A stretch of 64,000 bases of DNA from Escherichia phage FL20. The number at the start of each line of letters is the position of its first letter. Positions within the stretch are counted from its first letter, which is position 1. Below, in pieces: positions 1 through 64,000 of the stretch. The notes under the pieces are model-generated. The model saw nothing but the letters and a program-made list of their open reading frames with translations. It ran no database searches and was not told the origin of the DNA. The DNA lies in the sequence record PP400781; one strand, given 5' to 3'. Made by a program: the position numbers and the translations under genes.

Positions 1-411
1 TTCGAGTTCCATCATGATGGTACTTTCTATTCTCCGGGTAATGGTAACTTTAACGATGTTTATATTCGTTCTGATGACCGTCTTAAGATTAATAAAGAAG
101 AGTTAGAAAACGGAGCACTTGAAAAAGTATGCCGTCTGAAAGTTTATACTTACGATAAAGTTAAGTCTATTAAAGATCGTAGTGTGATTAAACGTGAAGC
201 TGGTATTATTGCTCAGGATCTTGAAAAAGAATTGCCGGAAGCTGTATCGAAAGTTGAAGTTGATGGATCTGACGTACTGACAATTTCTAACTCGGCAGTG
301 AATGCTCTTTTAATTAAGGCTATTCAGGAAATGAGTGAAGAAATTAAAGAATTGAAAACTCCTTTCTTTACTAAAATTGCTCGCAAAATTAGTAAATATT
401 TTAAATTCTAA
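1..411 (+). CDS. 37: Long tail fibre distal subunit gp37, C-terminal fragment (5' end outside window)
   Basis: Frame 1 is open from nt 1 to TAA at 409-411. Translation (FEFHHDGTFYSPGNG...SDDRLKINKEELENGALEKV...GIIAQDLEKELPEAV) resembles the C-terminal intramolecular chaperone domain of T-even fibre proteins; lies directly upstream of gp38. Confidence 0.75.
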   Translation, partial: FEFHHDGTFYSPGNGNFNDVYIRSDDRLKINKEELENGALEKVCRLKVYTYDKVKSIKDRSVIKREAGIIAQDLEKELPEAVSKVEVDGSDVLTISNSAVNALLIKAIQEMSEEIKELKTPFFTKIARKISKYFKF

Positions 412-448
412 CAACAAGGGGGCAACGCCCCCCTTTGGAGTATAAATT

Positions 449-1228
449 ATGGCAGTAGTTGGTGTTCCTGGTTGGATTGGAAGTTCAGCCGCAAATGAAA
501 CAGGGCAACGATGGATGAGTCAAGCGGCTGGTCAATTAAGATTGGGTGTTCCTTGCTGGATGAGTCAATTTGCAGGTCGCTCGCGAGAAATTATTCATAC
601 ACTTGGTGCAGACCATAACTTCAATGGTCAGTGGTTCCGTGATAGATGCTTTGAAGCAGGTAGTACACCTATAGTGTTTAATATCACTGGAGATTTAGTA
701 TCATATTCTAAAGATGTTCCTTTATTCTTTATGTACGGAGATACACCGAATGAATATGTTCAGTTGAATATACACGGCGTAACGATGTATGGACGTGGCG
801 GTAATGGCGGTAGCAATGGTCCTGGATCAGCCGGGGGGCATTGTATTCAAAATGATATTGGTGGGAGACTAAGAATTAATAATGGAGGTGCTATCGCTGG
901 CGGCGGTGGCGGTGGCGGTGGCGGTAACAGGGGTCGACTAGTATTTGGTGGTGGCGGTGGTCGCCCATTCGGTGCTGGTGGGTCTTCCTCGAATATGGGT
1001 TCTGGTGCAACCGCTGGCACTATTTACGCTCCGGGTCAAGGATCTGTTGGTTCGGGGTCTCTTAGTGCATATACAGGCGGTGCGGGCGGTAACGTTGGTG
1101 CTGCTGGAGGAAGATGTAATACTCACGGTAACGGTACAGAATATAACGGCGGAGCTGCTGGTTATGCTGTTATAGGGTCTGCTCCAACGTGGCAAAATCG
1201 CGGAGCTATTTACGGACCGGCTGTTTAG
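449..1228 (+). CDS. 38: Tail fibre adhesin gp38, T2/T6 type with glycine-rich motifs
   Basis: 259 aa; conserved N-terminus ([13 protein letters not shown]...[53 protein letters not shown]) then poly-Gly blocks separating short variable segments, as in T2-type gp38; position after gp37. Confidence 0.85.
895..930 (+). repeat. GGC/GGT codon microsatellite encoding a poly-glycine run in gp38
   Basis: Sequence gctggcggcggtggcggtggcggtggcggtaac read directly; encodes GGGGGGGGG. Confidence 0.7.
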
Positions 1229-1291
1229 ACGCAATTATAAAAAGAATTAAGGAAACTCCCACGGAAGGGAACTACTAAGGAGAAAACGGCT

Positions 1292-1531
1292 ATGGTCTAT
1301 AATATCGTCATTGGTGCTTTGTCTAATTTCGGAATGAAACTATTGTCAAAGTTAATTAGTGAAAAGATGCTCACTAAAATTTTCTTCTATTGCGCTCGTC
1401 GTCTTGCGGCTTATACCAACACGCCAATTGATGATCGTTTTGTGGAAGAACTTTATAAGGAGTTTAATAAAGATCAGTCAGAAGATAGCAACGAGCAAAA
1501 TAAAAATAGTGATAGTCAAGTACCTAAATAA
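1292..1531 (+). CDS. Hypothetical small protein between 38 and t
   Basis: 79-aa ORF with AAGGAG RBS 7 nt upstream of ATG; acidic C-terminus; no recognised homolog. Confidence 0.4.
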   Translation: MVYNIVIGALSNFGMKLLSKLISEKMLTKIFFYCARRLAAYTNTPIDDRFVEELYKEFNKDQSEDSNEQNKNSDSQVPK

Positions 1532-1564
1532 GAGTACACTGTCATAGTTATCTTAGGGCATTAT

Positions 1565-2221
1565 ATGCAAGTTTCTGAAAAAGGGAAAGACTTTTCTATC
1601 TCAAATGTCCTGCGCGCTATTTTCACAACTAAAAGCACGGAGTTGCTCGTACTTCGTGTTTTTGCTGCCGTCGTGTTGTCCATATTAGCATTTGTCGTTT
1701 ATAGTAAAAACGAGTTATTTGCCTTGTATAAAGAGACTCGTTATGAGACTTATGCTCACGTTCTCCAGGTAGAGAAAGACCGCAATTTTGATAATGCAGC
1801 ACAGGAGCAGTTACAGATAGTTCATGTGTCGGCTGATGCCGATTTTTCTGCTGTTTTTAGTTTTCGTCCGAAAAACCTAAACTATTTTGTTGATTTGGTG
1901 GCATATGAAGGAAAGCTACCGCATACAATCGATGAAAAAAATTTAGGCGGATTCCCTATCAATAAAACGAGTGAAGAATATCGTAGGCATCTTTTAGGTA
2001 AATCCTATTTTACCGATAAAGATTTCCAGTATATTCCATCAAGAGAAAAGAAATTAGAGAGTATCGATATAGGGTTTATGTATTCTTGTCCTATATTCAA
2101 TCTCGATAATGTCTATTCTGGTAGTATCTCCATTGCATGGAAGAATAAACCGGATATTGACATTGAGAATTTAGATACTCTTTGCAATCAATCTGCCAGA
2201 ATCCTCGGAAGGATTAGATAA
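1565..2221 (+). CDS. t: Holin t (lysis inhibition-sensitive holin)
   Basis: 218 aa, same length as T4 T; conserved blocks (YKETRYETY, LEQLQIVHVSADADFSAVFSFRPKNLNYFVDLVAYEGKLP, MYSCPIFNLDNVYSG, ARILGR); single N-terminal TM segment. Confidence 0.9.
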   Translation: MQVSEKGKDFSISNVLRAIFTTKSTELLVLRVFAAVVLSILAFVVYSKNELFALYKETRYETYAHVLQVEKDRNFDNAAQEQLQIVHVSADADFSAVFSFRPKNLNYFVDLVAYEGKLPHTIDEKNLGGFPINKTSEEYRRHLLGKSYFTDKDFQYIPSREKKLESIDIGFMYSCPIFNLDNVYSGSISIAWKNKPDIDIENLDTLCNQSARILGRIR

Positions 2222-2225
2222 CTTA

Positions 2226-2262
2226 AAGGGGAAGCCTTTCGGCCTCCCCCTTCTTTTTATTG
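2226..2262 (+). terminator. Rho-independent terminator after t
   Basis: GC-rich hairpin ggggaagcc-tttc-ggcctcccc (one mismatch) followed by cttcttttta T-run. Confidence 0.6.
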
Positions 2263-2505
2263 GCGCATAGAAGCCCCTGAATCACATTTTGACGCTGTAT
2301 GATGAAAACATGTAGCGTACCAGTCATCGGCTTGTTTGTCTTCGTCAGAAAACGCGTAATTTCGTTGTATGCCGTTTTCTACTTTGACCAGTGCAATAGC
2401 TGTTTCTGGAAGATCAATCAATCGGACAAAATCACCATCTTCCCACTCTACACGAGCAATATCATAGCCCATCTCAAAGTATACAATCGCTTGTTCTAAT
2501 TTCAT
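2257..2505 (-). CDS. Hypothetical protein (position of asiA in T4 but no recognisable similarity)
   Basis: 82-aa ORF, first minus-strand gene after t; does not resemble the remembered AsiA sequence. Confidence 0.4.
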   Translation of the reverse strand: MKLEQAIVYFEMGYDIARVEWEDGDFVRLIDLPETAIALVKVENGIQRNYAFSDEDKQADDWYATCFHHTASKCDSGASMRQ

Positions 2506-2831
2506 TCTGGAAACTTCCCGTAAACATTCTCTGCCAGCTTACGTGCATCTTTTACAATATCTTTCATGTAATGACTATAATTTTTAGCTAGATCAATGAT
2601 ACAATCAACAAAGAAGTAATAGCGTCGCAGTGCTACCAGCTCAACATCTTCAAGATGACCATTTTCTCCAATCGCTGAAATATGTTTAAATTCCTTTCGG
2701 ATCGCGTCCATCGCTACATTAACTTCTTTTATAATATCTTTCGTATTATATGCACCTCGACTAATCAAAATTTTGGTTAGGTCTTCTGCTTTTTCGTGAA
2801 AGTTGTCAATTTCAAACTCGATCATAATCAC
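2502..2831 (-). CDS. Hypothetical protein, paralog of 2940..3272
   Basis: 109 aa; C-terminal ...KLAENVYGKFPE matches ...RIMTENIFGKF of the neighbouring ORF. Confidence 0.5.
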   Translation of the reverse strand: MIMIEFEIDNFHEKAEDLTKILISRGAYNTKDIIKEVNVAMDAIRKEFKHISAIGENGHLEDVELVALRRYYFFVDCIIDLAKNYSHYMKDIVKDARKLAENVYGKFPE

Positions 2832-2939
2832 CTCTCATAGTTTCACGCTGTTGTTTCAACATTTTTTCGTGGTTTGCTAATTCTATACCTTGTAATAGCA
2901 TAACCAGTGCAATTTTCAATGATTCATCATCTTTCATAA

Positions 2940-3272
2940 TCAAAATTTACCGAAAATATTCTCTGTCATAATTCTTGCTTCGTCGATTATTTTCGTCATG
3001 TTCATGGTGTAGTTATGATCATTTAGTGCCTTAATGACAACGAGCAAGGAATCTAAAAACACTCGATACCGTGTATATTCTACGCTATTTGTGAATACCG
3101 ATGTTTTCTCTACTTTATCGATCAGATAGCCTAAAGCCGATAGCGCCTCGTTTACTTCCCTTGTTACTTTATCGGCGCTAAACAACACCGGATAAAGACG
3201 CGGTGTGATTAACCGCGCTGCCTCTTTCAATTCGGTCGCTTTCCATGATTCATATTTGTCATAATTAAACAT
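2940..3272 (-). CDS. Hypothetical protein, paralog of 2502..2831
   Basis: 110 aa; shared C-terminal motif with the adjacent ORF. Confidence 0.5.
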   Translation of the reverse strand: MFNYDKYESWKATELKEAARLITPRLYPVLFSADKVTREVNEALSALGYLIDKVEKTSVFTNSVEYTRYRVFLDSLLVVIKALNDHNYTMNMTKIIDEARIMTENIFGKF

Positions 3273-3284
3273 TGTATAATGTCC

Positions 3285-3617
3285 TTACAGATGAAAACCT
3301 GTTACAATCACCGCATCGATCATACCGCTAGGAATAAACGGTTCACCCTCTTTTATTTCAACTTTGAATTGATGCCATTTCGCTAATACTTCTTCCGGTA
3401 CACCCAGCGATTCGGCGTCTGCTTTGGTGTCATCTGTCACCCATTCCGGCTTCATGAGAGCATAGTTTACATAGTCCATTTCTGGTGTCATGTCATCAAT
3501 GTTAATATATTTGCAGTTGACGCGTTTCAGAATTTCAAATTCTTTATTATCAACCTGTACCATGTATAATTCAGTAGTTTCTGGAATCAGTTCCCACACA
3601 ATCAGTACATTTTTCAT
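3285..3617 (-). CDS. Hypothetical protein
   Basis: 110-aa ORF tightly packed in the minus-strand array. Confidence 0.45.
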   Translation of the reverse strand: MKNVLIVWELIPETTELYMVQVDNKEFEILKRVNCKYINIDDMTPEMDYVNYALMKPEWVTDDTKADAESLGVPEEVLAKWHQFKVEIKEGEPFIPSGMIDAVIVTGFHL

Positions 3618-3625
3618 AGTTCACC

Positions 3626-3994
3626 TCACTTAACAAAGATTTTCTTTAATGCTTTCAGGATCGTTGCTTCCGGCGCTTCTTCCGGTGGAGGAAGCAATTC
3701 TACCACTTCCTCTTCCAACTCGATATAGTCTACCAGATATTCTACATAGAATGCAAGTGCTTCCATGAAATTAGATGCTACATCCGATTCACCACACGCG
3801 CCTACATGCATTGTATAAACATCACTGCGATCAAGTTTGTGAATACTCCCCAGATAGTTCCGGTTATACCAGACTTCCCACACTTTCAGCTTTCCGGTTT
3901 TGGTTGATGTTTTATAATCGGTTTCGTAATGATGCAATTGACGTTGCAAATCATTGATAATAACACATTTTTCGTAATTGTTTTGAATTTCCAT
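3626..3994 (-). CDS. Hypothetical protein
   Basis: 122-aa ORF; acidic C-terminal tail (EEEVVELLPPPEEAPE). Confidence 0.45.
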   Translation of the reverse strand: MEIQNNYEKCVIINDLQRQLHHYETDYKTSTKTGKLKVWEVWYNRNYLGSIHKLDRSDVYTMHVGACGESDVASNFMEALAFYVEYLVDYIELEEEVVELLPPPEEAPEATILKALKKIFVK

Positions 3995-4004
3995 GATGTA
4001 ATCC

Positions 4005-4196
4005 TCACTTATCGTTAAGAAGTTCTAAAACTTTCTGTCGTACTTTGTCAATATTAGTTGATTCAAAAACTGTACGGTATCCCCAGCTTTGACCGTATGA
4101 TCGCGAGCAATCCCCATATCCCCATTGTTCAACCTGATAGTATTCAAGGAATGGGTGCTGCCGAACTATGATACCATCGCGATTAAAAATTACCAT
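4005..4196 (-). CDS. Hypothetical small protein
   Basis: 63-aa ORF in array. Confidence 0.35.
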   Translation of the reverse strand: MVIFNRDGIIVRQHPFLEYYQVEQWGYGDCSRSYGQSWGYRTVFESTNIDKVRQKVLELLNDK

Positions 4197-4219
4197 AATA
4201 TAATCCTCACGTCAACAAC

Positions 4220-4507
4220 TTATTTTCTGTTGTGGTCACGATATGTTTTAAAATATCCCTCGTACCACGGTAAAACATCTGGATTTTTACCACTATACAG
4301 ACCTTTAACCATCATGTCAATAAGGCCATCTGGTGTTTGATAGTTTCCAGCTTTTATAAGCTCTCTGATTAAAATCTCTCTGTATATGTCTTTAGGATCT
4401 TCGTAATCAACTTGTATTGTGGTTGTGGTCTCATTCAATTTGGTTTCTGGAGTATCTCGCATCGCCTTCCACCAATCTTTTGTAATCTTCATGTTATTGA
4501 ATTGCAT
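4220..4507 (-). CDS. Hypothetical protein
   Basis: 95-aa ORF in array. Confidence 0.4.
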   Translation of the reverse strand: MQFNNMKITKDWWKAMRDTPETKLNETTTTIQVDYEDPKDIYREILIRELIKAGNYQTPDGLIDMMVKGLYSGKNPDVLPWYEGYFKTYRDHNRK

Positions 4508-4518
4508 AATTTAACCTC

Positions 4519-5277
4519 TTACTTGCAAACGTATTGATCTACATCAATTGCGCCACCGAATGTAGGATGACGTTTTTCAAATCGAATAGTTCCGTCGTTT
4601 GGTTCGAAAACGGAGTATTCATATAGATCTTTCTTGCCAACATTCTTATAAAACCCGCCTTTCGTCATAACGGTTTCTTGTACGTTTGCTTTGTGTACGT
4701 TGTATTCGTCAATGTATACAAAATCAACCATCTTCCCATTTTTAATGGTTACTTTAAGATCTCCTGGTTGATTTCCATATTTGGCATACAGTGGCGCTTC
4801 TTTAATTTTTGTGGAAATTCCATCTTTCATACTCCACTCATAACGAACGGTGCATTGATAGGTAAAAGTTTCGACCTTCGGTTCTTCCACCACTTTTTCT
4901 TCCTGTTTCGGTTGTTCTTCTTCAACCTTCACAGAAGTCTCTGAATCGCTTTCTGACGCGGTTTCTTCTTTAGGTAATACATTCATCAAATTTTGGATTT
5001 GAGCGTTGTATACAGCCTCCAGTGGCTGGATCTGCCCGATATTGATCATTGTATCACGAACAGTTTTATTCCAGTTGAGTTGCTCTTGTTTAAGAGACGG
5101 ATCAATCTTAACAGCCTTAACATATACTTCATGAAGTTTCGAATCCAGTGCGGAGATTGACTCATTAGCACAAATAAACTTCTCTGATTTGGTAGTGGCT
5201 TTAGCGCAATCAAAGGACGCAGCATTAGCACCGAAAGCAGTAGCGGAAAGAACGATAGCAGCGATAATGTTTTTCAT
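4519..5277 (-). CDS. Secreted protein with LprI/DUF1311-like N-terminal domain (lysozyme-inhibitor-like)
   Basis: 252 aa; signal peptide MKNIIAAIVLSATAFGANA; then C-x10-C ... LDSKLHEVY ... QLNWNK pattern typical of DUF1311; Glu/Lys-rich linker; own promoter at about 5312-5340. Confidence 0.55.
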   Translation of the reverse strand: MKNIIAAIVLSATAFGANAASFDCAKATTKSEKFICANESISALDSKLHEVYVKAVKIDPSLKQEQLNWNKTVRDTMINIGQIQPLEAVYNAQIQNLMNVLPKEETASESDSETSVKVEEEQPKQEEKVVEEPKVETFTYQCTVRYEWSMKDGISTKIKEAPLYAKYGNQPGDLKVTIKNGKMVDFVYIDEYNVHKANVQETVMTKGGFYKNVGKKDLYEYSVFEPNDGTIRFEKRHPTFGGAIDVDQYVCK

Positions 5278-5311
5278 AATATATTCCTCAATGTTTTGTC
5301 TTGATGGGAGT

Positions 5312-5340
5312 ATCTTACTACTCCCTTAATCCGGTGTCAA
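5312..5340 (-). promoter_or_regulatory. Sigma70-type early promoter with dyad spacer
   Basis: Minus strand reads TTGACA-ccggattaagggagtag-TAAGAT; inverted repeat gggagta/tactccc spans the spacer and -10. Confidence 0.55.
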
Positions 5341-5346
5341 CTATTT

Positions 5347-5502
5347 TTAAATTTCTTCTACAGTAAAGTCTTCAATGTTATTGTGCTCGGAGAACGTTGC
5401 CAGACCAGCATTCCATGCATCATCCTCAGAGAAGAATACACCGTAACGTTCATATCCTTTAGCGCCTTCAAATTTAACCATTAATTTGTGAGTATGTTTC
5501 AT
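5347..5502 (-). CDS. Hypothetical small protein (51 aa)
   Basis: ATG at 5500-5502 preceded by AAGGAGAATCAAA leader; the longer track ORF 5347..5565 would run through its own promoter. Confidence 0.4.
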   Translation of the reverse strand: MKHTHKLMVKFEGAKGYERYGVFFSEDDAWNAGLATFSEHNNIEDFTVEEI

Positions 5503-5533
5503 TTTGATTCTCCTTCGTTGTCTTGATGAGTTC

Positions 5534-5562
5534 ATTGTAGGGGATCGGCGATCCCCTGTCAA
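5534..5562 (-). promoter_or_regulatory. Sigma70-type early promoter with GATC-containing palindromic spacer
   Basis: TTGACA-ggggatcgccgatcccc-TACAAT on minus strand. Confidence 0.55.
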
Positions 5563-5572
5563 CAACTATTTT

Positions 5573-5785
5573 TTAATTTTTACCCGCTCGTGCATTAATA
5601 AGCATTTTCTGAATAGCCATGATCTGGCTTACTGCTTCTTCTTTACGTTCTTGCGTGATAACGTGACCAGATTCCGCAAACTCTCCAGCAACTTCTTCTA
5701 CGATCTCGCGAACTTGAGAACGTCCAAAGATGCGGTTTCCTTCGTAGCTCATAAATTCTGTTACTACTTGCTCGATAGATTTCAT
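5573..5785 (-). CDS. Hypothetical small protein (70 aa)
   Basis: ATG at 5783-5785 with AGGAGAATCAC RBS; track ORF extends upstream through the promoter. Confidence 0.45.
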   Translation of the reverse strand: MKSIEQVVTEFMSYEGNRIFGRSQVREIVEEVAGEFAESGHVITQERKEEAVSQIMAIQKMLINARAGKN

Positions 5786-5814
5786 GTGATTCTCCTTTCG
5801 TTTGGTATGGGAGT

Positions 5815-5843
5815 ATAATACTACTCCCATGCCTTTACGTCAA
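5815..5843 (-). promoter_or_regulatory. Sigma70-type early promoter with dyad spacer
   Basis: TTGACG-17-TATTAT; gggagta/tactccc inverted repeat over the -10. Confidence 0.5.
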
Positions 5844-5846
5844 CAA

Positions 5847-6008
5847 CTATTTTAAATTATTTTCGACCTTCACCCATTCCGCGTATTCTTGCGCGGCTAC
5901 TTTCGGATTTAGTCCGTCTTCGTACATTGCATCAAGTAATTCTTTGTCGGTGGGCTTATACCCTAGATAAGCCTCCACCTGATTTTTCCAAATTTTATAC
6001 CAGTTCAT
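5847..6008 (-). CDS. Hypothetical small protein (53 aa)
   Basis: Internal ATG at 6006-6008 just after the stop of the upstream ORF. Confidence 0.35.
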   Translation of the reverse strand: MNWYKIWKNQVEAYLGYKPTDKELLDAMYEDGLNPKVAAQEYAEWVKVENNLK

Positions 6009-6012
6009 ATTA

Positions 6013-6216
6013 TCACCAGTCAAGAGCGCGTGTCTCTGCGTCTTCCCATGCTTGGTCCATAACAGCCTTGAAAACATATTCTAAAGTATCATCTTTAGAG
6101 AATCCGAAGACCTTAGACGGGATATCTTCAATTGCTACTCCAGCAACTTCTGCATTACGCGCTTGGCAATAATGCAACTCTAAGTTATCGAGATAGCGAC
6201 CGCCTAATTTCTCCAT
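6013..6216 (-). CDS. Hypothetical small protein
   Basis: 67-aa ORF; promoter TTGACT-17-CATAAT at about 6318-6344 upstream. Confidence 0.4.
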   Translation of the reverse strand: MEKLGGRYLDNLELHYCQARNAEVAGVAIEDIPSKVFGFSKDDTLEYVFKAVMDQAWEDAETRALDW

Positions 6217-6356
6217 ATCATCCCAGCATTCCAGTAACCTACTTTATTTGCAATTGCTAACACTTTGCTGTTTTCGTTGCACATCTTTGATTCTCCTTTT
6301 GTTTGGTGTGTGTGTATTATGCAATGTTGGATTCTGTAAGTCAACAACTTTTTAAA

Positions 6357-6384
6357 ATAAAAAAGCCGACCACACGGATCGGCT
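6357..6384 (-). terminator. Rho-independent terminator
   Basis: Minus strand: agccgatccgtgtggtcggct hairpin followed by tttttatttt. Confidence 0.6.
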
Positions 6385-6394
6385 TAATAATCAG

Positions 6395-6790
6395 TTACTT
6401 ACTAAATTTCTTTTTGGCTTCGTCTACCGCATGAGATGCCAGTACCGCAGCCGCATGTGCACTTTTATCTGTGTTGCAGAGAACGCCCAGATAAACATCA
6501 CGCCAAAGTTTAATCATCTCGTAGATCATATCAATATCATTTTCTTGTTTGTTGGCGATGCTATTCGTCGTTATCTGGTAAGGTAACGGCTTGATCTGTA
6601 CTGGTTCCGCCATCGGGCTAATCGGTTTCGGATCAGTCATAATAGGTGCTGTTGTGGGTGGTGTTTTCCATACACCATTATTCCACGGTTTAATCGTTGT
6701 GTCGTAAAGTTTATAAGGATTTTTGTCTGGGTCAACCATCCATGCATGATGAGTACCCAAACCATTTGAAGTGATGCGTCGTTCAGTCAT
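6395..6790 (-). CDS. Hypothetical protein
   Basis: 131-aa ORF; Pro/Thr-rich middle. Confidence 0.45.
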   Translation of the reverse strand: MTERRITSNGLGTHHAWMVDPDKNPYKLYDTTIKPWNNGVWKTPPTTAPIMTDPKPISPMAEPVQIKPLPYQITTNSIANKQENDIDMIYEMIKLWRDVYLGVLCNTDKSAHAAAVLASHAVDEAKKKFSK

Positions 6791-6793
6791 AAT

Positions 6794-6997
6794 TTATTTC
6801 CTCTCTGAAAATTCTTTCATCAAGCTGTCGATCTTTGCTCTGTGTTCTGGTGTGTTTGTCATCTCTGCTAATTTGCTCAGAGATTCACTGGTGATCCGGT
6901 TGGATTCTTCCAGTGTTTCAACGACAATTGGCACAATCTTTTTATTGTTGTACAGAAATGCAATATAACCGCCTTCTGGATATTCTTTCATAATCAA
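6794..6997 (-). CDS. Hypothetical small protein
   Basis: 67-aa ORF; start overlaps the gp52 stop. Confidence 0.4.
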   Translation of the reverse strand: MIMKEYPEGGYIAFLYNNKKIVPIVVETLEESNRITSESLSKLAEMTNTPEHRAKIDSLMKEFSERK

Positions 6998-8340
6998 CCC
7001 TTCTTAAGTTCTTTAAGATCTTTCTTATATTCCTTCATTGCGGTCGTCTTTGTCCAATACTCATATTCACTATGATGTTTATCGGCATCTTTGACCAGTC
7101 GATCATACTCTTCTTGAGTAACGCTATACAATGGCATAGAAACTAGCTTATCGGCGTATGGACGCAGTTTTTCATGTCCATTGATGGATTGCATTACCTC
7201 GGCCTTTTTCTTTCCCTGTAGCTCGATTTCGCCCTTAATTACGCGATCGATAAATTCGGCTTTAGCCATTGCATAATTGTATGCTTCCAGCGTTTCCGCT
7301 TGCATCAATTCAATGCGTTTATCGACATACACTAATCGGATTTCGACGAATCGACGGATCAGATCGCTCGCTTTCTCGAATACTTCTACTAAACCACGTT
7401 CATTAACCACTACGATATTCTGGGCTACTAACTGCGTTAGTTTAAAATCCTTCATGATTTGCTCATGTCGAGCGGATTCATCTTCGCTTTTGAAATAATC
7501 GCGTTTCAGTGTTACTTCAAATCTGAATCCATCCTTAGAGCAACGGTCATTATATGAGACAATCAGATCTTTTTCTTCCAGTGCATCCAGTACCGCTACA
7601 TATTCTTCACGGTCGAACTTATAAGGAACTTCTGATATTGTCAGTTTAGTCTTGCCGTTTAGTTCATATGTACCCTCAAGAATCACACCATCGCGATCAT
7701 CTCGCGGGATAACTTTACCCGTGAATTTCGGGAATTGAACATTAGGTTCTTTATCCAGTTTTCCGGCAAGTGCTAGCTCTGTGCATTCAATGAGGCTTTC
7801 CAGTGAATGCGGTAAAATGTCAGTTTTATACCCTGAAGCAATACCACTAATACCATTAGCCAATACCATTGGCACAACTGGCAAGTAGAACGCTGGCGGG
7901 ATGTGTTCCAGATCTTCGTGCTTAGGTGCGCAATTCATATCTTTATAGATTTTAAAGAAGTTTTCATGCACACGAGCAAAGATATAACGTGCCGCTCCTG
8001 CTTTCTGGACTAAACGAGATCCGAAGTTACCTTGACCGTCAAGCAGTGGAGTATTATTGCTCCATGTATTCGCCATGAGTGATCCGGCTTCTACGGCATT
8101 AGTTTCGCCGTGGTGATACCCCAATTCAGCAACACCAGATCCAATATCTGCCATCTTACGGAATTTCTTACGGTCGCCTTTACTCTTTTGCAAAGCACAT
8201 TCCATAACAAAGCGTTGCACTGGTTTAAGCCCATCCACTAATTGAGGAATCCCGCGTTCCTCGGCAGAATAGATCGCATATTCCTTAGCTTCATTATGTA
8301 CAATGCTTTCAAGGCTGCGGTAAGTAACTGATTTATTCAT
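6994..8340 (-). CDS. 52: DNA topoisomerase II medium subunit gp52 (GyrA-like)
   Basis: GLKPVQRF, DGQGNFGS, ARYIFAR, YLPVVP motifs collinear with T4 gp52; ATG at 8338-8340 with GAGGTGA RBS (track start 8355 is GTG). Confidence 0.9.
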   Translation of the reverse strand: MNKSVTYRSLESIVHNEAKEYAIYSAEERGIPQLVDGLKPVQRFVMECALQKSKGDRKKFRKMADIGSGVAELGYHHGETNAVEAGSLMANTWSNNTPLLDGQGNFGSRLVQKAGAARYIFARVHENFFKIYKDMNCAPKHEDLEHIPPAFYLPVVPMVLANGISGIASGYKTDILPHSLESLIECTELALAGKLDKEPNVQFPKFTGKVIPRDDRDGVILEGTYELNGKTKLTISEVPYKFDREEYVAVLDALEEKDLIVSYNDRCSKDGFRFEVTLKRDYFKSEDESARHEQIMKDFKLTQLVAQNIVVVNERGLVEVFEKASDLIRRFVEIRLVYVDKRIELMQAETLEAYNYAMAKAEFIDRVIKGEIELQGKKKAEVMQSINGHEKLRPYADKLVSMPLYSVTQEEYDRLVKDADKHHSEYEYWTKTTAMKEYKKDLKELKKG

Positions 8341-8347
8341 CTTCACC

Positions 8348-8710
8348 TCATACACGCTTACAAATCACATTCTTTACTTTATCAGATTTATCAGCCCAAT
8401 CCAATAGCCATTTTAACGGAAGGATTGACACAATAAACGGGGCAGCAATCAAAGCAAACATGATACACCTGATAATCAGGAAAACGCAAGTGACAAAACT
8501 AGCGATAGTGATCCCGACAAAACAAAATACCATAGAAAACAGAGTAATGATATAGAAAGGCCAGAATACCCACTCCCGCATCTTAACGCCTTTGTATTCT
8601 CTGAATTGCTTAAAATCTACAAACAACTCTCGGATAGACGCGTACAGGACCGAAAAATCATCTTTCATTGCTCTGAATGAGCAATCTTCTATTTTAGAAT
8701 GACCTAGCAT
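8348..8710 (-). CDS. Hypothetical membrane protein
   Basis: 120-aa ORF with two or three hydrophobic helices (WVFWPFYIITLFSMVFCFVGITIASFV...). Confidence 0.45.
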   Translation of the reverse strand: MLGHSKIEDCSFRAMKDDFSVLYASIRELFVDFKQFREYKGVKMREWVFWPFYIITLFSMVFCFVGITIASFVTCVFLIIRCIMFALIAAPFIVSILPLKWLLDWADKSDKVKNVICKRV

Positions 8711-8712
8711 TA

Positions 8713-9006
8713 TTAACCGCCTTTAACCATTGATACAGGAATTGTTTTCTGATTTGTGTATAAGTGGCCTACTTCAATTTTTTCTTGAATCACCACGACG
8801 TTACAATATCCACTGTCTTTAAGTTTTCTGATAATGACTCGCTTTTGTTCGTCGGTGATAGGATTGACTGTTCTCACCAATTCACCGCAAATAATAGCAC
8901 CATCTTTACAATTACCAGTAACTTTCATGCTACGACCGTGAACAACAACCACGTCACCGTAAATCACATTTTCGTCGTCGTATTTGGTAATAACCGTGAC
9001 CGTCAT
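8713..9006 (-). CDS. Hypothetical protein
   Basis: 97-aa ORF. Confidence 0.4.
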   Translation of the reverse strand: MTVTVITKYDDENVIYGDVVVVHGRSMKVTGNCKDGAIICGELVRTVNPITDEQKRVIIRKLKDSGYCNVVVIQEKIEVGHLYTNQKTIPVSMVKGG

Positions 9007-9051
9007 AATGTATTCCCTCTAAGAAAGGCCGCGCAAAGCGGCCTATGTTGA

Positions 9052-9384
9052 TTATTGTTCTACAGTATAACCGTTGTTTTCAAGCCATGCAATAACAATC
9101 TTTTCGCCAATTTCATCGAGCATTTCATCAGCGCCATATTCTTTAATGAAAGTCGATGGATCATTATTGCTTACTACGTGCTGGATCACAACATGTTCAG
9201 GAATTGCGTCTAGTAGTTCGCTATGATCATACTCATTAACGATATCTTCAACACTAACATTATTAACCAAATCAACATCATCCATAGTCACAGTAACGCG
9301 ACCGGACGGACGCAATGAATATTGGCTACTTTCAACTTCAACATGTGCACTTTCGCAAGTAACTTTCATATCAACCATAATCAA
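9052..9384 (-). CDS. Hypothetical acidic protein
   Basis: 110 aa, strongly Asp/Glu-rich. Confidence 0.45.
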   Translation of the reverse strand: MIMVDMKVTCESAHVEVESSQYSLRPSGRVTVTMDDVDLVNNVSVEDIVNEYDHSELLDAIPEHVVIQHVVSNNDPSTFIKEYGADEMLDEIGEKIVIAWLENNGYTVEQ

Positions 9385-9392
9385 TTCCTCTG

Positions 9393-10385
9393 TTAGTAAT
9401 GGCTAAAACCTTCGGTCACATCTTCAACCACATAGTAACGATGACAGCGCATTTTGGCATTTGCATAATCTTTCGGGATACTTACAACGTGACGCGGATC
9501 AACTTTGCATTTAATGATTCGGCCTCGTCCACCGCCATAGTGCGGAATATAGTGTTTCGCTGCAACGTGGAGGCCATTAGAGCAAGTGCGATCATCATCT
9601 GGGTCCACGTCTTTACGCTTCATTTTAACCGTGCGACCTGGGCTATTATCAAACGTATGCGTAAAGAAATCTTTATAATCAACATCAACACGTTTCCATG
9701 CATAGAAACAACCATCTTCCACGATCTCAATGTCGTTGTGCTCTAAGAAGTCAAATAGACGATCTACGGCCTTACGGCTAGGGTTTTTCTTGCACTTCTC
9801 AAAGAAGTTAAGATAGTGCGTATATGGCTTATTCTCTTTAATCGACTCCACAACTCGACGAGTCAGATTATTATCAAGAACAATATTATGATAATACACA
9901 ATACCATTTTCGATACGGAAAGCGCCGTGATAATATACTTCAACCGCTTTCTTAATGTCAATCAGCGTAATAGCTTTGATGAAATCATTATGTTTAATCG
10001 CTTCCAGTGCTTCCTTAAAGTTAACATGTGATGGATCAGCAGTATAAACAATGTCACCACATGTAATAGTAATAAACTTAGTTGAGGCTATGGCTACGAT
10101 TTTTGAGGAAGTAGTTACGGGCTTTTTTGCGCGTTCACCGCCTTTTCCTTTACTGGTTTTACGGCGTGCTTTACGTTTTTCTAGTGCCTTGCGACCTTCC
10201 GCTACTGCGTCTTTCTGAATCAGTAATACACGGGAGGCAGTGCGACGAGATACACCAAATGCTGCCGCAAGTGCTTCGCGGGTAGTAAACTTACCTTCGC
10301 CCCACTGTTTAGCCAGTTTGATTTGTTTCGCAGAATCCAGACATTGAACGTTACGGTCAGAGACGGTGATTTTTGCTTTAGTCAT
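9393..10385 (-). CDS. rIIB: rIIB membrane-associated lysis-inhibition protein
   Basis: Collinear with T4 rIIB (SRLFDFL, DGYFYAWK, TFDNSPG, CSRGLHV, VKVHPRDVVSIP, YEVVEDVTE equivalents); ATG at 10383-10385 preferred because the first ATG abuts the RBS. Confidence 0.85.
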   Translation of the reverse strand: MTKAKITVSDRNVQCLDSAKQIKLAKQWGEGKFTTREALAAAFGVSRRTASRVLLIQKDAVAEGRKALEKRKARRKTSKGKGGERAKKPVTTSSKIVAIASTKFITITCGDIVYTADPSHVNFKEALEAIKHNDFIKAITLIDIKKAVEVYYHGAFRIENGIVYYHNIVLDNNLTRRVVESIKENKPYTHYLNFFEKCKKNPSRKAVDRLFDFLEHNDIEIVEDGCFYAWKRVDVDYKDFFTHTFDNSPGRTVKMKRKDVDPDDDRTCSNGLHVAAKHYIPHYGGGRGRIIKCKVDPRHVVSIPKDYANAKMRCHRYYVVEDVTEGFSHY

Positions 10386-10447
10386 AGTATTCATTCCTCT
10401 ATTAGTTGGGCGACTATTGCCGCCCGATTCACATCATTATACCAGAA

Positions 10448-10579
10448 TTATTTTGCTTCGACAACCTTGCGGATTGTGCGGTCTGATACATTATAGATTC
10501 GTGCCAGTTCGCCTTTAGTCAAACCGCGAGCGTATTGTTTACGGATGGTTTCTTTCTGGATGGCGGTCAGTTTAGTCAT
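10448..10579 (-). CDS. Small HTH peptide (43 aa) between rIIA and rIIB
   Basis: Not in the ORF track (under 60 aa). GAGGTGA RBS; translation MTKLTAIQKETIRKQYARGLTKGELARIYNVSDRTIRKVVEAK is a helix-turn-helix resembling the N-terminus of rIIB. Confidence 0.5.
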   Translation of the reverse strand: MTKLTAIQKETIRKQYARGLTKGELARIYNVSDRTIRKVVEAK

Positions 10580-10590
10580 AATATCACCTC

Positions 10591-12705
10591 TTAAAATTTA
10601 ACATTCTTAACCAGTTTCATAAAGTCTTGTGCGCGTTTGTCATTATGCAGAATACGATACCAGTTATCGACAATATCATACAGTAACGGGCTATTCTCTT
10701 TAAACTTCGCACAAACTGCTTTAATTCGTTCGTTTGCTACCGTGAATTTTTCATCACTAATCTTTTTAGTTTCTTCGTCCATAATCCAACGAGTACGAAG
10801 GAGTAACTTGGAAACCTCTTTATTATAATGACGACCGTACAGTCTGTCAATAAATTCTGGAACACAGCGTTCTAGTTCATCGTCATGAAACAACATAGTG
10901 ATCACACCCAGATATTCGCCATACCCCAGATGATTGGTCTTAACCTTCTTAGCCAGACCAGCCAGCTTACCGCGAACAAATTCTAGCGCACATTCCAATT
11001 GTTCGTCAACGAGATATTTTTGTGTCTCGTTTCGAGTAATAATATACTTTGTTACCCCGAAGTAGTCAAGCGCCGTGTGTAATGTATTTTCACTATGGAT
11101 CGATTTACGACTACGGCTTTCGAATGCATCACCTACGCGGAACATGTGCAAGCCTGATAACTCGCGAATCTCTGCCGCTTTCATGTGATGGCTGGTTTTA
11201 TGCCAACTGTCACCAATCTTTTCCATGATATACACGTTAGGCAGCTTAGGAGTCGCTTCACGTTGTGTACGTGTACGCTCGGTCTTCTCCGGTTTAACTG
11301 CTTTAGCACGCAGATCATCGGCCTCAGAAACTTTAATCACGGTCATTTCAGAATCATCATAATACTGTTTGATGTACTCGAAAGTTTCCATATGTTTTTC
11401 GTTGCGCTGACGGAACACCAGTACCTTTTTATTGATGCCGTATTCCTGGACCATACCGTTAAGAGTCAGTGCGCGTAGTTTCGGTTTATCGGTATCATCA
11501 ATAAGACACATAATATCTTCTTTATGCATCCATACAAAATGCGTAATGTTGTATTGACTGCTAACGAAAGCAGGGCGCAATTTACTGATTGTGTGACGAG
11601 TACGATACAGAGTATACACCTGACCTTCTACGTCATTAGGCGAATCTTTACCCGCATTCACAAACTTATTATAGATTGCTACCGGATCATCCCACTGCCC
11701 GGTCTTACCCATCTTGCTAATAATATTGCGTTGAGTCGATGAATACTCGCTCATAAATTGCGCAAGTTTACGCTCTGTTTTAATGTTGGCGATCTTCTCT
11801 TTGACCTTTTCCAACATCATTTCATTGATTTCTGCAATGCGTTTTTCGATGTTCGCTTTAGTCTCAATTGACAAGTGAACTTCTTCACGCGATGGCATCA
11901 GGTCCAGATCACCCAACTCAAAATTAATGTAAATGGTCTGGTGCTGGCGGTTTACAGCTTCTAACCATGTTCCGCGAACATATTCATACGGGATCGGATA
12001 CTGGATCTTACCCATGATTGCATATACTACATAGGAATCGTTATCACGCCCATTACAAACATAATAATTATCAAAGCTAGGGAAATAATTAATTTCGATT
12101 GCATTGATATTAGGTTTGTGTTCCCCAAAATGACGCAGTACAAATTGCGCTTCTCGATGCCATGTCTGAATATCTTTTTCTTTCACCGGAATAGTGATTT
12201 TCAGACCATTGTCTTCATAGGTCGGTTCGTCGAAAATCTGCACCATTTTCGGCATAGAGTTTTGCACAAATGCCGTAAAGCCATAAGCGCGACCATTGTA
12301 ATAGTTTACGATTGTAAAGGTGTCAGTGTAGCTATAAGCAGATTTCGCACCTAAACCAAAAGACCCGATATAGTCATTAGTCTGGTCTTTTGTTGATTCA
12401 AAGTAAACCGTAAACAGTTGTTCTAATTCTTTCTTAGACGGAATACCAGTACCATAATCACGCACAGAAAAATACGGTTCGATTGCAGTCGGTAAATGAA
12501 TATCAAACGGACGATCTAAGGTTCCGGCTTCTTTGTGAGTGTCGGTAGCATTGCACGAATACTCACGGACGCAAGCACGCTCACAATATTGATAAGTGTT
12601 CTTAGAAAGCACCATAAAAGCCTTGCTACTTGCTTTCAGTGAAAAATCAACCGCACCGCTCAGGTCACTGCCAAATACTTCTTCATTATCAATATGCATT
12701 TTCAT
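10591..12705 (-). CDS. rIIA: rIIA protein (GHKL-ATPase-like)
   Basis: 704 aa; N-terminal ATPase-like motifs (GSFGLGAKSAYSY); size and position as T4 rIIA; ATG with GAGGA RBS. Confidence 0.9.
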   Translation of the reverse strand: MKMHIDNEEVFGSDLSGAVDFSLKASSKAFMVLSKNTYQYCERACVREYSCNATDTHKEAGTLDRPFDIHLPTAIEPYFSVRDYGTGIPSKKELEQLFTVYFESTKDQTNDYIGSFGLGAKSAYSYTDTFTIVNYYNGRAYGFTAFVQNSMPKMVQIFDEPTYEDNGLKITIPVKEKDIQTWHREAQFVLRHFGEHKPNINAIEINYFPSFDNYYVCNGRDNDSYVVYAIMGKIQYPIPYEYVRGTWLEAVNRQHQTIYINFELGDLDLMPSREEVHLSIETKANIEKRIAEINEMMLEKVKEKIANIKTERKLAQFMSEYSSTQRNIISKMGKTGQWDDPVAIYNKFVNAGKDSPNDVEGQVYTLYRTRHTISKLRPAFVSSQYNITHFVWMHKEDIMCLIDDTDKPKLRALTLNGMVQEYGINKKVLVFRQRNEKHMETFEYIKQYYDDSEMTVIKVSEADDLRAKAVKPEKTERTRTQREATPKLPNVYIMEKIGDSWHKTSHHMKAAEIRELSGLHMFRVGDAFESRSRKSIHSENTLHTALDYFGVTKYIITRNETQKYLVDEQLECALEFVRGKLAGLAKKVKTNHLGYGEYLGVITMLFHDDELERCVPEFIDRLYGRHYNKEVSKLLLRTRWIMDEETKKISDEKFTVANERIKAVCAKFKENSPLLYDIVDNWYRILHNDKRAQDFMKLVKNVKF

Positions 12706-12719
12706 AATATAATCCTCAC

Positions 12720-12977
12720 TTAATTAAAATCTTCTTTGTCCATCTCTGCGTAGATTACATCCCACGCCCATAAATCAATAAACGCATTATATGTCACGGT
12801 GCAATCGTTGTCAATCACTTCTTTCGCATATTTCTTGATGTTTTCGTAGGAAACTTGCGGGTCAATTTTGTGTTTACGAAGGTGCGCATATTCATATCTC
12901 AGACATTTCATAAACAGGTCCATCGATTTCTTTTCTCGATGACACTTGGCGATCATAAAATCAAAACTTCGACTCAT
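12720..12977 (-). CDS. Hypothetical protein (rIIA.1 position)
   Basis: 85-aa ORF immediately upstream of rIIA. Confidence 0.45.
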   Translation of the reverse strand: MSRSFDFMIAKCHREKKSMDLFMKCLRYEYAHLRKHKIDPQVSYENIKKYAKEVIDNDCTVTYNAFIDLWAWDVIYAEMDKEDFN

Positions 12978-12988
12978 TTTTCTACTCC

Positions 12989-13183
12989 TTATACATTTTC
13001 AATTACCCATTGCAGATGGGCTTCTGCGTCAACCAGTTCAGCGCGGCTTTTCTCTAAGCACTTGCTGTATTCTTTACGTTCCCACTCGGCAATTTCGTTT
13101 TTCAGGACTTCTTCATAGTAAGCAATTACGCCTTTCAGGTCTGAAACTTTACGGCTTGCCAATTCGATGTAATGGTTACGCAT
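12989..13183 (-). CDS. Hypothetical small protein
   Basis: 64-aa ORF. Confidence 0.4.
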   Translation of the reverse strand: MRNHYIELASRKVSDLKGVIAYYEEVLKNEIAEWERKEYSKCLEKSRAELVDAEAHLQWVIENV

Positions 13184-13379
13184 TTTGATTCTCCTTTGTT
13201 ACTAGATAACGAATTTGGTCTTGCATTGCGATCAGTTCCCAGCGTGCTACTTTCATCATGGAAACTGACTCTTTGAACATAATATTAGCTTTTTCCTTCT
13301 CCCCTGTCAAGTAGATTTCTGCAATTTTTTCACAAAATTTTTGAGTTTCTTCATTCTTAAACGGTTTCATATAAGTCAA
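13176..13379 (-). CDS. Hypothetical small protein
   Basis: 67-aa ORF with promoter TTGACA-17-CATAAT upstream (about 13401-13429). Confidence 0.4.
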   Translation of the reverse strand: MTYMKPFKNEETQKFCEKIAEIYLTGEKEKANIMFKESVSMMKVARWELIAMQDQIRYLVTKENQNA

Positions 13380-13436
13380 CCTTTTGTTTTCGATGGGGAC
13401 ATTATGATATATCCCCGATCCAGTGTCAACAGATTT

Positions 13437-13736
13437 TTAATCTTTTTTCAATGCATCCATTACTCGCTCTGCGATCAGTTCTCGTAAGCACTGATAACCA
13501 TGATATTTGATGGCAATGTCACGCAGATCATTAACCAGTTCCCGTACTTCATGGTCTTTCAGATCGTCTCTGTATTTCGATTTAACCGTGTCTTTAGGTG
13601 GATTGTGGATAACCTGAAAACCTTGTTCTGCAATCACTGCGGCTTCTCGCTGGCGTTCATGTTGTACTGTATTTTTGATCAGGTCTACTTCCATGAACTT
13701 TGTCATACTCATCATCATGTTATTCTTTTTGCTCAT
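13437..13736 (-). CDS. Hypothetical protein (99 aa)
   Basis: ATG at 13734-13736 with GAGGA RBS; the track N-terminal extension overlaps the promoter at 13771-13798 and the gp39 3' end. Confidence 0.45.
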   Translation of the reverse strand: MSKKNNMMMSMTKFMEVDLIKNTVQHERQREAAVIAEQGFQVIHNPPKDTVKSKYRDDLKDHEVRELVNDLRDIAIKYHGYQCLRELIAERVMDALKKD

Positions 13737-13770
13737 TATTAAATCCTCATAAACGAAAAGGGAGACTCCC

Positions 13771-13798
13771 ATTATAGAGAATCTCCCTTGTATGTCAA
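13771..13798 (-). promoter_or_regulatory. Sigma70-type early promoter
   Basis: TTGACA-16-TATAAT followed by palindrome gggagtctccc. Confidence 0.5.
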
Positions 13799-13801
13799 GT
13801 G

Positions 13802-15625
13802 TTATGATTGCATCCAAATTTTGCGGCGGTCTGAATCTTCGCTATAGAGCAAATCGAATAGCTCTTTATAGTTTTCCGGTAACGTGATGATTTCCATTAC
13901 AGGATCGTTGATCACGCGATGATAATCTGATTCTGTAAGAGATGCTAACCCTTTGATATATCGAATGCTATAACCTTTGATATTATCTCGGTCGTTCTCG
14001 AAATCTTCTAGGTCATAATACCATCGAACATCATCACCTTTCTTTGGTTCCGCAATGATAATAGGTGTTTTGATAAACCGGATTCGTCCATCTTCGAACA
14101 ATTCAGGCCAACGTGCAAAGAAAGAGATCAGACTAGGTTTAATAGACCCGATCCCGTCAGTATCAGCGTCTGTCATAATCGCAATATTTTTGTATTGCAT
14201 AACTTCCAATGCATCAACACCAAATTGCAAACCAGTGATCGCCATGATGTTAAAAATTTCGGCGTTCTTAACGATCTTTGCCTCCGGTTGTTCCCACGTT
14301 GTAAGAGTTTTGCCTCGCAACGGGAAACCTCCATGTAAATCTGGATCACGTACAGAGACCAGATAGTTGATCGCGGAATCACCTTCCGTCAAAAACAGGG
14401 TAGTTTCTGCGTCAGTTCCAATAAGGTTAGCTTTAACGTGTTTTGCTACCTTAGCCCGTTTCGCTGCTTTGGCTGCCTTAGTCGCTGCCGCTTTATCTGC
14501 TGCCTCTTTGCGTGCCAGGACTACAGCAATAATAGGCATGATAATGTTTTCTTTCTTCGCAATGACTTTAGCCAGCTTTTTAAAATCAAGATCAATATGA
14601 CGCTTGATATCACCAGTTGGATTAGTCAATCGTTCTTTTGTCTGTGAATCAAAACGAAGGTTAGGCAATTCACGAACAATAAGAATACAGGTCAATCCAG
14701 ACTTAACCGCAGCTTTAGTAACATCAACCTTATGTTCTTTCTTGATTCGTTTTACAATCTCTTCACAAAGATCATCTGTCACGTAGTCTACGTGTGTTCC
14801 CCCGTTTTTGGTAAACAGACCATTAGCAAAGGATACTGATTTAAAACCTTCTCCCTCGACCGCAGGAACTAGGGCAAGTGAAAAGTTTTTATCTTCAATG
14901 ACAAACGGATCATCATTGTATAGTTTAGCATAATCCTTGAACTTACTAACAATACGTTTACCATTAAACTTAAACGTGATCTTAGGAAAGATTACGCTCA
15001 ATGATTGCAGACGATCATGAACAATATCTAAAACAGAGTTGTCCATCATATAACCTTCGAAGTGGTCGAAGTCTGGACAAAATGTAACCTTCGTTCCCTT
15101 CAATTTTGATGGTTTTGATGACCATGTGATATTTTCAGCCCCGTTTGTGCATTGAACGGTCATTTCTGTTTCACCGTCACAGGTCACACCAGTAAACCAA
15201 TCGCTAAAGAAATTTGACAACGACGACCCCACACCGTTCATCCCTTGCGTTAATCGATTGGTATCATCAAAGTTAGACCCTGCTTTTGTTCGTGTCCATG
15301 CGGCTACAGGTTGCGGAATCTGCGTACCCTCTGGGGTAGTAACCATATGTTGAGGAATACCGCGACCATTGTCTGTTACCGTAACAATATTGTTTTGGAT
15401 ATCGACGCTAATCACATTGGCAAATTCAAAATTAGTGCGAATCGCCTCGTCTACAGAGTTGTCGATGATCTCATCAATGATTTTAACCAGTCCTGGAACA
15501 TATGAAATTTTTGTCCATTTACCGAACAGGAAACGTTGGTGTTCTTCGTAAGTTGTTGATCCTATATACATTCCTGCACGCTTAAGGACATGTTCACGAT
15601 CAGATAAAATGCGAAACTCACTCAT
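13802..15625 (-). CDS. 39: DNA topoisomerase II large subunit gp39 (GyrB-like), uninterrupted 39+60 fusion
   Basis: 607 aa; GHKL ATPase N-terminus (DNGRGIP) and TOPRIM region (EGDSA) in one ORF; T4 splits this into gp39 and gp60. Confidence 0.9.
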   Translation of the reverse strand: MSEFRILSDREHVLKRAGMYIGSTTYEEHQRFLFGKWTKISYVPGLVKIIDEIIDNSVDEAIRTNFEFANVISVDIQNNIVTVTDNGRGIPQHMVTTPEGTQIPQPVAAWTRTKAGSNFDDTNRLTQGMNGVGSSLSNFFSDWFTGVTCDGETEMTVQCTNGAENITWSSKPSKLKGTKVTFCPDFDHFEGYMMDNSVLDIVHDRLQSLSVIFPKITFKFNGKRIVSKFKDYAKLYNDDPFVIEDKNFSLALVPAVEGEGFKSVSFANGLFTKNGGTHVDYVTDDLCEEIVKRIKKEHKVDVTKAAVKSGLTCILIVRELPNLRFDSQTKERLTNPTGDIKRHIDLDFKKLAKVIAKKENIIMPIIAVVLARKEAADKAAATKAAKAAKRAKVAKHVKANLIGTDAETTLFLTEGDSAINYLVSVRDPDLHGGFPLRGKTLTTWEQPEAKIVKNAEIFNIMAITGLQFGVDALEVMQYKNIAIMTDADTDGIGSIKPSLISFFARWPELFEDGRIRFIKTPIIIAEPKKGDDVRWYYDLEDFENDRDNIKGYSIRYIKGLASLTESDYHRVINDPVMEIITLPENYKELFDLLYSEDSDRRKIWMQS

Positions 15626-15724
15626 TATTAAACCTCTTCATAACATAACCATAACTTACTGCAACCGCCACAAAGACGGCTGCAACAATCATATTAAAAA
15701 TTGAGTGATTGTCAAGTATATGAC

Positions 15725-15898
15725 TCATGACACGCGCACATTTTTATCGTAATACCCGCCATTAATACCGCGCGGGGCAGTTAATCCCTGTTTGCATTCT
15801 TTACCACATTCAGGGCATTCTGCCTTTTCACGTTCGGAAATTTTGCGGATTTTCTGAAATTGACCGTGTTCTTCACAAGAATAATCGTATAATGGCAT
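15725..15898 (-). CDS. Zinc-ribbon protein (FmdB-like CxxC...CPxCG)
   Basis: Internal ATG at 15896-15898; MPLYDYSCEEHGQFQ...CPECGKECKQG. Confidence 0.45.
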   Translation of the reverse strand: MPLYDYSCEEHGQFQKIRKISEREKAECPECGKECKQGLTAPRGINGGYYDKNVRVS

Positions 15899-15899
15899 A

Positions 15900-16568
15900 T
15901 TATCCCCTTTGTTTCTTAACTGAATTTGGATCTGGATTTTCTGGTAGGTCTTCCAGACCCATAGCATAACGTTGTGCATAGATTAGCATAAGAATATCGC
16001 GAGCGCAATCATGAATTGCGTCATGCGCGATAAATCCGTCTAGCGTACCCATTGGTAACGGGCATTCACACATCCCGCGATGCATCAATGTACGCTCAAT
16101 GGCGGTGCGAACATCTCGGATATTCCAGAATCGCACAGGTTCAAGGCTGAACGTCTCTCGTGTATAGTGTGCACGGCGGATCATATCAACTAGTAACGGA
16201 ATATCAAACGCATTACCGCGTGACCACATTACGGATTTAACCGGATCTACTCCTACGGCTTCACAGAATGCGTTAAAACGCGCTAAACCTTCTTTAGTTG
16301 ATACTTCCGTACCATTTGTGATTAATTGCTTTCTCATGCCTTCTGAGGCGGTATTCTTCCACCATTCAACCACACCATGATCAAACACCCTTACACCTTT
16401 CTGGGAAGGAATATCAAATTTTACCAGAAAGGAATTGTCAACCAGTTCTTTAAATGTAGGTGGATTGTGCGGATCTTCTTTAAATCCGATTGCCGCCATA
16501 TTGATAACCGCCCCATCAGGCGGATAACCTAAACTTTCAAAGTCAATCATTAAATCCACTGGAAGCAT
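15900..16568 (-). CDS. dexA: Exonuclease A (DexA)
   Basis: 222 aa from ATG 16566-16568 (GGAGG RBS); blocks IDFE, EWWKN, FDIPLL, FWNIRDVRT, CPLPMGTLDGFIAHDAIHDCARDILM, YAMGLED match T4 DexA. Confidence 0.85.
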   Translation of the reverse strand: MLPVDLMIDFESLGYPPDGAVINMAAIGFKEDPHNPPTFKELVDNSFLVKFDIPSQKGVRVFDHGVVEWWKNTASEGMRKQLITNGTEVSTKEGLARFNAFCEAVGVDPVKSVMWSRGNAFDIPLLVDMIRRAHYTRETFSLEPVRFWNIRDVRTAIERTLMHRGMCECPLPMGTLDGFIAHDAIHDCARDILMLIYAQRYAMGLEDLPENPDPNSVKKQRG

Positions 16569-16569
16569 T

Positions 16570-16794
16570 TTAAATATCCTCCGCGATATGCCGGAACAAC
16601 TCCAGATCGTTTTTATCCAGAATGAAACCGCTACAATCAATAATCCCGTTACCGTAATTATCGGTTAACAGTCGTTCCGTTGCCATGTATGCGCGTACTT
16701 TGTTGTTAAAATTCATTACATGTTGTGTATAGTCACAATGAATCTTTTGACGGTTCCACGCGACAATTGATTGTAGATGTATTACATTAGCCAT
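16570..16794 (-). CDS. Hypothetical small protein
   Basis: 74-aa ORF from internal ATG. Confidence 0.35.
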   Translation of the reverse strand: MANVIHLQSIVAWNRQKIHCDYTQHVMNFNNKVRAYMATERLLTDNYGNGIIDCSGFILDKNDLELFRHIAEDI

Positions 16795-16991
16795 ATTATT
16801 AATAACAACCATATCAAAACCCTCGCTTAGTGAAATATTCGATCATTTTATTGATACATTCAGCTTCACTGTCGCCGGATACGTTCCATCCATAATGACC
16901 CCAACTAAAACACATGGTAACAGTTCCATTGTGACGGCGTACCGTCACATCGTCAAATTCTGGGATACTTCGCATAATCATAATAATTTCC

Positions 16992-18383
16992 TCAAATATA
17001 GTCTACTCGATACCGCGCACGGGTAACACCAACATATAATAACTGCATTGCCAATTCAAAGTCAACATTGTCTGTACACATGCAAGGAGTATACAGGAAC
17101 ACGCGGTCTACGCTGATCCCTTGTGACTTATGAATGGTGCAAGCTGGTAATGCTTTTACATTCAAGAACATACGCTTCATCGTCCAGAAGGAATCCCAAT
17201 CTGGTTTAAATTTTGGATTCTCTTTCTTCATTTCGCGATATTGTCCGGCGACCGTATTCAGATAGATAGAGAAAATGTTCTTCTGACGTTGTTCTGTCAG
17301 AATGTTGATTTCTACTAAATCTGGTTTATCTGTAGTGATTCCGACTGCATCTAAACCGACTTTCTGATTTAGGATTTCTTTGTCTTCGTCATCATCGACG
17401 CTTTCCACTTTCAGAGTATAGCCTAAAACTGGTTGCGGATCTACCCCCGTGCAACGTAATGTAAATTCGCGCGGGATGACCTCTTTAACTCGGATCATCT
17501 CACCATTGTTAAAAATAACATTGGGGATCTTCTTCCCGCGTTCATCTCGCAGATATTCGATCAATGGTTCCTGAGTAACCAGAATTTCATCTACAATCAC
17601 TGGTTCATCGGTGTTATAAACGCGCTTACGTACAATTTCATTGAGTTTTTCGACGCTCTTGTTAGTGTAAGCCAGAATACGGTTTTCTAGAAGGTCTTCC
17701 GGCGTTTTAACGGTTTCGAAATAATGCTTCATAAACTCCGGCAGAGTTGAGCTATGGAATACACCCTCGTTACCGCACTGCTTTTCGAATACCCATTTAC
17801 CATTACGGACAGCGGTCGCCACATCAATTATTGGCGCATTAGATCGTTTAATCTCTGTAAGTTCTACATTCTGAAACCTTTCATCGGTGAAGAAAGGAGA
17901 GATCGACGTTGCGCCGCTCGGATCAACTGGTCGTAACTGGTACAGATCACCCACGGCAATAATAACAATTCGACCGTTGATACTCTTCATGAGAATATCA
18001 AATAGTTTCTTATCGACCATACTCGCTTCATCAACAATGATGATCTGAACATCATCTAGCTTAGGAGTATCTTTTTGCTCAAATACTTGAGTATCTTCAT
18101 AGTTGGTCGGGTTTAGTCGCAGTAGTGCATGTAAAGTAAATGCTTGACGACCTACCGCTTTACTCAAAACTTTTTTAGCCTGGTGGGTAGGCGTTGCCAA
18201 AACCACACCAGTTACACCACGGCGGACCATTTCCTGAACAATGAATTTCATCATTGCGGTTTTACCAGTACCCGCCGCACCACGGACAGTTGTATGCTTC
18301 TTTTGTTCAATGCGTTTCATTAGAACATCAAAAGCATGTTTTTGCCCGTCTGTTAACATATCGAAAGTTAATACTCTGCTCAT
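16992..18383 (-). CDS. dda: Dda DNA helicase (SF1B)
   Basis: 463 aa; GAAGTGKT Walker A; SPFFT, ELTEIKRSNAPIIDVATAVRNGKW, ALPACTIHKSQG, LYVGVTRAR collinear with T4 Dda. Confidence 0.9.
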   Translation of the reverse strand: MSRVLTFDMLTDGQKHAFDVLMKRIEQKKHTTVRGAAGTGKTAMMKFIVQEMVRRGVTGVVLATPTHQAKKVLSKAVGRQAFTLHALLRLNPTNYEDTQVFEQKDTPKLDDVQIIIVDEASMVDKKLFDILMKSINGRIVIIAVGDLYQLRPVDPSGATSISPFFTDERFQNVELTEIKRSNAPIIDVATAVRNGKWVFEKQCGNEGVFHSSTLPEFMKHYFETVKTPEDLLENRILAYTNKSVEKLNEIVRKRVYNTDEPVIVDEILVTQEPLIEYLRDERGKKIPNVIFNNGEMIRVKEVIPREFTLRCTGVDPQPVLGYTLKVESVDDDEDKEILNQKVGLDAVGITTDKPDLVEINILTEQRQKNIFSIYLNTVAGQYREMKKENPKFKPDWDSFWTMKRMFLNVKALPACTIHKSQGISVDRVFLYTPCMCTDNVDFELAMQLLYVGVTRARYRVDYI

Positions 18384-18697
18384 TATCCTAAAATCCTCAC
18401 CTTGCGAACACAGATAGTATTGAGTTCTCGCCGTACCCGTTCTTTTTCATATTCAGGAATTTTATATTCGATACCATCCCGAACAATTTCAGAAGACCGG
18501 ATTATGCCAAATTTTCGTTTAGGTACAACCTTGTATTTCGGTTCACCCGCCAATAGACTCTCACAATAATCTATCTGATCACACATTGACGCTAACGCAG
18601 CATCATGTGTTTCGCAAGTTAGGACGCGACCTTTCGCGTCCACTGAGTATTGAAAGAATCCGTCTTTATCACGATAACATACAGCAAATACATGCAT
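18383..18697 (-). CDS. Hypothetical protein
   Basis: 104-aa ORF with start/stop overlaps to both neighbours. Confidence 0.45.
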   Translation of the reverse strand: MHVFAVCYRDKDGFFQYSVDAKGRVLTCETHDAALASMCDQIDYCESLLAGEPKYKVVPKRKFGIIRSSEIVRDGIEYKIPEYEKERVRRELNTICVRKVRILG

Positions 18698-19452
18698 TAT
18701 AAACCTACCTTCGCTTTCATCAATTCAATCCACGACGCATCAATCGGAAGCCCGTATTTCACGCGTTCTTTTTGTGCTGGCGTTAAGTTCTCATACTTAG
18801 AAAGAGATTCAATCAAAACGCTGGTATATTTTAGCACGATTTCGGTATTGTTTGCAATAGCCTTAAGTTTTTCTTCTTTCTTGTTGATTTCGCTAAGGGC
18901 TTGCTTGAGATCTGCAATTTTCTGATAACGTTCTTCCATACGGAAGAGAGTATTTTTAATCGCTCGCTCGGCTGCCTCTGCTTTCTCCGGTTCGTTGTGC
19001 TTTTTGTGGCGCTCGATTGCTAATTTCTTTTCTTCGATTGCCATTTCCTGATTTTTGATGCGATTCTCGTTAAGTTCGATCCACTCGATGTACTTCGCAC
19101 GTAGGGCAATTTCATCATCAGAAAGTTTACCGTTAGTTCCTAGTTCCTGGATCTCTTTAAGAGATTCGATAGTGTGATTGCCACGGAAAGAATTGTATTT
19201 CAGTTTAACCGGAATTACATTGCCATCAACATATCCCAGATTGCAATCAATGCGCTCTAAGGAGAGTCCGTCATCACCTTCACCGAAAGCCTCACCTGAA
19301 TAGGCACAATGAGTCTGGCGGTAAATGTTACGAACAGTGACTAAGCTCATAGAGAAGTCTTTGTTGCGACGTGAAGCACCAGCCATGATAGAGTTCAGCC
19401 GGAAAACAACCAACGCCAATTCTTCGTTAGATTTAAAAGCAAACAGTTTCAT
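18697..19452 (-). CDS. Hypothetical protein with coiled-coil C-terminal half
   Basis: 251 aa; N-terminal region with CAYSGEAFGEGDDGLSLERIDCNLGY; size and position between dda and 56 would fit T4 srd but sequence identity not verified. Confidence 0.4.
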   Translation of the reverse strand: MKLFAFKSNEELALVVFRLNSIMAGASRRNKDFSMSLVTVRNIYRQTHCAYSGEAFGEGDDGLSLERIDCNLGYVDGNVIPVKLKYNSFRGNHTIESLKEIQELGTNGKLSDDEIALRAKYIEWIELNENRIKNQEMAIEEKKLAIERHKKHNEPEKAEAAERAIKNTLFRMEERYQKIADLKQALSEINKKEEKLKAIANNTEIVLKYTSVLIESLSKYENLTPAQKERVKYGLPIDASWIELMKAKVGL

Positions 19453-19481
19453 AATTGATTCTCCTTAGTTGGCATGTGTGT

Positions 19482-19510
19482 ATTATTGTCTATCTGGTTT
19501 GTGCTGTCAA
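19482..19510 (-). promoter_or_regulatory. Sigma70-type early promoter
   Basis: TTGACA followed at about 17-19 nt by TAATAC/AATAAT, upstream of the AGGAGAATCAA leader. Confidence 0.45.
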
Positions 19511-19513
19511 CAC

Positions 19514-20017
19514 TTAAATTAAAGAAAATTTGTAAATCTCTATCAGATCGCCGTTACACGCGTAAACTTCCTCGATCTCATCAAGGATCATGGTCGTCCC
19601 TGTCTTGTATATACACTCGCGCTCATCTGCCAACATAGCATACAAAGACAGTCGAGTAGTCGGATTGTCATACTCTTTAGACACCACTCGGTCAATAGCA
19701 TGTTCGTAATAATTCATGCAAGGTTTGGTAGGTTTTATTGCAATAATCTTTCCTGTTGCATAAACATCGGTTGCAAAGTCCTCTGCTGTTGATTGCAGTG
19801 GCGTAAAGCTCATAGGACGCTCTACAACGAAAGAATCACCTACAATTAAGGTATCCAGCTTACGGCCTTCTCTTTTGCTCACACCGCGATACAAGGCTTC
19901 ATGATGCACTAACCGTTCAGTCTTTTCAATCAATCCATTAAGGATCGACATATCGATATTTTCTTTAGAGTTCATCACTTCATCAATGATGTTAAGTTCT
20001 TCTGGTGTAAATTGCAT
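19514..20017 (-). CDS. Hypothetical protein (167 aa)
   Basis: ATG at 20015-20017 with GGAGG RBS; the track's earlier ATG lies inside a TTGACA-17-TATTAT promoter. Confidence 0.45.
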   Translation of the reverse strand: MQFTPEELNIIDEVMNSKENIDMSILNGLIEKTERLVHHEALYRGVSKREGRKLDTLIVGDSFVVERPMSFTPLQSTAEDFATDVYATGKIIAIKPTKPCMNYYEHAIDRVVSKEYDNPTTRLSLYAMLADERECIYKTGTTMILDEIEEVYACNGDLIEIYKFSLI

Positions 20018-20085
20018 AATAAAAAGCCTCCAATCTTTCGACGGGAGGCATAATAAAACCATGATAGAGTATTGTCAACTAATTT

Positions 20086-20604
20086 TTAGTAGCCGCGTTC
20101 TTGACGGGCGAAGTTTTCAGCATTTTTCAGATAGTACAGAATAAAGAGTTCTTTAGCGTCAATACCCAGCGGGATCATCTTTGACAGAATGAAGTGGATA
20201 GCGTCCACAAATTCAAATTTCACTTCAAGCTGATCTTCCGGTGACAGTTCAGAGAATTTACGCGCTCGCGCTTCCCCGTGGTTCTTTTTCCACATTTTCC
20301 AGATTGCACTTGCATCTTTACCGTTGGACATTCCACCCAGCGATGTGTAAAGCTCTCGTGTTTCGTCTGCGATAGCGTCATCCATCCGTTGCATCCAATC
20401 CAGCATTTCACCGCAAGTCTCTAGCTTCGTTGGATTTGGGACCCAATCAAATTTTTCGGATAGTGCAACCTGCAAACCAGTTTGCATTTCGAGCATCACC
20501 TGAAACGGATCTTTACCTTCTGCAATCGCGTGATGATATGCGGCGATAGCCGCGTTAATATCTTTTTCGTTAACCAGACCAGCACAAGAATTAAATTCTG
20601 ACAT
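20086..20604 (-). CDS. 56: dCTP pyrophosphatase gp56
   Basis: 172 aa; blocks DPFQVMLEMQ, KLETCGE, SPEDQLEVKFEFVDAIHFIL, FILYYLKNAENFARQERGY match T4 gp56; GAGGTGA RBS. Confidence 0.85.
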   Translation of the reverse strand: MSEFNSCAGLVNEKDINAAIAAYHHAIAEGKDPFQVMLEMQTGLQVALSEKFDWVPNPTKLETCGEMLDWMQRMDDAIADETRELYTSLGGMSNGKDASAIWKMWKKNHGEARARKFSELSPEDQLEVKFEFVDAIHFILSKMIPLGIDAKELFILYYLKNAENFARQERGY

Positions 20605-20618
20605 ATTCACCTCATTAA

Positions 20619-21647
20619 TTAAAATTTACAATATTTCATAAACCGCATTTTAGCCATCAGACCTTGTACGGTGTTCTCTTTGATATATTCCATGATCTGG
20701 TCGCGTGTAGCGCCCTCGTCCTGAATCATGGCGTTAACGTCTTTAGAATGCCACGGGCAACGGTCCCACAAAACAATCTTTTCCCCTGCATTGATAAACT
20801 TTTCCAGTCGGTGCATTGTATCGGCAGACCGTGGTTCCGCATCAAGTACAAACACTCGCTGATCAGGGAAAGGAATTTCATCTAATCCCAAAGTACCGCC
20901 AGTAATTGCACACCCGTTATCAATAAACAATGAATCGATCGGACCTTCTAAGAAATACACTGGTTTACTCGGATCGGCGCGTTCAAGACCATAGACCTTA
21001 CTCGCTAACTCATGAGTTTTAATCGTCATATATTTGGTCTTTCCGTAATCCTTTCTCAATGCTCGCCCCTGAATGGATTCTATCTTGTTCTCGCGGTTAA
21101 AGATAGGAATCACTAAACGCGGTTCAGGTTGTGGATTCTTGAAAGTATCAGCCTTAATGTGATTTGCTACCTTTTGCCATTCTCTCGTGAAATACAGAAG
21201 ATCCCATTTATCGTGAGGAATACAGCGATCACTGACATACTTTATTATAGGATGATTAGCCGGAAGAGTATCTAATCTCTCGCAGAAAGGCAATGTTTGC
21301 ACTTTCTTAATCTCCGGCTTTTCTACCTTTTTCAGTGGCTTGAACGTGGTGTTCTTGTGGTCGCCTTGTTCCTTCCGTCGTTCCATAAGCCATTCCCTGA
21401 ATAGGTCCGGCTTATACTGTTTGAGAAATTCACCTAACGGCTGATTGTAGTTACAGTTGAAACACGATGCGCGTAACGAGTCTTTATAAGTGTAGATTCT
21501 GAAACGCGCCATTGTGCTATTCTTTTTGGAATCTCCGCAGATCGGACATGAGCATACCAATGTAAATGATTGAGTGTGTAGGCGTTTAAAGTTTCTCTCA
21601 CCATATATCGCCTTCTCTGCAATCTCACAATCTGCGTAGTATATCAT
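20619..21647 (-). CDS. 61: DNA primase gp61
   Basis: 342 aa (same as T4); zinc ribbon CPICGDSKK...CFNCNY; TOPRIM region EPRLVIPIFN, LEGPIDSLFIDNGCAITGG, SKDVNAMI, IMEYIKENTVQGLMAKMR. Confidence 0.9.
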   Translation of the reverse strand: MIYYADCEIAEKAIYGERNFKRLHTQSFTLVCSCPICGDSKKNSTMARFRIYTYKDSLRASCFNCNYNQPLGEFLKQYKPDLFREWLMERRKEQGDHKNTTFKPLKKVEKPEIKKVQTLPFCERLDTLPANHPIIKYVSDRCIPHDKWDLLYFTREWQKVANHIKADTFKNPQPEPRLVIPIFNRENKIESIQGRALRKDYGKTKYMTIKTHELASKVYGLERADPSKPVYFLEGPIDSLFIDNGCAITGGTLGLDEIPFPDQRVFVLDAEPRSADTMHRLEKFINAGEKIVLWDRCPWHSKDVNAMIQDEGATRDQIMEYIKENTVQGLMAKMRFMKYCKF

Positions 21648-21651
21648 AATA

Positions 21652-22206
21652 TCACCTCTCTTTATATCGTGATGTTCTGGTCTGACTCTTCCATATTCTT
21701 CTTATGGTTATCGTGTGCACTCCGTATATTATAGCAAGTTCTTTTACAGACGCAACACCCTGTTTAGACCTGATCTCTTCTACTTGATGGTCAGTTAACT
21801 TTGCGTTTCCGTGTGTTTCTCCATAGTTTTTGTTCAATCCTTCTTCTTTAGCGTGTATAAGATTTTCTCTTTGTGTTGTCCACTCAAGGCCATACAGATC
21901 AAAATCCTTTTTATCACCAAATTTGTGATTTACTACAGGGTAGTTGTTTGGATTTGGTATAAATGCTTCTGCTAATGCCCTATGAATATAAACGCCGACG
22001 GTCTTTGGCTTGCCCGACTTTGTTCTGTTGGCGTAATCTCTTATATTACAAGAGACATAACCTTTTGTTATTTTAGTTGATCTGACCTTGCCAGTGGCTT
22101 TATTTCTTAGTTTACCATAAGAACTAATTTCATATTCTGGATACGATACGCCCATATAAACAAGGTCTTTCCATTCTTCTGGATGTTCATCACAATACCG
22201 TTTCAT
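21652..22206 (-). mobile_element. HNH homing endonuclease gene (free-standing)
   Basis: 184 aa; EISSYGKLRN (N-terminal homing-endonuclease-type motif), HNH core VNHKFGDKKDFDLYGLEWTTQRENL, C-terminal HTH; inserted between 61 and the 61.x-type small genes. Confidence 0.7.
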
Positions 22207-22221
22207 GATGTTATTAACCTC

Positions 22222-22425
22222 TTATAGCTCAAATTTCATGAAAGTTCCTACACTTTCATTTTCATTCTCTCCGTTTTCATCTAAGCCAAATTTATAGACA
22301 CTACCATCTGGCGATGTGTAAGAGAATACACGAAAACGGCCTACCGGGTCAAGTTCCATGAACTCATATTCTTTTCCTGCTTCAAACAGTGCATATGTGC
22401 TTTTAAGACATTTCATCGTAATCAT
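22222..22425 (-). CDS. Hypothetical small protein
   Basis: 67-aa ORF. Confidence 0.4.
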   Translation of the reverse strand: MITMKCLKSTYALFEAGKEYEFMELDPVGRFRVFSYTSPDGSVYKFGLDENGENENESVGTFMKFEL

Positions 22426-22745
22426 TTAAGCGCCACCGACAACAGAATGAGAACTACACCAACATACATTGTGATCTCGGATAACTTTTCTGTTTTTGTT
22501 TTGTGTCCAGATAATCCGAAAACAACAACACCGATAATAGCGGACAGCAAGCCAACGATAAACATGATGATACTAAGCACCGTCTTTCTCCTTTTTGCGT
22601 TTTTCTTTACCCGCTACACTAGGTCCACGATTGGTAATAGATCCGCTCGTTTCCCCTGCTGCGATCTTCTCAGGATTGCCGCCAGCATCGCCAGCGGTCA
22701 TATCTTCTTTGAGTTTATTTTCTTCAACAAACTGTTTAAATCCAA

Positions 22746-23123
22746 TCATAGAATAATCTCTTTCAGTAAGTCAACAATCTGGTCTTTCGTCAGTTTATCC
22801 TGATTCTCTACAATCTTGATAACACAAGCATTAACATCTTTTCGAGTCACGCGGGAGATCGTTTTAATACGATGAAACGGTTCGTAGAAATATACTGCTT
22901 CATTATAGAGCGCAGCAATTTTTCGACGCATTTGATCTTTATCTGACAAGAAAACAAGTGCTGTTTTATGACCTTCGACACCCGCCACGTTATATAGTTC
23001 AGCAACACCCCAGCGACCTTCCGGTTCAATCATTCCGGCGTGTTTACCGTCGATAAAAATAAGAATATCTCCGTTGAATGCGGTTTTGAATGCTACATCT
23101 TCCGGCGTAATCATATTTTTCAT
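22746..23123 (-). CDS. Hypothetical protein
   Basis: 125-aa ORF. Confidence 0.45.
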   Translation of the reverse strand: MKNMITPEDVAFKTAFNGDILIFIDGKHAGMIEPEGRWGVAELYNVAGVEGHKTALVFLSDKDQMRRKIAALYNEAVYFYEPFHRIKTISRVTRKDVNACVIKIVENQDKLTKDQIVDLLKEIIL

Positions 23124-23153
23124 AATATAGTCTCCTTAGAGTTTCATTATAGA

Positions 23154-23789
23154 TCAAGCGAACGTAGAAAGCAAATGTTTTGTTTCTTTCAGTTGTCGTT
23201 CAAGATCTTTGCGTTTCTCTTTAAGTTGCATTTTAGCATTATTTCGCTCTCTTGTAACCTCTTTATCAATGCTCTTATTCCAATTATCAATATCAGAATA
23301 AGTTGGCATACCCAATTCTAAACCTAATGCGGTTGGATACAGGGTAACAGTCCATAAACCGCCAATCTTCTTAAACAGGTCTGGGTGTAATGTACTACCT
23401 ACATCTTCCGGTGTCAACTCTTTTTCTTCTTTCAGTGGTGGGGTCTCGTCATATGGTTCCAGTGCATTTACTTTAATATCAGATACCTCATCAAAGAATC
23501 CGCGTACATCCGCAGGAAATACGCAAGCAATTTCCCAACCGTGATCACGCAGAGAAGTAATATTTTTCACCCCCCCACCATGTGTGATGATTGATGTGAC
23601 ATTGCCATCAAGGTCCACCGAATTTACGAGAAATGGCTTATCGTCTGTCAGATCATTATAAAACTGTGCTTCGGCTGTAGTCATCTCCAGAAACAGATCT
23701 CGGATCGGACGACCATCAGGTGCGTTACCTTCCTTGAGAGTATAAAAACGACTTACGATCCATTTTGGCGGTAAAGCATTAGCAATCAT
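23154..23789 (-). CDS. Hypothetical protein (61.x region)
   Basis: 211-aa ORF immediately upstream of 41; Lys/Glu-rich C-terminal coiled coil. Confidence 0.45.
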   Translation of the reverse strand: MIANALPPKWIVSRFYTLKEGNAPDGRPIRDLFLEMTTAEAQFYNDLTDDKPFLVNSVDLDGNVTSIITHGGGVKNITSLRDHGWEIACVFPADVRGFFDEVSDIKVNALEPYDETPPLKEEKELTPEDVGSTLHPDLFKKIGGLWTVTLYPTALGLELGMPTYSDIDNWNKSIDKEVTRERNNAKMQLKEKRKDLERQLKETKHLLSTFA

Positions 23790-23839
23790 GTTATATCTCC
23801 TATCAAATCATTCACCAGCGCCCCGCAGGGCGCATTTTA

Positions 23840-25252
23840 TTAGAAAGTCATGTTATTTGCTAGCTCGTCGAGTTTTTCTCGTTTCTCGGCTTGCTGTGCG
23901 CTTTGTGGTTTAACTTGTGCATTCTCCTGATCTGCGATCTGGTTTGGTACTTCATACCAACGCTGATTTCCTTTTTTCACACCAACGTTAAACCGTGAAT
24001 AGTAGTTCTTATCACCGTAACGAGATTTAATCTGCTTCATGAGTTGGACGCCCATTTTAGCCAGGTCTTCGGTTTCGATAACACCCAACATAAAATCTGC
24101 TGTAGCCGGAAGACCTGCTGATTCAGCGGTATCACTCATGTTAAGGTCGGAAGCATCCCAACCCGCGCGGGTAGTCTGTGCTGCAGTCCAACCAACAACA
24201 TCCCACTTAACAAAAAATCCTCGCAGTTCTTCCGCAATCGCCTTAACTAGTGTGTAACTATTTTCAGAGTATACACGCAAGCGAGACGATGCGCAAATCC
24301 CCAGATAGTCAACAATCACAACATCAGGTTTAAACTGTTTCTTGAGTCGCAATTCATTCATTAACGCTTCAAAGTGATTGGAGTTTGCGCCACCAGTCGG
24401 ATACTGCTTGATCATCAATTTTCCAACCGGACGATCTCCGATCTTCTTATTCTTAACACGCTTCATGCGTGCGGAATATTCCGCAAAAGAAACATTACCA
24501 TTATCCAATTCATCTAATGTAATGTCAAGCAAGTTTGCGTCGATACGTTTGGCTACGACATGCTCTGCCATCTCCATTGAGATATACAATACATCATAAC
24601 CACATTCCATATAATCCGCAGCAAGAGAACATAATCCAAGCGATTTACCAACATTTACACCAGCCAACAACACATTTAGCGTTTTTCTTTCCGCACCTCC
24701 TTTCGTGATTTTATTCAACATCGGCAGCTTAAACGGGATCTTATTCGCCTTAGTCTGATATAGCAAGAATCGTTTTTCAAAGTCATTAAACCAGTCATGA
24801 CCTACATCAGAATCAAACGTAATGGATAGTGCTTCCTGCATGATCTCAGGAATAGCACCCTCACTCGGCAATTTCTTATTCTGTTTCTCTTTTGGTAGTT
24901 GTGCGTTCGCCTGAATCTCTAGCGCCCGTGACATTGCATTATACATGGCACGGTCACGAATAAATTTTTCGGTTTCCTTCATTAACCAATCAAGGTCTTC
25001 CGGTGTATTCTCCAGCGAATCGAGAAGAGTTTTAGCCCCTTCATATGTTGTCTGATTGCCTCTCTCCTTGTCTAAAGCAATCTGTAATGCAGTTGGCGTA
25101 GGAATATTGGAATATTCGTCTACGTGCTTTTTAATCAGCTTATAAATCAGTTTTTCTTCGTCTTCGGTGAAGTAGTCCGCTTTAAGGTGAGGCCATACAT
25201 TCGTAAAGAATGCGCCATTGTAAATCAACTGTGAAAAGATGGTTTTAATCAT
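23840..25252 (-). CDS. 41: Replicative DNA helicase gp41 (DnaB-like)
   Basis: 470 aa; Walker A LLAGVNVGKSLGLCSLAADY; blocks YISMEMAE, KQYPTGGA, VIVDYLGIC, ESAGLPATADFMLGVIETE, IKSRYGDKN collinear with T4 gp41. Confidence 0.9.
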   Translation of the reverse strand: MIKTIFSQLIYNGAFFTNVWPHLKADYFTEDEEKLIYKLIKKHVDEYSNIPTPTALQIALDKERGNQTTYEGAKTLLDSLENTPEDLDWLMKETEKFIRDRAMYNAMSRALEIQANAQLPKEKQNKKLPSEGAIPEIMQEALSITFDSDVGHDWFNDFEKRFLLYQTKANKIPFKLPMLNKITKGGAERKTLNVLLAGVNVGKSLGLCSLAADYMECGYDVLYISMEMAEHVVAKRIDANLLDITLDELDNGNVSFAEYSARMKRVKNKKIGDRPVGKLMIKQYPTGGANSNHFEALMNELRLKKQFKPDVVIVDYLGICASSRLRVYSENSYTLVKAIAEELRGFFVKWDVVGWTAAQTTRAGWDASDLNMSDTAESAGLPATADFMLGVIETEDLAKMGVQLMKQIKSRYGDKNYYSRFNVGVKKGNQRWYEVPNQIADQENAQVKPQSAQQAEKREKLDELANNMTF

Positions 25253-25566
25253 ACATAGCCCCCAACTACACGCATAACAAAGGTCTTGAGTTTATACCAG
25301 AAAGTTTCTTTTTTCAACTTTTCTTCTGCTTCTTTGATCTGCGCGGTTAACGCCTTAATGACGTGTGGATATACCACATCACGATCTGACGGCGTGGAGT
25401 AGTCGACCACAATACCTTTAGTGTCTGGATCGTATTCAACATTATGAATATAGACAATATGATGTTCTCCCTCTTCATCAACAATTATCAGTTCCTGGAT
25501 AACTGTCTTCATTGCTTCTTGAATCAAGCTGTGTGCTTCTTCTAAACTTGTTGGTTTCTTATCCAT
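25249..25566 (-). CDS. Hypothetical protein at gene 40 position
   Basis: 105 aa; between 41 and uvsX as T4 gene 40; hydrophobic C-terminus; identity to gp40 not verified. Confidence 0.35.
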   Translation of the reverse strand: MDKKPTSLEEAHSLIQEAMKTVIQELIIVDEEGEHHIVYIHNVEYDPDTKGIVVDYSTPSDRDVVYPHVIKALTAQIKEAEEKLKKETFWYKLKTFVMRVVGGYV

Positions 25567-25621
25567 AATATAATCCTCTCTAGATATGAAAAAGGGGCAC
25601 GTAGCCCCTTTACTACCATTG

Positions 25622-26692
25622 TTATGCTAACATATCTTCGATTTCTTTGTCAACTGCTTCGTCGCTGATCACTTGCCCCAGCTTATAATGATCGTTGATT
25701 GCTTCGTTAAACTTATCGTTTGTCAGAAGCGGTTTCCAGAACTCAATGCTATTGGTTTCTTTAGCACGGAACTTGCGTTCTTCGGTTTCCATCTCTCCGG
25801 TCTCAGTATTCAGGATTGAACGAGAATACCAGCCGTTTGACGGTTTCACTACCCAACCTAACTCTACAGCCAACTCCAGCAAACCGGAATAAGGATCGAT
25901 GCCACCGCTAAATGTTACGCTAATCGGGAACTTAGATTTTTCTTTAACGGTTCGTGATTTTTCCGCATTCAGGATAAAATCATAACCAGTAATTTCGGTT
26001 CCTTCTTTCTGCTGACGACGACCAATAATGAAAACTTCATTGGCTGAATACATCGCGCCCGTACCGCCGGACATAACGGTCTTACTAAACATTTCTTGTG
26101 TTTCGTAAGTGTGGTTAATAGCGATGCACGGGATATCATTCATAGTCAGATATGGCGTCACCATACGGAACAAGCCTTTAAGTGCTTTAGCTCGCGTCAT
26201 ATCCTGTGCAGATTTCTCATTAATCGCGTCTTCAACTTCTTTTTTACTTGCTAAGTTACCGATTGAGTCAATAAAGATGATCACTTTATCTTCACGGGTA
26301 ATTTGCTCAAGCTGGTTCATGATTTCAAATTTAAGTTCTTCGATGTTCTTGATTGGAACATGCACCACGCGATCAGGGTCTACACCCATAGACTCCAGAT
26401 ATGCGGAAGTAATACCAAACTCAGAATCAAAGAACAAGCACGCCGCATCAGGATTCTGTTTCATGTATGCACTAACGCAAGTTAATCCCATGTTTGATTT
26501 AAAGTGCTTAGACGGACCAGCAAAGAAAATCAGACCAGATTGAAAGCCTTTTTTAAGATCACCTGAAAACGCAATATTCAGCATCGGGATCTTAGTGCGA
26601 GTATTTGTTTTTTCGTTAAAGAAGCTGGATTTAGACAGTACCGCAGTAGTTTTCAGGGTAGAGTTCTTTTTCAGTTTTTCCAGTACAGACAT
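25622..26692 (-). CDS. uvsX: UvsX recombinase (RecA-like)
   Basis: 356 aa; Walker A GPSKHFKSN; blocks CLFFDSEFGIT, DSIGNLASKKEVEDAINEK, DMTRAKALKGLFRMVTPY, IPCIAINHTYETQEMFSKTVMSGGTG, GGIDPYSGLLELAVELG match T4 UvsX (C-terminal tail shorter). Confidence 0.9.
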   Translation of the reverse strand: MSVLEKLKKNSTLKTTAVLSKSSFFNEKTNTRTKIPMLNIAFSGDLKKGFQSGLIFFAGPSKHFKSNMGLTCVSAYMKQNPDAACLFFDSEFGITSAYLESMGVDPDRVVHVPIKNIEELKFEIMNQLEQITREDKVIIFIDSIGNLASKKEVEDAINEKSAQDMTRAKALKGLFRMVTPYLTMNDIPCIAINHTYETQEMFSKTVMSGGTGAMYSANEVFIIGRRQQKEGTEITGYDFILNAEKSRTVKEKSKFPISVTFSGGIDPYSGLLELAVELGWVVKPSNGWYSRSILNTETGEMETEERKFRAKETNSIEFWKPLLTNDKFNEAINDHYKLGQVISDEAVDKEIEDMLA

Positions 26693-26703
26693 TATTAATA
26701 CCT

Positions 26704-26931
26704 CTATTCAGTTAATCCGTAATACTTTAATTGCTTCATTGTTATTCGATCTTTGTAGTGCTCTTGAATTAACTTTTTCATCGCATCAACATCGATCGTC
26801 ACAAATACTTCGTTGCTGTGATTTCCGTGAACTTTCTTGAAATGCTCTATGCCTTCCTCACGTCCACGTTTAATCTTTTCAATGTCTCTCATAATATATT
26901 TCTCACATTGGCGGGTATCGTCACCCAACAC
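26704..26931 (-). CDS. Hypothetical small soluble protein (not imm-like)
   Basis: 75 aa, charged, no TM segments; the only ORF between uvsX and 43. Confidence 0.4.
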   Translation of the reverse strand: MLGDDTRQCEKYIMRDIEKIKRGREEGIEHFKKVHGNHSNEVFVTIDVDAMKKLIQEHYKDRITMKQLKYYGLTE

Positions 26932-26953
26932 CCGCCATTATACACACTTTATC

Positions 26954-29632
26954 TTAAATGTCAAACAGGTCAGTCAGAGAAGCAACTTTTTCATATTGCA
27001 GCTTTGCAGCCGTGGTAATGTTCTCCAGTGGTTTGACGAAAGTCTTATTAAACAACAAAGGCCAGTCTAACCACTTTAACACCTCTGATTCAATTTCTGG
27101 AGGAATACGAGTACCGGACAACCAACCAAAACAGATTTCTCCAAACGGATTTCGGTCTTTCAGCGGTACAATCATAACCTTCTCGCCCTCACGAATCGGA
27201 TCTAGTCCGAATTTTCGAGCATTACGATTATAACACAATACACTCTTAACCGCATACGGACAACCCTTAATCGGATACCCGTTTGAATCGCTGTATTTCT
27301 GTAGGTTGTTTGCAGATGATACCGCAGCAACATCAAGATAGTCAAGTTTTCTAAATTCTTGCTCAAAAATACCGTAGTATTCCTGCAATGACTCTTCACC
27401 TTCCTGCAACATACGGCGAATACATTCTTTCAGTGATTTCTGACATGCTTTAGGGGTGGAGCTACGTTGCGTTTCCAAGCCCATGATTTTTAGCTTAGGT
27501 TCAGCAAAGCGCGTTCCTTCCATATCCCAAACATTAAGAGCATAACGCTTTTTACCAGTCCAGAATCCACCGATACCAGCAGATTTCAACGGGGGACCAG
27601 CAATTGCCTCACGGTCCATAAACATCAAGTGCTCATAGTTGTTCATGTACTCGCATAACTCGCGATATCCCTTGTCGATAATAGGTTCCATTCGATGTTT
27701 ACCGAAATTATCAAGGAAGTCAACAAGTTTTTCGGTATCGTCGAAACGATCTTCCCCGCCAACCTTATCAACAACATTGTTAACCAGCACATAAACGGAG
27801 TCAGTATCACAATAACGAACATATGCAAAATCGGTTGTTCCGCAAAGCTCGTTTAAGTATTCGTTAATCTTACGCTCAATCCATTGAATTGCAAGCTGAC
27901 CGAACAGTGTGATCGCACTAGCGTTACGGAGATCATAAAAACGGAATTTAGGATTCCCCAACGCACCATAAAGGGAGTTGATCAAAACTTTTCGAGAAAG
28001 CTGGTTTGTATTGCACAAGATCGACTCGTCTTTACATTCTTCCAGCAATTTCTCTAAGGCATCTTTACTTAATTCAGAAAGCATCGATTTAAACGCTTCA
28101 TCAAAGTCGTGACGCACTTCAACGCTATAGCTAATGGTTCCCCCATAAACATGATTTTCATCGTGTAGAATCGCTTTACAGAGTTCAGCATTGCGATCAC
28201 ATGCCAACATCATATTTTTGTACTGCTTGCGCTGATCAAATACCTTTTTAATCTCAATCGGTACGATACCGTGAATATCTTTTCTATACATCCATCCGTT
28301 AGGCGAGCAAGAATACTCATCACTCGGACGTGGTGCAGTTTTATTGATATACTCGTGCATCGGTGCAGCATCAAAAGACCCAGCGATTGTTTCAGGCGAA
28401 ATATTAACCTGTCGAATAATAGATGGATACAGACTTGTTAAGTCAAAGCTCATCATCCAACGGTAAGCATTTGGCACAGGTTCTTTTACGAATGCGCCCG
28501 GATAAGTCTGCTTAGGCTGTATCTTATTTTCCGGTACTACTTTACCCTCAGCTTTCAGAGATCCGAAGATAATAGCATCCCATACTTTCATCGGGTTATA
28601 AACATGGTTAAATTTAATCTTTGCATAGAAACATAGGCTATACACCAGATCAATAAAGCCACGCTTTTTATCAATCGCCAGCACACGGTCAACGTCGCCG
28701 ATGTTATAATCGATGTAAAGTTGATGATTGTCATCACGCAATTTCTTTAACGGACCATCATAATCAACCTTACCGATTCCTGTCTCATATTCAGCAACAT
28801 AATCTAACGCATATGTTGGTTGAGTCGTAAAGCTAAATTTCTTGTACAGGTCAATATAATCAAGGCTTTCGATCCCCATGATCGTAAATGCTTCACGCTC
28901 GTTGCCAAAATCATCCTGTGAGATTCTGGATTTAATCTTACCGCACGGGCTTAGACGGTTAGCGGTTCTACTTCCGAACTTATTACTGATACGTTTAATG
29001 ATATATGGAATATCGAATGTTTCTGTGTTCCAGCCAGTGAAACCAACGGGTCGGTTTTCCTCAAAGAATCGGATGTATTCTAACAGCAATTCATCTTCTG
29101 TGTCATAGACGTTATAAACAACGCGCTCTACAATATCAGGTCGAAGAATAGACTTGCTTGCTTCCCAGATTTCACCGTTTTTTCCTTTCAAGTCAAATAC
29201 AAAGAAACGATCATGTACGGAATCATAATGCGTAATTGCATCGATAGGATATTTCGCTTCTTCTGGTTTAGGAAATTCCGGTGCAGTGACCTCGATATCA
29301 ACCCATGCTACACGGATTTTATTTCGGTCATATCGAATCTCGCCTTTATACGTATCAGACAGATAGGAGATGATAAAATCATCCATCCCTAGTGCCTCTT
29401 GCCCCATTTCTCCCATCTTTTTACGCCATTTGTTGGCCTCGTTCATAGATGGGAATTTTTTAGCAATGCAAGGCTTGCCGTAGATATCTTTATAATTCGT
29501 AACCATACCAGGCGCGGCATGATGAAATAAAGTTGGTGTATATTCAACGTAACGCTCTTGTTCTTGTCCAGCATCATCAATATAACGCTCGTAGATCTTA
29601 TCACCTACTCGCTCACATGACAGAAAATACAT
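26954..29632 (-). CDS. 43: DNA polymerase gp43 (family B)
   Basis: 892 aa from ATG 29630-29632 (GGAG RBS); exo motifs (DIE, YNIGDVD), pol motifs SFDLTSLYPSIIRQ, KVLINSLYGALG, YCDTDSVY, KKRYALNVWDMEG collinear with T4 gp43. Confidence 0.95.
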   Translation of the reverse strand: MYFLSCERVGDKIYERYIDDAGQEQERYVEYTPTLFHHAAPGMVTNYKDIYGKPCIAKKFPSMNEANKWRKKMGEMGQEALGMDDFIISYLSDTYKGEIRYDRNKIRVAWVDIEVTAPEFPKPEEAKYPIDAITHYDSVHDRFFVFDLKGKNGEIWEASKSILRPDIVERVVYNVYDTEDELLLEYIRFFEENRPVGFTGWNTETFDIPYIIKRISNKFGSRTANRLSPCGKIKSRISQDDFGNEREAFTIMGIESLDYIDLYKKFSFTTQPTYALDYVAEYETGIGKVDYDGPLKKLRDDNHQLYIDYNIGDVDRVLAIDKKRGFIDLVYSLCFYAKIKFNHVYNPMKVWDAIIFGSLKAEGKVVPENKIQPKQTYPGAFVKEPVPNAYRWMMSFDLTSLYPSIIRQVNISPETIAGSFDAAPMHEYINKTAPRPSDEYSCSPNGWMYRKDIHGIVPIEIKKVFDQRKQYKNMMLACDRNAELCKAILHDENHVYGGTISYSVEVRHDFDEAFKSMLSELSKDALEKLLEECKDESILCNTNQLSRKVLINSLYGALGNPKFRFYDLRNASAITLFGQLAIQWIERKINEYLNELCGTTDFAYVRYCDTDSVYVLVNNVVDKVGGEDRFDDTEKLVDFLDNFGKHRMEPIIDKGYRELCEYMNNYEHLMFMDREAIAGPPLKSAGIGGFWTGKKRYALNVWDMEGTRFAEPKLKIMGLETQRSSTPKACQKSLKECIRRMLQEGEESLQEYYGIFEQEFRKLDYLDVAAVSSANNLQKYSDSNGYPIKGCPYAVKSVLCYNRNARKFGLDPIREGEKVMIVPLKDRNPFGEICFGWLSGTRIPPEIESEVLKWLDWPLLFNKTFVKPLENITTAAKLQYEKVASLTDLFDI

Positions 29633-29664
29633 AATATAAACTCCTTCACTTACGAAAGACACTC

Positions 29665-29693
29665 ATTATAGGGGAATCGACTTAGTTTGTCAA
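29665..29693 (-). promoter_or_regulatory. Sigma70-type promoter upstream of gene 43
   Basis: TTGACA-aactaagtcgattcccc-TATAAT about 30 nt upstream of the 43 start. Confidence 0.5.
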
Positions 29694-29714
29694 TACCCCT
29701 ATCCCATCAGTATC

Positions 29715-30077
29715 TTATCGCCCGATCTGATATTTCTCGATCAGCGTCCACTCTTCTTTCTGTTTGAAAGACAGTACACGGAAATTATTAACTTCGGTAG
29801 TTTCAAAATCACTATCAATCAGGGTACACAGATTCCACTGCGCCAGAAGTTTTGCAATGTTATTACGGCGTAATTCATCTTCCCACGTCATTTTAACACT
29901 ACGACCATCTAATTTCAACAACTCCTTGAAATGAACGATGTAATAGCGCCCTTTCTTCTGGAGAATATGACAAGACTGATACAGCGTCTTGTCTCGATTG
30001 TTGGCAATGCCGCAGCGGGTTAAAGTTTCCTTAATTTTAAGGAAGTTTTCAGGACTAATCAAATTAATTTCAATCAT
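29715..30077 (-). CDS. regA: Translational repressor RegA
   Basis: 120 aa; near-identical blocks LTRCGIANNRDKTLYQSCHILQKKGRYYIVHFKE and NFRVLSFKQK as in T4 RegA. Confidence 0.9.
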   Translation of the reverse strand: MIEINLISPENFLKIKETLTRCGIANNRDKTLYQSCHILQKKGRYYIVHFKELLKLDGRSVKMTWEDELRRNNIAKLLAQWNLCTLIDSDFETTEVNNFRVLSFKQKEEWTLIEKYQIGR

Positions 30078-30078
30078 T

Positions 30079-30657
30079 TTACCACCTTTCTATAATCTTT
30101 TTAAGTCGTTTCCTTTCTGTCTGATTCTTAGTAACACCCGCCAAAAGTTCATCGGTCGCATACGGTTTAATGTGCTTCAATAACTTGTCCATATATCCCT
30201 TTTCATTAGCCAAATCGAGATAAAACCGGGCGTCATCCATATTTACACAATATGCTTTCGCCACTGCCATTAAAACCAATTTTTGGTCCAATTCTTCTGT
30301 TAGTTTAGCCCATTTACCGTATCGTTTCCCCTTAGAAATACTCTGTAAGAGATAATCAAAATGCATTTGATCTGGGAGGCCATGACCGATTAAATTCATC
30401 ACATACGCGCTATATAGGCAATCTGCGTGCTGGGAAAGAGCGGTGTTAATCCATCTCTGGTTATATGCAGAATTGTTTCCCACATTAACGCGCTGTTTAT
30501 CTAAGGTGATATGATCCATCAGAGCAAATAATGCATTGTCGGTTTTCTCGGTGAATGTATCCGCTAATTCAGACACCTTTTCCCAATCACGAGATCGCCA
30601 TGCAATTTCATGCTCGTTTAATTGTGTATCATCTTCACCGAAAAATTGACCTAACAT
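30079..30657 (-). CDS. 62: Clamp-loader subunit gp62
   Basis: 192 aa; QLNEHEIAW, YAMNLIGHGL, HFDYLLQ, KRYGKWAKL match T4 gp62; start overlaps gp44 stop. Confidence 0.85.
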   Translation of the reverse strand: MLGQFFGEDDTQLNEHEIAWRSRDWEKVSELADTFTEKTDNALFALMDHITLDKQRVNVGNNSAYNQRWINTALSQHADCLYSAYVMNLIGHGLPDQMHFDYLLQSISKGKRYGKWAKLTEELDQKLVLMAVAKAYCVNMDDARFYLDLANEKGYMDKLLKHIKPYATDELLAGVTKNQTERKRLKKIIERW

Positions 30658-31631
30658 TATACGAACTCCAATTCAACCATTAATTGCATTAACAAAAAGA
30701 CAATGTGAATCTCTTTATCAGCCGCGTGTGCAAACATCTGATTATTTTCACCGATAATCTCGGTCAGACGGATAATCGACGCTGGCTTAACTTGAGTATA
30801 CAACTCATTATAAAGTTTCTTGACAAATTGAGCGTATGTATTGGTATATCGCGGTGCAAGTTTACGCACATTAGCAAACTGTTTAGTTTTAAGTGCTTCC
30901 ACCACATCGGTTACTTCGGTATTGCTACTTTCGATAACCATGCTCAATACGCCAGCATCAATTTTACCATGTTTAGCGTAGCGGTCCAAAAGTTTCATTA
31001 CGCGTCGGAAGTCTGGGAAGTTCTGCTTAACCAGTTCCGCTAATACGCGCATTTCTTCTACTGGCACACCTTCTTTATCAAGAATTGCTTTACACCGGAC
31101 GATCATTTCTTTCATCATGCGAAGCTGATCATCTTTAGTCGGAGATCCAAACGTGATGGGATCAAATCGAGATCGTAACGCTGGTATAATACCTTCTAGA
31201 TCGTTTGCTGTGATAATGAATGTCACATTGTTTGAGTATGCCTCAGAGAAACTACGCAAGTGTCTTTGAGCATCAGCTAACCCCGCTCGGTCATACTCAT
31301 CGATAATAACAACTTTGCCTTTTTCTCGTTTTTCTTCATCGAGTGATACACTCTGCGCAAAGCGTGTAATCTCATCACGAATAAAATCAATCTTACAATC
31401 TGCACCGTTAACAAACAGATAATCAACACCAACATCTTCGCAAAGCGCCTTAGCAACGGTTGTTTTACCAGTACCCGGCGATGGGCTATGCAGAATCATT
31501 GAAGGGATTCGGCCTTGCTTAACAATCTGCGCGAAGATCTTTTTATCTGCTTCCGGCAGAATACATTCAGAAATTGATTTCGGACGGTATTTCTGTTCCC
31601 ACTGAAACTCATTTTCATTAACACTCAGCAT
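30657..31631 (-). CDS. 44: Clamp-loader ATPase gp44 (AAA+)
   Basis: 324 aa from ATG 31629-31631 (GAGGTGA RBS); EQKYRP, HSPSPGTGKTTVAKAL, VIIDEYDR, QRHLRSF, NFPDFRR match T4 gp44. Confidence 0.9.
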   Translation of the reverse strand: MLSVNENEFQWEQKYRPKSISECILPEADKKIFAQIVKQGRIPSMILHSPSPGTGKTTVAKALCEDVGVDYLFVNGADCKIDFIRDEITRFAQSVSLDEEKREKGKVVIIDEYDRAGLADAQRHLRSFSEAYSNNVTFIITANDLEGIIPALRSRFDPITFGSPTKDDQLRMMKEMIVRCKAILDKEGVPVEEMRVLAELVKQNFPDFRRVMKLLDRYAKHGKIDAGVLSMVIESSNTEVTDVVEALKTKQFANVRKLAPRYTNTYAQFVKKLYNELYTQVKPASIIRLTEIIGENNQMFAHAADKEIHIVFLLMQLMVELEFV

Positions 31632-31696
31632 ATAATCACCTCTCACAAATTACATCATTAAAACGGGGAGTATTTACACTCCCCACAAACATTATA

Positions 31697-32383
31697 TTAG
31701 TCGGTGTAGCTGGAGTCAAGGTCACACGCGATCATGTAAGATACGGTTTCACTTGCCAGCCATACAGCCTTACGGCGAGTGAAGCTCAGTTTGTAATCGC
31801 CGAAGTCGGTAGCAACCAGTTTCATGTTATCTTTACGAATAAAGAAATGGAAGTCTGCGGTTCCGGCATATTCGCCCATGTCAAGACAAAACATCTCATT
31901 CGGATTATTTTTGTCAATCTCTTCCCAACCTTTGATCATCAGACGACCATCAATCGGTAGAAATTCAAGGCGATCCACTTTAAGCTGATTGCTCATTTTC
32001 ATAAGCTGTTTCAGATCGTCGTTGCTCAGTTCGTAATCTACATCGCTTGCGGGTGGAGTAACTCGGCCTTTCGGTGATACGATAGCAGCAGCACTAGCAC
32101 CAGGATAATTAATTTTCAGACGATCATTAGACACACGAATGTTTCCGGTGCGGTCATCAACCGTAATATCTGCTTCATCGCCTACCAGATTCAGAATACC
32201 CAGGAAAGAGTTAAGATCATAGATCCCGATTTCGTGTTCCAGTTCTTGATTCAGAGTCGCTTCACCATATACAACGTTTGTCATGTTTTTGGTGATTAGG
32301 ACGTTTCCTTTTTTCAGGATGATACCTGGGTTAATAGCGGAAAAGTTTTTCAGGGTAGCAATGGTTTCTTTAGTCAGTTTCAT
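31697..32383 (-). CDS. 45: Sliding clamp gp45
   Basis: 228 aa from ATG 32381-32383 (same length as T4 gp45); N-terminus MKLTKETIATLKNFSAINPGI matches T4. Confidence 0.9.
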   Translation of the reverse strand: MKLTKETIATLKNFSAINPGIILKKGNVLITKNMTNVVYGEATLNQELEHEIGIYDLNSFLGILNLVGDEADITVDDRTGNIRVSNDRLKINYPGASAAAIVSPKGRVTPPASDVDYELSNDDLKQLMKMSNQLKVDRLEFLPIDGRLMIKGWEEIDKNNPNEMFCLDMGEYAGTADFHFFIRKDNMKLVATDFGDYKLSFTRRKAVWLASETVSYMIACDLDSSYTD

Positions 32384-32413
32384 CAAATCACCTTTATCAT
32401 GTTAATCAATTAA

Positions 32414-32812
32414 TTACGGGTTTACTTCGTGCTCATTTTGAATCTTTAGCATTCTTTCGATAAATTTTTTCTCGGCTTCCTTGTCGGATGAGTGAGTATA
32501 CTTCAATCCAATGTAAGCTGTCAAGTATTGTTGCAGAGCATAGACAGTAACAGGATTCTTTGCGGTCTTTTTGCCGTCGAGATATACCAGATCACCACGA
32601 ACATCAAACGCAAGTTTACGACGAATCACATCATCAACAAATTTATCTAGAACAAAATACCACTCAATACACTCTATCCCGTGACGGTAGTTCATTACAT
32701 CATTATCTTTGATATAGTCAAACGGAATATGACATAATTTACTATTTTGTAGGATGAATAGCATTTGTTCTTTTAAGCTCATACGTTTCATTCTATCACT
32801 TCCCATCAGCAA
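32414..32812 (-). CDS. Hypothetical protein (between 46 and 45)
   Basis: 132-aa ORF; one of two ORFs at the rpbA/45.2 position. Confidence 0.4.
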   Translation of the reverse strand: MLMGSDRMKRMSLKEQMLFILQNSKLCHIPFDYIKDNDVMNYRHGIECIEWYFVLDKFVDDVIRRKLAFDVRGDLVYLDGKKTAKNPVTVYALQQYLTAYIGLKYTHSSDKEAEKKFIERMLKIQNEHEVNP

Positions 32813-33188
32813 TTGCGATTAGACGAGTTACTACTACGCTAGCGGCTTCAATCAGCAGTTCATCAGTATCAATCTGATAACCCTTTTCGAGAATATCTTT
32901 ACCTCGAATAGTTTTAGCGCCTTTAGCAATTGAATCATCGTAATACTTGCGCATTGCCGCGATCCATTCTTTTTGCACCATATCATCAATATGCGCGTAC
33001 AGTTCAAAGCGTGCTTGCTGCGGGATAACCTTCATTTTAGCTTTCTCGCTTTCCGGCATTTGTAGTACCCACGCTTTACGGATCTTGTTCATTGCTCGGT
33101 CAAATTCGAGACTGGTTTTCTTGTTCTGAATGTCTGCTACAGTAATTTTAGCCAGGTTTGCGGAAGTAGTCATAATATTAATCTCCAA
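32796..33188 (-). CDS. Hypothetical protein, possible RpbA by synteny
   Basis: 130 aa, similar in size to T4 RpbA (about 129 aa) and in the expected position; sequence identity not verified. Confidence 0.4.
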   Translation of the reverse strand: MEINIMTTSANLAKITVADIQNKKTSLEFDRAMNKIRKAWVLQMPESEKAKMKVIPQQARFELYAHIDDMVQKEWIAAMRKYYDDSIAKGAKTIRGKDILEKGYQIDTDELLIEAASVVVTRLIAIADGK

Positions 33189-33203
33189 AATAAAATCAGT
33201 ATA

Positions 33204-33434
33204 TCACGTTCTAAAGTTTGTTGCAACCCCAGCATCAGGGTAATCAAGTTTATCAAAGTTTGGGACCAGCATAAACTCATGATGACGACAAGACAACATT
33301 TTTGTTATGTCTTCATCGCTGTATATGCTGTTTTTCATATCCCCCATACTAACTACATATTCTTCACCGGAATATAGATTGATTAAGGTATACAATTCTA
33401 ACTCCGGCTGCGTTACTCTGTCAAATGTTAACAT
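33204..33434 (-). CDS. Hypothetical small protein
   Basis: 76-aa ORF directly downstream of 46. Confidence 0.4.
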   Translation of the reverse strand: MLTFDRVTQPELELYTLINLYSGEEYVVSMGDMKNSIYSDEDITKMLSCRHHEFMLVPNFDKLDYPDAGVATNFRT

Positions 33435-35103
33435 TCATTTCAGTGAATCGCCCACGTTTAACCATCTTGAGATGACGGCTAAAATCATCAGGGTTATGGT
33501 CACGATGGCTGATAATATACACGTTATCATCTAACTTGTCAATGATGGAATCAAGTGCTTTTACGCCTTGAACGTCCGTAGCCCCATCATAAATTTCGTC
33601 GAGTACCAACAAAGAAATGTTAGTACCAGATACTTTACCAGCAACATCACGCCATGTAAAGAGCATCGCAAGGTCAATACGTGCTTTTTCGCCTTGACTG
33701 AACGATGTATACGAAAACGATTCACGCCCCCGTGATTTGATTGTTTCGTTAAACTCTTCATCTAGCGTAAAGATATAATCCGCTTCCATGATATCAAGAT
33801 AATACGCAATCCGATCATTGAAATATGGAATATATTTCTTGACGATAGACGCCTTAACACCGGAATCCTTCAACATTTCTGTTACAAATCCACGGTGATA
33901 TTTTTCAAGAACTAGCTTTGATTTTTCATTAGTAATCTCTACCAGTTCGTGTTCCAGTTTAGCAAGTTCTTCGGAATTGTCAACCCTTTCTTTTTGTAAT
34001 TCCTGAATTGCTTTCTGGATCTGTTTAGCCCGACCTACAGATGCCGTTAAATTCGCTCTCTGTGACTCTATAGCGCGTTTAATTTCCAAGACCTTAGTTT
34101 GTGCTGTCTGGAAAGAATTGGCTTTCTCTGCGTATTCTACGCGTTTCTCGTCAATAAGAGACAGTTTATGTTCGGCTTGTGCTTTTTGTTCGCGTACAGC
34201 CTGATCATTACCCTGAATGATCGGTTGTGTGCACGTAGGACAGATCCCGCCTTTCTCGTGCATATGGATAACACGGTCAAAGTTCTGGATCTGCGCACCA
34301 ATCTGTGCGATAGCAGTATTAATTTTAGCCAATGCTGCGCTAGGATCTTCCGGCATAACAACAGACAATAGCTCATCGGTCAAGCGCGTTTCTTCGGCTT
34401 TAAACGCTTTAGCTGATTCTACTTCTTTCTCGTACATATTCTGCAAACGCTGTAGATTCTCGGCACTCGCCTTGCTAGCGTCTTCTATGTACTTTTTATG
34501 AGTGTTGATTTGTTGCTGAACGTGATTAGCTTTCATTTCCTGCATTTGGATATTCTGGGTAATCTCGCGCACATACGCTTTATTCAGTTTATCCATTTCG
34601 CCTAGCGTAGCAATATCAAGCAAATCCTCGACCAGTTTACGGCGACCCGCTGCCGGAAGACTCATAAACGGAACATAACCAGCAGTTCCTAAAACAACGA
34701 TCTGTTTAAAGCTGGCTAGGTTCATGCCTATGATACCTTCAAAATATTCCTGAAAGTCTTTGGTGCTTGCGCTCTCGTCGATCTTTTGTCCGTCGCGATG
34801 CACTTCGAATACTTCCGGCTTTTGTCCACGTTTAATATAAAATTCTTTCCCGTCCAGTTCAAACCAGACTTCGACTAACAGTTTCTTTTTGTTGACGCTG
34901 TTAATCAATTGGCCTTTCTTGATACTACGAAACGGTTTACCGAACAACACAAAGCAAAGCGCCTCGATCATTGTTGATTTACCAGCACCGTTAACACCAG
35001 TGATTAGTGTCTTTTTGAATCCGTCTAGCTGAATCTCTACAGGTTCAGCACCCACGCTCATTATATTTTGATAGCGCAAGGTTTTAAAATTTAACTTTGC
35101 CAT
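33421..35103 (-). CDS. 46: Recombination endonuclease subunit gp46 (Rad50/SbcC-like)
   Basis: 560 aa from ATG 35101-35103 (same as T4 gp46); Walker A GVNGAGKST, long coiled-coil with CPTC zinc hook, signature FSQGEKARIDLA, Walker B LLVLDEIYDG. Confidence 0.9.
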   Translation of the reverse strand: MAKLNFKTLRYQNIMSVGAEPVEIQLDGFKKTLITGVNGAGKSTMIEALCFVLFGKPFRSIKKGQLINSVNKKKLLVEVWFELDGKEFYIKRGQKPEVFEVHRDGQKIDESASTKDFQEYFEGIIGMNLASFKQIVVLGTAGYVPFMSLPAAGRRKLVEDLLDIATLGEMDKLNKAYVREITQNIQMQEMKANHVQQQINTHKKYIEDASKASAENLQRLQNMYEKEVESAKAFKAEETRLTDELLSVVMPEDPSAALAKINTAIAQIGAQIQNFDRVIHMHEKGGICPTCTQPIIQGNDQAVREQKAQAEHKLSLIDEKRVEYAEKANSFQTAQTKVLEIKRAIESQRANLTASVGRAKQIQKAIQELQKERVDNSEELAKLEHELVEITNEKSKLVLEKYHRGFVTEMLKDSGVKASIVKKYIPYFNDRIAYYLDIMEADYIFTLDEEFNETIKSRGRESFSYTSFSQGEKARIDLAMLFTWRDVAGKVSGTNISLLVLDEIYDGATDVQGVKALDSIIDKLDDNVYIISHRDHNPDDFSRHLKMVKRGRFTEMNVNI

Positions 35104-35347
35104 TAATCCACTCCGCAATCACACATTCCATAATATTAAATGCTAACACATCTTCATCAATGTTGTAAACACTTGCCGCCTTCACTTTAACTAATGTGTC
35201 TCTGCGATCTGGCAACATGATCACATAATCCAGTGTCGCAGGATCATATGTCATAAAGGGATCAACATAAATCCCTTTATTCAATGCCAGATATTCGCGA
35301 AGACCTTCTATAACCCTGTGTCTAAGGTAGGTCATCGATAGAATCAT
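35084..35347 (-). CDS. Hypothetical protein
   Basis: 87-aa ORF. Confidence 0.4.
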   Translation of the reverse strand: MILSMTYLRHRVIEGLREYLALNKGIYVDPFMTYDPATLDYVIMLPDRRDTLVKVKAASVYNIDEDVLAFNIMECVIAEWINGKVKF

Positions 35348-35940
35348 TTTAGTTTATGTTCCTCTAAAAATTCTTCAATTTCACCTTGCAGGTCTTCCGC
35401 TTGCTGTTCCAGAATATCGCGAAATTCACCTACAGTCAAGCGGTAATCACATTTCACCAGTCGATGCGGGAGAATATACCCTTTATACATTGTCTCTGAC
35501 GCTTCCAGGAATACCCCACTATGCATGACAGAGATCCAACCTGTTAACGTCAATGGAGTATTCGGAAAATAATACTTGCTGGATTGTTTCCACTGTACGA
35601 AAGCACCATATACAATCGGATTATATTCACCAACCACACTCTTAATAATGGATTCTACTTTGTCTTTTACAAAGTCGCCAATGTCCATAGTTACCATCAA
35701 ATCCTGTGGATGAATCACTTTAAGGTAACGACGATAACCGTCATCATACCACATCTTAACCACTGGCTGACCCCACATTTTAGCAATACTCGCTTTCAGA
35801 TAGCCATAGATCGGATTCTTGCAATGTGATTGTTTTAGTGTGTATGTGTGCACCAATTTAATAAAATGTTCCATTACCAACAAATCAGAATCAGCCGCGA
35901 CCATAGTCGTATTCATAATATGTTCCTCGTTCAATCTCAT
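35344..35940 (-). CDS. Hypothetical protein
   Basis: 198-aa ORF between 47 and 46. Confidence 0.45.
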   Translation of the reverse strand: MRLNEEHIMNTTMVAADSDLLVMEHFIKLVHTYTLKQSHCKNPIYGYLKASIAKMWGQPVVKMWYDDGYRRYLKVIHPQDLMVTMDIGDFVKDKVESIIKSVVGEYNPIVYGAFVQWKQSSKYYFPNTPLTLTGWISVMHSGVFLEASETMYKGYILPHRLVKCDYRLTVGEFRDILEQQAEDLQGEIEEFLEEHKLK

Positions 35941-36208
35941 ATTGTTTCAGGTCTTCTAAAAGTTCATCCACTGCTTGTTTCAGTACATGACGCAGCGTAA
36001 AGTAATAGCTTTCATCAAATTCTATTTCCGCGCGAGGAATAGAGCGAAACTTACACTTAACGGTAGTATCAGTGAGTCGCTTTTCGACCATCATCCGAAC
36101 TTCTTCATGCTCTTTGGAATACCATACATCAACGGAGATCCCCTTACGTCGAGCAAACATAGGCAATGCCTCATTAAATTCCATTACCTTTTGTGCAAGT
36201 GTTTTCAT
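35891..36208 (-). CDS. Hypothetical protein
   Basis: 105-aa ORF. Confidence 0.4.
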   Translation of the reverse strand: MKTLAQKVMEFNEALPMFARRKGISVDVWYSKEHEEVRMMVEKRLTDTTVKCKFRSIPRAEIEFDESYYFTLRHVLKQAVDELLEDLKQYEIERGTYYEYDYGRG

Positions 36209-36456
36209 CGTACAGACCCCATAGATCCACGCGCAATAACATTCTGGGTAATATCAGCAACCTTACGGGATACGATGTTTGTTAGCCCCTCTTTGGTGAT
36301 ATTTTCACGATCAAATGGGATTTCGTCATGAGTCCACAAACCATAGTTAGATCGAAATGATAGCATATACTGACCATCTCGCACAACCTCAAATACATGG
36401 ATCTTAGTGAATTTCGATAAACCTTCGTTGATTTCTTTCAATGCATTAGTAATCAT
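36205..36456 (-). CDS. Hypothetical small protein (83 aa)
   Basis: ATG at 36454-36456 with GGAGG RBS (track start is TTG). Confidence 0.4.
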   Translation of the reverse strand: MITNALKEINEGLSKFTKIHVFEVVRDGQYMLSFRSNYGLWTHDEIPFDRENITKEGLTNIVSRKVADITQNVIARGSMGSVR

Positions 36457-36482
36457 AACAACCTCCAATCAATTTTTAGAGA

Positions 36483-36510
36483 GTATAACGGGGATTTCTC
36501 CCCGCGTCAA
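36483..36510 (-). promoter_or_regulatory. Sigma70-type early promoter with dyad spacer
   Basis: TTGACG-cggggagaaatccccg-TTATAC. Confidence 0.5.
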
Positions 36511-37536
36511 CTAACTTTTTGCGCTATTTACCTCGGCTAAAAGTTCATCAGAAATACGCTTGACCGCCGCAAGTTCTTCCGGTTCTAGGTTTTGTTCTTC
36601 CAGATATTCATATACCATCTGAATAGTGCTTTTAACTTCAATAACACCTGTTTCCTGTGATGCGCTACTCTCCAGTTTATGGACCACTTTTAGCTTGTGT
36701 ACAACGGCCTCTAACGCGCTTTCTAACTTAGTTAACCCATTATCAGCAACCGTTGCAATAAGACGCACACTAAGCCCCTTAAAGCGTTCTACATCGATTT
36801 TATCATCTGACGGGTAAGTGATACGCACATGATAAGTTTTGTCATTCTGGATAAACTCTTTTTTGTGTGTATCGGTATCGAATACCCAAAACCCACGCGG
36901 ATCGTTTTCGTCACCCGCCGTTAGTGTGTATGGTGTACCGATATACGTTACATTACCGCCATCGCTGATAGTATGAAAATGACCGGAAAACACTTCACGG
37001 TATTTCTTGAGGAAGTCCGCGCTATAACCTTCGGATTTTAGCCCTTTATAGAAATAGTAACCGGACAATTCCCAATGGCCTACACAATATTCGCTGAATG
37101 AGTTTTGAATAAACTCTAAAATCTCTGATTTATTGTCATCACAAAACCACGGGAACAGATCAAATGATACACCATCAAAGGTAACTGTTTCCGGTTTATC
37201 GATAACCTTAATGCAATCATACTGGCTTAACACTTCACGCGGTGCGTTAGGCTGGATCTTGTTTCGTTTAAACATATCATGGTTCCCGACCGTGATATAA
37301 CAAGTAATTCCAGCCTCTTCCAGTAATGGGATGACCTTAGTACGGTTAAATTTCATGGTTTCATGGGTAATTGCTTTTCGGCAATCAAACCAATCCCCTG
37401 TTTGAATCCATGTCTTAATATTATGCTCTTTGGAGTATTCAACCGCCTTCTTGATGGTATCAAGAATATACTCATGCACCCACGGATCATCGCCACCGAT
37501 ACCAGTATGCAGATCACCTAAAAGCAAAATTTTCAT
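36511..37536 (-). CDS. 47: Recombination endonuclease subunit gp47 (Mre11/SbcD-like)
   Basis: 341 aa; phosphoesterase motifs GDLH, GDWFD, GNHD, GHWE, GHFH; collinear with T4 gp47. Confidence 0.9.
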   Translation of the reverse strand: MKILLLGDLHTGIGGDDPWVHEYILDTIKKAVEYSKEHNIKTWIQTGDWFDCRKAITHETMKFNRTKVIPLLEEAGITCYITVGNHDMFKRNKIQPNAPREVLSQYDCIKVIDKPETVTFDGVSFDLFPWFCDDNKSEILEFIQNSFSEYCVGHWELSGYYFYKGLKSEGYSADFLKKYREVFSGHFHTISDGGNVTYIGTPYTLTAGDENDPRGFWVFDTDTHKKEFIQNDKTYHVRITYPSDDKIDVERFKGLSVRLIATVADNGLTKLESALEAVVHKLKVVHKLESSASQETGVIEVKSTIQMVYEYLEEQNLEPEELAAVKRISDELLAEVNSAKS

Positions 37537-37626
37537 AGTCTCTTCCTCTCTTCGTTTTCGATGCTCTCACTATATCACAGAAAAATAAAAAGGGAAACCC
37601 CTTTCAGAGTCTCCCTTATAAAGCCA

Positions 37627-37914
37627 TTACAGCATACTTAATACCGTTTGCCGTGTACTAATCCACATAGCAGAAAGCAGTTCTGGCGTGTGTGGCTGTT
37701 TGTAGATATCACGTAACTTTCCGATAGCGTAGATATACGCATCACGGTTATCATCGATGATAGCTTGTTCAGCCCACCGCTTAAGGCGTGCAATCTCTCG
37801 CGAGTTCTTACGCAAGATCTTTTCCGCTTTCTTAGCGGCTTTAGCCTCTAGTTCTGCTTGTACTTTGTCTACTTCATTCACTGCAATCTGGTCATGCTGT
37901 TCATTGCAAGTCAT
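37627..37914 (-). CDS. Hypothetical protein
   Basis: 95-aa ORF between 55 and 47. Confidence 0.4.
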   Translation of the reverse strand: MTCNEQHDQIAVNEVDKVQAELEAKAAKKAEKILRKNSREIARLKRWAEQAIIDDNRDAYIYAIGKLRDIYKQPHTPELLSAMWISTRQTVLSML

Positions 37915-37915
37915 A

Positions 37916-38149
37916 TTATTTTACCTCTGGGATATAATCAATTATTAAAGAAAATTCATCTTCTGATACATTATAGCTATGTGAGATTGTACCCGTAAAG
38001 ACCTCAAGATCCGGTGATTTGATATTGCACGGATCGATAATCACCGGAACGCCGCAATCTCTCAAAAATAATTTGGCGAAATACGGCACAAGGTCAGTTT
38101 CAAACTCTGCTTCTTCCAGCAAACGGGAAATGTTAATTTTCAATCTCAT
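37916..38149 (-). CDS. Hypothetical small protein
   Basis: 77-aa ORF overlapping the 3' end of 55. Confidence 0.4.
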
Positions 38150-38666
38150 AAAATTGGTCCAAGCTAGGCAATTCCTCGGTCAATACATCTTCAACCTTTG
38201 GCGCTTTCGGTTTATTGACCGATTCCTCGTAGTTGTTGATTTTATCGTAAATGTCCTGTATGAATGCCTCATCAGCAATCTGGCACATATCAGCGTCGCG
38301 TTCGTCATATACATGATGCACAAAATATTTGTATTTTGCGGCTGTCGCTGTTCTCTCTTTTTTAATGCGCTGTACAAAAGCATTAAAGCACGCTTGCGTG
38401 ATGTAAGCATGAGGATTTTTATACTTTGTCTCGTCAAAATTAATCAAACCCTTGACCGCCGCTTCGATTCCGTCGTCGATCATTTCTTCGCGCCATGTTT
38501 GACTATAACCAGAAAAGTTAAAACGACGTGATAGATTTTTAGAGATTTGCATAATTGCTAGGCCGATTTGATCGCTCATTGGAACTTGCCGACCTTCTGC
38601 TGCAATTTGTTGTTTCCAACGGCAAATTTCTTCGTAAAGCTCTTTATTGTTTACATAATCAGACAC
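38133..38666 (-). CDS. 55: Late-transcription sigma factor gp55
   Basis: 177 aa; [23 protein letters not shown], near-identical block [37 protein letters not shown] as in T4 gp55; start appears to be GTG. Confidence 0.85.
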
Positions 38667-38706
38667 TTCGCACCCTCGCTATTATTTAGGAAATAACCCT
38701 TTCGGG

Positions 38707-40176
38707 CTATTCCCCATTGCCATTATACTTTCTTTGCTTAGTTATCCACACTCTAACCATCTCTACAGATTCGCCGTCAGACGGATCAAGAGTTTTTCCT
38801 TTTTTCTTCATGCGGTACTTAAATCCGTTAAATCTTGCATTCTCTTGCTCGTTAAAGTCGAACATCTTTTTAAATGATTTTCGCCCTTTACGCTCACCAC
38901 ATTCTAGCGGAATCATTCGGTCTGTTATTACATTGGCATTAGGTAGAAACGTTTTTAGATAATCCACCAACGCCCAATCAGGAACATATAGATTAACATT
39001 CTCCTTGCTCTCGTTGTCTCTCAGGTTACAACGCAAACATAATTGAAATGCTGGTTCCAGATAATCAGACACATGACGCGCTTTCAAAAACTCGTTTGTC
39101 GGGAGATCACAACTATTAGCAAGACCTTTTAAAATATCAATCTCCCATCGTTGAGGGTTAAAGCTGAACATCACAGCAACATTTTTATGATGAATGTAAG
39201 AGTTAAGACCATAAGATCCGTAAGGTATCCGCTCACCAATACCATTTGTACACGCTTCTCGGTCCCGATTCACGGTATAAATGAAGTCATCGCCACATTC
39301 ATTTTTAACCATATCAACAAGACGTTCAAAGGTATTGTTTGTTTCTGACTGGTGACGCGACCATCGTTCAGAGTCCGTCATAAGGATGATATTAACTCTA
39401 TCTGTATTTTTATACTCTTTGAAATATAGTCTGGATTCTAGCGCACTCGGAACAAAATCGCAATTTGCATAGTATCGTAGATACTTCCCACTATATGTAT
39501 CAAAGAGATTTGCACATGCTATCGTAACCTTTTTAAAGTCTCCCCACGTACCGTGTTTGTTATCGTTCAAGAAAACAATTTTCGACCCATTCTTCCGGTG
39601 TCCTTCGTTATGTTTTACCATAACGTTGATTTTCTTCTCTAATAACGCCTCATAAAGCCCTCTAAGAGAAGAATCGATCATATCAGTACCATCCTTCGCA
39701 CTTTCTATCTTTTCTTTGATAGCGGCCTTCTCAGAGTCTTTTAGAACTAAGTTCTGTAGGCATTCCGATTCGTCGGCGATTGGTTCGCAATGCTTCGTGA
39801 TAAGTTCAAGATTAGACTTAAACGGATACTCATTAAATTCAACCAGTTGAGGAACTTCATCAATGTAAAGAGCATAATCACCAAACATTTTTGAACGTTC
39901 CATATTAGATAACGCTGTATGTGTAATGAATATCACATCAGCACCGTCTTTAACTGATTGCATTATCGACGCTTGCACTGTCTTAAGGCTTCTTAGTCTT
40001 GTGCTATCAATCAAGACAGCACGACCGCCCATTCTTTTAAACTTATTGTAAGATTGTTCACTTAAAACACGAGATGGCGAAGCAATAACCGCTTTTTCTT
40101 TTGTCTCTAGGACGTGGGAAAGTATAGCATCAGTTTTCCCCGCCGCTGGCAATGCGATTAATGTTTCAATCTTCAT
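38707..40176 (-). CDS. SF2-helicase-like P-loop NTPase of unknown function (not in T4 core set)
   Basis: 489 aa; Walker A ALPAAGKT at residues 9-16, motif Ia-like IASPSRVLSEQ, Ib-like VIFITHTAL, Walker B/DExx-like LYIDEVPQL; C-terminal 350 aa without recognised motifs; start overlaps stop of upstream ORF (TAATG). Confidence 0.55.
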   Translation of the reverse strand: MKIETLIALPAAGKTDAILSHVLETKEKAVIASPSRVLSEQSYNKFKRMGGRAVLIDSTRLRSLKTVQASIMQSVKDGADVIFITHTALSNMERSKMFGDYALYIDEVPQLVEFNEYPFKSNLELITKHCEPIADESECLQNLVLKDSEKAAIKEKIESAKDGTDMIDSSLRGLYEALLEKKINVMVKHNEGHRKNGSKIVFLNDNKHGTWGDFKKVTIACANLFDTYSGKYLRYYANCDFVPSALESRLYFKEYKNTDRVNIILMTDSERWSRHQSETNNTFERLVDMVKNECGDDFIYTVNRDREACTNGIGERIPYGSYGLNSYIHHKNVAVMFSFNPQRWEIDILKGLANSCDLPTNEFLKARHVSDYLEPAFQLCLRCNLRDNESKENVNLYVPDWALVDYLKTFLPNANVITDRMIPLECGERKGRKSFKKMFDFNEQENARFNGFKYRMKKKGKTLDPSDGESVEMVRVWITKQRKYNGNGE

Positions 40177-40463
40177 TAGAAACCCTTACGTCGTGCTTTC
40201 TGGCATTTCTTGATCATTTTATCAGAAATTTCGCGCTTAGGTGCAATCTCTTTCACACCGAAAGCACTAATGCCAAATTCAGAGAGAATATATTCAACCA
40301 ACAATTCACGCACACGCGCTTTACCGATATTCACGCCGTTATTTTTCAGATATGTCTGGCCTTCGACTTGCATCAGATCTAAATCCGCGTCGGTAATATT
40401 GATTTCTTCCATGCGCCCAAATCGAGAATAAACCATGTGTGCGATTGCATTGTGTACTAACAT
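40176..40463 (-). CDS. Hypothetical protein coupled to the P-loop gene
   Basis: About 95 aa from ATG at roughly 40461-40463 with GAGGAA RBS; stop overlaps downstream start. Confidence 0.4.
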   Translation of the reverse strand: MLVHNAIAHMVYSRFGRMEEINITDADLDLMQVEGQTYLKNNGVNIGKARVRELLVEYILSEFGISAFGVKEIAPKREISDKMIKKCQKARRKGF

Positions 40464-40486
40464 AATATATTCCTCACTCAAGAATT

Positions 40487-40643
40487 ACTTAATGATACTT
40501 ACTTTACCAGATCCGTGACAATGAGCGCAACACCCATCACCACGCAATCCTGTTCCGTTACAGTGTTTACACTTCTTCAACGGTAAAGCCATTATAGCAA
40601 ATAAAGCAATAATGAACACCGAAACTAAATTCTCAATAATCAT
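40487..40643 (-). CDS. Micro-protein with TM helix and DnaJ-type double CxxCxGxG zinc finger (52 aa)
   Basis: Not in the ORF track. Translation MIIENLVSVFIIALFAIMALPLKKCKHCNGTGLRGDGCCAHCHGSGKVSIIK read from the minus strand. Confidence 0.4.
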
Positions 40644-40902
40644 AAATCGCCCTCAGTTCTTTATAGCCTCCAATGTGCTCGTTGTCAATGAATATCTGGG
40701 GGTATACAAACCGGAGGCTCTTTGAGTTTAGCCTCCCCGCCAGTTCTTCAATCATATCACGGTCGGGAATAATGTCAACCCCGACCTGCTTGAATACTGG
40801 TTTAAGTGTATACGGAATACCCAGATCATCCAGTAGCTTCATTGCACTAATACAACCATAACAATGATAAGCCTCTTTCGGTATACCGTATATCTCGATC
40901 AT
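40633..40902 (-). CDS. nrdH: Glutaredoxin-like protein (NrdH-like)
   Basis: 89 aa; CYGC redox motif near N-terminus and YPQIFIDNEHIGGYKEL glutaredoxin signature; located next to nrdG as T4 nrdH. Confidence 0.55.
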   Translation of the reverse strand: MIEIYGIPKEAYHCYGCISAMKLLDDLGIPYTLKPVFKQVGVDIIPDRDMIEELAGRLNSKSLRFVYPQIFIDNEHIGGYKELRAIYDY

Positions 40903-41399
40903 TTCTCAGCCTTTAATCTTTCTAGTTCTTCTTCCAGTTCCTTGATCCGTTGGTCACGTTCAAAGTCACGCTGTAACTTAGTGGCGAATACTCGTTTAAA
41001 CTGATTGTAATCATCGATTTTAAACACTTCTTCTTCGCCATAGCGACGCACAGAAACTTCGTAGTTATTGAAGAATTGTTGCATCATTGCTTCGGATGAT
41101 AGCTCTGCTGATACCACTTTAAAATATTGATCTTCTGTAGGCGAAAACCAATTACAAGCATAAAGATAAACCTTTTCATTGTCTGGACACTGGTAAGCCT
41201 TACCATCGATTTCAATCACAGAAACATACTCAGGTATACTAGATGAATCAATAGCTAAGACTTTAAACGCACGGTCCCCGATAAACTCGGAGATCACACG
41301 ATTCGCATCACTGGTTGCAAATGCTTTACGCGCTTGTTCGTTTTTCCACTGATAGGTCATACCAACAACAAACATATTACCAACCTCGCTCTTTACCAA
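40899..41399 (-). CDS. WEVGK-module family protein (1 module plus coiled-coil tail)
   Basis: 166 aa; GMTYQWKNEQARKAF ... FKVLAIDS ... IEIDGKAY module and C-terminal RIKELEEELERLKAEK; paralog of seven neighbouring genes. Confidence 0.5.
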   Translation of the reverse strand: MVKSEVGNMFVVGMTYQWKNEQARKAFATSDANRVISEFIGDRAFKVLAIDSSSIPEYVSVIEIDGKAYQCPDNEKVYLYACNWFSPTEDQYFKVVSAELSSEAMMQQFFNNYEVSVRRYGEEEVFKIDDYNQFKRVFATKLQRDFERDQRIKELEEELERLKAEK

Positions 41400-42201
41400 T
41401 CAAAAATTCAACTTCACGACGTTTAATGTCTTCTTGAAGGTCTTTAATCTTCTGGCGATCTTGCATGATTTCATCCATCTTGTCAAGTGCCGCAATGAAA
41501 TCATCGAAACGTTCAAAGGTTTTACCTTCATTTGCTTCGCCAAATTTAACCATTGTCAGGCCGTAACGACTACTAAACAGACGTTTCAACTGTCCAACGA
41601 TCTTAGAATCAGTGGTTATAACTTCCAATTCTTCTACTTCACGAAAGAATTTTCTATCAGAATCAATAAACCAGCTAGTTCCTTTATGGTCTCTATCTTC
41701 GGTTGCGCTCATTAGAGTATGGTCTTTACCATCAATTTCAATTACATCAATTTGCCCACATGGACGAACATTTTTAACAGTAAAAGGTCTATAATTTATT
41801 GCTCGTGCAATAACATAATTAAGGTTAGATACGTTTTCAGCATAATGGCAGAAGTCGGTCATAGCATTCACATCTTTCCAAGTATAAGTTTTACCAACTT
41901 CCCATTTCTGGGGAACTTCTTCAACTTCACGAAAGAATTTTCTATCAAATGGACTAAAGAAATATGTTGCAGTCCAAATGTCTTTTCCTGTAGCAGTTTT
42001 CGCCGTATGATAAACACCGTCTAGCTCTATTGCATTAATCCAACCGTTACCCTCGATCTCGATGATGGTAAATGGCTTGTCACCAATAGCTGCACTAATA
42101 TCGCTGTTAAGTGGAGAAAGAACACCTTCTCCGTTAGTAATAAACTCAGTTTTAGCGTTTTCATCTTTCCAGGTGTAAGTTTTACCAATTTCCCATTTCA
42201 T
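41377..42201 (-). CDS. WEVGK-module family protein (2 tandem modules plus tail)
   Basis: 274 aa; module 1 starts MKWEIGKTYTWKDENAKTEF, module 2 starts QKWEVGKTYTWKDVNAMTDF; each ends with DRKFFREVEE. Confidence 0.55.
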   Translation of the reverse strand: MKWEIGKTYTWKDENAKTEFITNGEGVLSPLNSDISAAIGDKPFTIIEIEGNGWINAIELDGVYHTAKTATGKDIWTATYFFSPFDRKFFREVEEVPQKWEVGKTYTWKDVNAMTDFCHYAENVSNLNYVIARAINYRPFTVKNVRPCGQIDVIEIDGKDHTLMSATEDRDHKGTSWFIDSDRKFFREVEELEVITTDSKIVGQLKRLFSSRYGLTMVKFGEANEGKTFERFDDFIAALDKMDEIMQDRQKIKDLQEDIKRREVEFLIGKERGW

Positions 42202-42213
42202 AATATATTCCCC

Positions 42214-42714
42214 TTAACCGATTTTATCAAGTTCGTTTAATGCTTTCTCTGCTTCCTGTATAGCTTGCACTCTTTCCGGCATTTTGTCAAGAAAATCTTT
42301 CAACTCTTCAAAACTGGAGATATGACGCAAGGCATTAGCACCGATAGCCGCATGTGATTTGCATTCAAAGCGAATTTTATAATTATCCATCGCCAATTTG
42401 AGAAGGTCTATTAGATCATATTCATGACCAGGCAATAAAACTTCTTTGAAGCACGCTCGGTCGCCATCGGAAAACCATATATTATCACCAACATCGATAG
42501 AACTAATATAATCCCCTTCGTGATTATAGATTGAACGTACATTACCCCAACGGTCTACCGTAGCGACAGTAAATGGTTTATCTAGATATGTAAACACACC
42601 ATCAATATTAGGTTTTTGTTCGTAACGCCAACAATCACGCAAAATGCGCTTTTCGTCCTCACCAACCAACTTATATGTCTTCCCTTCTTCCCATTTCATA
42701 ATATCATCTCTCAT
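42214..42714 (-). CDS. WEVGK-module family protein (1 module plus tail)
   Basis: 166 aa; MKWEEGKTYKL ... DGDRACFKEV; helical tail. Confidence 0.5.
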   Translation of the reverse strand: MRDDIMKWEEGKTYKLVGEDEKRILRDCWRYEQKPNIDGVFTYLDKPFTVATVDRWGNVRSIYNHEGDYISSIDVGDNIWFSDGDRACFKEVLLPGHEYDLIDLLKLAMDNYKIRFECKSHAAIGANALRHISSFEELKDFLDKMPERVQAIQEAEKALNELDKIG

Positions 42715-43240
42715 TTTTGATACGTGATTCTAATTGGATCATACGGTCGCGCGTTTGCTTGTATTCGCGGATAGCACCGATCCGGCTAGGCATACCATCC
42801 AGTACGCTCTTAATACCTTCTATGGTAGTAATTTTGGCAATGCTATTATGTAACCCCATCTTATCGATCAACTGAATGTCGTAGGCTTCCATAAGCAGAC
42901 CCAGACGTTCTAAAGTTAGGTCTTCTTCTTTTTCTTCCGATTCTGGAATCTTAGGTTCAATAGTAACTTCGGTAAAGAAACGACGCTCACCCGACCAAAA
43001 CCACACACCGGAACAGCCAATAGGGGATTCTTTTAACGTCATAGAGTCGAAATTACTACCAATAATAGTAATTTCTCTAACATCACCATCATCGTCAAGG
43101 TCTTCTACCCTAAACGGGCGACCAGCCAACAAGTCAACAATACATCTGTTAATAGACGACGAAAATTTAGTCAGTTCGGCTTTCGACGCTTCGCATTCAA
43201 TCTTGTAAGTTTTACCAACTTCCCATTCCATAATAATCAC
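42704..43240 (-). CDS. WEVGK-module family protein (1 module plus tail)
   Basis: 178 aa; MEWEVGKTYKI ... SGERRFFTEV; helical tail. Confidence 0.5.
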   Translation of the reverse strand: MIIMEWEVGKTYKIECEASKAELTKFSSSINRCIVDLLAGRPFRVEDLDDDGDVREITIIGSNFDSMTLKESPIGCSGVWFWSGERRFFTEVTIEPKIPESEEKEEDLTLERLGLLMEAYDIQLIDKMGLHNSIAKITTIEGIKSVLDGMPSRIGAIREYKQTRDRMIQLESRIKNER

Positions 43241-43241
43241 C

Positions 43242-43745
43242 TCAAATAATTTTCACTGGAATACTATTAACAATCTTGTATTGTACTTGATTGTCAGACC
43301 CCCGCCACGGCTTCTTCGTTGGCATATCTTTAATATAACGCCCATCGATGAACATGTCAACTGATTCTACAATTTTTCTTTGCTCATCATTCAATTGGTC
43401 AAGGGTATAACCAGACCATAGCCAAATATCTTTATTTGGCATCCATGATTTTACTTCATCGATGATCCGCTGTACACCCTTTAAATTGCGTTTATACAAT
43501 GGATCGCCACCTAAGAATGTTAGCCCCTGAATAAAATCAGGTCTAAGCAGATCCAGAATCAATCCCATTGTATCATCGGTGAATGGTTCCCCGTTCTTAG
43601 GATTGAGTAGGCTAGCATTAAAGCAACCATCACATGCGTGTGAACATCCGGTAACGTAAAGGGAGACTCTCACTCCCTCACCGTTCACCATATCACAATC
43701 TTTAATATCGGCATAGCGTAGCTTGCCGTATGTATCAGAACTCAT
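43242..43745 (-). CDS. nrdG: Anaerobic ribonucleotide reductase activating protein NrdG (radical SAM)
   Basis: 167 aa from ATG 43743-43745; DCDMVNGEGVRVSLYVTGCSHACDGCFN matches the NrdG CxxxCxxC-type cluster region; GGDP motif. Confidence 0.85.
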   Translation of the reverse strand: MSSDTYGKLRYADIKDCDMVNGEGVRVSLYVTGCSHACDGCFNASLLNPKNGEPFTDDTMGLILDLLRPDFIQGLTFLGGDPLYKRNLKGVQRIIDEVKSWMPNKDIWLWSGYTLDQLNDEQRKIVESVDMFIDGRYIKDMPTKKPWRGSDNQVQYKIVNSIPVKII

Positions 43746-43887
43746 ATTCAATTACCCCGAACTCGTTTACAATCTGCGCTTTATAGTAACCACCGCGAGA
43801 TGCTAATAGATAAGCTGGGCTTAGGTATTCGTATTCACGGATTTCTACTTGTGCGTTTTCAGTTTCCCAAATCAGTAAAGTCCACAT
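43735..43887 (-). CDS. Hypothetical micro-protein (50 aa)
   Basis: ATG at 43885-43887 with AGGAGAATCAAAT leader; the track extension runs through the promoter. Confidence 0.35.
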   Translation of the reverse strand: MWTLLIWETENAQVEIREYEYLSPAYLLASRGGYYKAQIVNEFGVIEYEF

Positions 43888-43930
43888 ATTTGATTCTCCT
43901 GTAAAGTTGTATCTCGTCTTGATGAATATA

Positions 43931-43958
43931 GTATAGGGGATCGCGAGATCCCCGTCAA
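43931..43958 (-). promoter_or_regulatory. Sigma70-type early promoter with GATC palindromic spacer
   Basis: TTGAC(G)-gggatctcgcgatcccc-TATACT. Confidence 0.5.
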
Positions 43959-43962
43959 GCAT

Positions 43963-44511
43963 TTATTTTAAATTTTTTCGAATGTATTCAGACCATTCCT
44001 TCCCTGTCATTTCGGACCCATTCTGGAAACTGAAATATTCATACGGCATCGAGTCAAGATAAAACAGGATCATACATCGCGCCATATAATACCAATCACG
44101 ATTAAAGTAAACTACGTTATCGCCAGTACCATCAGCACCTTTATCATAACCATCGCGGGTACGGGCGACCCATTGAATAGTATCATTTTTCTCACGGATC
44201 GTAACAGGTTCCCAATATCCAGCACATCCAGCATGACCACACGAACAAGTCAGGAAATATTGACCTTTTGCTTTGTTGTCATCCCATTCACGATGGATTG
44301 GTTCGATCTCGTGAAACAGTGCTAAGCAATCATGATTATGCAACACTGGCTTACCATCAATCAATGCATGGAATGTATACAAACGACCAGTAGACAAATA
44401 GATATCCTCACGCTCAACCAGTTCAATAGCAATCTTTTTAGCTCGTTCTTTGTGTCGTTGTGCTTTACGCTTACGGTTTAATGATTTCATATTCACCTCA
44501 CACATTATCAA
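43963..44511 (-). CDS. Hypothetical protein (Cys/His-containing)
   Basis: 182-aa ORF between nrdD and nrdG; contains CSCGHAGCAGYW. Confidence 0.45.
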   Translation of the reverse strand: MIMCEVNMKSLNRKRKAQRHKERAKKIAIELVEREDIYLSTGRLYTFHALIDGKPVLHNHDCLALFHEIEPIHREWDDNKAKGQYFLTCSCGHAGCAGYWEPVTIREKNDTIQWVARTRDGYDKGADGTGDNVVYFNRDWYYMARCMILFYLDSMPYEYFSFQNGSEMTGKEWSEYIRKNLK

Positions 44512-45053
44512 AGGTCGCGATATAGTACATTATGAAAATGAGAACTTGCATTACCAATATTGTAGATAATAAATTCTTCATCCGGCGCTTGCGCTACAAA
44601 TTGAGTATGAGCAACCGCCACAACCTTAAAAATACGATCCGTGATCTTGTGTTTAATTTCGGCTCCTACTTCCATAGGAACATATTCATGTGTTTCTGTT
44701 TCAGTCGCAAAACAGCCATCTTCTTCATAAGCACGAACAAATCGATCGCAATCAGTACGCTTAACAAATTCAAGAGTATACAATTCTCGTGAATTGTCGG
44801 TATAGACTAATACAGAATTATTCTGATAGCGAATCACATACAGGTTATTATCATCGTCAATTACGCAAAAGCTACGGATTTGTGTTCCTTCGCCTTTACT
44901 CCAGCAGATATTAACCACAGTTCCTCTAATAAAAAAACTTTCCTTTAAATTAAAACTAGCCAATGTGCTAGCGTGCATTTTAACAACAACACCATCGCCA
45001 ATTTCCAGTTTACGAAGTTTAACTTCTTTGTTCAGTACACAAAACATCATCAT
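44508..45053 (-). CDS. Hypothetical protein
   Basis: 181-aa ORF; promoter TTGACA-16-TATAAT at about 45084-45110. Confidence 0.45.
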   Translation of the reverse strand: MMMFCVLNKEVKLRKLEIGDGVVVKMHASTLASFNLKESFFIRGTVVNICWSKGEGTQIRSFCVIDDDNNLYVIRYQNNSVLVYTDNSRELYTLEFVKRTDCDRFVRAYEEDGCFATETETHEYVPMEVGAEIKHKITDRIFKVVAVAHTQFVAQAPDEEFIIYNIGNASSHFHNVLYRDL

Positions 45054-45121
45054 GTTGTCCTCTCGTTGTTTTCGATGTGAGCATTATACATTAGCTAATC
45101 ATGTTGTCAACACCCCAAAAC

Positions 45122-45148
45122 GAAAAAGCCGACCCTTTCGGATCGGCT
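45122..45148 (-). terminator. Rho-independent terminator downstream of nrdD
   Basis: Minus strand: agccgatccgaaagggtcggct hairpin then tttttcg; same hairpin module as at 57735-57762. Confidence 0.55.
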
Positions 45149-45153
45149 GAAAT

Positions 45154-47016
45154 TTACATGTGCTTAACGCGGTTTACCATCTCGGAGTGTTTCCCGTGGT
45201 TAAATGGACGCAGATCAACAGATCCAAGATATCCACTAACGCGACGGATAACATTCATCTTTTCCAGATTGTCATTGCCGCAATCAGGACAAACAAAACC
45301 AGACTCGGTTGCTCTCATTTCCTTAGTAGATCCGCATACATGACATACATCAGAAGGAGTATTAACACCGAAGTAGTGCAATTTATCCATTGCATAGTCT
45401 ACTACAGTTTCAAGACCTTTCAGGTTGTTTTTCATGTCTGGGAACTCAACATAAGAGATCATGCCACCGGACGCCAGCCAGTGATAATCTTTCTCAAAGT
45501 CGATTTTCTCAAATGGAGTGACTTTACGGTCTACGTCAAGGTGGAATGAGTTGGTGTACCAGTCTTTATCGGTAGCACCCTTAACAATACCAAATTTCTC
45601 TCTGTCCAGTCGATTAAATCGATAGCAAAGACTCTCGGCTGGCGTACCGTAAAGACTAAACCCAAGTCCGGTTTCGTCCTTCCATTTTTCAGTATAATGA
45701 CGCAAGATCTTAAGAATATGTTTACCGTATCGCTGCGCATCTTCCGAATCAAACGGATGAACACCAAACAGGACGCTCAATACCTCATGTAAACCAATAT
45801 ATCCAAGAGAGATACTAGCGCGACCATCTTTCAACACTTCCAAAATTTCATCGTTTTGATGAATACGGAAAAACGCACCTTCGGTATACAGCACCGGGGC
45901 AACATTGGCTTTAGCCCCTTTTAAAGCGTCTACGCGACTCATGAGCGCATCAAAGCAAATAGGCATACGATTAGCTAGCTCTTGTTCGAATAGCTCAATT
46001 CTGCGCATTACAGACGCTTTACCAGCACGACGAGCGGCAATAAGGGCAATACGCGGAAGATTCAGAGTCACAACACCTAAGTTATTACGTCCGTCTAATA
46101 CTTCTTCGCCTTTCTCATTATGCCACACACCCAGGAAGCTACGACAACCCATCGGGCTAACCGGAACACTAGATCCAGTGATACTACGGTTATTCTTCGC
46201 AGAGATATAATCAGGGTAAAGACGCTTACTAGAACATTCCAATGCAAGTTGCTTAATGTCGTAGTTCGGATCTTCCGGTTTAAGGTTTAATCCTTCTTCT
46301 AAGAACATCACCAGCTTAGGAAACACCGGAGTGATACCATCTTTACCTAAACCTTTAGTTCGAACGTTCAGGATCGCTTTCTGAATCAGTTTTTCTTCCC
46401 AGCTAGTACCCATACCAAAGGTTAAAGTCACAAAAGGAGTTTGACCGTTGGTGGAGAACAAAGTGTTGATTTCATATTCCAACGCTTGATACCCGTCTAA
46501 CGTTTCTTTTTCTGTCTTCTCTTGTGCATAGAGAGTATCAGCTTTGATTCCGTAGGTTTCGGCATCAGCAAGGTGTTTATGATATGTTTTCTTAACATAC
46601 GGTGCTAACACCTGATCGATGTTTGCAATTGTGGTCCCGCCATATTGATGACTTGCCACCTGTGCGATAATTTGAGCGGTTACAGCACAAGCAACGCCGA
46701 TTGATTTCGGACTTTCGATTTGTGCGCTACCCAATTTAAAACCATTCTCTAGCATGTCTTTAAGATTAACAAGACAGCAGTTAGTAAACGGCATAGCGGG
46801 TGCATAATCCATATCATGATAATGAATATCACCGTCTACATGCGCTTTATAGATGTGCTCAGGTAACACGGTTTTAGCAATCTGTTTAGACACAGCACCA
46901 GCAATCAGATCTCGACGTGTCGGGAATGTTCGCGCGTCTTTGTTCGCGTTCTCTTTGCTTACTTCGTTTTCTTTACCCGTTGCGATCTCTGTAATGTCTT
47001 TGATTAGTTTTTCCAT
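45154..47016 (-). CDS. nrdD: Anaerobic ribonucleoside-triphosphate reductase NrdD (class III, glycyl radical), intron-free
   Basis: 620 aa; long identical blocks with T4 NrdD (FTNCCLV, SHQYGGTT, NGQTPFVT, GSSVPVSPMGCRSFL, GVVTLNLPRIAL, TPAE, LCYRF, glycyl radical motif RRVSGYLG); single continuous ORF. Confidence 0.95.
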   Translation of the reverse strand: MEKLIKDITEIATGKENEVSKENANKDARTFPTRRDLIAGAVSKQIAKTVLPEHIYKAHVDGDIHYHDMDYAPAMPFTNCCLVNLKDMLENGFKLGSAQIESPKSIGVACAVTAQIIAQVASHQYGGTTIANIDQVLAPYVKKTYHKHLADAETYGIKADTLYAQEKTEKETLDGYQALEYEINTLFSTNGQTPFVTLTFGMGTSWEEKLIQKAILNVRTKGLGKDGITPVFPKLVMFLEEGLNLKPEDPNYDIKQLALECSSKRLYPDYISAKNNRSITGSSVPVSPMGCRSFLGVWHNEKGEEVLDGRNNLGVVTLNLPRIALIAARRAGKASVMRRIELFEQELANRMPICFDALMSRVDALKGAKANVAPVLYTEGAFFRIHQNDEILEVLKDGRASISLGYIGLHEVLSVLFGVHPFDSEDAQRYGKHILKILRHYTEKWKDETGLGFSLYGTPAESLCYRFNRLDREKFGIVKGATDKDWYTNSFHLDVDRKVTPFEKIDFEKDYHWLASGGMISYVEFPDMKNNLKGLETVVDYAMDKLHYFGVNTPSDVCHVCGSTKEMRATESGFVCPDCGNDNLEKMNVIRRVSGYLGSVDLRPFNHGKHSEMVNRVKHM

Positions 47017-47032
47017 TGTATCACCTATGAAA

Positions 47033-47052
47033 AAGCGGGATTTCTCCCGCTC
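47033..47052 (-). terminator. Hairpin terminator immediately upstream of the nrdD RBS
   Basis: Minus strand: gcgggagaaatcccgc followed by tttttcat, then AGGTGA RBS. Confidence 0.5.
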
Positions 47053-47060
47053 GTTGATAG

Positions 47061-47555
47061 TTATTTTACCAGTTCTGCTAATTCTTTTTCCGCCGCTTCC
47101 AGTTCAGCTTTCAGTTGTTTGATCTCTTGTCGCTTCTTATTAGCGGCTTCCTGCTTACTATTTCGGATAACCTGATCTAGATACAACTCCCAATCCTGAA
47201 TATTTTTGATAATGTAGCCGTCAACGTTCAGAGCTTTAATATTAAGAACTTCTTCCAGCTTACTTAAAGAACGTTGTGTTTCGGGGAAGAAATAGTCATA
47301 TTCACCTCGGTCAAACCAGTATCTTATGCCAGCTTTATCTAAACGACGATGCAATTCATAAAAATCTTTACCATCTTCGACGATGAGTTTGTCTACATCG
47401 CCATTACAGTTAACAGAGACTTTGAATCTAATATTATCAACCCCACCAAAAACATCAATAAGGATAGTTCCGATCGTGTTATCCGCGCTTCCAGTATCCA
47501 TAAAAGATTCTAGTTTTTCTTGATTAGTAACGTACCAAACATCTTGTTTCCACAT
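47061..47555 (-). CDS. WEVGK-module family protein (divergent module plus coiled-coil tail)
   Basis: 164 aa; C-terminal heptad tail KRQEIKQLKAELEAAEKELAELVK. Confidence 0.45.
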   Translation of the reverse strand: MWKQDVWYVTNQEKLESFMDTGSADNTIGTILIDVFGGVDNIRFKVSVNCNGDVDKLIVEDGKDFYELHRRLDKAGIRYWFDRGEYDYFFPETQRSLSKLEEVLNIKALNVDGYIIKNIQDWELYLDQVIRNSKQEAANKKRQEIKQLKAELEAAEKELAELVK

Positions 47556-47584
47556 AATATAATCCTCTCGTTGTTAAGTGGGAG

Positions 47585-47613
47585 TATTATAGCATACTCC
47601 CTTCGCATGTCAA
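47585..47613 (-). promoter_or_regulatory. Sigma70-type early promoter with dyad spacer
   Basis: TTGACA-tgcgaagggagtatgc-TATAAT; arms gggagtat/atactccc. Confidence 0.55.
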
Positions 47614-48788
47614 GCACTAACTTTTTTCTTTACTGCTTTCACCTTCTGGCGAATTGCTCGAATCTCTTCGATCTCTTTTTCAGTCTCTTTAACAATTTCT
47701 TTGCGATTCTGAATATCTGTATCTAGATTCTCATCGAGTTTAGGCAGCATGTCGATCAAGAACTTTTTAAGATCTTTCAGGTTTCGGATAACAGCACCTT
47801 CACCCATTACCGCCACGCCTACACCATCCGGCAGACCACCAAACAGTTTAACCAGTTCAGACAGATGATCATGATCTTCTAGTGCTTCTTCCGGTTCAGA
47901 TGGCAGTTCAACAAAGTAATAACGTTCATCATTGCTGATCAGGTGATACCAGCAAAGCCCGAAAGATTTCGGTGTATATTCTACACCATCAATTTCAACC
48001 GCGTCAACACTTCCATAATCATCTACTTTAGTTACCTTAAATCCTTGTCCCAGCTTTTGAACAATTTCAACAACATGACTTGATACAGTTTCAGCGGTAA
48101 ACCAATATGGCAAATTATGCTGATTTGGCTTGTAGCGTTCACCTACTTTAAATCTCTGACCAGCCGCTTGCATAGCATGAAATTGTTGTTTCGTGATTTC
48201 CGCGAAGTATTCAAATTCGCCACCATCAAACACACAAGCCCATTGATCACAAAAACGATCTGCCTTAACAGTTTCACCTTTCGCGGTGATCATGGTAGCT
48301 GATCCATGCAATTCTTCTTCAACTAAAAAGCCATATTCGACAAAATCAACAAGTTTCATGGCTTCTTTGTGCTCTGGATCATGCTCTCCCCAGAATCGCT
48401 TAAATTCTTGCAAACCTTCTGGGGTAAACGAATAACATTTACCTTTTTCAAAGTAAGTCGGCATTGCATCCTCTTTCTTGTTCATCGCTTCGTATGCCTC
48501 TTTTGAGATACGTTTAAAGAATTTACGCTCATCGTGCATAATCATAGTAGCCCAATAATAAACGATATCCTCAGCGGAATAAACTACATCTCCAGCTTCA
48601 ATAGTAATAACATGACCGTGGTCATCTTTTTCTAATACTTTAAAGCCCTTTTCTACGATTTCAGCAACCCGAATATGACCACGGCGCGAAGCATCGGTCA
48701 GAATAATTGAATAGCGAGAAAAGTCTAGAAACTCATCTTTACCGCCTTCACGGAATGCATAGTAATGACCTTCAAAGAATTTAGCCAT
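47610..48788 (-). CDS. WEVGK-module family protein (3 tandem modules plus tail)
   Basis: 392 aa; three repeats each with a G(E/K)xY core, an IEAGD/VEIDG box and an ERKFF/ERYYF box; Lys/Glu coiled-coil tail. Confidence 0.5.
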   Translation of the reverse strand: MAKFFEGHYYAFREGGKDEFLDFSRYSIILTDASRRGHIRVAEIVEKGFKVLEKDDHGHVITIEAGDVVYSAEDIVYYWATMIMHDERKFFKRISKEAYEAMNKKEDAMPTYFEKGKCYSFTPEGLQEFKRFWGEHDPEHKEAMKLVDFVEYGFLVEEELHGSATMITAKGETVKADRFCDQWACVFDGGEFEYFAEITKQQFHAMQAAGQRFKVGERYKPNQHNLPYWFTAETVSSHVVEIVQKLGQGFKVTKVDDYGSVDAVEIDGVEYTPKSFGLCWYHLISNDERYYFVELPSEPEEALEDHDHLSELVKLFGGLPDGVGVAVMGEGAVIRNLKDLKKFLIDMLPKLDENLDTDIQNRKEIVKETEKEIEEIRAIRQKVKAVKKKVSA

Positions 48789-48819
48789 AATATAATCCTC
48801 TCGTTGTTTAGACGGGAGT

Positions 48820-48848
48820 ATCTTACTACTCCCGTTTCATCATGTCAA
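48820..48848 (-). promoter_or_regulatory. Sigma70-type early promoter with dyad spacer
   Basis: TTGACA-17-TAAGAT; gggagta/tactccc inverted repeat. Confidence 0.55.
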
Positions 48849-49429
48849 GCGTTAAATGACTTTTGGATCTCTTTCAGTTCAGCTACTTTATCGGCGCTGA
48901 ATTTAGCGTAGGCATCATGTCGAATAATTTCACTTTCAAGAAAGGTTTCCAGCCGAGATCTATTTTCAATAAGGAACTCTTTCAGGTCTTCCGCGTTCTT
49001 GATAAAGATTTTATTGTCGGTAATGTCATCTTCAATCGCAAAGGAGATAGAGCGAACTTTACCAAACAAGTTAATCAGATCTTCCAGAGATTCTTCTTTC
49101 TTAACTGGTTTCATTTCTTCAAACTGCTTTTTAGTGATGCGTTTAAAGTATTTGCGCTCGCTTGCATCAATCATGATTGACGCACCCTCATAATCATGAG
49201 TTTCTACCAAATACACTTTACCCATAACATTAACCGTAAGAACTTTAAAGCCCCTGTGAAGCACACCATACAGGAACTTGTTATGTTGTGGGTAGCGTTT
49301 AACAAATTCCTCTGCGGACTCAGCATTACGGAAAGTGTAATAACGACCTCGTTCAAAAACAGCATCATTTGAAGACTTAGACGGATACAATTTATACGTT
49401 TTCTGTACCATAATATAATCCTCTATCAT
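48845..49429 (-). CDS. WEVGK-module family protein (1 module plus tail)
   Basis: 194 aa (true start possibly the internal ATG about 18 nt in); QKTYKL ... SERKYFKRI ... Confidence 0.45.
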   Translation of the reverse strand: MIEDYIMVQKTYKLYPSKSSNDAVFERGRYYTFRNAESAEEFVKRYPQHNKFLYGVLHRGFKVLTVNVMGKVYLVETHDYEGASIMIDASERKYFKRITKKQFEEMKPVKKEESLEDLINLFGKVRSISFAIEDDITDNKIFIKNAEDLKEFLIENRSRLETFLESEIIRHDAYAKFSADKVAELKEIQKSFNA

Positions 49430-49698
49430 TTCACTAATTGAACAGCACGGAACAGAATGCGCTCACACGGAAGCAGCATAAATTCCCAACGCGGATCAAA
49501 GTCTTTAGCGGTGTATGTTTTCCCATCAACCGAGATTTCACTTACATAACCAACAGGTGACACTTTAAGAACAGTAAACCCATTCTTGATGACTTCGTAG
49601 GTATCTTTCACCCCTTCGTATTCATCATCTAAGAAGTCTTTATGTGCTTGCTCAGATTTAAAAACATAGGCCACACCGGATTTAAACATCTTACGCAT
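49426..49698 (-). CDS. WEVGK-module family protein, short (90 aa)
   Basis: ATG at 49696-49698 with AGGAGAATCAACA leader; KSGVAYVFKSEQAHKDF ... ISVDGKTYTAKDFD. Confidence 0.45.
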   Translation of the reverse strand: MRKMFKSGVAYVFKSEQAHKDFLDDEYEGVKDTYEVIKNGFTVLKVSPVGYVSEISVDGKTYTAKDFDPRWEFMLLPCERILFRAVQLVK

Positions 49699-49730
49699 TG
49701 TTGATTCTCCTTCTTGATTAGATGGGAGTA

Positions 49731-49758
49731 TTTTACTACTCCCATTTCTTATTGTCAA
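49731..49758 (-). promoter_or_regulatory. Sigma70-type early promoter with dyad spacer
   Basis: TTGACA-17-TAAAAT; gggagta/tactccc. Confidence 0.5.
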
Positions 49759-49761
49759 CTA

Positions 49762-50235
49762 CTATCTTAATCTTTGTATAAATTGTTTCTTATACTTCTT
49801 CGTGATCTCTTCTCTTGTATCCGCGTCACAGTAATCGAAACCTTCTGCGTCCATAATAGCAACCATCTCCGCGCGTGTCAAGCGTGAAAATCGTTTTACT
49901 TTATCAACAGCATATTGAGGATGTAAATGATTGTTGGTGTAGTCTCCTTTGATGTAATTAACATAGTTTGTAGCCCAAACAACGAAATCAGCACCTAAAG
50001 CACCAACACCAAACCGTTTAAAGTCTCCGGTCAACGATCCTTCTAGGCGGTTGCAACACGAATGAAGCAATCCCCTTACGCGGCCTTGCCCTTTCCCATC
50101 TAGATCGTGATCGTGGTCAAGATGGTTTTTGCTCATATCCTCAAAAAGTGGCAATTGACAAAGGGGGCAAATGCCCCCCTGTTTTTCGAATAGTTCTTGT
50201 TTGTACTCTTTAGCACTCTTAGCAGTCAGTAACAT
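49762..50235 (-). CDS. 49: Endonuclease VII gp49 (Holliday-junction resolvase)
   Basis: 157 aa from ATG 50233-50235 (same length as T4); CPLCQ zinc motif, HLDHDHDL, RGLLHSCCN, FSRL match T4 EndoVII. Confidence 0.9.
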   Translation of the reverse strand: MLLTAKSAKEYKQELFEKQGGICPLCQLPLFEDMSKNHLDHDHDLDGKGQGRVRGLLHSCCNRLEGSLTGDFKRFGVGALGADFVVWATNYVNYIKGDYTNNHLHPQYAVDKVKRFSRLTRAEMVAIMDAEGFDYCDADTREEITKKYKKQFIQRLR

Positions 50236-50259
50236 AAATTCACCCTCCAAAGAAGGTAT

Positions 50260-50541
50260 TTAACCATTAATCTTGTTTTTGACTACAAAGGATCGGAACT
50301 CATCAAAGCCACCGATATAATCACCATTATAGAAAATCTGCGGCAGGGTGGCAATAACTTCTACCCCTGCGCGATCCTGAATATCGGCAATGATAGAATC
50401 AATCTTTACCGGACGACCGTTTTCGTCCACACCATCATTAACCGGAATGTAGATGTAAGGGATCTTACGCGCTTCACAAAGGCGCTTTGCATTCTGGCAA
50501 TACTTACAGTTGTAACCTTCAAAACCAAAAATTTCTACCAT
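50260..50541 (-). CDS. nrdC: Glutaredoxin/thioredoxin NrdC
   Basis: 93 aa from ATG 50539-50541; CKYCQNAKRL active site as in T4 NrdC; GGFDEF glutaredoxin motif. Confidence 0.8.
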   Translation of the reverse strand: MVEIFGFEGYNCKYCQNAKRLCEARKIPYIYIPVNDGVDENGRPVKIDSIIADIQDRAGVEVIATLPQIFYNGDYIGGFDEFRSFVVKNKING

Positions 50542-50549
50542 ATTATACC

Positions 50550-51362
50550 TCAATCTACGTTAGTTACATAAACTTCTTGCGTATCAGAAGACTTACCACC
50601 TGAACGATCTAGGCAATAGGTCTTATTCAACAGGACGCAGTTTAAATCATTCCGCTTGATAAAGTCAAGGAGATGATCATTTACCTTTCCCTTATGATGT
50701 GTGACATTACTGATACCAAACTGAAAACCACGCGCCATAATCGATTCTACCCACTGATAGAATTTAATCTCTTCCTCGTCACTCCAGAACTTATTGTATT
50801 CCGCAGAAGTGATAAGGTACGGCGGGTCCAAATAAACGAAATCACCTGGCAAGATCTCGATCTCGTCATAACGACCAGACGTAAAACTGATTCGACCGTC
50901 TTTGTTTTCTTCCTTAAAATTCAGGACGCGCTCTACCGCGTTTTCGTTAAAAGTCCGTCGGCCAAAATTAGCATTAAATTCTCCCTTCCTGTTATGGCGG
51001 TTAATGTTGCTAAAACTGTGCTGAATCAGAACAAACAGAGATAGCGGATCTGGATTCTCATTATACTTCTTACGGAATGTCATGTAAGCGTCTTTATCAT
51101 CACGAGACAAACCATTTTCGGCAATAATACGCTTGATCGTAGAAACCGGATCAGGACACTCGTCAATCGCTTTGTACGCGTCAATTAAGCGGTGATCATA
51201 GTCATTAGCCAGCACATCCCCTTCGACGTACAGAGACACGCTCAAGCCGCCACAGAAGGCATCAACAAAGCGGTTATAGTGCTTAGGGAAATACTTACTA
51301 ACACCCGGCAATAACTTTTCCTTATTGCCAGTATAGGGAATTAAACCTAATGCTTTCTTCAT
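50550..51362 (-). CDS. dam: DNA adenine methyltransferase Dam (N6-A, GATC)
   Basis: 270 aa; YTGNK, NRFVDAFCGGLSVSL (SAM binding), DPPYLIT catalytic motif, ADYNKFWS-like block; collinear with T4 Dam. Confidence 0.85.
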   Translation of the reverse strand: MKKALGLIPYTGNKEKLLPGVSKYFPKHYNRFVDAFCGGLSVSLYVEGDVLANDYDHRLIDAYKAIDECPDPVSTIKRIIAENGLSRDDKDAYMTFRKKYNENPDPLSLFVLIQHSFSNINRHNRKGEFNANFGRRTFNENAVERVLNFKEENKDGRISFTSGRYDEIEILPGDFVYLDPPYLITSAEYNKFWSDEEEIKFYQWVESIMARGFQFGISNVTHHKGKVNDHLLDFIKRNDLNCVLLNKTYCLDRSGGKSSDTQEVYVTNVD

Positions 51363-51793
51363 TATCCCTTCCTCAAATAAGTTCGCTCAATCTCTACCAG
51401 TTCGAAAAATTCATCCCAATCACACGGAAAGTTGCAGTTTCCAAAATGGTCCTCTTTGTAAAGTTCTTTACCGGATGGCAGCTTAATATCTGTTACGCTG
51501 TAGTATCCGCAACAATCGCAATCACCCTCTGTATATTCTGTTTTAGTAGGAATATCCATCATTGCCAGATACAAAGGTACATCGTCTTGCTCAAAGTTCA
51601 TGTAACCTTCATGGTCGAATGAAACAAAGTTATCATCGCCACCGAAAGGGATATAATGGTCATAATCGGTTACAGGTTGACCGTGTAATTCCCATTCTAC
51701 ATTTTTAACATTACCACTAAACTTTATACCCATAATTTCAACAAGAAAATGAGTATCGTCAATGTAAATCTTACTAGGGGTTGGATAAACCAT
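51362..51793 (-). CDS. Hypothetical protein (Cys-rich)
   Basis: 143-aa ORF; CDCCG...C...C cluster. Confidence 0.4.
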   Translation of the reverse strand: MVYPTPSKIYIDDTHFLVEIMGIKFSGNVKNVEWELHGQPVTDYDHYIPFGGDDNFVSFDHEGYMNFEQDDVPLYLAMMDIPTKTEYTEGDCDCCGYYSVTDIKLPSGKELYKEDHFGNCNFPCDWDEFFELVEIERTYLRKG

Positions 51794-51803
51794 TATATAA
51801 TCC

Positions 51804-52100
51804 TCATATCTCAGAGAATAGAATCTCTGTTAGCTTCACTGACTGCTCTCTGAATGTTAGCGTATACTCGAAAGGAAAGTCAACACCTAATTTCAGAAGA
51901 GAATAGCCTACCGCCTCTTTATGCTTATCGGTTAGGGCGATCCTAACCAATTCCCGTTGAATCTCTTTAGGAGGTGAATGGATAGTAACACGGGTATCAT
52001 GCAATGTCCAGTCACCATTTCGAATTAAGATTAACGGTTTATCATCATTGAAGATCACCGACCCCTTTCCGGTCGGTGAATGTTTTATATTAATCATCAA
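51804..52100 (-). CDS. Hypothetical protein
   Basis: 98-aa ORF. Confidence 0.4.
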   Translation of the reverse strand: MMINIKHSPTGKGSVIFNDDKPLILIRNGDWTLHDTRVTIHSPPKEIQRELVRIALTDKHKEAVGYSLLKLGVDFPFEYTLTFREQSVKLTEILFSEI

Positions 52101-52311
52101 ATTCTAAGAAATATTCTGGAACGATATAACCGTTAAAGTCATTGCACTTATAAAAATGTGGTGCATTTAATGCTGGATGAGCATTAGTAAAGAGTTTACC
52201 CTCTAGAAACAGAATGTAATTAATCGGTCTAATACCGACAGAATCAGGGTCTAAACCTTTTTCTTTCAGTTCAGCCAGCGTTAAAACTCGTCCAGATCTT
52301 AACTTAGCCAT
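52090..52311 (-). CDS. Hypothetical small protein
   Basis: 73-aa ORF. Confidence 0.35.
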   Translation of the reverse strand: MAKLRSGRVLTLAELKEKGLDPDSVGIRPINYILFLEGKLFTNAHPALNAPHFYKCNDFNGYIVPEYFLEFDD

Positions 52312-52597
52312 GATTTACCCCCAATTCATCAAGATTATGTCGCAGCATTTCAGAGTATTTTTCTACTTCCTTAATCTTAGTGTGGATCTCCAAGATCTCA
52401 TCTTCACTATCAGATAGTTTAATGGCAATCGCGAGCGTGCTTTTACCAGCTTTCATAGTCTCTTTCCGTTCAACCAATAGATCCGCGTGTTTCAATAGCA
52501 ATTCTTCACGTCGAACATAAGCGACGGTCAAAGCCTCATCAGCGATTTCTAAAGCATTTTCAGCGACACCAACAACCATTTTACGAGTAGACAGCAT
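52304..52597 (-). CDS. Hypothetical protein
   Basis: 97-aa ORF. Confidence 0.4.
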   Translation of the reverse strand: MLSTRKMVVGVAENALEIADEALTVAYVRREELLLKHADLLVERKETMKAGKSTLAIAIKLSDSEDEILEIHTKIKEVEKYSEMLRHNLDELGVNHG

Positions 52598-52611
52598 AAA
52601 TTCACCTCACA

Positions 52612-52920
52612 TTATTTCACGTTAACGCCGTCATCAATCCAGCCGACGCTATTTGGTTTAACAGTTTTACCATAGGATGCATACTTAATCAAGCATGGTT
52701 TAACATCATTATCAAATCTTCCTAAACGTACTCCCAAATCAGGAATATCCATGTATGCGGCTTTATATCCCCATGTGCCATATTCAGAATCAATCTCAAC
52801 CGGACGGCCTTTAAAAGCATACACTACACCGTGACGGTCAACGATAACATAGCAATAGCAAGCCGGAAGATACACAGTTTCGCCGTAAACTTTAACTGGA
52901 GTAGCAGAAGAGATAAACAT
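52612..52920 (-). CDS. Hypothetical protein (102 aa)
   Basis: ATG at 52918-52920 with GAGGA RBS; promoter TTGACA-17-TATAAT at about 52955-52984. Confidence 0.4.
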   Translation of the reverse strand: MFISSATPVKVYGETVYLPACYCYVIVDRHGVVYAFKGRPVEIDSEYGTWGYKAAYMDIPDLGVRLGRFDNDVKPCLIKYASYGKTVKPNSVGWIDDGVNVK

Positions 52921-52989
52921 AATATAATCCTCACATCGTTCATTTGATGCGGTCATTATATGATAACCGCATTTTCATGTCAACAGTTT

Positions 52990-53412
52990 TTAAAAATCTT
53001 CTTCCGGTTTATATCGACCGTCATCGACTGGTTTTGGACTGAATCCTTTATGCGTGCGCGGCTTCGCTTCCGGTTTACCAGCAATCATCAAACCAAAACA
53101 TTTCATTCCCTTATAACACATAACAATATCAACCACGGTCCACGTTATAGGCCATACGATTGCAGCAATACAAAATGCTCCTGTATCGACCTCTTTGGTG
53201 TCCTTGTCGAATCTGGCGTACAAGCAGAATACTAGATACGAGATCATTGCACCAGTAGTCCAGATATAAAGCACATTAACAATATCTTGTGTTGTCACAT
53301 TATCCTCCTTACATGTCTTGCAGTGCATAAAAGCATTTTTCTTCATAGTCATAGAAAATGTCAAAGTATGCTTTTTCCACATACTCGCCATTAATCCAAG
53401 CGGCAGTAACAA
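52990..53412 (-). CDS. Hypothetical membrane protein
   Basis: 140-aa ORF with three or four predicted TM helices. Confidence 0.45.
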   Translation of the reverse strand: MLLPLGLMASMWKKHTLTFSMTMKKNAFMHCKTCKEDNVTTQDIVNVLYIWTTGAMISYLVFCLYARFDKDTKEVDTGAFCIAAIVWPITWTVVDIVMCYKGMKCFGLMIAGKPEAKPRTHKGFSPKPVDDGRYKPEEDF

Positions 53413-53587
53413 TCAGAGTGGTCCAGTTAGATCCGCTCTCAACGGTAAAGGTTTTAATACCCAGCTTCGCTGCCAAGTCGAACGCAAACCGGACGCAACC
53501 ACGGCAGGAAGTGATATTGGAAGTTTTGATTTTAAAGCCACCGCGAGTTTTAGAAATTTCTACTTTAGCGAAAGACAGGTTGCTCAT
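53309..53587 (-). CDS. Hypothetical protein
   Basis: 92-aa ORF with AGGAGAATCAAAATG leader; partly overlaps the previous ORF in another frame, so one of the two starts is uncertain. Confidence 0.4.
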   Translation of the reverse strand: MSNLSFAKVEISKTRGGFKIKTSNITSCRGCVRFAFDLAAKLGIKTFTVESGSNWTTLIVTAAWINGEYVEKAYFDIFYDYEEKCFYALQDM

Positions 53588-53629
53588 TTTGATTCTCCTT
53601 AAGAAAGTGTGTTTCGTTTTGATGTGTGT

Positions 53630-53658
53630 AGTATAGGGGATACGTGATCCCCTGTCAA
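53630..53658 (-). promoter_or_regulatory. Sigma70-type early promoter with dyad spacer
   Basis: TTGACA-ggggatcacgtatcccc-CTATAC. Confidence 0.5.
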
Positions 53659-53666
53659 CAACTTTT

Positions 53667-53996
53667 TTATGATTTTAGTGAATTAACCACTACATCAAAA
53701 TGATGTACAGAGTACACCTTATTAAACACATATTCATCGTGTTTAGGAATAGCCCCTAATCGCTCTATTTCGCTCGCTGACACGATAAACCGTTTATCAG
53801 GTGCATTTACCTTATATGCTTCAACAACGCACGGAAAACGCGTTTTAGAGAGTTCGGGATAGTTTTCTGACTCCATCAGGACAATGAATACCCTATTACA
53901 TTGATTGTAGAATCCGGTTTTTGATTTCATCAAGTTTTCTTCTCTGTGAAATTCGTGCAATCTTCCTTTCATGATTTCGTTGGTTCTTGTCTTCAC
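53667..53996 (-). CDS. Hypothetical protein
   Basis: ORF of up to 109 aa; true start probably internal. Confidence 0.35.
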   Translation of the reverse strand: MKTRTNEIMKGRLHEFHREENLMKSKTGFYNQCNRVFIVLMESENYPELSKTRFPCVVEAYKVNAPDKRFIVSASEIERLGAIPKHDEYVFNKVYSVHHFDVVVNSLKS

Positions 53997-54237
53997 AGTT
54001 TACCCACTCAACAAGGTCTTTACCTAACTCGAAAGCCCATTCTCGGTCCTGCTTTACGTTTTGTAGGTATGGACTTTCCGACACTCGACGAAGTGATGTT
54101 GTCGCAACAAGAATGATCCCAGGAATGTTCGGATGTTCCTTTCCATATACAATAGGACGCGAGTCACTATCAATACCTTGTAAGAAGGTGTATCCTGAAT
54201 CACTTAGGATCATATACATTTTCATTTCATCCATCAC
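53896..54237 (-). CDS. Hypothetical protein
   Basis: 113-aa ORF. Confidence 0.35.
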   Translation of the reverse strand: MMDEMKMYMILSDSGYTFLQGIDSDSRPIVYGKEHPNIPGIILVATTSLRRVSESPYLQNVKQDREWAFELGKDLVEWVNCEDKNQRNHERKIARISQRRKLDEIKNRILQSM

Positions 54238-54491
54238 AGTTTCCTCAACCAGTTATTAAAGCGAGTAAACAATGATGATTTTCGTGCTTCTTTTACTTTA
54301 TGTGCACGTAAACCACTGAAACACCATTCATAATCATCACTGAAACATGATTCAACAGGAACACCCGCATTTCGTAGTTCTCTGGTCTTTATCATGAATC
54401 CTTGACATAAGGGGCGACCTTCAACAATGATAGGAAGTTTAACTTTTTCCATGAAAGTATACCCAGCACGGTCAATAATTTCAATCTTCAT
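54234..54491 (-). CDS. Small paralog family member A
   Basis: 85 aa; MKIEIIDRAGYTFMEKVKLPIIVEGRP ... resembles 54510..54713 and 56188..56463. Confidence 0.45.
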   Translation of the reverse strand: MKIEIIDRAGYTFMEKVKLPIIVEGRPLCQGFMIKTRELRNAGVPVESCFSDDYEWCFSGLRAHKVKEARKSSLFTRFNNWLRKL

Positions 54492-54509
54492 AATATAATC
54501 CTCAATTGA

Positions 54510-54713
54510 TTACACTTCCCAGGCTTCTTTGCTAAGAAAACACCATTTATACTCAGGAGAATAACCTTTAATCGGTACTCCCGCTTTTTGTAATTCCTGC
54601 GTTTCAACAACATAATCATGCCCATATGGTCGGCCTTCCACGATGATAGGAAGTTTAACACCTTTCATGAAAGAATATCCACCATCGTCAAAAATTTCAA
54701 TTTTAATTTTCAT
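54510..54713 (-). CDS. Small paralog family member B
   Basis: 67 aa; MKIKIEIFDDGGYSFMKGVKLPIIVEGRP ... Confidence 0.45.
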   Translation of the reverse strand: MKIKIEIFDDGGYSFMKGVKLPIIVEGRPYGHDYVVETQELQKAGVPIKGYSPEYKWCFLSKEAWEV

Positions 54714-54736
54714 TTTACATTATCTCCATAGTTCTT

Positions 54737-54958
54737 TCAATCAATATCAATTTCACCAGCACGAACATCTAGGATAAGATGCGGTAGGTGTATGCAATTT
54801 TCCCAACCAATGCGCTTCATTTCTTCTACGGTAACGTAAGCCCACCCGTTCGCTGTAATAAAGTCTACTTCAACCTTGAGAGGAAAGCAAGACTTTTCTA
54901 TGTCTTCGAATCCGATAATGTGTTTTGTCGTTGAATATGGAATATATCCGGTGATCAT
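54737..54958 (-). CDS. Hypothetical small protein
   Basis: 73-aa ORF. Confidence 0.4.
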   Translation of the reverse strand: MITGYIPYSTTKHIIGFEDIEKSCFPLKVEVDFITANGWAYVTVEEMKRIGWENCIHLPHLILDVRAGEIDID

Positions 54959-55389
54959 TTTGTGATCTCCTTATACTCAACACACCATAAGCGGGTAGCC
55001 CATGATAAACGCTCATAACGCTGGCAGAAATCGGACCATAGATATTGTGTACCGTCTTGCATGGTTGAAATATGCGTTTTCTCACCTACTTTCACGAAAG
55101 AAGTATTCGATTTTGTGATCTCGACCGGAGTATATCCGAAAGCTGGTTCCAAGTCAACATCTGAACTAAATGCTAATTTAACAGAATTTGTTTTTCTGAC
55201 CGCTGTCCGGTTTCCTTCTGGGTATAGCACAGCAGGGTTAGCGCCTAAGCGGATAAACTCAGTGTTTTTAATAAACAGAATATCATGATAACCGTCATAT
55301 TCCGACACTTCCATAGTAACAGGAAAATCGACATGTGCTAAACCTGGTAGATCTCGCATATCATGAAAGGTCGCCATCAACTTTTTCAT
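54955..55389 (-). CDS. Hypothetical protein
   Basis: 144-aa ORF; its C-terminal third is duplicated in 55453..55644. Confidence 0.4.
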   Translation of the reverse strand: MKKLMATFHDMRDLPGLAHVDFPVTMEVSEYDGYHDILFIKNTEFIRLGANPAVLYPEGNRTAVRKTNSVKLAFSSDVDLEPAFGYTPVEITKSNTSFVKVGEKTHISTMQDGTQYLWSDFCQRYERLSWATRLWCVEYKEITK

Positions 55390-55452
55390 TCTATATTCCT
55401 CACTCTTCTGTAATTACTTCATATTCAATTTTCCATACATCAATCGCCCAGC

Positions 55453-55644
55453 TTAAAAGCTCATACGATTTACAGAAAGATGACCAAATATACTGTTTCC
55501 GTGCATCGTTGTTATGTGTGTATGCTCACCAACTTCAACGAAAGACATATTTGACTTTGTGATAACTATAGGAATGCGACCGAAAGGTGGCGGTATTACT
55601 GATTCGTTGGTCTTCATTCTATATTCCTCACTCTTCTGTTTCAT
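55453..55644 (-). CDS. Hypothetical small protein, partial duplicate of the 54955..55389 C-terminus
   Basis: 63 aa; VITKSNMSFVEVGEHTHITTM versus VEITKSNTSFVKVGEKTHISTM. Confidence 0.35.
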   Translation of the reverse strand: MKQKSEEYRMKTNESVIPPPFGRIPIVITKSNMSFVEVGEHTHITTMHGNSIFGHLSVNRMSF

Positions 55645-55864
55645 TTCTTTTATATGGTACTATAACAGGATTAATACAGCAAGCACCAATTACGTTATGA
55701 GCACCACAATTTAAGCATTTATAATCATGGAACTTATTAAGGAATCGCCCGAACTCATAACCGACTAACGCCGCGTGTACTTGAGTCTCGATCTCATCCA
55801 TATCAGCCAATGTTTTAACCTTCATAATATAATCCTCAAATACTGGTTTTGCGAAGATGGTCAT
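55628..55864 (-). CDS. Hypothetical small protein (Cys-containing)
   Basis: 78-aa ORF. Confidence 0.35.
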   Translation of the reverse strand: MTIFAKPVFEDYIMKVKTLADMDEIETQVHAALVGYEFGRFLNKFHDYKCLNCGAHNVIGACCINPVIVPYKRNETEE

Positions 55865-56126
55865 TACATGCTTTTAATGCATCAGTCGAGGTGTCATAGC
55901 GAGTATTATCATAGCACCAGTAACCATCTGTCAACTGATAAATTAATCCATCCTTTTTAGCTTCGATGAAAGACAATTCTTTGAAAGTTTCTACTTTCTT
56001 TGCTGATACTCCACGGTCACGGCGTTTATAGAGTTTAGCTAAAACGCGTTCAGCTTGTTCCTCTTTATCGCCAGACAGATCCCAGATGACGTTTCTGATA
56101 TGCTTGATTAATTGTTCAGTGGTCAT
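55836..56126 (-). CDS. Hypothetical protein
   Basis: 96-aa ORF with AGGAGAATCAAAT leader. Confidence 0.4.
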   Translation of the reverse strand: MTTEQLIKHIRNVIWDLSGDKEEQAERVLAKLYKRRDRGVSAKKVETFKELSFIEAKKDGLIYQLTDGYWCYDNTRYDTSTDALKACNDHLRKTSI

Positions 56127-56156
56127 ATTTGATTCTCCTTAGTTGGTATGGTTATC

Positions 56157-56184
56157 ATTATACGGGGATTTCTCCCCGTGTCAA
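56157..56184 (-). promoter_or_regulatory. Sigma70-type early promoter with dyad spacer
   Basis: TTGACA-cggggagaaatccccg-TATAAT. Confidence 0.55.
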
Positions 56185-56187
56185 CAA

Positions 56188-56463
56188 TTAAATGATCTCT
56201 GCTTCACCGTTAAGGAAGAAAGACCATGTTTTGTTAGGATAACGAAGCGCCCATGATTCAGCAGTTTTAACACCAGCTTCGAACAATTGACGGCTGGTTA
56301 CTTTAGCCATACCATCTTCGATGGCAACGTTTTCAATAATCATCGGGTACTTAGCGCCACGCATGAAACCGAAGCCAGCGGAAGATTTGATGATTTTAAC
56401 AGTTGCCATTTTTGATTCTCCTAGAAAGTGTCGTGTTTCGATGGGTGTATTATGCAATAACAC
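56188..56463 (-). CDS. Small paralog family member C
   Basis: Internal start MATVKIIKSSAGFGFMRGAKYPMIIEN...; AGGAGAATCAAAA leader. Confidence 0.4.
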   Translation of the reverse strand: MLLHNTPIETRHFLGESKMATVKIIKSSAGFGFMRGAKYPMIIENVAIEDGMAKVTSRQLFEAGVKTAESWALRYPNKTWSFFLNGEAEII

Positions 56464-56495
56464 CGGATCGCTGTCAACACTTTCTAAGAAAAATT

Positions 56496-56780
56496 TTAAA
56501 TTAATCGAATATAACCAAGAATTTCAGCGCCTTTAGCCAGTCCTAAAACTTCCCATTCAAGGTCGCCGTAGTCATAATTTGCAACCATCAACTGACCATT
56601 TTTCATGCAGCAATCATGAGAGAAAATTTGCCCCGCATAAACTACGATAGTAATAAACTTTCCTGATTCTGGCGGTGTGGAAGACAAAGCGACCATATGA
56701 CCATTCAGCTTAGTAACCAGTGATGGAACAATAAAATTCGGGCTTACCTTAATACCGTTAAATTCGTTTGTGTCTTTCAT
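56496..56780 (-). CDS. Hypothetical protein
   Basis: 94-aa ORF. Confidence 0.4.
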   Translation of the reverse strand: MKDTNEFNGIKVSPNFIVPSLVTKLNGHMVALSSTPPESGKFITIVVYAGQIFSHDCCMKNGQLMVANYDYGDLEWEVLGLAKGAEILGYIRLI

Positions 56781-57127
56781 GCCAGACCTCGCAAAACACT
56801 AATAGCATAATCATGCTGGTTATTCATAATATCAATTGCATTGTGATAACGAGCTAAACCATCAAGGATAAATTCTTGTTTATCCTGTTTCAGTTTGGTA
56901 TCACGCGCAGCCATAAGAGCATCAAGAACAGGTCCAAAGTGATTATCTAATTCATCTTCGGTTGCAATGTTTCCTATTGCCTCGTCGATCCGTGATTCTA
57001 ATGCTTGCTTTTCGTTGATCACTTGCTGGGTATATTCCAACACATCAAGAATATCGCGGGTAACGTCGCCATGATAAGGTATTCCCGCATGAAGATGATC
57101 AATTAATCGCTGAATATCAATGTTCAT
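56777..57127 (-). CDS. Hypothetical protein
   Basis: 116-aa ORF. Confidence 0.4.
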   Translation of the reverse strand: MNIDIQRLIDHLHAGIPYHGDVTRDILDVLEYTQQVINEKQALESRIDEAIGNIATEDELDNHFGPVLDALMAARDTKLKQDKQEFILDGLARYHNAIDIMNNQHDYAISVLRGLA

Positions 57128-57462
57128 TTGTAACCCTCCTCTGAAAGCACATCCCAGATCGTTGAGTCAAGGTGCATTAAATTCCACATAATAGAGTCAT
57201 AACTACCGAAGCCAGAAGTAAAAATTACATCACACTGGCGATAGGTCTTATGAAAATCGGTGGCTGTCTCTGCATCAATCGGCATATCGTCACCTGAAAG
57301 CACCAGACATTTAAGAATCATAACTCTGTTAGCCGTTGGCGCTTGCTTAGTCTTTTCAGCATATTTTTCGATGATCCGTTTTGCCTTTTCTTCTTTGATA
57401 CGTCCAGACCAAATCCGGTTTCGGTATTGATTCATAATAATTTCAATCACATCATTTTGCAT
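57124..57462 (-). CDS. Hypothetical protein
   Basis: 112-aa ORF. Confidence 0.4.
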   Translation of the reverse strand: MQNDVIEIIMNQYRNRIWSGRIKEEKAKRIIEKYAEKTKQAPTANRVMILKCLVLSGDDMPIDAETATDFHKTYRQCDVIFTSGFGSYDSIMWNLMHLDSTIWDVLSEEGYK

Positions 57463-57661
57463 TCTTCACGGTCTCCATAATTGTTTTGTAAGCCAGCTTA
57501 AGATGATCACCGAAAAACTTTGCAGTGTTACCCTTCTGATCGCGGAGCATGGTTTCTACGATCTCATCGGCAGTAACAATTTCTCCTTTCTTTGCTGCAT
57601 GTTCTACCATATACTTCAAAGTTTCTTCGGAAGCAAGTGCTGCGGCTACTGGATTAATCAT
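57452..57661 (-). CDS. Hypothetical small protein
   Basis: 69-aa ORF; promoter TTGACA-17-CATAAT at about 57691-57719 and AGGAGAATCAAA leader. Confidence 0.4.
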   Translation of the reverse strand: MINPVAAALASEETLKYMVEHAAKKGEIVTADEIVETMLRDQKGNTAKFFGDHLKLAYKTIMETVKNAK

Positions 57662-57734
57662 TTTGATTCTCCTTTGTTGTCGATGTGTGCATTATGCTAT
57701 ACCCTATTCCGGTTGTCAACACCTAAAAACGAAA

Positions 57735-57762
57735 AAGCCACCCTTTCGGATGGCTTTTTGAT
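57735..57762. terminator. Bidirectional rho-independent terminator hairpin
   Basis: agccaccctttcggatggct flanked by A-run on the 5' side and T-run on the 3' side, so either strand reads hairpin followed by U-tract. Confidence 0.55.
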
Positions 57763-57989
57763 TATATTTTATTCACGTCCATTTGTATAGTAGTGTTTGA
57801 ATCGACCTTTGCTAAACTAGTTAAACATAGTAACCAATTCACCATCCCTTTCCAATGATAACACTTCCTCGTCTTAGACGGGTCTTCTGATTCGGCAGTA
57901 ATTGAACACGCGAAAGTATGAGGAAGCCAAATAGTTGTGTTGATGCTAGTATTCTTTTACTTCTGGTATGTATCCAAATGTGACTAACA

Positions 57990-58388
57990 TTAAGCCAATC
58001 GAGTGAGTTTATAAATTGTTTTAAAGCATAGAGCTTTGATATCGTCTAAAACGCTCTGTAACGAGCTATCAACATCATTATAAATCTCACTAGCCATTTG
58101 CGTTAACTCTTGCAAATAGGCAATTTCGCTCATCTCCTTGCGGACGACCAACGTTGGCTGATAACGACCAGTGATCCCAATATTGGTTTCAGTGAAATCA
58201 TCAACCAATTCTTGCATTTCAAGATAGAACTCTTCTAGAGCCTTATGTTTTGCATAAGATCCAGGACCAGTTACTCCAAAATGCGCAGAATGCATATAAG
58301 TAACACTCATCAGACATTCACCGATAAAGCGGTCAACTTTATTAGCTTTCCCCTCTTCGGACGTCTTTCGAAAATCACTGAATTTCAT
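57990..58388 (-). CDS. Hypothetical protein (132 aa)
   Basis: ATG at 58386-58388 with GGAGAAT RBS; followed by about 230 nt with no ORF. Confidence 0.4.
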   Translation of the reverse strand: MKFSDFRKTSEEGKANKVDRFIGECLMSVTYMHSAHFGVTGPGSYAKHKALEEFYLEMQELVDDFTETNIGITGRYQPTLVVRKEMSEIAYLQELTQMASEIYNDVDSSLQSVLDDIKALCFKTIYKLTRLA

Positions 58389-58677
58389 GTTCTCTATTCT
58401 CCATATTATGCAACATAACAAACTGTTGTGCGGCATATTCCCCCATAATAAAACACTGCTTAGAATCCATACATTTACTACGAGCATACATCTTCATAAT
58501 ATGGGCATGAAATTTCTGGCTGGTTTCAATGGAAGGAGATATTTTGTTTACATATACTATCATTGCACCGTCGAAATAATCAGTAAAGTCACCAGTTGGA
58601 TCATATTGATCAGCACTGACACTTCCGACCGCAGTCAAGCATATTGCCGCTGTTAGAGTTTTACGAATAAATGACAT
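58375..58677 (-). CDS. Secreted/periplasmic small protein
   Basis: 100 aa; signal peptide MSFIRKTLTAAICLTAVGSVSA. Confidence 0.45.
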   Translation of the reverse strand: MSFIRKTLTAAICLTAVGSVSADQYDPTGDFTDYFDGAMIVYVNKISPSIETSQKFHAHIMKMYARSKCMDSKQCFIMGEYAAQQFVMLHNMENREHEIQ

Positions 58678-58745
58678 AAGTCATTCCCCCAGATTAAAAA
58701 TATTCAGTTATATTTATAATCTGGGGCTTTATTTATGATTAACTC

Positions 58746-59342
58746 TTATTTGGTAGTACCGTCAATAAAATGTTTACGACACACAGAGACATATTTATCC
58801 TCTGCACCAACTTCTATTTGAGCACCATCGCGAATAACATTACCCTCTTTATCTACACGAAGGACCATTGTTGCTTTCTTGCCACAATGACAAATACCCT
58901 TCATTTCGACCAGTTTATCAGCAAATGCCATTAATGCCGCAGATCCTTCAAATAGATTGCCCTGAAAGTCGGTGCGAAGGCCATAGCACAGTACAGGGAT
59001 ATTTGCATCATCAACAAGCGCACACAAGCCTAAAACATGCTCTTTAGTCATAAATTGGGCTTCATCTACAAATACAGCATCAGGACGCCATCGATCCGGT
59101 CTACGCTTACCTAATGATTCACGATAAACCAAGTCGAAAAGGTCATCCGATTTAGTGAAGGTGATCGCTGGAGCACTTAGGCCAATTCGGGAAACAACTT
59201 CACTTTCTGAATCTCGATTATCAATCGCTGGCTTAAGAATTAATGCTCGCATATCACGTTCGGTATAGTTATAAGCACTTTGTAACAGAGAAGTTGATTT
59301 GCCAGCGTTCATAGATGCATAGTAGAAATATAGTTGCGCCAT
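58746..59342 (-). CDS. tk: Thymidine kinase
   Basis: 198 aa; P-loop ASMNAGKST, VFVDEAQF, C-terminal zinc ribbon CHCGKKAT...VCRKHF; collinear with T4 Tk. Confidence 0.9.
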   Translation of the reverse strand: MAQLYFYYASMNAGKSTSLLQSAYNYTERDMRALILKPAIDNRDSESEVVSRIGLSAPAITFTKSDDLFDLVYRESLGKRRPDRWRPDAVFVDEAQFMTKEHVLGLCALVDDANIPVLCYGLRTDFQGNLFEGSAALMAFADKLVEMKGICHCGKKATMVLRVDKEGNVIRDGAQIEVGAEDKYVSVCRKHFIDGTTK

Positions 59343-59635
59343 TAATTAATCTCCAAAAATCCAGCAAGACCTAAACCGATATAAGTCCAGATACAAAGGA
59401 AAAAGAAACAAACACCCATAGCAAAGATAAATCCGCGTAGTGTCTTTGGATAACCTACCCAATATTCCCGACCATCTTCTAACCGGATCAGCTTATTTCC
59501 TTGAGAGTCTATATCAATTACAACATGTTTATTTCTGGATTGTAACAGATATTGCTTGACAATCTCAATACCCGCCATAATAACAATAACGAAATTGAAA
59601 GTCCACATAACAAGGTTAATGGTAGTCTCAAGCAT
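59342..59635 (-). CDS. Hypothetical membrane protein
   Basis: 97 aa with two or three TM helices. Confidence 0.4.
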   Translation of the reverse strand: MLETTINLVMWTFNFVIVIMAGIEIVKQYLLQSRNKHVVIDIDSQGNKLIRLEDGREYWVGYPKTLRGFIFAMGVCFFFLCIWTYIGLGLAGFLEIN

Positions 59636-59870
59636 TTTCTATCACCTCCACCCAATCAGGTGTTTCCTGAAAGACTCCTTCGCCTTCATGATGGTCGCAA
59701 CCTTTATTGCTGCAATACATCCACCAATCCCACATTCCCCACGGTAAACGCTGCATATCGTCGTTACAGCAAGTGAAGATGATAGGCCAACCACATCTAA
59801 AACATCGGCAGTTTTCTTTCATGTGAGCGGTATTAGGCTTCTTCATAGATGACTCCAATATAATCGACAT
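59628..59870 (-). CDS. Cys/His-rich small protein (putative zinc-binding)
   Basis: 80 aa; CRCFRC...CC...C...C...H. Confidence 0.4.
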   Translation of the reverse strand: MSIILESSMKKPNTAHMKENCRCFRCGWPIIFTCCNDDMQRLPWGMWDWWMYCSNKGCDHHEGEGVFQETPDWVEVIENA

Positions 59871-60073
59871 TTACATTTAGGGCAATGCGGTTCTTTAATA
59901 TAATACCCGTCTGTCTTTGGAACACTAACAGGAGCGGTTTTTATATTGTATTCGGTGAAACAACGAAAACAAGTTACGTTTTCTACAGACTGACGTTTCA
60001 CCCAATCACCGGAATATAGATCATTTTTATTTGTCATATTCAACCACCACAATGTTAATGTCTGGAGTAGCAA
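59843..60073 (-). CDS. Cys-rich small protein (putative zinc ribbon)
   Basis: 76 aa; CFRCF...CPKCKC. Confidence 0.4.
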   Translation of the reverse strand: MLLQTLTLWWLNMTNKNDLYSGDWVKRQSVENVTCFRCFTEYNIKTAPVSVPKTDGYYIKEPHCPKCKCRLYWSHL

Positions 60074-60482
60074 TATTAATGATCTCTTCTACACATTCCC
60101 ACTCAAGGCCACCGATACCGCAACCGATTTTAGGAATATAGAAAGGCTGTGTAGCACCTTCAAAAACATCATTGAGAGTCTCAAATCCTTTCAGGATAGC
60201 ACCATATTCAGCATTTGGACCCGGTCGGAATTGGGTATAGAGATTCACCCCGCACCAGTTATAACCATTAACTTGATGCGTCCAGACACTAAACCCACCC
60301 AGCTTTTCGACCTTACCGCGAGAAGTTTGCTTGTCAATCTCTAACGCTTGCGGGAACTCTTTCGCGATCTTTGCAGCAATACCAGCGCCCATAGTATGAA
60401 AACAATTACAACCATGAATTAAATGACCGTTTCCTTGTTTAAACAGGGCGATGAGATCGCCCTTTACAGTATCAATAATCAT
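60027..60482 (-). CDS. Macro-domain-like protein (ADP-ribose binding/processing fold)
   Basis: 151 aa; N-terminal HGCNCFHTMGAGIAAKI (position of the macro-domain NAAN-GGGV loop) and C-terminal IPKIGCGIGG (position of the phosphate-binding glycine loop). Confidence 0.45.
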   Translation of the reverse strand: MIIDTVKGDLIALFKQGNGHLIHGCNCFHTMGAGIAAKIAKEFPQALEIDKQTSRGKVEKLGGFSVWTHQVNGYNWCGVNLYTQFRPGPNAEYGAILKGFETLNDVFEGATQPFYIPKIGCGIGGLEWECVEEIINIATPDINIVVVEYDK

Positions 60483-60497
60483 AATATAAACCTCTCA

Positions 60498-60857
60498 TTA
60501 GTCACGGGAAGACAACCCAGCCATAAAACGGCTTAACAGTGTGTCGCGATAAGCAAAGCATAATTGCTTATCAGGGGCAGTATCACACAGGTTACGTTTT
60601 GTTTTAGCAAAGCTGGCAATACTCAGATCCCACGCTCGATTTTTTCGTTTTTCGTCTCGACCTTGTTTGTATGCTTCATCAAGTTCGAGCGCGATAAAAT
60701 CACTACACATGTTATCATCATCACAGAAAGTTTTAATGATCTTTTTGTTGATCTCAAATCCTTTGTATTCGAACTTTGGATAAGGGCGCTCATTACTAGC
60801 AAGCGCACCAGCAGAGAACATCATAGCAATCATAGCAATTATTGTCAACTTTTTCAT
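60498..60857 (-). CDS. Secreted/periplasmic protein with 4 Cys
   Basis: 119 aa; signal peptide MKKLTIIAMIAMMFSAGALA. Confidence 0.45.
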   Translation of the reverse strand: MKKLTIIAMIAMMFSAGALASNERPYPKFEYKGFEINKKIIKTFCDDDNMCSDFIALELDEAYKQGRDEKRKNRAWDLSIASFAKTKRNLCDTAPDKQLCFAYRDTLLSRFMAGLSSRD

Positions 60858-60864
60858 ATATTCC

Positions 60865-61455
60865 TCAATAGCGTTTAGTCTTAAGAATGCCTTTACTCTT
60901 TAGATGGTTAGCCTTTTTTAGTACGTCATCAGCATAACCTAATCCGGCTTTATAGTTCCATCCAGCATTGTAAGAAGCTAGCGCGAGTCGGATATTACCG
61001 TTTCGAACATCCAGCCAGTATGCTAACTCATCCATCGCGTAGAATGCAGAAACCTCGCGATTCATGATAAAGTTGATAGTCTGGCGATCACTCATTTTAA
61101 CACCGCGCTTTGCATTTTTCGCTTTCACCGTTTTAAGGTAATTTTGAAATAATCCATAAGCATGATGATTTTTCTTTGGTGCTAAGTTTGCACCCGCGCT
61201 TGATTCTTGCCATGCGATACCCGCCAGGATGTGACCTAAACCCTTTCCGTTATAGCGAATATTCGGATGGTACTTTTTCAACTTACCGCTTTTCTCGAAT
61301 TGCTCGCCGTATTGATAGGCGAAATGTAAATTATCTAGTTGGTGTGCTGTAAAGTTGTCTATCGGCGCTTTTTTGATCGGTGCGCTAGTCGATGCGTGTG
61401 TAGCACCAACGGCTAGTGACAGACTCAATACTATCGCTTTTAGAACTTTTAACAT
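60865..61455 (-). CDS. Secreted lytic-transglycosylase-like (SLT domain) protein
   Basis: ATG at 61453-61455 with AGGAG RBS; signal peptide; catalytic-type E-S motif (WQESSAG), GLFQ and AYNAG signature motifs. Confidence 0.5.
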   Translation of the reverse strand: MLKVLKAIVLSLSLAVGATHASTSAPIKKAPIDNFTAHQLDNLHFAYQYGEQFEKSGKLKKYHPNIRYNGKGLGHILAGIAWQESSAGANLAPKKNHHAYGLFQNYLKTVKAKNAKRGVKMSDRQTINFIMNREVSAFYAMDELAYWLDVRNGNIRLALASYNAGWNYKAGLGYADDVLKKANHLKSKGILKTKRY

Positions 61456-61540
61456 TAATTTCTCCTGTTTGGCTTGACTTTCTGATTCCATAATATAGCC
61501 CTATCACCAGAAAGTCAAGCATTAATTTAACCAATTTCCA

Positions 61541-61963
61541 TTATTGGTCTACCTTCAAAACAACCGCCGACATTTTACCCGCCAGTCGTTTTGGATTCTC
61601 TATAATCATTCGGCAGCATAGACCGTGATATGGCTTACCCTCTTCGATTAGATCTACTGTCATCCCGATCCACATGTTACCGTCAGTAATTTCTAATCGA
61701 TTAGGTCGGTCTTCCATTTTCAGGAAGTCGAAGATCTCCGGCAAACGAGTTTCTATCTTATTGAATAGTTCCATTGTCTTATGTTCATCGATATGACGAT
61801 CGGTTAGACGGTCGATCATATGCGGACTAAAGCGAATGAAAATATACTCACCGTAACCATCATTCAAGCACTTTTCTTTGATCTGCGCATTGGTTTTGCG
61901 CATTTCGGTTTCGAAGAATCTACGCAGCTTACTACGGCGAACATGTACGTTAATTGTTTCCAT
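61541..61963 (-). CDS. regB: Endoribonuclease RegB
   Basis: 140 aa from ATG 61961-61963; RRSKLRRFFETE, RLEITDGNMW, CRMIIENPKRLAGK match T4 RegB. Confidence 0.85.
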   Translation of the reverse strand: METINVHVRRSKLRRFFETEMRKTNAQIKEKCLNDGYGEYIFIRFSPHMIDRLTDRHIDEHKTMELFNKIETRLPEIFDFLKMEDRPNRLEITDGNMWIGMTVDLIEEGKPYHGLCCRMIIENPKRLAGKMSAVVLKVDQ

Positions 61964-61967
61964 TTTA

Positions 61968-62303
61968 TTATCCTTTCTTAAACAAATTGCGAAGCCAGTA
62001 TACAAACGGGATTTCTTTAAACTTGAACTTGTCAATAGTTAATTCTTTAGTAGCAAGATGAATACCATAAGCATCATGTGTAACTATATGCCATTTTCTA
62101 TAGTCCAAATGTGAACAACCGTCTGGATCTAGGTTAATAAGAGTTTCTCGCTCACTAGGATTATTTTTCCACAATTTTGTAATAGGATCGCACATAATTC
62201 GACCTAGCGTACCATGAATAATCTCACAACGGTAAAGTTTTCCAGCAGTGAGATAGGCGCACCCGTCATAGTCGGTATAAACAAACACTTCTTTAACACT
62301 CAT
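61968..62303 (-). CDS. Hypothetical protein (111 aa)
   Basis: ATG at 62301-62303 with AAAGGAG RBS. Confidence 0.4.
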   Translation of the reverse strand: MSVKEVFVYTDYDGCAYLTAGKLYRCEIIHGTLGRIMCDPITKLWKNNPSERETLINLDPDGCSHLDYRKWHIVTHDAYGIHLATKELTIDKFKFKEIPFVYWLRNLFKKG

Positions 62304-62334
62304 TTTAATACTCCTTTGTTGTTTCGATGGGGGT

Positions 62335-62363
62335 ATATTACTACCCCCGATCATGTGTGTCAA
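62335..62363 (-). promoter_or_regulatory. Sigma70-type early promoter with dyad spacer
   Basis: TTGACA-cacatgatcgggggtag-TAATAT; arms gggggta/taccccc. Confidence 0.5.
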
Positions 62364-62624
62364 CTACTTTTTCAAGATTTTTTTGATTGCATTCCAAAGA
62401 CCTTTATTTCCAGGTTGTTTTGGTTCTTCGATCAGTGTCCATGTTCGACCGTCTAAGTGTGCACAATTTTTAAGGCAAATAAAAATCTGATGTCCATTAT
62501 CAGCACGGATATAACCACTATTCGCAAATCTTTCATGTGGTGTATATTCATACAGTGTATTAGGTGTAATATACTTGCGGTTACTATAAGGTGTCATCAC
62601 ATACATCATGGTACTAACTCCCAA
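62364..62624 (-). CDS. Hypothetical small protein, paralog of 62606..62800
   Basis: 86 aa; shared core GYI..D.G..I.I.L..CAHLDGRTW.LIEEP. Confidence 0.4.
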   Translation of the reverse strand: MGVSTMMYVMTPYSNRKYITPNTLYEYTPHERFANSGYIRADNGHQIFICLKNCAHLDGRTWTLIEEPKQPGNKGLWNAIKKILKK

Positions 62625-62800
62625 CGGTCACCGCGAAGATGAGCACATCCACCATCAAGAAGGATCGTAATACGAACACCCGCATCATCTTCAATATACC
62701 CGATAGTCGGTGGATGTTCGTCGTCTCGTGTCGGGTTAAAATCATACATCTTTCCAGGCGTAATATCTTGTCCTTTATTGCTATTGGTATAAACTTGCAT
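62606..62800 (-). CDS. Hypothetical small protein, paralog of 62364..62624
   Basis: 64 aa; GYIEDDAGVRITILLDGGCAHLRGDRWELV. Confidence 0.4.
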   Translation of the reverse strand: MQVYTNSNKGQDITPGKMYDFNPTRDDEHPPTIGYIEDDAGVRITILLDGGCAHLRGDRWELVP

Positions 62801-62821
62801 TTTCTTAATCTCCTATATTAA

Positions 62822-63520
62822 CTAACCACGGGTATAGTGTTCCAGAACAACTGTCAGATGAATATATTCTAATAGATCTTTCCAAAAGTCAACATCTGGT
62901 TCTTCCGGCATACCGTTTTTCTTTGCCTCTTCACGCGCGAGTTTAACACGCTCGTAGAGATCTTTCAATTCTTCCCGCACATTATCAAAGGTTCTTTCTC
63001 CTAACTTACACGCTAAAATAGAAGAACGTCGCGCGAGCGGGAATTGTAGATCACCTGTCTGATAGATTTCAAGTAGCTGATAACCAACACGCAGAGCATG
63101 AGAAAGATCTTTCCAGTTACTGAAATACTTTTCAGATTTGGCTACCTGCTTTTTGAGATAGCCAGACAAACCCCACATACCAACATGATAGAATTTATCT
63201 CGATGTGTTCGGATGTATTCCCATTCTCTGGAGGATTCAATCAACATGTTACTAGGAGCGTGCACCATGTCAATAGCGCCGATATCGCCTTTACATGCCA
63301 GATTGATAAACCGTTTTAGACTGAACATATTAACGTCAATATCGTCTTTGGTGTTCTTGATACCTTGACCGCTAGTGCTTTGGTCATAGTGTTCTTTCAT
63401 CGATCCTAAGATAATTTCTTTCGCAGTCGGAACAAAGATACCACGATAATCTTTATCTGAATTTTCAGTATCAAGGCCGTACAAGTGAGATCCGAAGACC
63501 ATTTTAACCATTGTATGCAT
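62822..63520 (-). CDS. Predicted nucleotidyltransferase-fold protein
   Basis: 232 aa; N-terminal MVFGSHLYGLDTENSDKDYRGIFVP fits the minimal NTase signature hG[GS]...[DE]h[DE]h. Confidence 0.45.
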   Translation of the reverse strand: MHTMVKMVFGSHLYGLDTENSDKDYRGIFVPTAKEIILGSMKEHYDQSTSGQGIKNTKDDIDVNMFSLKRFINLACKGDIGAIDMVHAPSNMLIESSREWEYIRTHRDKFYHVGMWGLSGYLKKQVAKSEKYFSNWKDLSHALRVGYQLLEIYQTGDLQFPLARRSSILACKLGERTFDNVREELKDLYERVKLAREEAKKNGMPEEPDVDFWKDLLEYIHLTVVLEHYTRG

Positions 63521-63538
63521 AATTAAACCCTCAGTTGA

Positions 63539-64000
63539 TTAAACGTATTCAGCAACAACATTATGTTTAAAATTACCGCTCCTTTTTGGATTTGGATTTT
63601 TCAATCGACTATGTATTAAATTTTTGTTGTATCCGGTTGCTTTAGACGCTTCGCCAATACTTTGATAAACAACACCATTAACACGAATCGGACGAGACTT
63701 ATTAAACAGTTGATTCAATCCGGCATCATATGCATGGTTTTGGTTTTCTTGCCTCGTTGCGATCTCAAGATTCCAAACACAATTACAAGATTTTACCCCA
63801 CTTTTATGATTAATTTCAAGACCTTCACAATCACCTATAAAGTGTTCAGCAACTAGTCTATGAATATAGCGATATTTCTTACTTTCCCCATCATGCAAGC
63901 ATACATTATAATAACCATCACCAGCGCGTTTAGGTCGGAGTAGTTTACCTTTAACACGTTTTATAGTAGGGAACTCACCAAATTGATTTCTCTGGATAAA
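63539..64000 (-). mobile_element. HNH homing endonuclease gene, 5' end beyond window
   Basis: The frame stays open upstream of the track ATG to the window edge (...RPKRAGDGYYNVCLHDGESKKYRYIHRLVAEHFIG...EINHKSGVKSCNCVWNLEIATRQENQNH); HNH core plus C-terminal NUMOD-like HTH. Confidence 0.65.

Follow-up and report, generated by a model that had tools for sequence, protein, structure and literature searches.

A mosaic gp38 adhesin with a nine-glycine core run of near-fixed length in a Krischvirus

Gene 38 and its surroundings

[quoted passage not shown] A preliminary sequence-only reading had already named this frame (449-1228) a gp38 adhesin with poly-glycine blocks, which was borne out by Pfam, by PDB matches and by the presence of G9 and G5 runs. 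The Pfam family GP38 (PF05268) covered residues 47-258 at 1.5e-69, with 234.6 bits (curated Pfam cut-off 25) and spanning profile positions 1-217 of 218, while PHROG 2056, labelled 'tail fiber protein; host specificity', matched at 3e-107. Sequence matches in the PDB were obtained to 9v85 (7e-77), the receptor-binding domain of PP01 gp38 (PMC12892980), and to 6f45_D (3.5e-50). Among 63 gp38 homologues Trp9 of the attachment domain was invariant and Trp22 nearly so, and Trp37 is present in the window protein. The amino acid sequence is 100% identical to QHR71598.1 of phage kvi and XAO15133.1 of phage FL20, both Krischvirus, and positions 1-2400 share 98.8% DNA identity with kvi (MN850615.1).

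Table 1 Features of the gene 38 locus and of the displaced g38 site. Borders of glycine-rich motifs (GRM) and hypervariable segments (HVS) follow our own delineation and are approximate.
Feature	Position	Strand	Basis or remark
Gene 37 3' end, distal long-tail-fibre subunit, C-terminal intramolecular chaperone domain	1..411	+	Pfam Peptidase_S74 1.4e-12; PHROG 1699 3e-55
Putative ribosome-binding site GGAG, 8 nt 5' of the gene 38 ATG	437..440	+	Predicted, read from sequence
Gene 38, receptor-recognising adhesin, 259 aa	449..1228 (stop 1226-1228)	+	PF21721, PF05268, PHROG 2056, PDB matches
Gp38_N attachment domain, residues 1-42, Trp9/Trp22/Trp37	449..574	+	PF21721 5.7e-20
Mosaic segment A, T6/FL04-type	449..885	+	~100% to FL04 and kvi, 40-60% to RB49
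GRM1, residues 115-121, GRGGNGG	791..811	+	Length 7 in 110/110
HVS1, residues 122-128, SNGPGSA	812..832	+	Homologue lengths 7-15; high entropy and gaps
GRM2 (Trojet numbering), residues 129-159, nine-Gly run at end	833..925	+	Residues 129-150 length 22 in 110/110; 151-159 length 9 in 107/110
Left junction zone of recombination, Gly tract and adjoining 5' DNA	886..925	+	Informative sites
Nine Gly codons, GGC followed by (GGCGGT)x4	899..925	+	Sequence; counterpart of S16 PGII helix 3 by 6f45_D alignment
HVS2, residues 160-166, NRGRLVF	926..946	+	Homologue lengths 0-15; RB49/JSE/Bas45/FL18 type
Mosaic segment B, RB49-type HVS2-HVS4 specificity cassette	926..1162	+	84-100% to RB49, 36-82% to FL04/T6 (sliding windows)
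GRM3, residues 167-178	947..982	+	Length 12 in 109/110
HVS3, residues 179-209	983..1075	+	Homologue lengths 22-69
GRM4, residues 210-221	1076..1111	+	Length 12 in 108/110
HVS4, residues 222-233	1112..1147	+	Homologue lengths 5-14
GRM5 and conserved C-terminal strands, residues 234-259	1148..1225	+	Length 26 in 108/110
Mosaic segment C, FL04/FL15/MIZ4-type 3' end	1163..1228	+	Informative sites
79-aa ORF between g38 and t	1292..1531	+	PHROG 402 5e-20, function unknown; kvi note 'Dc5 [RB49]'
Holin t	1565..2221	+	Pfam Phage_holin_T 7.8e-61
Empty site of RB49's displaced g38	56150..56188	-	RB49 locus L026 alignment

The gene order g37, g38, 79-aa ORF and t is the same in kvi, and g38 lies, as in T2/T6-type phages, directly downstream of the part of g37 for the cleavable C-terminal chaperone domain (PHROG 1699 label 'long tail fiber protein distal subunit') and upstream of the holin gene. 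The last 200 amino acids of kvi gp37 align closely with T6 gp37. In RB49-like phages a small ORF of the 79-aa type takes the usual place of g38, as exemplified by ORF252 of Phi1 directly 3' of g37, and g38 of RB49, Phi1 and JSE belongs to the early region at a distance of ~54 kb, leaving the small ORF alone after g37 (PMC3157838). Alignment with the corresponding RB49 locus (L026) revealed that its positions 1-3505 and 4414-4951 match positions 59689-56188 and 56150-55613 of the window, with the 909 bp carrying g38 cleanly missing. In kvi, T6-like DNA with 77% nucleotide identity runs without a break from the C-terminal half of gp37 through g38, and Phi1-like DNA returns at 99% identity ten bases past the g38 stop codon; such a block agrees with a lock-and-key match between the gp37 tip and the N-terminal type of gp38.

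Three further open reading frames overlapping gene 38 (847-1020, minus strand, poly-Pro; 938-1234, minus strand; 945-1175, plus strand) were discarded, as they mirror the Gly codons and the plus-strand frame of gene 38 explains the region. No Rfam family matched anywhere in the 64-kb window at gathering thresholds, and a promoter and terminator scan of positions 1-2400 returned nothing near g38 exceeding the shuffled expectation; the motif TATAAATT at 441-448 was ruled out as a g38 promoter because it overlaps the start codon.

Architecture and predicted fold of the adhesin

Glycine accounts for 25.5% of gp38 and is unevenly spread, rising from 11.4% over residues 1-114 to 36.6% over residues 115-259; besides ten GG pairs there are the G9 run (residues 151-159) and the G5 run (residues 167-171, encoded at nt 947-961). 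For delineation of the segments, 110 near-full-length cluster representatives of gp38 were aligned and evaluated by entropy, gap profile and a segment-length table. Every GRM block proved constant in length in at least 107 of the 110 homologues, and all four hypervariable segments differ in both sequence and length. Judged from this alignment, the window gp38 is confirmed to follow the layout of five GRMs and four HVSs that Trojet et al. 2011 had described with T6 gp38 as model (PMC3157838). Alignment of homologues, a check that the sequence-only reading had proposed for T2, T6 and K3 gp38, delimited the variable segments, and the protein did not fall into a different adhesin class lacking such segments; the further proposal that glycine-rich motifs border hypervariable segments and that these set receptor specificity agrees with our segment lengths in its first part and with published work in its second (PMC3157838, PMC12032242, bioRxiv 10.64898/2026.04.02.716166).

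An AlphaFold2 model of gp38 built from 63 homologues reached a mean pLDDT of 87.4, and a Foldseek comparison of this model with the PDB retrieved only 9v85 (E 4e-25, target TM 0.88, rmsd 2.1) and 6f45_D (E 4e-21), all other matches having E > 2. The predicted fold comprises an attachment domain, a beta-helix and a polyglycine-II (PGII) sandwich. In the HMMER alignment to 6f45_D, residues 151-158 fall on residues 151-GGGGGGGG-158 of S16 gp38, which were described as an unusually long central PGII helix ('helix 3; 151-GGGGGGGG-158'), and the hydrogen-bond network between the central GRM 3 of S16 and its neighbours was described as saturating (PMC6851490). The nine-Gly run was modelled with a pLDDT of at least 92 and mostly carried no alpha or beta assignment, as is expected for PGII. 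We conclude that the run forms part of the structural core; its PGII state is likely, given the alignment to S16 and the model. The description of the run as a linker in the sequence-only reading could not be maintained.

Mosaic structure, codon repeat and tract length

Codon-level comparison of informative sites with FL04, FL15, MIZ4, kvi, T6, Pu-Krd-SF2 and RB49 revealed that gene 38 is a three-part mosaic whose left junction falls within the Gly tract or next to it. Within segment A, nearly all sites that distinguish FL04 from RB49 are FL04-like, including every site from 841 to 885, and the N-terminus of the protein is of the T6/M1 type, being 100% identical to FL04 and only 47-50% identical to RB49 and T2. 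Further downstream, sites at 889-901 are RB49-like, as in MIZ4, those at 913-919 are FL04-like, and the sequence is RB49-like from 922 onward, with megablast of 893-1172 giving 93.6% to both RB49 and Phi1. Four synonymous sites define this RB49-like patch at 889-901. The right junction was located at ~1157-1165 within GRM5 (NGGAAG). Differences between the window and kvi cluster just 5' of the tract, at 886-901, a stretch of RB49-like sequence in the window and of T6-like sequence in kvi; in kvi the left switch occurs at 919-926, with FL04-like sites up to 919 and RB49-like sites from 922. MIZ4 shows the reverse arrangement of kvi, as it carries the RB49-like patch at 889-901 and then stays of the FL04 type. 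Window, kvi and MIZ4 consequently have three different switch points within 40 nt (886-926).

The breakpoints of gene 38 thus lie inside GRM-coding DNA (GRM2 and GRM5), matching the module shuffling of Tétart 1998 and Trojet 2011, and a common junction motif recurs in independent recombinants, namely the window, kvi, MIZ4 and a laboratory recombinant of CM8 and EV240. These results suggest that the Gly tract acts as a recombination joint for swaps of the specificity cassette, as Tétart and Trojet had proposed. Crossovers require homology, however, so that breakpoints within GRMs are to be expected and are no proof that this tract is a special hot spot.

The tract itself contains the GGCGGT microsatellite that the sequence-only reading had placed at about 895-930, a slightly wide range: Tandem Repeats Finder reported positions 902-925 (unit GGCGGT, period 6, 4.0 copies, 100% match) as the sole array near gene 38, and it is the only repeat with at least four perfect copies in the 64-kb window. 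The chance of a perfect fourfold hexamer arising in nine Gly codons is ~0.8% if GGC and GGT are drawn as used in such tracts (roughly equally) and ~0.07% under the Gly codon usage of the whole gene, so that the GGC/GGT alternation is somewhat non-random. It is partly common to the close relatives kvi, FL15, FL04 and MIZ4, and the GenBank record of kvi already carries a repeat_region mapping to 900-925 of the window. The window and the relatives fetched for comparison together yielded 14 distinct nine-codon tracts, every one spelled differently, e.g. (GGTGGC)x4.5 for kvi and (GGCGGCGGT)x3 for an RB49 assembly, and the first codon of the tract is GGC in the window and GGT in kvi.

It is conceivable, although we regard it as fairly unlikely, that the repeat serves no purpose as DNA, in that GGN codons make repetition unavoidable and junctions fall there only because no other DNA is conserved, with nothing singling out this tract. 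The degeneracy of Gly codons, the approximately one dozen tract spellings in relatives and the second junction at GRM5, which lacks a long repeat, would all fit such an explanation. It accounts less well for the over-representation of GGC/GGT alternation (111 unlike versus 58 like neighbouring codons across distinct tracts, which are phylogenetically related), for the three different breakpoints within 40 nt, and for recurrent indels between both Gly tracts, i.e. a duplication in Yersinia phage ZN18 and deletions in the relatives P0018 and P0031. From our preferred explanation, in which conserved Gly codons serve as crossover points, it differs in emphasis only.

Concerning tract length, the block occupies nine positions in 107 of the 110 representatives even though its codons are spelled in about a dozen ways. 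Within the larger set of 234 sequences, 115 carry an HVS2 of the NRG type, and 112 of these have nine Gly, the others having 8, 6 and 4 Gly (once each). The 8-Gly form, (GGC)7GGT, belongs to a 97% identical relative (L035/P0128), 6 Gly were found in P0105 and P0137, and 4 Gly in P0062; no expansion beyond nine Gly was present among the 234 sequences, and all length changes (8, 6, 6, 4) are contractions. Copy number was thus not polymorphic in both directions among close relatives, as it would be for a contingency repeat. Classes of 7, 8 and 9 Gly that had emerged from a regular-expression survey were dismissed, since the alignment traced them to substitutions in the final one or two positions of a block of constant length, and cluster members of 257 or 258 aa mostly differ at the N-terminus, leaving P0128 as the sole true 8-Gly form among them. 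That the length is maintained despite drift or reshuffling of the codons points to purifying selection on it, with changes in length probably being selected against. No viable T6 phage with GRM2, GRM3 or GRM4 deleted was recovered among 220 progeny (PMC3157838).

Larger changes were also observed. HVS2 is absent from P0018 (two assemblies) and P0031, the sequences looking as if both Gly tracts had fused, and ZN18 contains a 51-nt duplication of GGGGG plus HVS2 that is reciprocal to this loss. Several of the short-tract and HVS2-deleted variants come from short-read assemblies and could be artefacts, and the tract-length variants are singletons, mostly of that origin. Slippage-like events at the Gly tracts do occur, yet they are rare and nearly always contractions. 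The ZN18 duplication, the HVS2-less P0018 and P0031 and the tracts of 8, 6 and 4 Gly could also be read as the products of a small indel engine formed by the tracts 899-925 and 947-961, whose misalignment would shorten the central helix and delete or duplicate HVS2. We consider this improbable; if true, it would constitute a third, undescribed route to host-range change in gp38 beside point mutation and cassette exchange.

Taken further, the proposal of the sequence-only reading that slippage of the microsatellite alters the length of a poly-Gly linker would give the phage a fast route to new receptor specificity, an explanation that we regard as very unlikely. The repeat is real and perfect, its hexamer periodicity is improbable by chance, and both spelling and, rarely, length do change, so that length variation stands to the extent of the few contractions. 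Against it speak the near-constancy of nine Gly, the singleton nature of the variants and the missing GRM-deleted progeny, all described above, as well as the alignment of the tract with a buried PGII helix (PMC6851490) and the fact that the host-range changes described in PMC3157838 and PMC12892980 map to HVSs. Overall, a slippage-prone poly-Gly linker is mostly wrong in structural terms and weakly, at best marginally, supported by the comparative data.

Receptor, origin and relation to known adhesins

As FL20, which encodes the identical protein, was classified by Lutz et al. as a 'type 2' OmpA-dependent phage (PMC12032242), OmpA is most likely the receptor of the window gp38. Residues 160-233 (HVS2-HVS4) are 84-92% identical to those of the OmpA phages Bas45 PaulHMueller (PMC8594841), FL18, FL12 and EV240 and also of RB49 and JSE, for which we found no receptor data. 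Over the same residues, identity to T6, FL04 and FL15, which bind Tsx, is only 58-62%, and it falls to 44% for M1 and to 37% for T2. These identities lend independent support to OmpA. Binding to Tsx, as in the closest Krischvirus neighbours FL04 and FL15 and in T6, was rejected as extremely improbable, since the identity of the N-terminal 159 residues including HVS1 to FL04, a Tsx phage (PMC12032242), and the whole-protein identity of 80-85% to T6 (depending on the alignment) are outweighed by the HVS2-HVS4 identities, by the OmpA dependence of FL20 and by a gp38 swap between CM8 and EV240, in which exchange 'from HVS2 onwards' only was sufficient to yield an OmpA-specific phage (bioRxiv 10.64898/2026.04.02.716166).

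The simplest history of the OmpA-type allele would begin with the import of a Tequatrovirus-type module of g37 tip and g38, continue with retention or re-acquisition of the resident RB49-type HVS2-HVS4 cassette via recombination at GRMs, and end with loss of the displaced g38 copy, the order of these steps being the one we infer.

Taken together, we consider it highly probable that the locus encodes an OmpA-type gp38 in which the nine-Gly run forms a PGII core helix of near-fixed length and in which Gly codons provide the crossover points. According to this explanation, residues 1-42 would dock on gp37, residues from ~47 onward would build the beta-helix with the PGII sandwich of glycine-rich motifs extending from it, and the hypervariable segments would form receptor-contacting loops at the far end. 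Residues 151-159 would represent the long central PGII helix, which must consist of Gly and keep a near-fixed length because neighbouring helices pack directly on its backbone. This requirement in turn would result in repetitive GGC/GGT DNA, and since otherwise divergent g38 alleles share no homology apart from the conserved stretches of Gly codons, these would act as crossover points. In the allele, 5' DNA of the T6 type, covering the N-terminal attachment domain, the beta-helix and HVS1, meets an RB49-type HVS2-HVS4 cassette at the poly-Gly tract, which in turn gives way to FL04-type 3' DNA at GRM5. This analysis itself showed the family to which the protein belongs, its architecture, the constancy of its block lengths, the mosaic breakpoints and the identity to FL20 and kvi; OmpA dependence, the PGII structure and the non-recovery of GRM deletions are taken from the literature.

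The finding is real and ordinary, and its essentials have already been published or deposited: the protein is in GenBank for two phages, the receptor was found experimentally, the architecture was described between 1987 and 2011, and the fold was solved in 2018 and 2026. What can be corrected is the view of the poly-Gly stretch, which is better understood as a load-bearing helix of conserved length than as a tunable linker. Of practical use for phage engineering is that, in recombinants from nature and from the laboratory alike, a new HVS2-HVS4 cassette is linked to an existing attachment domain at the Gly-codon tract.

Among known systems, the Tsx adhesin gp38 of T6 shares the N-terminal type, the GRMs, the nine-Gly run and the place between g37 and t, whereas its HVS2-HVS4 are of another type (58% identity over residues 160-233), with an HVS2 of 12 aa as compared to 7 aa in the window gp38. 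The native Krischvirus allele of RB49, Phi1 and JSE shows the opposite pattern, as its HVS2-HVS4 cassette agrees at 92% (protein) and 93.6% (DNA) and its Gly run is of equal length, while its N-terminal domain is only 47-48% identical and its C-terminal end is unlike. The window gp38 is predicted to share its three-part fold with the solved structures of the S16 gp37-gp38 tip (6F45) and the PP01 gp38 receptor-binding domain (9V85), and its poly-Gly helix aligns with theirs; gp38 of S16 and PP01 differs by 8 Gly followed by an aromatic residue, by other loops and by its receptor OmpC (PMC12892980, PMC6851490). Finally, the microsatellites of bacterial contingency loci resemble the tract in being short perfect tandem repeats within a surface-recognition gene. 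The repeat in gp38, in contrast, is in frame, comprises four hexamer copies only, which is short for a contingency repeat, and has a copy number that is near-invariant among relatives.

gp38 variants at the glycine-codon tracts

Comparison of the adhesin with its homologues revealed that in the gp38 of Yersinia phage vB_YepM_ZN18 (MN716856.1, L004 1501-2334) a 51-nt unit, GGGGG+YYSPFSQMRLTF, is perfectly duplicated in tandem. The unit comprises a glycine-rich motif plus the second hypervariable segment (HVS2), and the resulting protein has 277 aa. This duplication is a natural event between the two Gly-codon tracts. The isolation host of ZN18 is Yersinia pseudotuberculosis. Further gp38 variants, P0018 and P0031, are without any HVS2; the first is present in two assemblies (L029 and L030; ENA ERZ27235453 and Logan SRR7533025), and the second has a different HVS3 background.

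A 94.5-kb Logan contig (ERR10879143, L035) carries gp38 DNA 97% identical to window 1-1318, with a tract of (GGC)7GGT encoding eight Gly. Its gp38 is preceded by a 1140-aa gp37 and followed by unrelated genes rather than by the 79-aa ORF and holin, and the same adhesin module is therefore found in another genomic context. A 303-aa protein annotated at NCBI as 'tail fiber domain-containing protein [Escherichia coli]' (P0033) matches gp38 identically through the sixth Gly of the tract, past which it runs into Peptidase_S74-containing sequence. Either the assembly is chimeric here or the gene has been rearranged, with the break in the Gly tract.

Open reading frames, hairpins and repeats elsewhere in the window

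Scoring of the 82-aa ORF beyond the holin against the Thoeris anti-defence 2-like domain gave 27.9 bits (E 3.4e-6), which exceeds the curated cut-off of 25, and the ORF is a candidate anti-defence gene. The match of the 252-aa ORF to the lysozyme inhibitor LprI was weak (E 3.9e-4), its 21.2 bits falling slightly under the cut-off of 22. Two GC-rich hairpins resemble terminators or RNA-stability elements, neither of them being called in a simple scan. TRF returned three further tandem repeats, all short and imperfect.

Features of the window outside g38
Feature	Position	Strand	Remarks
79-aa ORF	1292-1531	+	follows g38 and precedes holin t; PHROG 402
82-aa ORF	2257-2505	-	just downstream of holin, opposite strand; Pfam Tad2-like PF11195
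252-aa ORF	4519-5277	-	N-terminus signal-peptide-like; weak LprI match
GC-rich hairpin	416-436		g37-g38 spacer; GGGGGCAACGCCCCCC then TTT
GC-rich hairpin	2226-2262		after holin; GGGGAAGCCTTTCGGCCTCCCC then T run
Imperfect short tandem repeat	48557-48596		period 21, ~2 copies; TRF
Imperfect short tandem repeat	49819-49868		period 22, ~2 copies; TRF
Imperfect short tandem repeat	60820-60839		period 9, ~2 copies; TRF

The vacant g38 site and the 79-aa ORF

Alignment with the RB49 locus (L026 3505-4414) identified window 56150-56188 (-) as the counterpart of the site that holds the displaced g38 in RB49, Phi1 and JSE. The 909 bp holding g38 are cleanly missing there, and the window phage therefore has a single g38, at the T-even position. 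Immediately after the stop codon of the gene upstream of this vacant site lies an early-promoter-like TTGACA-N17-TATAAT.

As for the 79-aa ORF, its N-terminus looks hydrophobic, and a direct Pfam scan found no family at E <= 0.01; the copy in the closely related Krischvirus phage kvi carries the precomputed Pfam tag PF26925 (Phage_PM2_Gpl). In RB49-like phages, it is this ORF that fills the slot where g38 usually sits.

Follow-up and report, generated by a model that had tools for sequence, protein, structure and literature searches.

The t–52 interval of the RB49-like Escherichia phage FL20 is a PeSL-punctuated hyperplastic region in which asiA, arn and motA were not found

In phage T4, the interval between the holin gene t and the topoisomerase gene 52 comprises asiA, asiA.1, arn, arn.1–4, motA and motA.1. 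For RB49, a relative of T4, it is already known that motA and middle promoters are lacking: neither Nolan et al. (2006) nor, by their account, Desplats et al. (2002) succeeded in finding an ortholog of motA or a consensus for middle promoters (PMC1524935). The latter work is cited there for the presence of only two promoter classes in RB49, and AsiA orthologs are listed by Nolan et al. only for RB69, 44RR, Aeh1 and KVP40. The hyperplastic regions of T4-type genomes contain promoter-early/stem-loop (PeSL) cassettes, in which a near-consensus sigma-70 promoter and an adjacent G/C-rich stem-loop lie just upstream of ORFans (Arbiol et al. 2010, PMC2839356; PMC4122927); the phi1 ORFan 263.1 has been reported inside such a region (PMC2839356).

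We analysed a window of 64 kb from the genome of Escherichia phage FL20, and compared its t–52 interval with those of RB49 and T4. Nucleotide identity to the Krischvirus genomes FL04, kvi and RB49 is 96–98% (97.7% to RB49 over positions 1238–10500), which identifies the phage, at the level of sequence, as an RB49-like (Krischvirus) relative of T4. Gene order and content match those of RB49p255–p268 in RB49, phi1 and JSE, which likewise lack asiA, arn and motA and have similar PeSL-type intergenic cassettes. FL20 differs from RB49 in that its RB49p266 homolog is split by a 1-nt deletion and in that a T2-type gp38 adhesin gene (449–1228) lies directly upstream, next to gene 37, whereas in RB49 this gene is at 45.4 kb. 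Inspection of the T4 sequence shows that asiA, arn and motA do lie between t and 52, as the original prediction had stated. FL20 shares with T4 the flanking genes t and 52, the leftward early orientation, a comparable density of small genes and arn.4, but differs in every other gene of the interval, lacking AsiA, MotA, Arn and MotA-box promoters.

The interval (2257–6997) is filled throughout by minus-strand ORFs of 41–252 aa (Table 1), 16 of which appear in a program-made list. The RB49 RefSeq record has 15 annotated CDS here and, because the RB49p266 homolog is a single gene split by the deletion, we count 15 genes; small ORFs do fill the interval, as originally predicted, but their number is not 14. 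Alignment with RB49 places the deletion in a T-run near 6229, where it leaves ORFs of 26 and 67 aa; the site is unbroken in RB49 and in the relative L004, and the match to phrog_7287 is confined to profile positions 21–86. This frameshift, together with the small size of several ORFs (<70 aa), could be taken to mean that many of the ORFs are not genes and that most of the interval is decaying or does not code for protein. Such a reading is extremely improbable given that all 16 ORFs except the frameshift fragment 6204–6347 match a PHROG family (E = 1e-19 to 1e-155), that the ORFs overlap or are tightly packed, most with a GGAG/GAGG-type ribosome-binding site 5–10 nt upstream, that GC and AT skew are uniformly of the minus-coding-strand type, and that the region is 95–98% conserved across dozens of phages. 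These sequence features indicate real genes rather than chance ORFs. The hairpin that separates the first of them from t is likely to be a bidirectional terminator, judging from its position between convergent genes.

Table 1 Features of the FL20 t–52 interval and its flanks (positions in the 64-kb window).
Feature	Coordinates	Strand	Family or basis
Holin t	1565–2221	+	Pfam Phage_holin_T, E = 8e-61
G+C-rich hairpin GGGGAGGCC-GAAA-GGCTTCCCC	2222–2256	.	Between convergent t and first minus-strand ORF
RB49p255 homolog, 82 aa, Tad2-like/DUF2829 domain	2257–2505	-	Pfam PF11195, phrog_1048
Paralog A, RB49p256 homolog, 107 aa	2502–2825 from ATG (ORF 2502–2831)	-	phrog_9457
RB49p256.1 homolog, 41 aa	2812–2937	-	phrog_17009
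Paralog B, RB49p257 homolog, 110 aa	2940–3272	-	phrog_9457
RB49p258 homolog, 110 aa, function unknown	3285–3617	-	phrog_4658
T4 Arn.4 homolog (RB49p259), 122 aa	3626–3994	-	phrog_1594, BLASTP
RB49p260 homolog, 63 aa	4005–4196	-	phrog_6957
RB49p261 homolog, 95 aa	4220–4507	-	phrog_15915
RB49p262 homolog, 252 aa, signal peptide and weak LprI/DUF1311-like domain	4519–5277	-	phrog_14799
PeSL-type cassette	5278–5346	-	TTGACA-17-TAAGAT; inverted repeat GGGAGTA...TACTCCC across -10
RB49p263 homolog, 51 aa	5347–5502	-	phrog_19699
PeSL-type cassette	5503–5572	-	GTTGTTGACA-17-TACAAT; hairpin GGGGATCGCCGATCCCC in spacer
RB49p264 homolog, 70 aa	5573–5785	-	phrog_14966
PeSL-type cassette	5786–5846	-	TTGACG-17-TATTAT; inverted repeat GGGAGTA...TACTCCC
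RB49p265 homolog, 58 aa	5847–6023	-	phrog_8655
RB49p266 homolog, frameshifted (90 aa in RB49)	6013–6284	-	phrog_7287
Canonical PeSL	6286–6394	-	Intrinsic-terminator hairpin 6385–6363, then GTTGTTGACT-17-CATAAT promoter 6344–6316
RB49p267 homolog, 131 aa	6395–6790	-	phrog_15644
RB49p268 homolog, 65 aa	6794–6991	-	phrog_15105
gp52 (topoisomerase gene 52)	6994–8355	-	DNA_topoisoIV, E = 2e-68

Searches for AsiA, MotA and Arn used the profiles PF09010 (AsiA), PF09114 (MotA N-terminal activation domain) and PF09158 (MotA C-terminal double-wing DNA-binding domain), with the T4 proteins as positive controls (AsiA, E = 1e-41 to 1e-56; MotA, E = 6e-134; phrog_1166, phrog_1345 and phrog_3151 for AsiA, MotA and Arn, respectively). 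Among the ORFs of the interval, none of the three was found in Pfam at E ≤ 1 or in PHROGs, or convincingly by BLASTP, and alignment of each ORF with AsiA, the two MotA domains and Arn using hhalign gave probabilities of at most 1.7%. Six-frame hmmsearch and phmmer searches of the entire window also revealed no AsiA, MotA or Arn (best E for the AsiA HMM, 0.2). The best BLASTP match to MotA, between ORF 2257–2505 and the C-terminal domain (E = 0.034 in a 9-protein database), was rejected at an hhalign probability of 0.6%. The predicted lack of recognisable asiA and motA thus withstood the sensitive profile searches that had been proposed to challenge it, and we conclude from these comparisons that asiA, arn and motA are absent from the interval.

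Given that the window covers 64 kb of about 164 kb and that gene order varies within the genus, as the placement of gp38 illustrates, asiA and/or motA might have been relocated elsewhere in the FL20 genome. Beyond the window, we used RB49 as a proxy, scanning 160.8 kb (the genome minus 3.2 kb in the region of tail-fibre genes 36/37) with T4 controls at 1e-50 and 6e-134. The best AsiA match had E = 0.23, MotA had no match at E ≤ 0.5, and Arn, an inhibitor of McrBC, was found neither here nor in the window. The RB49 annotation includes srd, modB, alt, rpbA, 55, a gp33-like factor and dsbA, and srd, modB, rpbA, 45 and 55 map within the FL20 window; neither asiA nor motA is annotated, in agreement with the literature cited above. 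With the whole window negative, a genome 97.7% identical in the overlap negative and MotA boxes absent, relocation is most unlikely. The absence of Arn agrees with the reported lack of hmC synthesis and glucosylation genes in Krischvirus genomes (PMC13390438).

The proposed search for MotA-box promoters (TGCTTtA at -30, 11–13 bp before a -10 element) found 3 sites in the window, compared with 2.89 expected by chance. The homologous 50 kb of T4 contain 17, compared with 3.73 expected, a number reached in 0 of 100 shuffles. With the strict -10 element TAnAAT, there are 8 such promoters in T4, and none in either the window or 150 kb of RB49. Because AsiA and MotA were not found and MotA boxes occur at chance level, the transcription programme of FL20 appears to differ from that of T4, in line with the original prediction.

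All four intergenic gaps of more than 60 bp carry a coding-strand promoter that matches 10–11 of 12 consensus positions, together with an inverted repeat. Across 1200–10600, 28 promoter-like sites were found and 27.6 are expected from shuffles; the argument is therefore one of the placement of the best sites and not of their number. The cassettes also bound indels between close relatives: the relative L005 lacks 5819–6288, exactly between the cassettes at 5786–5846 and 6286–6394, and L004 has a 265-bp insertion near 5582, at the cassette at 5503–5572. On the basis of motif layout, as distinct from a base-by-base match to the published consensus, we assign the four gap cassettes to the PeSL cassettes described for hyperplastic regions of RB49-type phages (PMC2839356), from which three of them differ in that the hairpin does not precede the promoter but overlaps its spacer or -10 element. 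By extension from what Arbiol et al. (2010) found experimentally in RB49 and phi1, the promoters would fire early and the hairpins would attenuate read-through.

Our preferred explanation, to which we assign a probability of roughly 0.9, is that the interval is a known type of hyperplastic region of T4-type phages, with about 15 small and mostly lineage-restricted genes that would be expressed early. They would form several short transcription units, and a strong promoter of the host sigma-70 type, part of a PeSL cassette, would drive each unit. With asiA, arn and motA apparently gone from both interval and genome, and with units driven by promoters of this type, the programme would have two classes, as in RB49: early promoters, which the sigma-70 RNA polymerase of the host would read, and late ones that depend on gp55, with no sigma appropriation by MotA and AsiA. 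Of the gene arrangement seen in T4, only arn.4 would be left in a syntenic position.

A different possibility is that one of the orphan ORFs, whether highly divergent from AsiA or MotA or not homologous to them at all, is a functional analog of either protein, providing a middle-like mode with other parts. No function is assigned to most of the 15 ORFs, and the two at 2502–2831 and 2940–3272 are indeed paralogs, as predicted (26% identity over 87 aa, E = 1.4e-6; E = 8e-57 and 2e-44 to their common PHROG family). They belong to an orphan helical family, predicted to be all-helical and similar in size to AsiA. AsiA consists of six short helices, unlike the four long ones in the AF2 model of paralog B; the confidence of the models (pLDDT 58–59) makes them weak for fold comparison. 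No PDB match was found for paralog B by profile or fold search: AsiA is missing from the profile matches and from the 50 listed of 83 Foldseek matches to the model with pLDDT 58 (best E = 3.1), and hhalign of the family against AsiA gave a probability of 0.2%. Copy number varies, with a single copy in L005, which disfavours an essential regulatory role. T4-type phages such as Aeh1 and KVP40 do mix and match such factors (PMC1524935); in RB49, by the same paper's citation of Desplats et al. (2002), the two promoter classes do not include a known non-sigma-70 class. Taken together, we regard an analog as unlikely. It is similarly doubtful that a krischvirus-restricted early ORFan, either in this paralog family or among the ORFs adjoining 52, is a non-homologous modulator of the sigma-70 RNA polymerase; if true, such a modulator would partly replace AsiA in host transcription shutoff in a phage without a MotA-dependent middle mode.

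Among the T4 genes of the interval, only arn.4 has a homolog in the FL20 interval. ORF 3626–3994 matches the long 110-aa form of T4 Arn.4 (L002:4628–4960) by BLASTP (E = 3e-9) and the Arn.4 family phrog_1594 (E = 9e-26, compared with 1e-53 for the long T4 ORF), and the annotation note of RB49p259 likewise names Arn.4 homology. The Tad2-like ORF 2257–2505 adjoins t, the place of asiA in T4, and keeps at least 95% identity in 58 phage records. It matches PF11195 over profile positions 1–71 of 73 (27.9 bits, gathering score 25; E = 3.4e-6) and phrog_1048 (E = 5e-19). At 82 aa, it is similar in size to Tad2 (Thoeris anti-defence 2, DUF2829) of SPO1, which has 89 aa (Yirmiya et al., bioRxiv 10.1101/2023.05.01.538930). 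Sequestration of gcADPR is a property of Tad2. Pairwise similarity of the ORF to proteins of solved structure, Tad2 or other, was not detected: phmmer found no match among PDB chains. The low-confidence AF2 model (pLDDT only 59) gave no Foldseek match at E ≤ 0.001 and no Tad2 structure among the 50 matches listed. We consider the ORF a candidate anti-Thoeris gene. The largest ORF, 4519–5277, encodes a predicted secreted LprI-like protein, with an N-terminal signal peptide read from the sequence (MKNIIAAIVLSATAFGANA) directly before residues 24–76, which match PF07007 with 21.2 bits, slightly below the gathering score of 22. The match to phrog_14799 has E = 4e-155, and the C-terminal half of the counterpart in L004 is divergent.

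These results confirm a contrast among T4-superfamily phages that is textbook knowledge: sigma appropriation by MotA and AsiA is not a core function but one of the T-even and 44RR branches, and for RB49-type phages, early and late promoters suffice. The t–52 interval of FL20 raises no new question of transcription control. Its practical value lies in annotation, as a PeSL-punctuated hyperplastic region in which arn.4 is the only gene conserved with T4, and in which the Tad2-like and LprI-like genes are candidates for host-takeover or anti-defence functions.

Megablast of positions 1–9000 of the window returned 400 phage records, the best of which were the Krischvirus genomes FL04, FL15, kvi, KMB43 and RB49 (96–98% identity), and RB49 is colinear with positions 1238–10500 at 97.7% identity. 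This identifies the window as part of the genome of a 'pseudo-T-even' coliphage of the RB49 type. The interval between the holin gene t and gene 52 (2257–6997) is coding throughout on the minus strand, and both GC and AT skew are negative all along it. A mechanical list gives 16 minus-strand ORFs where the RB49 RefSeq annotation has 15 coding sequences (RB49p255 to RB49p268); with starts trimmed by PHROG profile coverage and RB49, the window carries the same 15 genes. The original prediction, which counted 14 small ORFs, was thus one short and otherwise described the interval accurately. All but one of the 16 ORFs match a PHROG family (E = 1e-19 to 1e-155) and most are preceded by a ribosome-binding site of the GGAG/GAGG type, so these are genes, not chance ORFs. 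Directly before t lies a T2-type gp38 adhesin gene with a glycine-rich region (GC peak 0.52). RB49 lacks a gene here and carries its gp38-like gene (RB49p079, 68% identical) at 45.4 kb; there is no second gp38 copy within the window.

Landmark genes around the interval and the promoter-bearing gaps within it
Feature	Coordinates	Strand	Basis
gp38 adhesin	449-1228	+	Pfam, PHROGs
holin t	1565-2221	+	Pfam, PHROGs
gp52	6994-8355	-	Pfam, PHROGs
rIIB	9393-10394	-	Pfam, PHROGs
promoter + inverted repeat gap	5278-5346	-	promoter match, G/C-rich inverted repeat
promoter + inverted repeat gap	5503-5572	-	promoter match, G/C-rich inverted repeat
promoter + inverted repeat gap	5786-5846	-	promoter match, G/C-rich inverted repeat
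promoter + inverted repeat gap	6286-6394	-	promoter match; starts with clear intrinsic terminator

The corresponding interval of T4 encodes asiA, asiA.1, arn, arn.1–4, motA and motA.1. That neither AsiA nor MotA occurs among the interval ORFs, as had been proposed, was borne out by Pfam, PHROGs, BLASTP, HMM and hhalign searches alike. No window ORF matched Pfam AsiA, MotA_activ or MotCF at E ≤ 1, or phrog_1166 (AsiA), phrog_1345 (MotA) or phrog_3151 (Arn), families that the control T4 proteins do match; BLASTP of the interval ORFs against nine T4 proteins gave only noise, and NCBIfam added nothing for them. We also searched all six reading frames of the complete 64 kb of the window by phmmer with the T4 proteins and with an HMM of seven AsiA homologs (a word-indexed search with AsiA gave 10 close relatives), which yielded a best E of 0.2 for AsiA and nothing below E = 1 for MotA. 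Probabilities in hhalign were at most 1.7% for single ORFs against AsiA, the MotA N- and C-terminal domains and Arn. In 160.8 kb of RB49, taken as a whole-genome proxy, the six-frame search reached E = 0.23 at best for AsiA and turned up no MotA match at E ≤ 0.5; as the control in this search, the T4 locus scored 1e-50 (AsiA HMM), 6e-134 (MotA) and 1e-58 (Arn). The RB49 annotation has neither asiA nor motA and retains the RNA-polymerase-directed functions srd, modB, alt, rpbA, gp55, a gp33-like co-activator and dsbA; RB49 srd, modB, rpbA, 45 and 55 were located in the window at 98–100% identity. An orphan ORF of the interval is unlikely to encode a structural or functional counterpart of AsiA that shares no homology with it. 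The absence of Arn fits the reported lack of hmC synthesis and glucosyltransferase genes in Krischvirus genomes (PMC13390438).

The promoters agree with the gene content. The MotA-box pattern TGCTTNA-N11-13-TANNNT occurs at 3 sites in the window (2.89 expected) and at 17 in the homologous first 50 kb of T4 (3.73 expected), a count reached by no shuffle. A stricter pattern with a TAnAAT −10 element occurs 8 times in T4 (7 on the transcribed strand) and is absent from both the window and 150 kb of RB49. Middle promoters that depend on MotA are thus missing.

Only arn.4 is common to the window and T4 intervals; the other interval ORFs are restricted to Krischvirus. The window ORF (3626–3994) aligns at E = 3e-9 with a 110-aa stop-to-stop T4 ORF ending as arn.4 (4628–4960 of the T4 locus), and both belong to phrog_1594. 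The alignment reaches back 21 residues beyond the RefSeq start of T4 arn.4 (68-aa model), and phrog_1594 spans residues 3–110 of the stop-to-stop ORF. What is conserved is thus probably the older form of 110 aa (12.8 kDa), even though T4 has no ATG, GTG or TTG start upstream.

At the T4 asiA position, ORF 2257–2505 (−) exceeds the Pfam gathering score for a Tad2-like (Thoeris anti-defence 2, DUF2829) domain and is kept at ≥95% identity in 58 Krischvirus records; we found no paper in the literature searched that ties Tad2 to Krischvirus or RB49. A BLASTP match of this ORF to the MotA C-terminal domain (E = 0.034, nine-sequence database) was rejected, with hhalign giving 0.6% and Pfam DUF2829. 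A word-indexed search found two relatives, close ones only, and the AF2 model (3 sequences, pLDDT 59), too low in confidence for its fold search to be informative, had no Foldseek match in the PDB better than E = 0.8. The 252-aa product of 4519–5277 (−) has a Sec-type signal peptide and, after it, a weak match to the lysozyme-inhibitor-like LprI/DUF1311 domain (21.2 bits, cutoff 22). Neither it nor the Tad2-like ORF matched PDB sequences. Both sp (spackle) and imm are absent from the RB49 annotation, and it is a matter of speculation that this product might, as a periplasmic lysozyme inhibitor, do the work of T4 Spackle.

Sigma-70-type promoters have the form TTGACA/TATAAT and late promoters are of the TATAAATA type. 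Every intergenic gap of more than 60 bp, four in all, carries on the coding strand a promoter (GTTG)TTGAC-17-TAnnAT matching 10–11 of 12 consensus positions. In 5278–5346 and 5786–5846 (−) a GGGAGTA...TACTCCC inverted repeat brackets the −10 hexamer; were the repeat to fold into a hairpin or cruciform, the −10 element would be in its loop. The gaps are PeSL (promoter-early/stem-loop) cassettes of the kind known from RB49 and phi1, where they flag hyperplastic regions and mediate modular ORFan shuffling (PMC2839356).

Relatives retrieved from viral contigs with gp52 as the query, two near-identical loci, served for mapping indels rather than diversity. L005 (a 164.7-kb, ECD7-like viral contig) cleanly lacks 5819–6288, the p265–p266 cassette, with breakpoints in both flanking promoter/stem-loop cassettes (junction at about 4270–4302 of L005). 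The other relative, L004, has an additional 265 bp near 5582, at another PeSL, and divergent sequence in place of the C-terminal half of the 4519–5277 protein. These indels match the published PeSL-mediated shuffling. In the window itself the p266 homolog (6013–6284, −) is broken near 6229, where one nucleotide is deleted from a T-run (GCATTCC, against GCATTTCC in RB49 and L004, where p266 is intact), leaving ORFs of 26 and 67 aa, either as a true pseudogene or through a homopolymer sequencing error.

The predicted paralog pair is genuine: the products of 2502–2825 and 2940–3272 (both −) share 26% identity over 87 aa (E = 1.4e-6) and both fall in phrog_9457. A word-indexed search with the second found 24 relatives, close ones only, and when 1.84 billion representatives were scanned exhaustively with HMMER, the paralog family had just four 50%-identity clusters, one of them spurious (a 2562-aa repetitive protein). 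The AF2 model of the second paralog (14-sequence alignment, pLDDT 58), again too low in confidence for an informative fold search, had no Foldseek match in the PDB better than E = 0.8; hhalign of the family against AsiA gave 0.2%. Judged by sequence, the family is a true orphan. Copy number varies: about 208 bp in L005 and L004 correspond to 654 bp of the window, leaving a single family member. In L005 this member (6809–7141), which shares only its C-terminal part with the first paralog, stands in the place of both paralogs and p256.1, which suggests duplication or recombination within the family.

That RB49 lacks motA and middle promoters is already known. According to Nolan et al. (2006), middle promoters like those of T4, together with a motA ortholog, occur only in RB69 and 44RR; AsiA orthologs are named only for RB69, 44RR, Aeh1 and KVP40. 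Their own attempts to find either middle promoters or a motA ortholog in RB49 failed, as, by their account, did those of Desplats et al. (2002) (PMC1524935). The inference drawn from the FL20 sequence was therefore right and already published, and its corollary, a transcription programme that differs from T4, is supported by MotA-box promoters at chance frequency. From the motifs and published RB49/phi1 experiments, we infer that host sigma-70 RNA polymerase would transcribe the interval leftward from several strong early promoters, that hairpins would limit read-through between cassettes, that there would be no sigma-appropriation step, and that late genes would rely on gp55, gp33 and gp45.

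Follow-up and report, generated by a model that had tools for sequence, protein, structure and literature searches.

Proteins of the LprI (DUF1311) family have been described in several bacteria, but the family name overstates what is known of their function. M. tuberculosis LprI combines a DUF1311 domain with an MliC domain, and the authors of the ScwA study attributed its lysozyme inhibition to the MliC part (PMC7933661). ScwA of Salmonella, which has the LprI domain only, conferred no lysozyme resistance; this periplasmic protein carries its LprI domain at the C-terminus, controls the levels of MltD and causes lysis when overproduced (PMC7933661). In the MliC/PliC inhibitors it is the SGxxY loop that binds the lysozyme active site (PMC8334348), and Brucella PhiA did not inhibit lysozyme in vitro. 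LprI proteins with a signal peptide have also been predicted to be T6SS immunity proteins against cell-wall effectors that act in the periplasm. This role has been shown in one case, that of Etsi4, which rescues the toxicity of Etse4, and orphan T6SS immunity genes are common. Among phage proteins, T4 Spackle (gp61.3) inhibits the gp5 lysozyme selectively and stoichiometrically. A literature search turned up no functional study of RB49p262, the ortholog of the gene described here, or of any other phage LprI protein.

The gene studied here lies in Escherichia phage FL20 (PP400781). The window, i.e. the whole stretch of 64,000 nucleotides that was analysed, begins near the 3' end of the long-tail-fibre genes, takes in holin t, gp52 and rIIB/rIIA and continues into the early region. 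Over the 2 kb around the open reading frame, identity to Escherichia phage RB49 (Krischvirus, Straboviridae) and to some 60 relatives is 97.7%. The product shares 99.2% identity with RB49p262 (NP_891833), which is annotated as a 'hypothetical protein', and matches PHROG 14799, whose function is listed as unknown, over its full length (E=4e-155). The features of the locus are as follows.

4519-5277, minus strand: coding sequence of 252 amino acids plus stop codon, ATG start, ortholog of RB49p262 (reading of the ORF and homology)
5312-5340, minus strand: sigma70-type promoter, -35 TTGACA at 5340-5335, 17-nt spacer, -10 TAAGAT at 5317-5312 (10 of 12 consensus matches)
5306-5325, minus strand: inverted repeat GGGAGTA-gtaaga-TACTCCC, a perfect 7 bp, overlapping the -10 hexamer (read from the sequence)
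5285-5289, minus strand: Shine-Dalgarno sequence GAGGA, 7 nt before the ATG (from the sequence)
5221-5277, minus strand: predicted Sec signal peptide, residues 1-19, predicted cleavage between ANA and AS (sequence features, conserved in relatives)
4966-5220, minus strand: four-helix domain of the LprI/DUF1311 family, residues 20-104, with the Cys24-Cys36 pair (near-invariant module)
4876-4965, minus strand: acidic, disordered linker of residues 105-134, with many E, K, P, S and V (pLDDT below 50)
4522-4875, minus strand: hypervariable C-terminal cassette of type A, residues 135-252 (AlphaFold2 model and DNA breakpoint)

The first-pass annotation had described an early-expressed, secreted protein with a promoter of its own, and both parts of this description are borne out by the locus. 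The sigma70-type promoter has a perfect -35 hexamer and sits in the 69-nt intergenic gap that follows the upstream gene. Similar promoter-like sites precede neighbouring ORFs on the same strand. Such sites are not enriched across the region (7 seen vs. 7.8 ± 3.2 expected from shuffled sequences), and those with at least 10 of 12 matches all lie on the coding strand (5 of 5). It is an established rule that sigma70-type promoters are early promoters in T4-type phages, and it is from this rule that we infer early expression of the gene. The inverted repeat at the -10 hexamer could be a regulatory or RNA-processing hairpin, or could mark the end of the upstream transcript. The N-terminus of the product reads MK, which supplies the positive charge, followed by the hydrophobic run NIIAAIVLSATAFG and then by A-N-A and A-S in accordance with the -3/-1 rule; the stretch after MK comprises 14 uncharged residues. 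These residues are kept in all close relatives, and residues 1-20 were modelled by AlphaFold2 with a pLDDT of only about 30. By these features the product is a secreted protein with a classical Sec signal peptide. There is no lipobox at the N-terminus, and the mature product is predicted to be a soluble periplasmic protein of approximately 26.5 kDa after removal of the signal peptide, in which a flexible acidic linker connects two independent modules.

Assignment of residues 20-104 to the LprI/DUF1311 family is marginal if judged by Pfam, as PF07007 (LprI) matched residues 24-76 of the FL20 product with E=3.9e-4 and 21.2 bits against a gathering score of 22. However, PF07007 was matched at E<=0.01 by 21 of 22 close relatives (best E=9.7e-6), and precomputed PF07007 matches are listed for most clusters of relatives. 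An exhaustive HMMER search of 1.84 billion representatives at E<=1e-3 returned 1727 homologs, nearly all of which align to residues 1-130; of the nearest distant homologs, 120 of 145 have a PF07007 match, the best with E=4e-29. The FL20 product retains F22, D23, C24, A27, E32, C36, D45, L48, Y52, Q66, W69, R74, Y90 and L97, each at a position where 84% or more of 148 homologs are conserved. Therefore, the 'Cys pair and LD..L..Y / Q..W' pattern noticed in the first-pass annotation is real, since it coincides with the most conserved positions of the homologs. The FL20 product lacks a second Cys pair, which about 75-80% of the nearest homologs have, and shows M77 and P85 instead. At codon 67 (window 5077-5079) the FL20 product has Leu where 21 of 21 close relatives have Arg, in the motif Q-R-x-W, and this Leu67 may account for a Pfam score just under the gathering threshold. 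AlphaFold2 placed four helices between residues 30 and 98 (pLDDT about 80-87), and the helical-bundle fold of the N-terminal domain matches the DUF1311 structure PDB 3GI7. Given the homologs, the hallmark residues and the fold match, the domain belongs to the LprI/DUF1311 family despite the marginal score.

This assignment is correct but not new, as databases already carry it: the UniProt name for the RB49 ortholog is 'Lysozyme inhibitor LprI-like N-terminal domain-containing protein', and at NCBI the copies in E. coli are called 'lysozyme inhibitor LprI family protein'. Searches of NCBIfam and PADLOC with the ORF product returned matches at noise level only. We take the RB49 ORF260c of a table from 2006 to be RB49p262. 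In that table its DUF1311 similarity was already given, with E=0.2. With the LprI/DUF1311 family, which includes M. tuberculosis LprI, ScwA and the T6SS immunity proteins Etsi4 / SED_RS06230, the protein has in common that it is apparently secreted and that its helical domain directly follows the signal peptide with the family motif A-S-F-D-C...E..IC...LD..L...Y...Q..W...R...Y. Unlike these systems, it is phage-borne and is not a lipoprotein, its C-terminal domain is polymorphic by cassette, and no effector gene adjoins it.

The domain call of the first-pass annotation holds for the N-terminal half of the protein, but it overlooked the C-terminal barrel cassette, which is the most distinctive feature of the gene. 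The linker has a net charge of -7 over residues 101-135, and pLDDT is below 50 at residues 105-130. Beyond it, residues 135-251 are confidently predicted (pLDDT 85-91) to fold into an eight-strand beta domain whose first strand contains Cys142 and whose last contains Cys251. The C-terminal domain is modelled as beta-barrel-like and closed by a disulfide between these two cysteines. Among 21 close clusters, identity in the LprI domain averages 97.3% (minimum 85.7%), whereas in the C-terminal domain of the same clusters it averages 32.7% (minimum 9.3%). The DNA tells the same story: from the upstream flank to about nucleotide 405 of the gene, Krischvirus sequences are 95-97% identical; detectable similarity then ends sharply at window position ~4870-4876 (codon ~135) and is seen again from the stop codon onwards. 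Among the relatives, cassettes of at least 8 types are known. Types A-E are 28-59% identical among themselves and types F, F2 and G 31-51%, with approximately 15% identity between the two groups. Both terminal cysteines are kept in nearly all types, and the model of type F2, although of lower confidence, is also all-beta. A module 97% conserved joined at a breakpoint to one 33% conserved, with at least 8 versions of the latter, is typical of the specificity modules of an arms race. We consider this constant module with a swappable barrel, common to virulent and temperate coliphages, to be the new and interesting element of the locus.

The overall layout, an LprI domain followed by a disulfide-closed barrel, parallels M. 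tuberculosis LprI, yet membership of the barrel in the MliC family is unsupported. No Pfam family, MliC (PF09864) included, matched the barrel at E<=10 in 22 variants and the FL20 protein. The SGxxY motif, which plugs the lysozyme active site in proteins of this kind, is absent from every variant of the C-terminal domain; the FL20 protein has KGGFY only, which is not conserved. The FL20 barrel differs in these two respects from MliC, PliC, Brucella PhiA and Neisseria ACP, and structurally it is no closer to the MliC/PliC fold than to Cap15, NHBA or FABP. No sequence or profile match to the PDB was found for the protein, barrel included, and Foldseek returned no match to the PDB at E<=1e-3; the matches of the barrel that it did list are generic eight-strand barrels (Cap15, NHBA, FABP, lipocalins) with similar scores.

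The gene is not confined to virulent phages. Most Krischvirus carry type A; the others, UPWr_E1, Phi1/GEC-3S and JSE among them, have type C, D or F. In addition, 26 of 5426 complete E. coli genomes, that of O55:H7 DEC5A being one, contain the first ~380-400 nt of the gene in the chromosome, with a nucleotide identity of 94-96%. There the copy is the terminal gene of a lambdoid prophage (with gpA terminase and Rha), lies beside the attachment site, has promoter-like and terminator-like sites of its own and carries cassette B, E or F2. The prophage, about 35 kb long in IMG/VR contigs, is integrated into the 3' end of hicB, which is annotated as truncated. Three examples of the LprI-barrel gene in the hicB prophage of E. 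coli chromosomes are:

L014, 9001-9771
L015, 6001-6780
L002, 10001-10795

In IMG/VR the gene was found on 2 Krischvirus contigs and on 9 prophage contigs, which are 23-36 kb long and have it at their end. One prophage copy keeps ~80 nt of Krischvirus sequence 3' of the stop codon, which points to direct exchange between virulent and temperate phages. The E. coli copy also resembles lambdoid morons and superinfection-exclusion genes of the Cor and T5 Llp type in being prophage-terminal, in having its own signals and in encoding a putatively envelope-exported product. However, its product is unlike Cor and Llp in that it is not a lipoprotein and is unrelated to them in sequence.

Distant proteins with a signal peptide, an LprI domain, a linker and some other C-terminal domain occur in Klebsiella Marfavirus and in T4-like phages of Aeromonas, and LprI N-terminal domains in general pair with many unrelated C-terminal domains, including a peptidoglycan-binding SH3 domain. 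Klebsiella phage PWKp18 (Marfavirus) has an annotated spackle gene and a gene for a 250-amino-acid LprI protein about 2 kb apart, flanking the primase gene:

L016, 140-421: spackle
L016, 2501-3253: LprI protein (signal peptide, LprI domain, linker and a different C-terminal domain without the terminal Cys pair of the barrel type)

A separate observation concerns the metagenomic protein P0050 (L029, 1559-2539), in which two tandem LprI domains are followed by a C-terminal membrane domain of the T4 Imm type (PF14373).

We also looked among the phages' own genes for a partner that might drive the variability of the barrel. Masking of the phage's own receptor was rejected as the cause, since the gp37 tip and the cassette type vary independently of each other: at least 3 different tips are combined with type A, to which RB49 and kvi belong despite their unlike tips, and a single tip is common to Phi1 (type D), JSE (type F) and FL38 (type A). 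A role as antiholin-like partner of T was likewise set aside, as holin t is 95-99% identical across all cassette types, and so was tuning to the phage's own gp5, whose lysozyme domain is 94-100% identical in 59 of 59 genomes and does not co-vary with the cassette. The immediately downstream gene, p261 (window 4220-4507, minus strand; 95 amino acids, no Pfam match), was considered as a cognate partner and discarded. It has two alleles, roughly half identical by eye, and these do not correspond one-to-one with cassette types, as phages with cassettes A and C have allele 1 and those with D and F have allele 2. In p260, the gene that follows, 3 of 4 phages are identical and the fourth differs by one residue; together with the alleles of p261, this indicates that the variable tract sometimes reaches past the cassette. 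Since the cassette does not co-vary with the gp37 tip, holin t, gp5 or p261, the driver of barrel polymorphism is probably not phage-encoded.

As to function, we tentatively favor the possibility that the protein is a periplasmic binder that neutralizes foreign proteins attacking the cell wall, giving exclusion or immunity. Made from its early sigma70-type promoter and exported to the periplasm of the infected cell or lysogen, it would bind stoichiometrically and neutralize such attackers as they arrive there. The first candidate targets would be the tail-associated muramidases of superinfecting phages, in a Spackle-like mode carried out by an unrelated protein. The near-invariant LprI module would engage a conserved target or scaffold, an idea with which the equal conservation of the gp5 lysozyme domain across Krischvirus agrees, and recognition of a variable, non-self partner would fall to the swappable barrel. 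Several observations point in this direction. The signal peptide, two Cys pairs, promoter and ribosome binding site suggest a periplasmic location and early expression; membership in the LprI family connects the protein with the T6SS immunity role of LprI proteins that have a signal peptide; and the presence of the gene in both virulent Krischvirus and, as a terminal, moron-like gene, in a lambdoid prophage suggests a function useful to both lifestyles, as exclusion or immunity would be. The contrast in conservation between the two modules, the lack of a detectable Spackle or Imm in Krischvirus and a Tad2-like gene nearby also speak for this reading. Furthermore, RB49 gp5 carries a Phage_lysozyme domain (L012, 12150-13952), whereas the RB49 endolysin p102 is a Peptidase_M15_4 (L012, 1719-2108). 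Krischvirus therefore uses different peptidoglycan chemistries for entry and exit, and a blocker of muramidases would hit incoming tails but spare the phage's own lysis. The fusion of LprI domains to a domain of the T4 Imm type in P0050 is also consistent with exclusion, but we downgraded it from strong guilt-by-association because it is a singleton on an uninformative 5-kb contig.

The comparison with T4 Spackle needs some qualification. Spackle is also an early, Sec-exported, disulfide-containing periplasmic phage protein, and the proposed logic is the same. However, it is a single helical domain of 97 amino acids and highly conserved, whereas the FL20 protein is polymorphic and has no sequence similarity to it (BLASTP against gp61.3, E=0.63, no homology). 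Neither Spackle nor Imm was detectable in Krischvirus when the window and RB49 53-163 kb were searched; tblastn with Spackle against these sequences gave one in-frame chance match only, inside a 470-amino-acid ORF at 23840-25252 that we take to be the gp41 helicase. The idea of the LprI protein as a replacement for Spackle was weakened by Marfavirus, in which an annotated spackle gene coexists with the gene for an LprI protein. The analogy would be functional only.

A stronger version of the exclusion proposal strikes us as doubtful. It would make the gene a polymorphic exclusion locus exchanged between virulent T4-type and lambdoid phages, with LprI engaging a muramidase (e.g. gp5), the barrel picking the invader and the protein functionally replacing Spackle and Imm in Krischvirus; the suggestion that such a locus would be the phage counterpart of polymorphic T6SS immunity is part of this same doubtful claim. 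Even for the broader exclusion reading there is contrary evidence. ScwA confers no lysozyme resistance and PhiA does not inhibit the enzyme in vitro, the barrel has no MliC match, SGxxY motif or PDB sequence match and only generic structural matches, and between cassette type and the gp5 lysozyme of the same phage there is no co-variation. To our knowledge, no lysozyme is known to be inhibited by an LprI domain on its own. The superinfection-exclusion or lysozyme-inhibitor interpretation offered in the first-pass annotation may be called reasonable, but it leans on a family name that overstates the evidence.

Immunity to T6SS or bacteriocin attack is an unlikely alternative on present evidence, despite being the only experimentally supported role of LprI/DUF1311 proteins with a signal peptide in enterobacteria. 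The protein, which has the signal peptide and LprI domain of the T6SS immunity proteins, would neutralize delivered peptidoglycan hydrolases that act in the periplasm, so that the infected cell or lysogen survives its competitors, and barrel polymorphism would match that of the effectors. Cassette polymorphism does resemble polymorphic effector-immunity systems, the frequency of orphan immunity genes would account for a lone gene, and the moron position in the prophage fits lysogenic conversion. However, no effector or T6SS gene adjoins the gene in phage or prophage, where the neighbors are small hypothetical genes, hicAB and yncJ. Moreover, LprI is the specificity element in known immunity proteins but the invariant part here, and it is hard to see what a virulent phage with a short latent period would gain.

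We give a similarly low probability to masking of the envelope, by which the barrel would bind a variable periplasmic or outer-membrane component of the host (the periplasmic face of a receptor, or parts of Tol/Ton) and block other phages or colicins, with LprI as scaffold or anchor. T5 Llp, which masks FhuA from the periplasmic side, is a precedent, the TonB-like acidic linker with its prolines could span a periplasmic distance, and the pairing of LprI domains with many unrelated C-terminal domains, SH3 among them, suits a scaffold. The independence of the cassette from the phage's own gp37 tip (type A with at least 3 tips, and one tip with types A, D and F) argues against this explanation, as does the fact that the FL20 protein is no lipoprotein; the barrel also varies far more than the envelope proteins of E. 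coli do.

A ScwA-like modulator appears rather improbable. The LprI module would in this case bind or stabilize lytic transglycosylases or other peptidoglycan enzymes of the host, resulting in a more stable envelope or a shift in lysis timing. Although the invariant N-terminal domain fits a conserved host target, and the gene lies only ~2.3 kb from holin t, the hypervariable barrel would be left unexplained and the holin shows no co-variation, being 95-99% identical in all cassette types. The precedent itself cuts both ways, for ScwA controls MltD levels and causes lysis on overproduction, but differs in architecture, its LprI domain being C-terminal (PMC7933661). Finally, a calycin-like barrel for a small ligand with no part in exclusion, e.g. 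for scavenging or sensing a periplasmic small molecule, is very unlikely, even though fatty-acid-binding proteins and lipocalins are the best Foldseek matches and Cap15 is a nucleotide-binding barrel.

If the protein does act in exclusion or immunity, it would explain how T4 relatives that lack Spackle and Imm exclude competitors. Such relatives are widely used in phage therapy cocktails, and from the cassette type one could then predict both the resistance of lysogens and which phages of a cocktail interfere with one another. The large DUF1311/LprI family would gain a biochemical role that can be tested, and virulent and temperate coliphages would be seen to draw specificity cassettes from one pool. 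If the protein has no such role, this is an ordinary accessory gene, already labelled LprI-like in databases.

The surroundings of the gene deserve mention. The ortholog of RB49p255 (window 2257-2505, minus strand; 82 amino acids), annotated as hypothetical, has a Tad2-like Pfam match (27.9 bits against a cut-off of 25). Tad2 is Thoeris anti-defence 2, and its presence nearby suggests that the gene lies in an accessory counter-defence region. At the start of the window, the region of the tail-fibre tip and adhesin (1-1237, plus strand, including an ORF at 449-1228) is mosaic. It is missing from RB49 and found at full length in only a few Krischvirus (kvi, MIZ4/5, FL15), and parts of it match 395 phage records, including Tequatrovirus and phages of Yersinia, Salmonella and Cronobacter, mostly at 80-95% identity, which indicates that receptor-binding modules are exchanged across genera.
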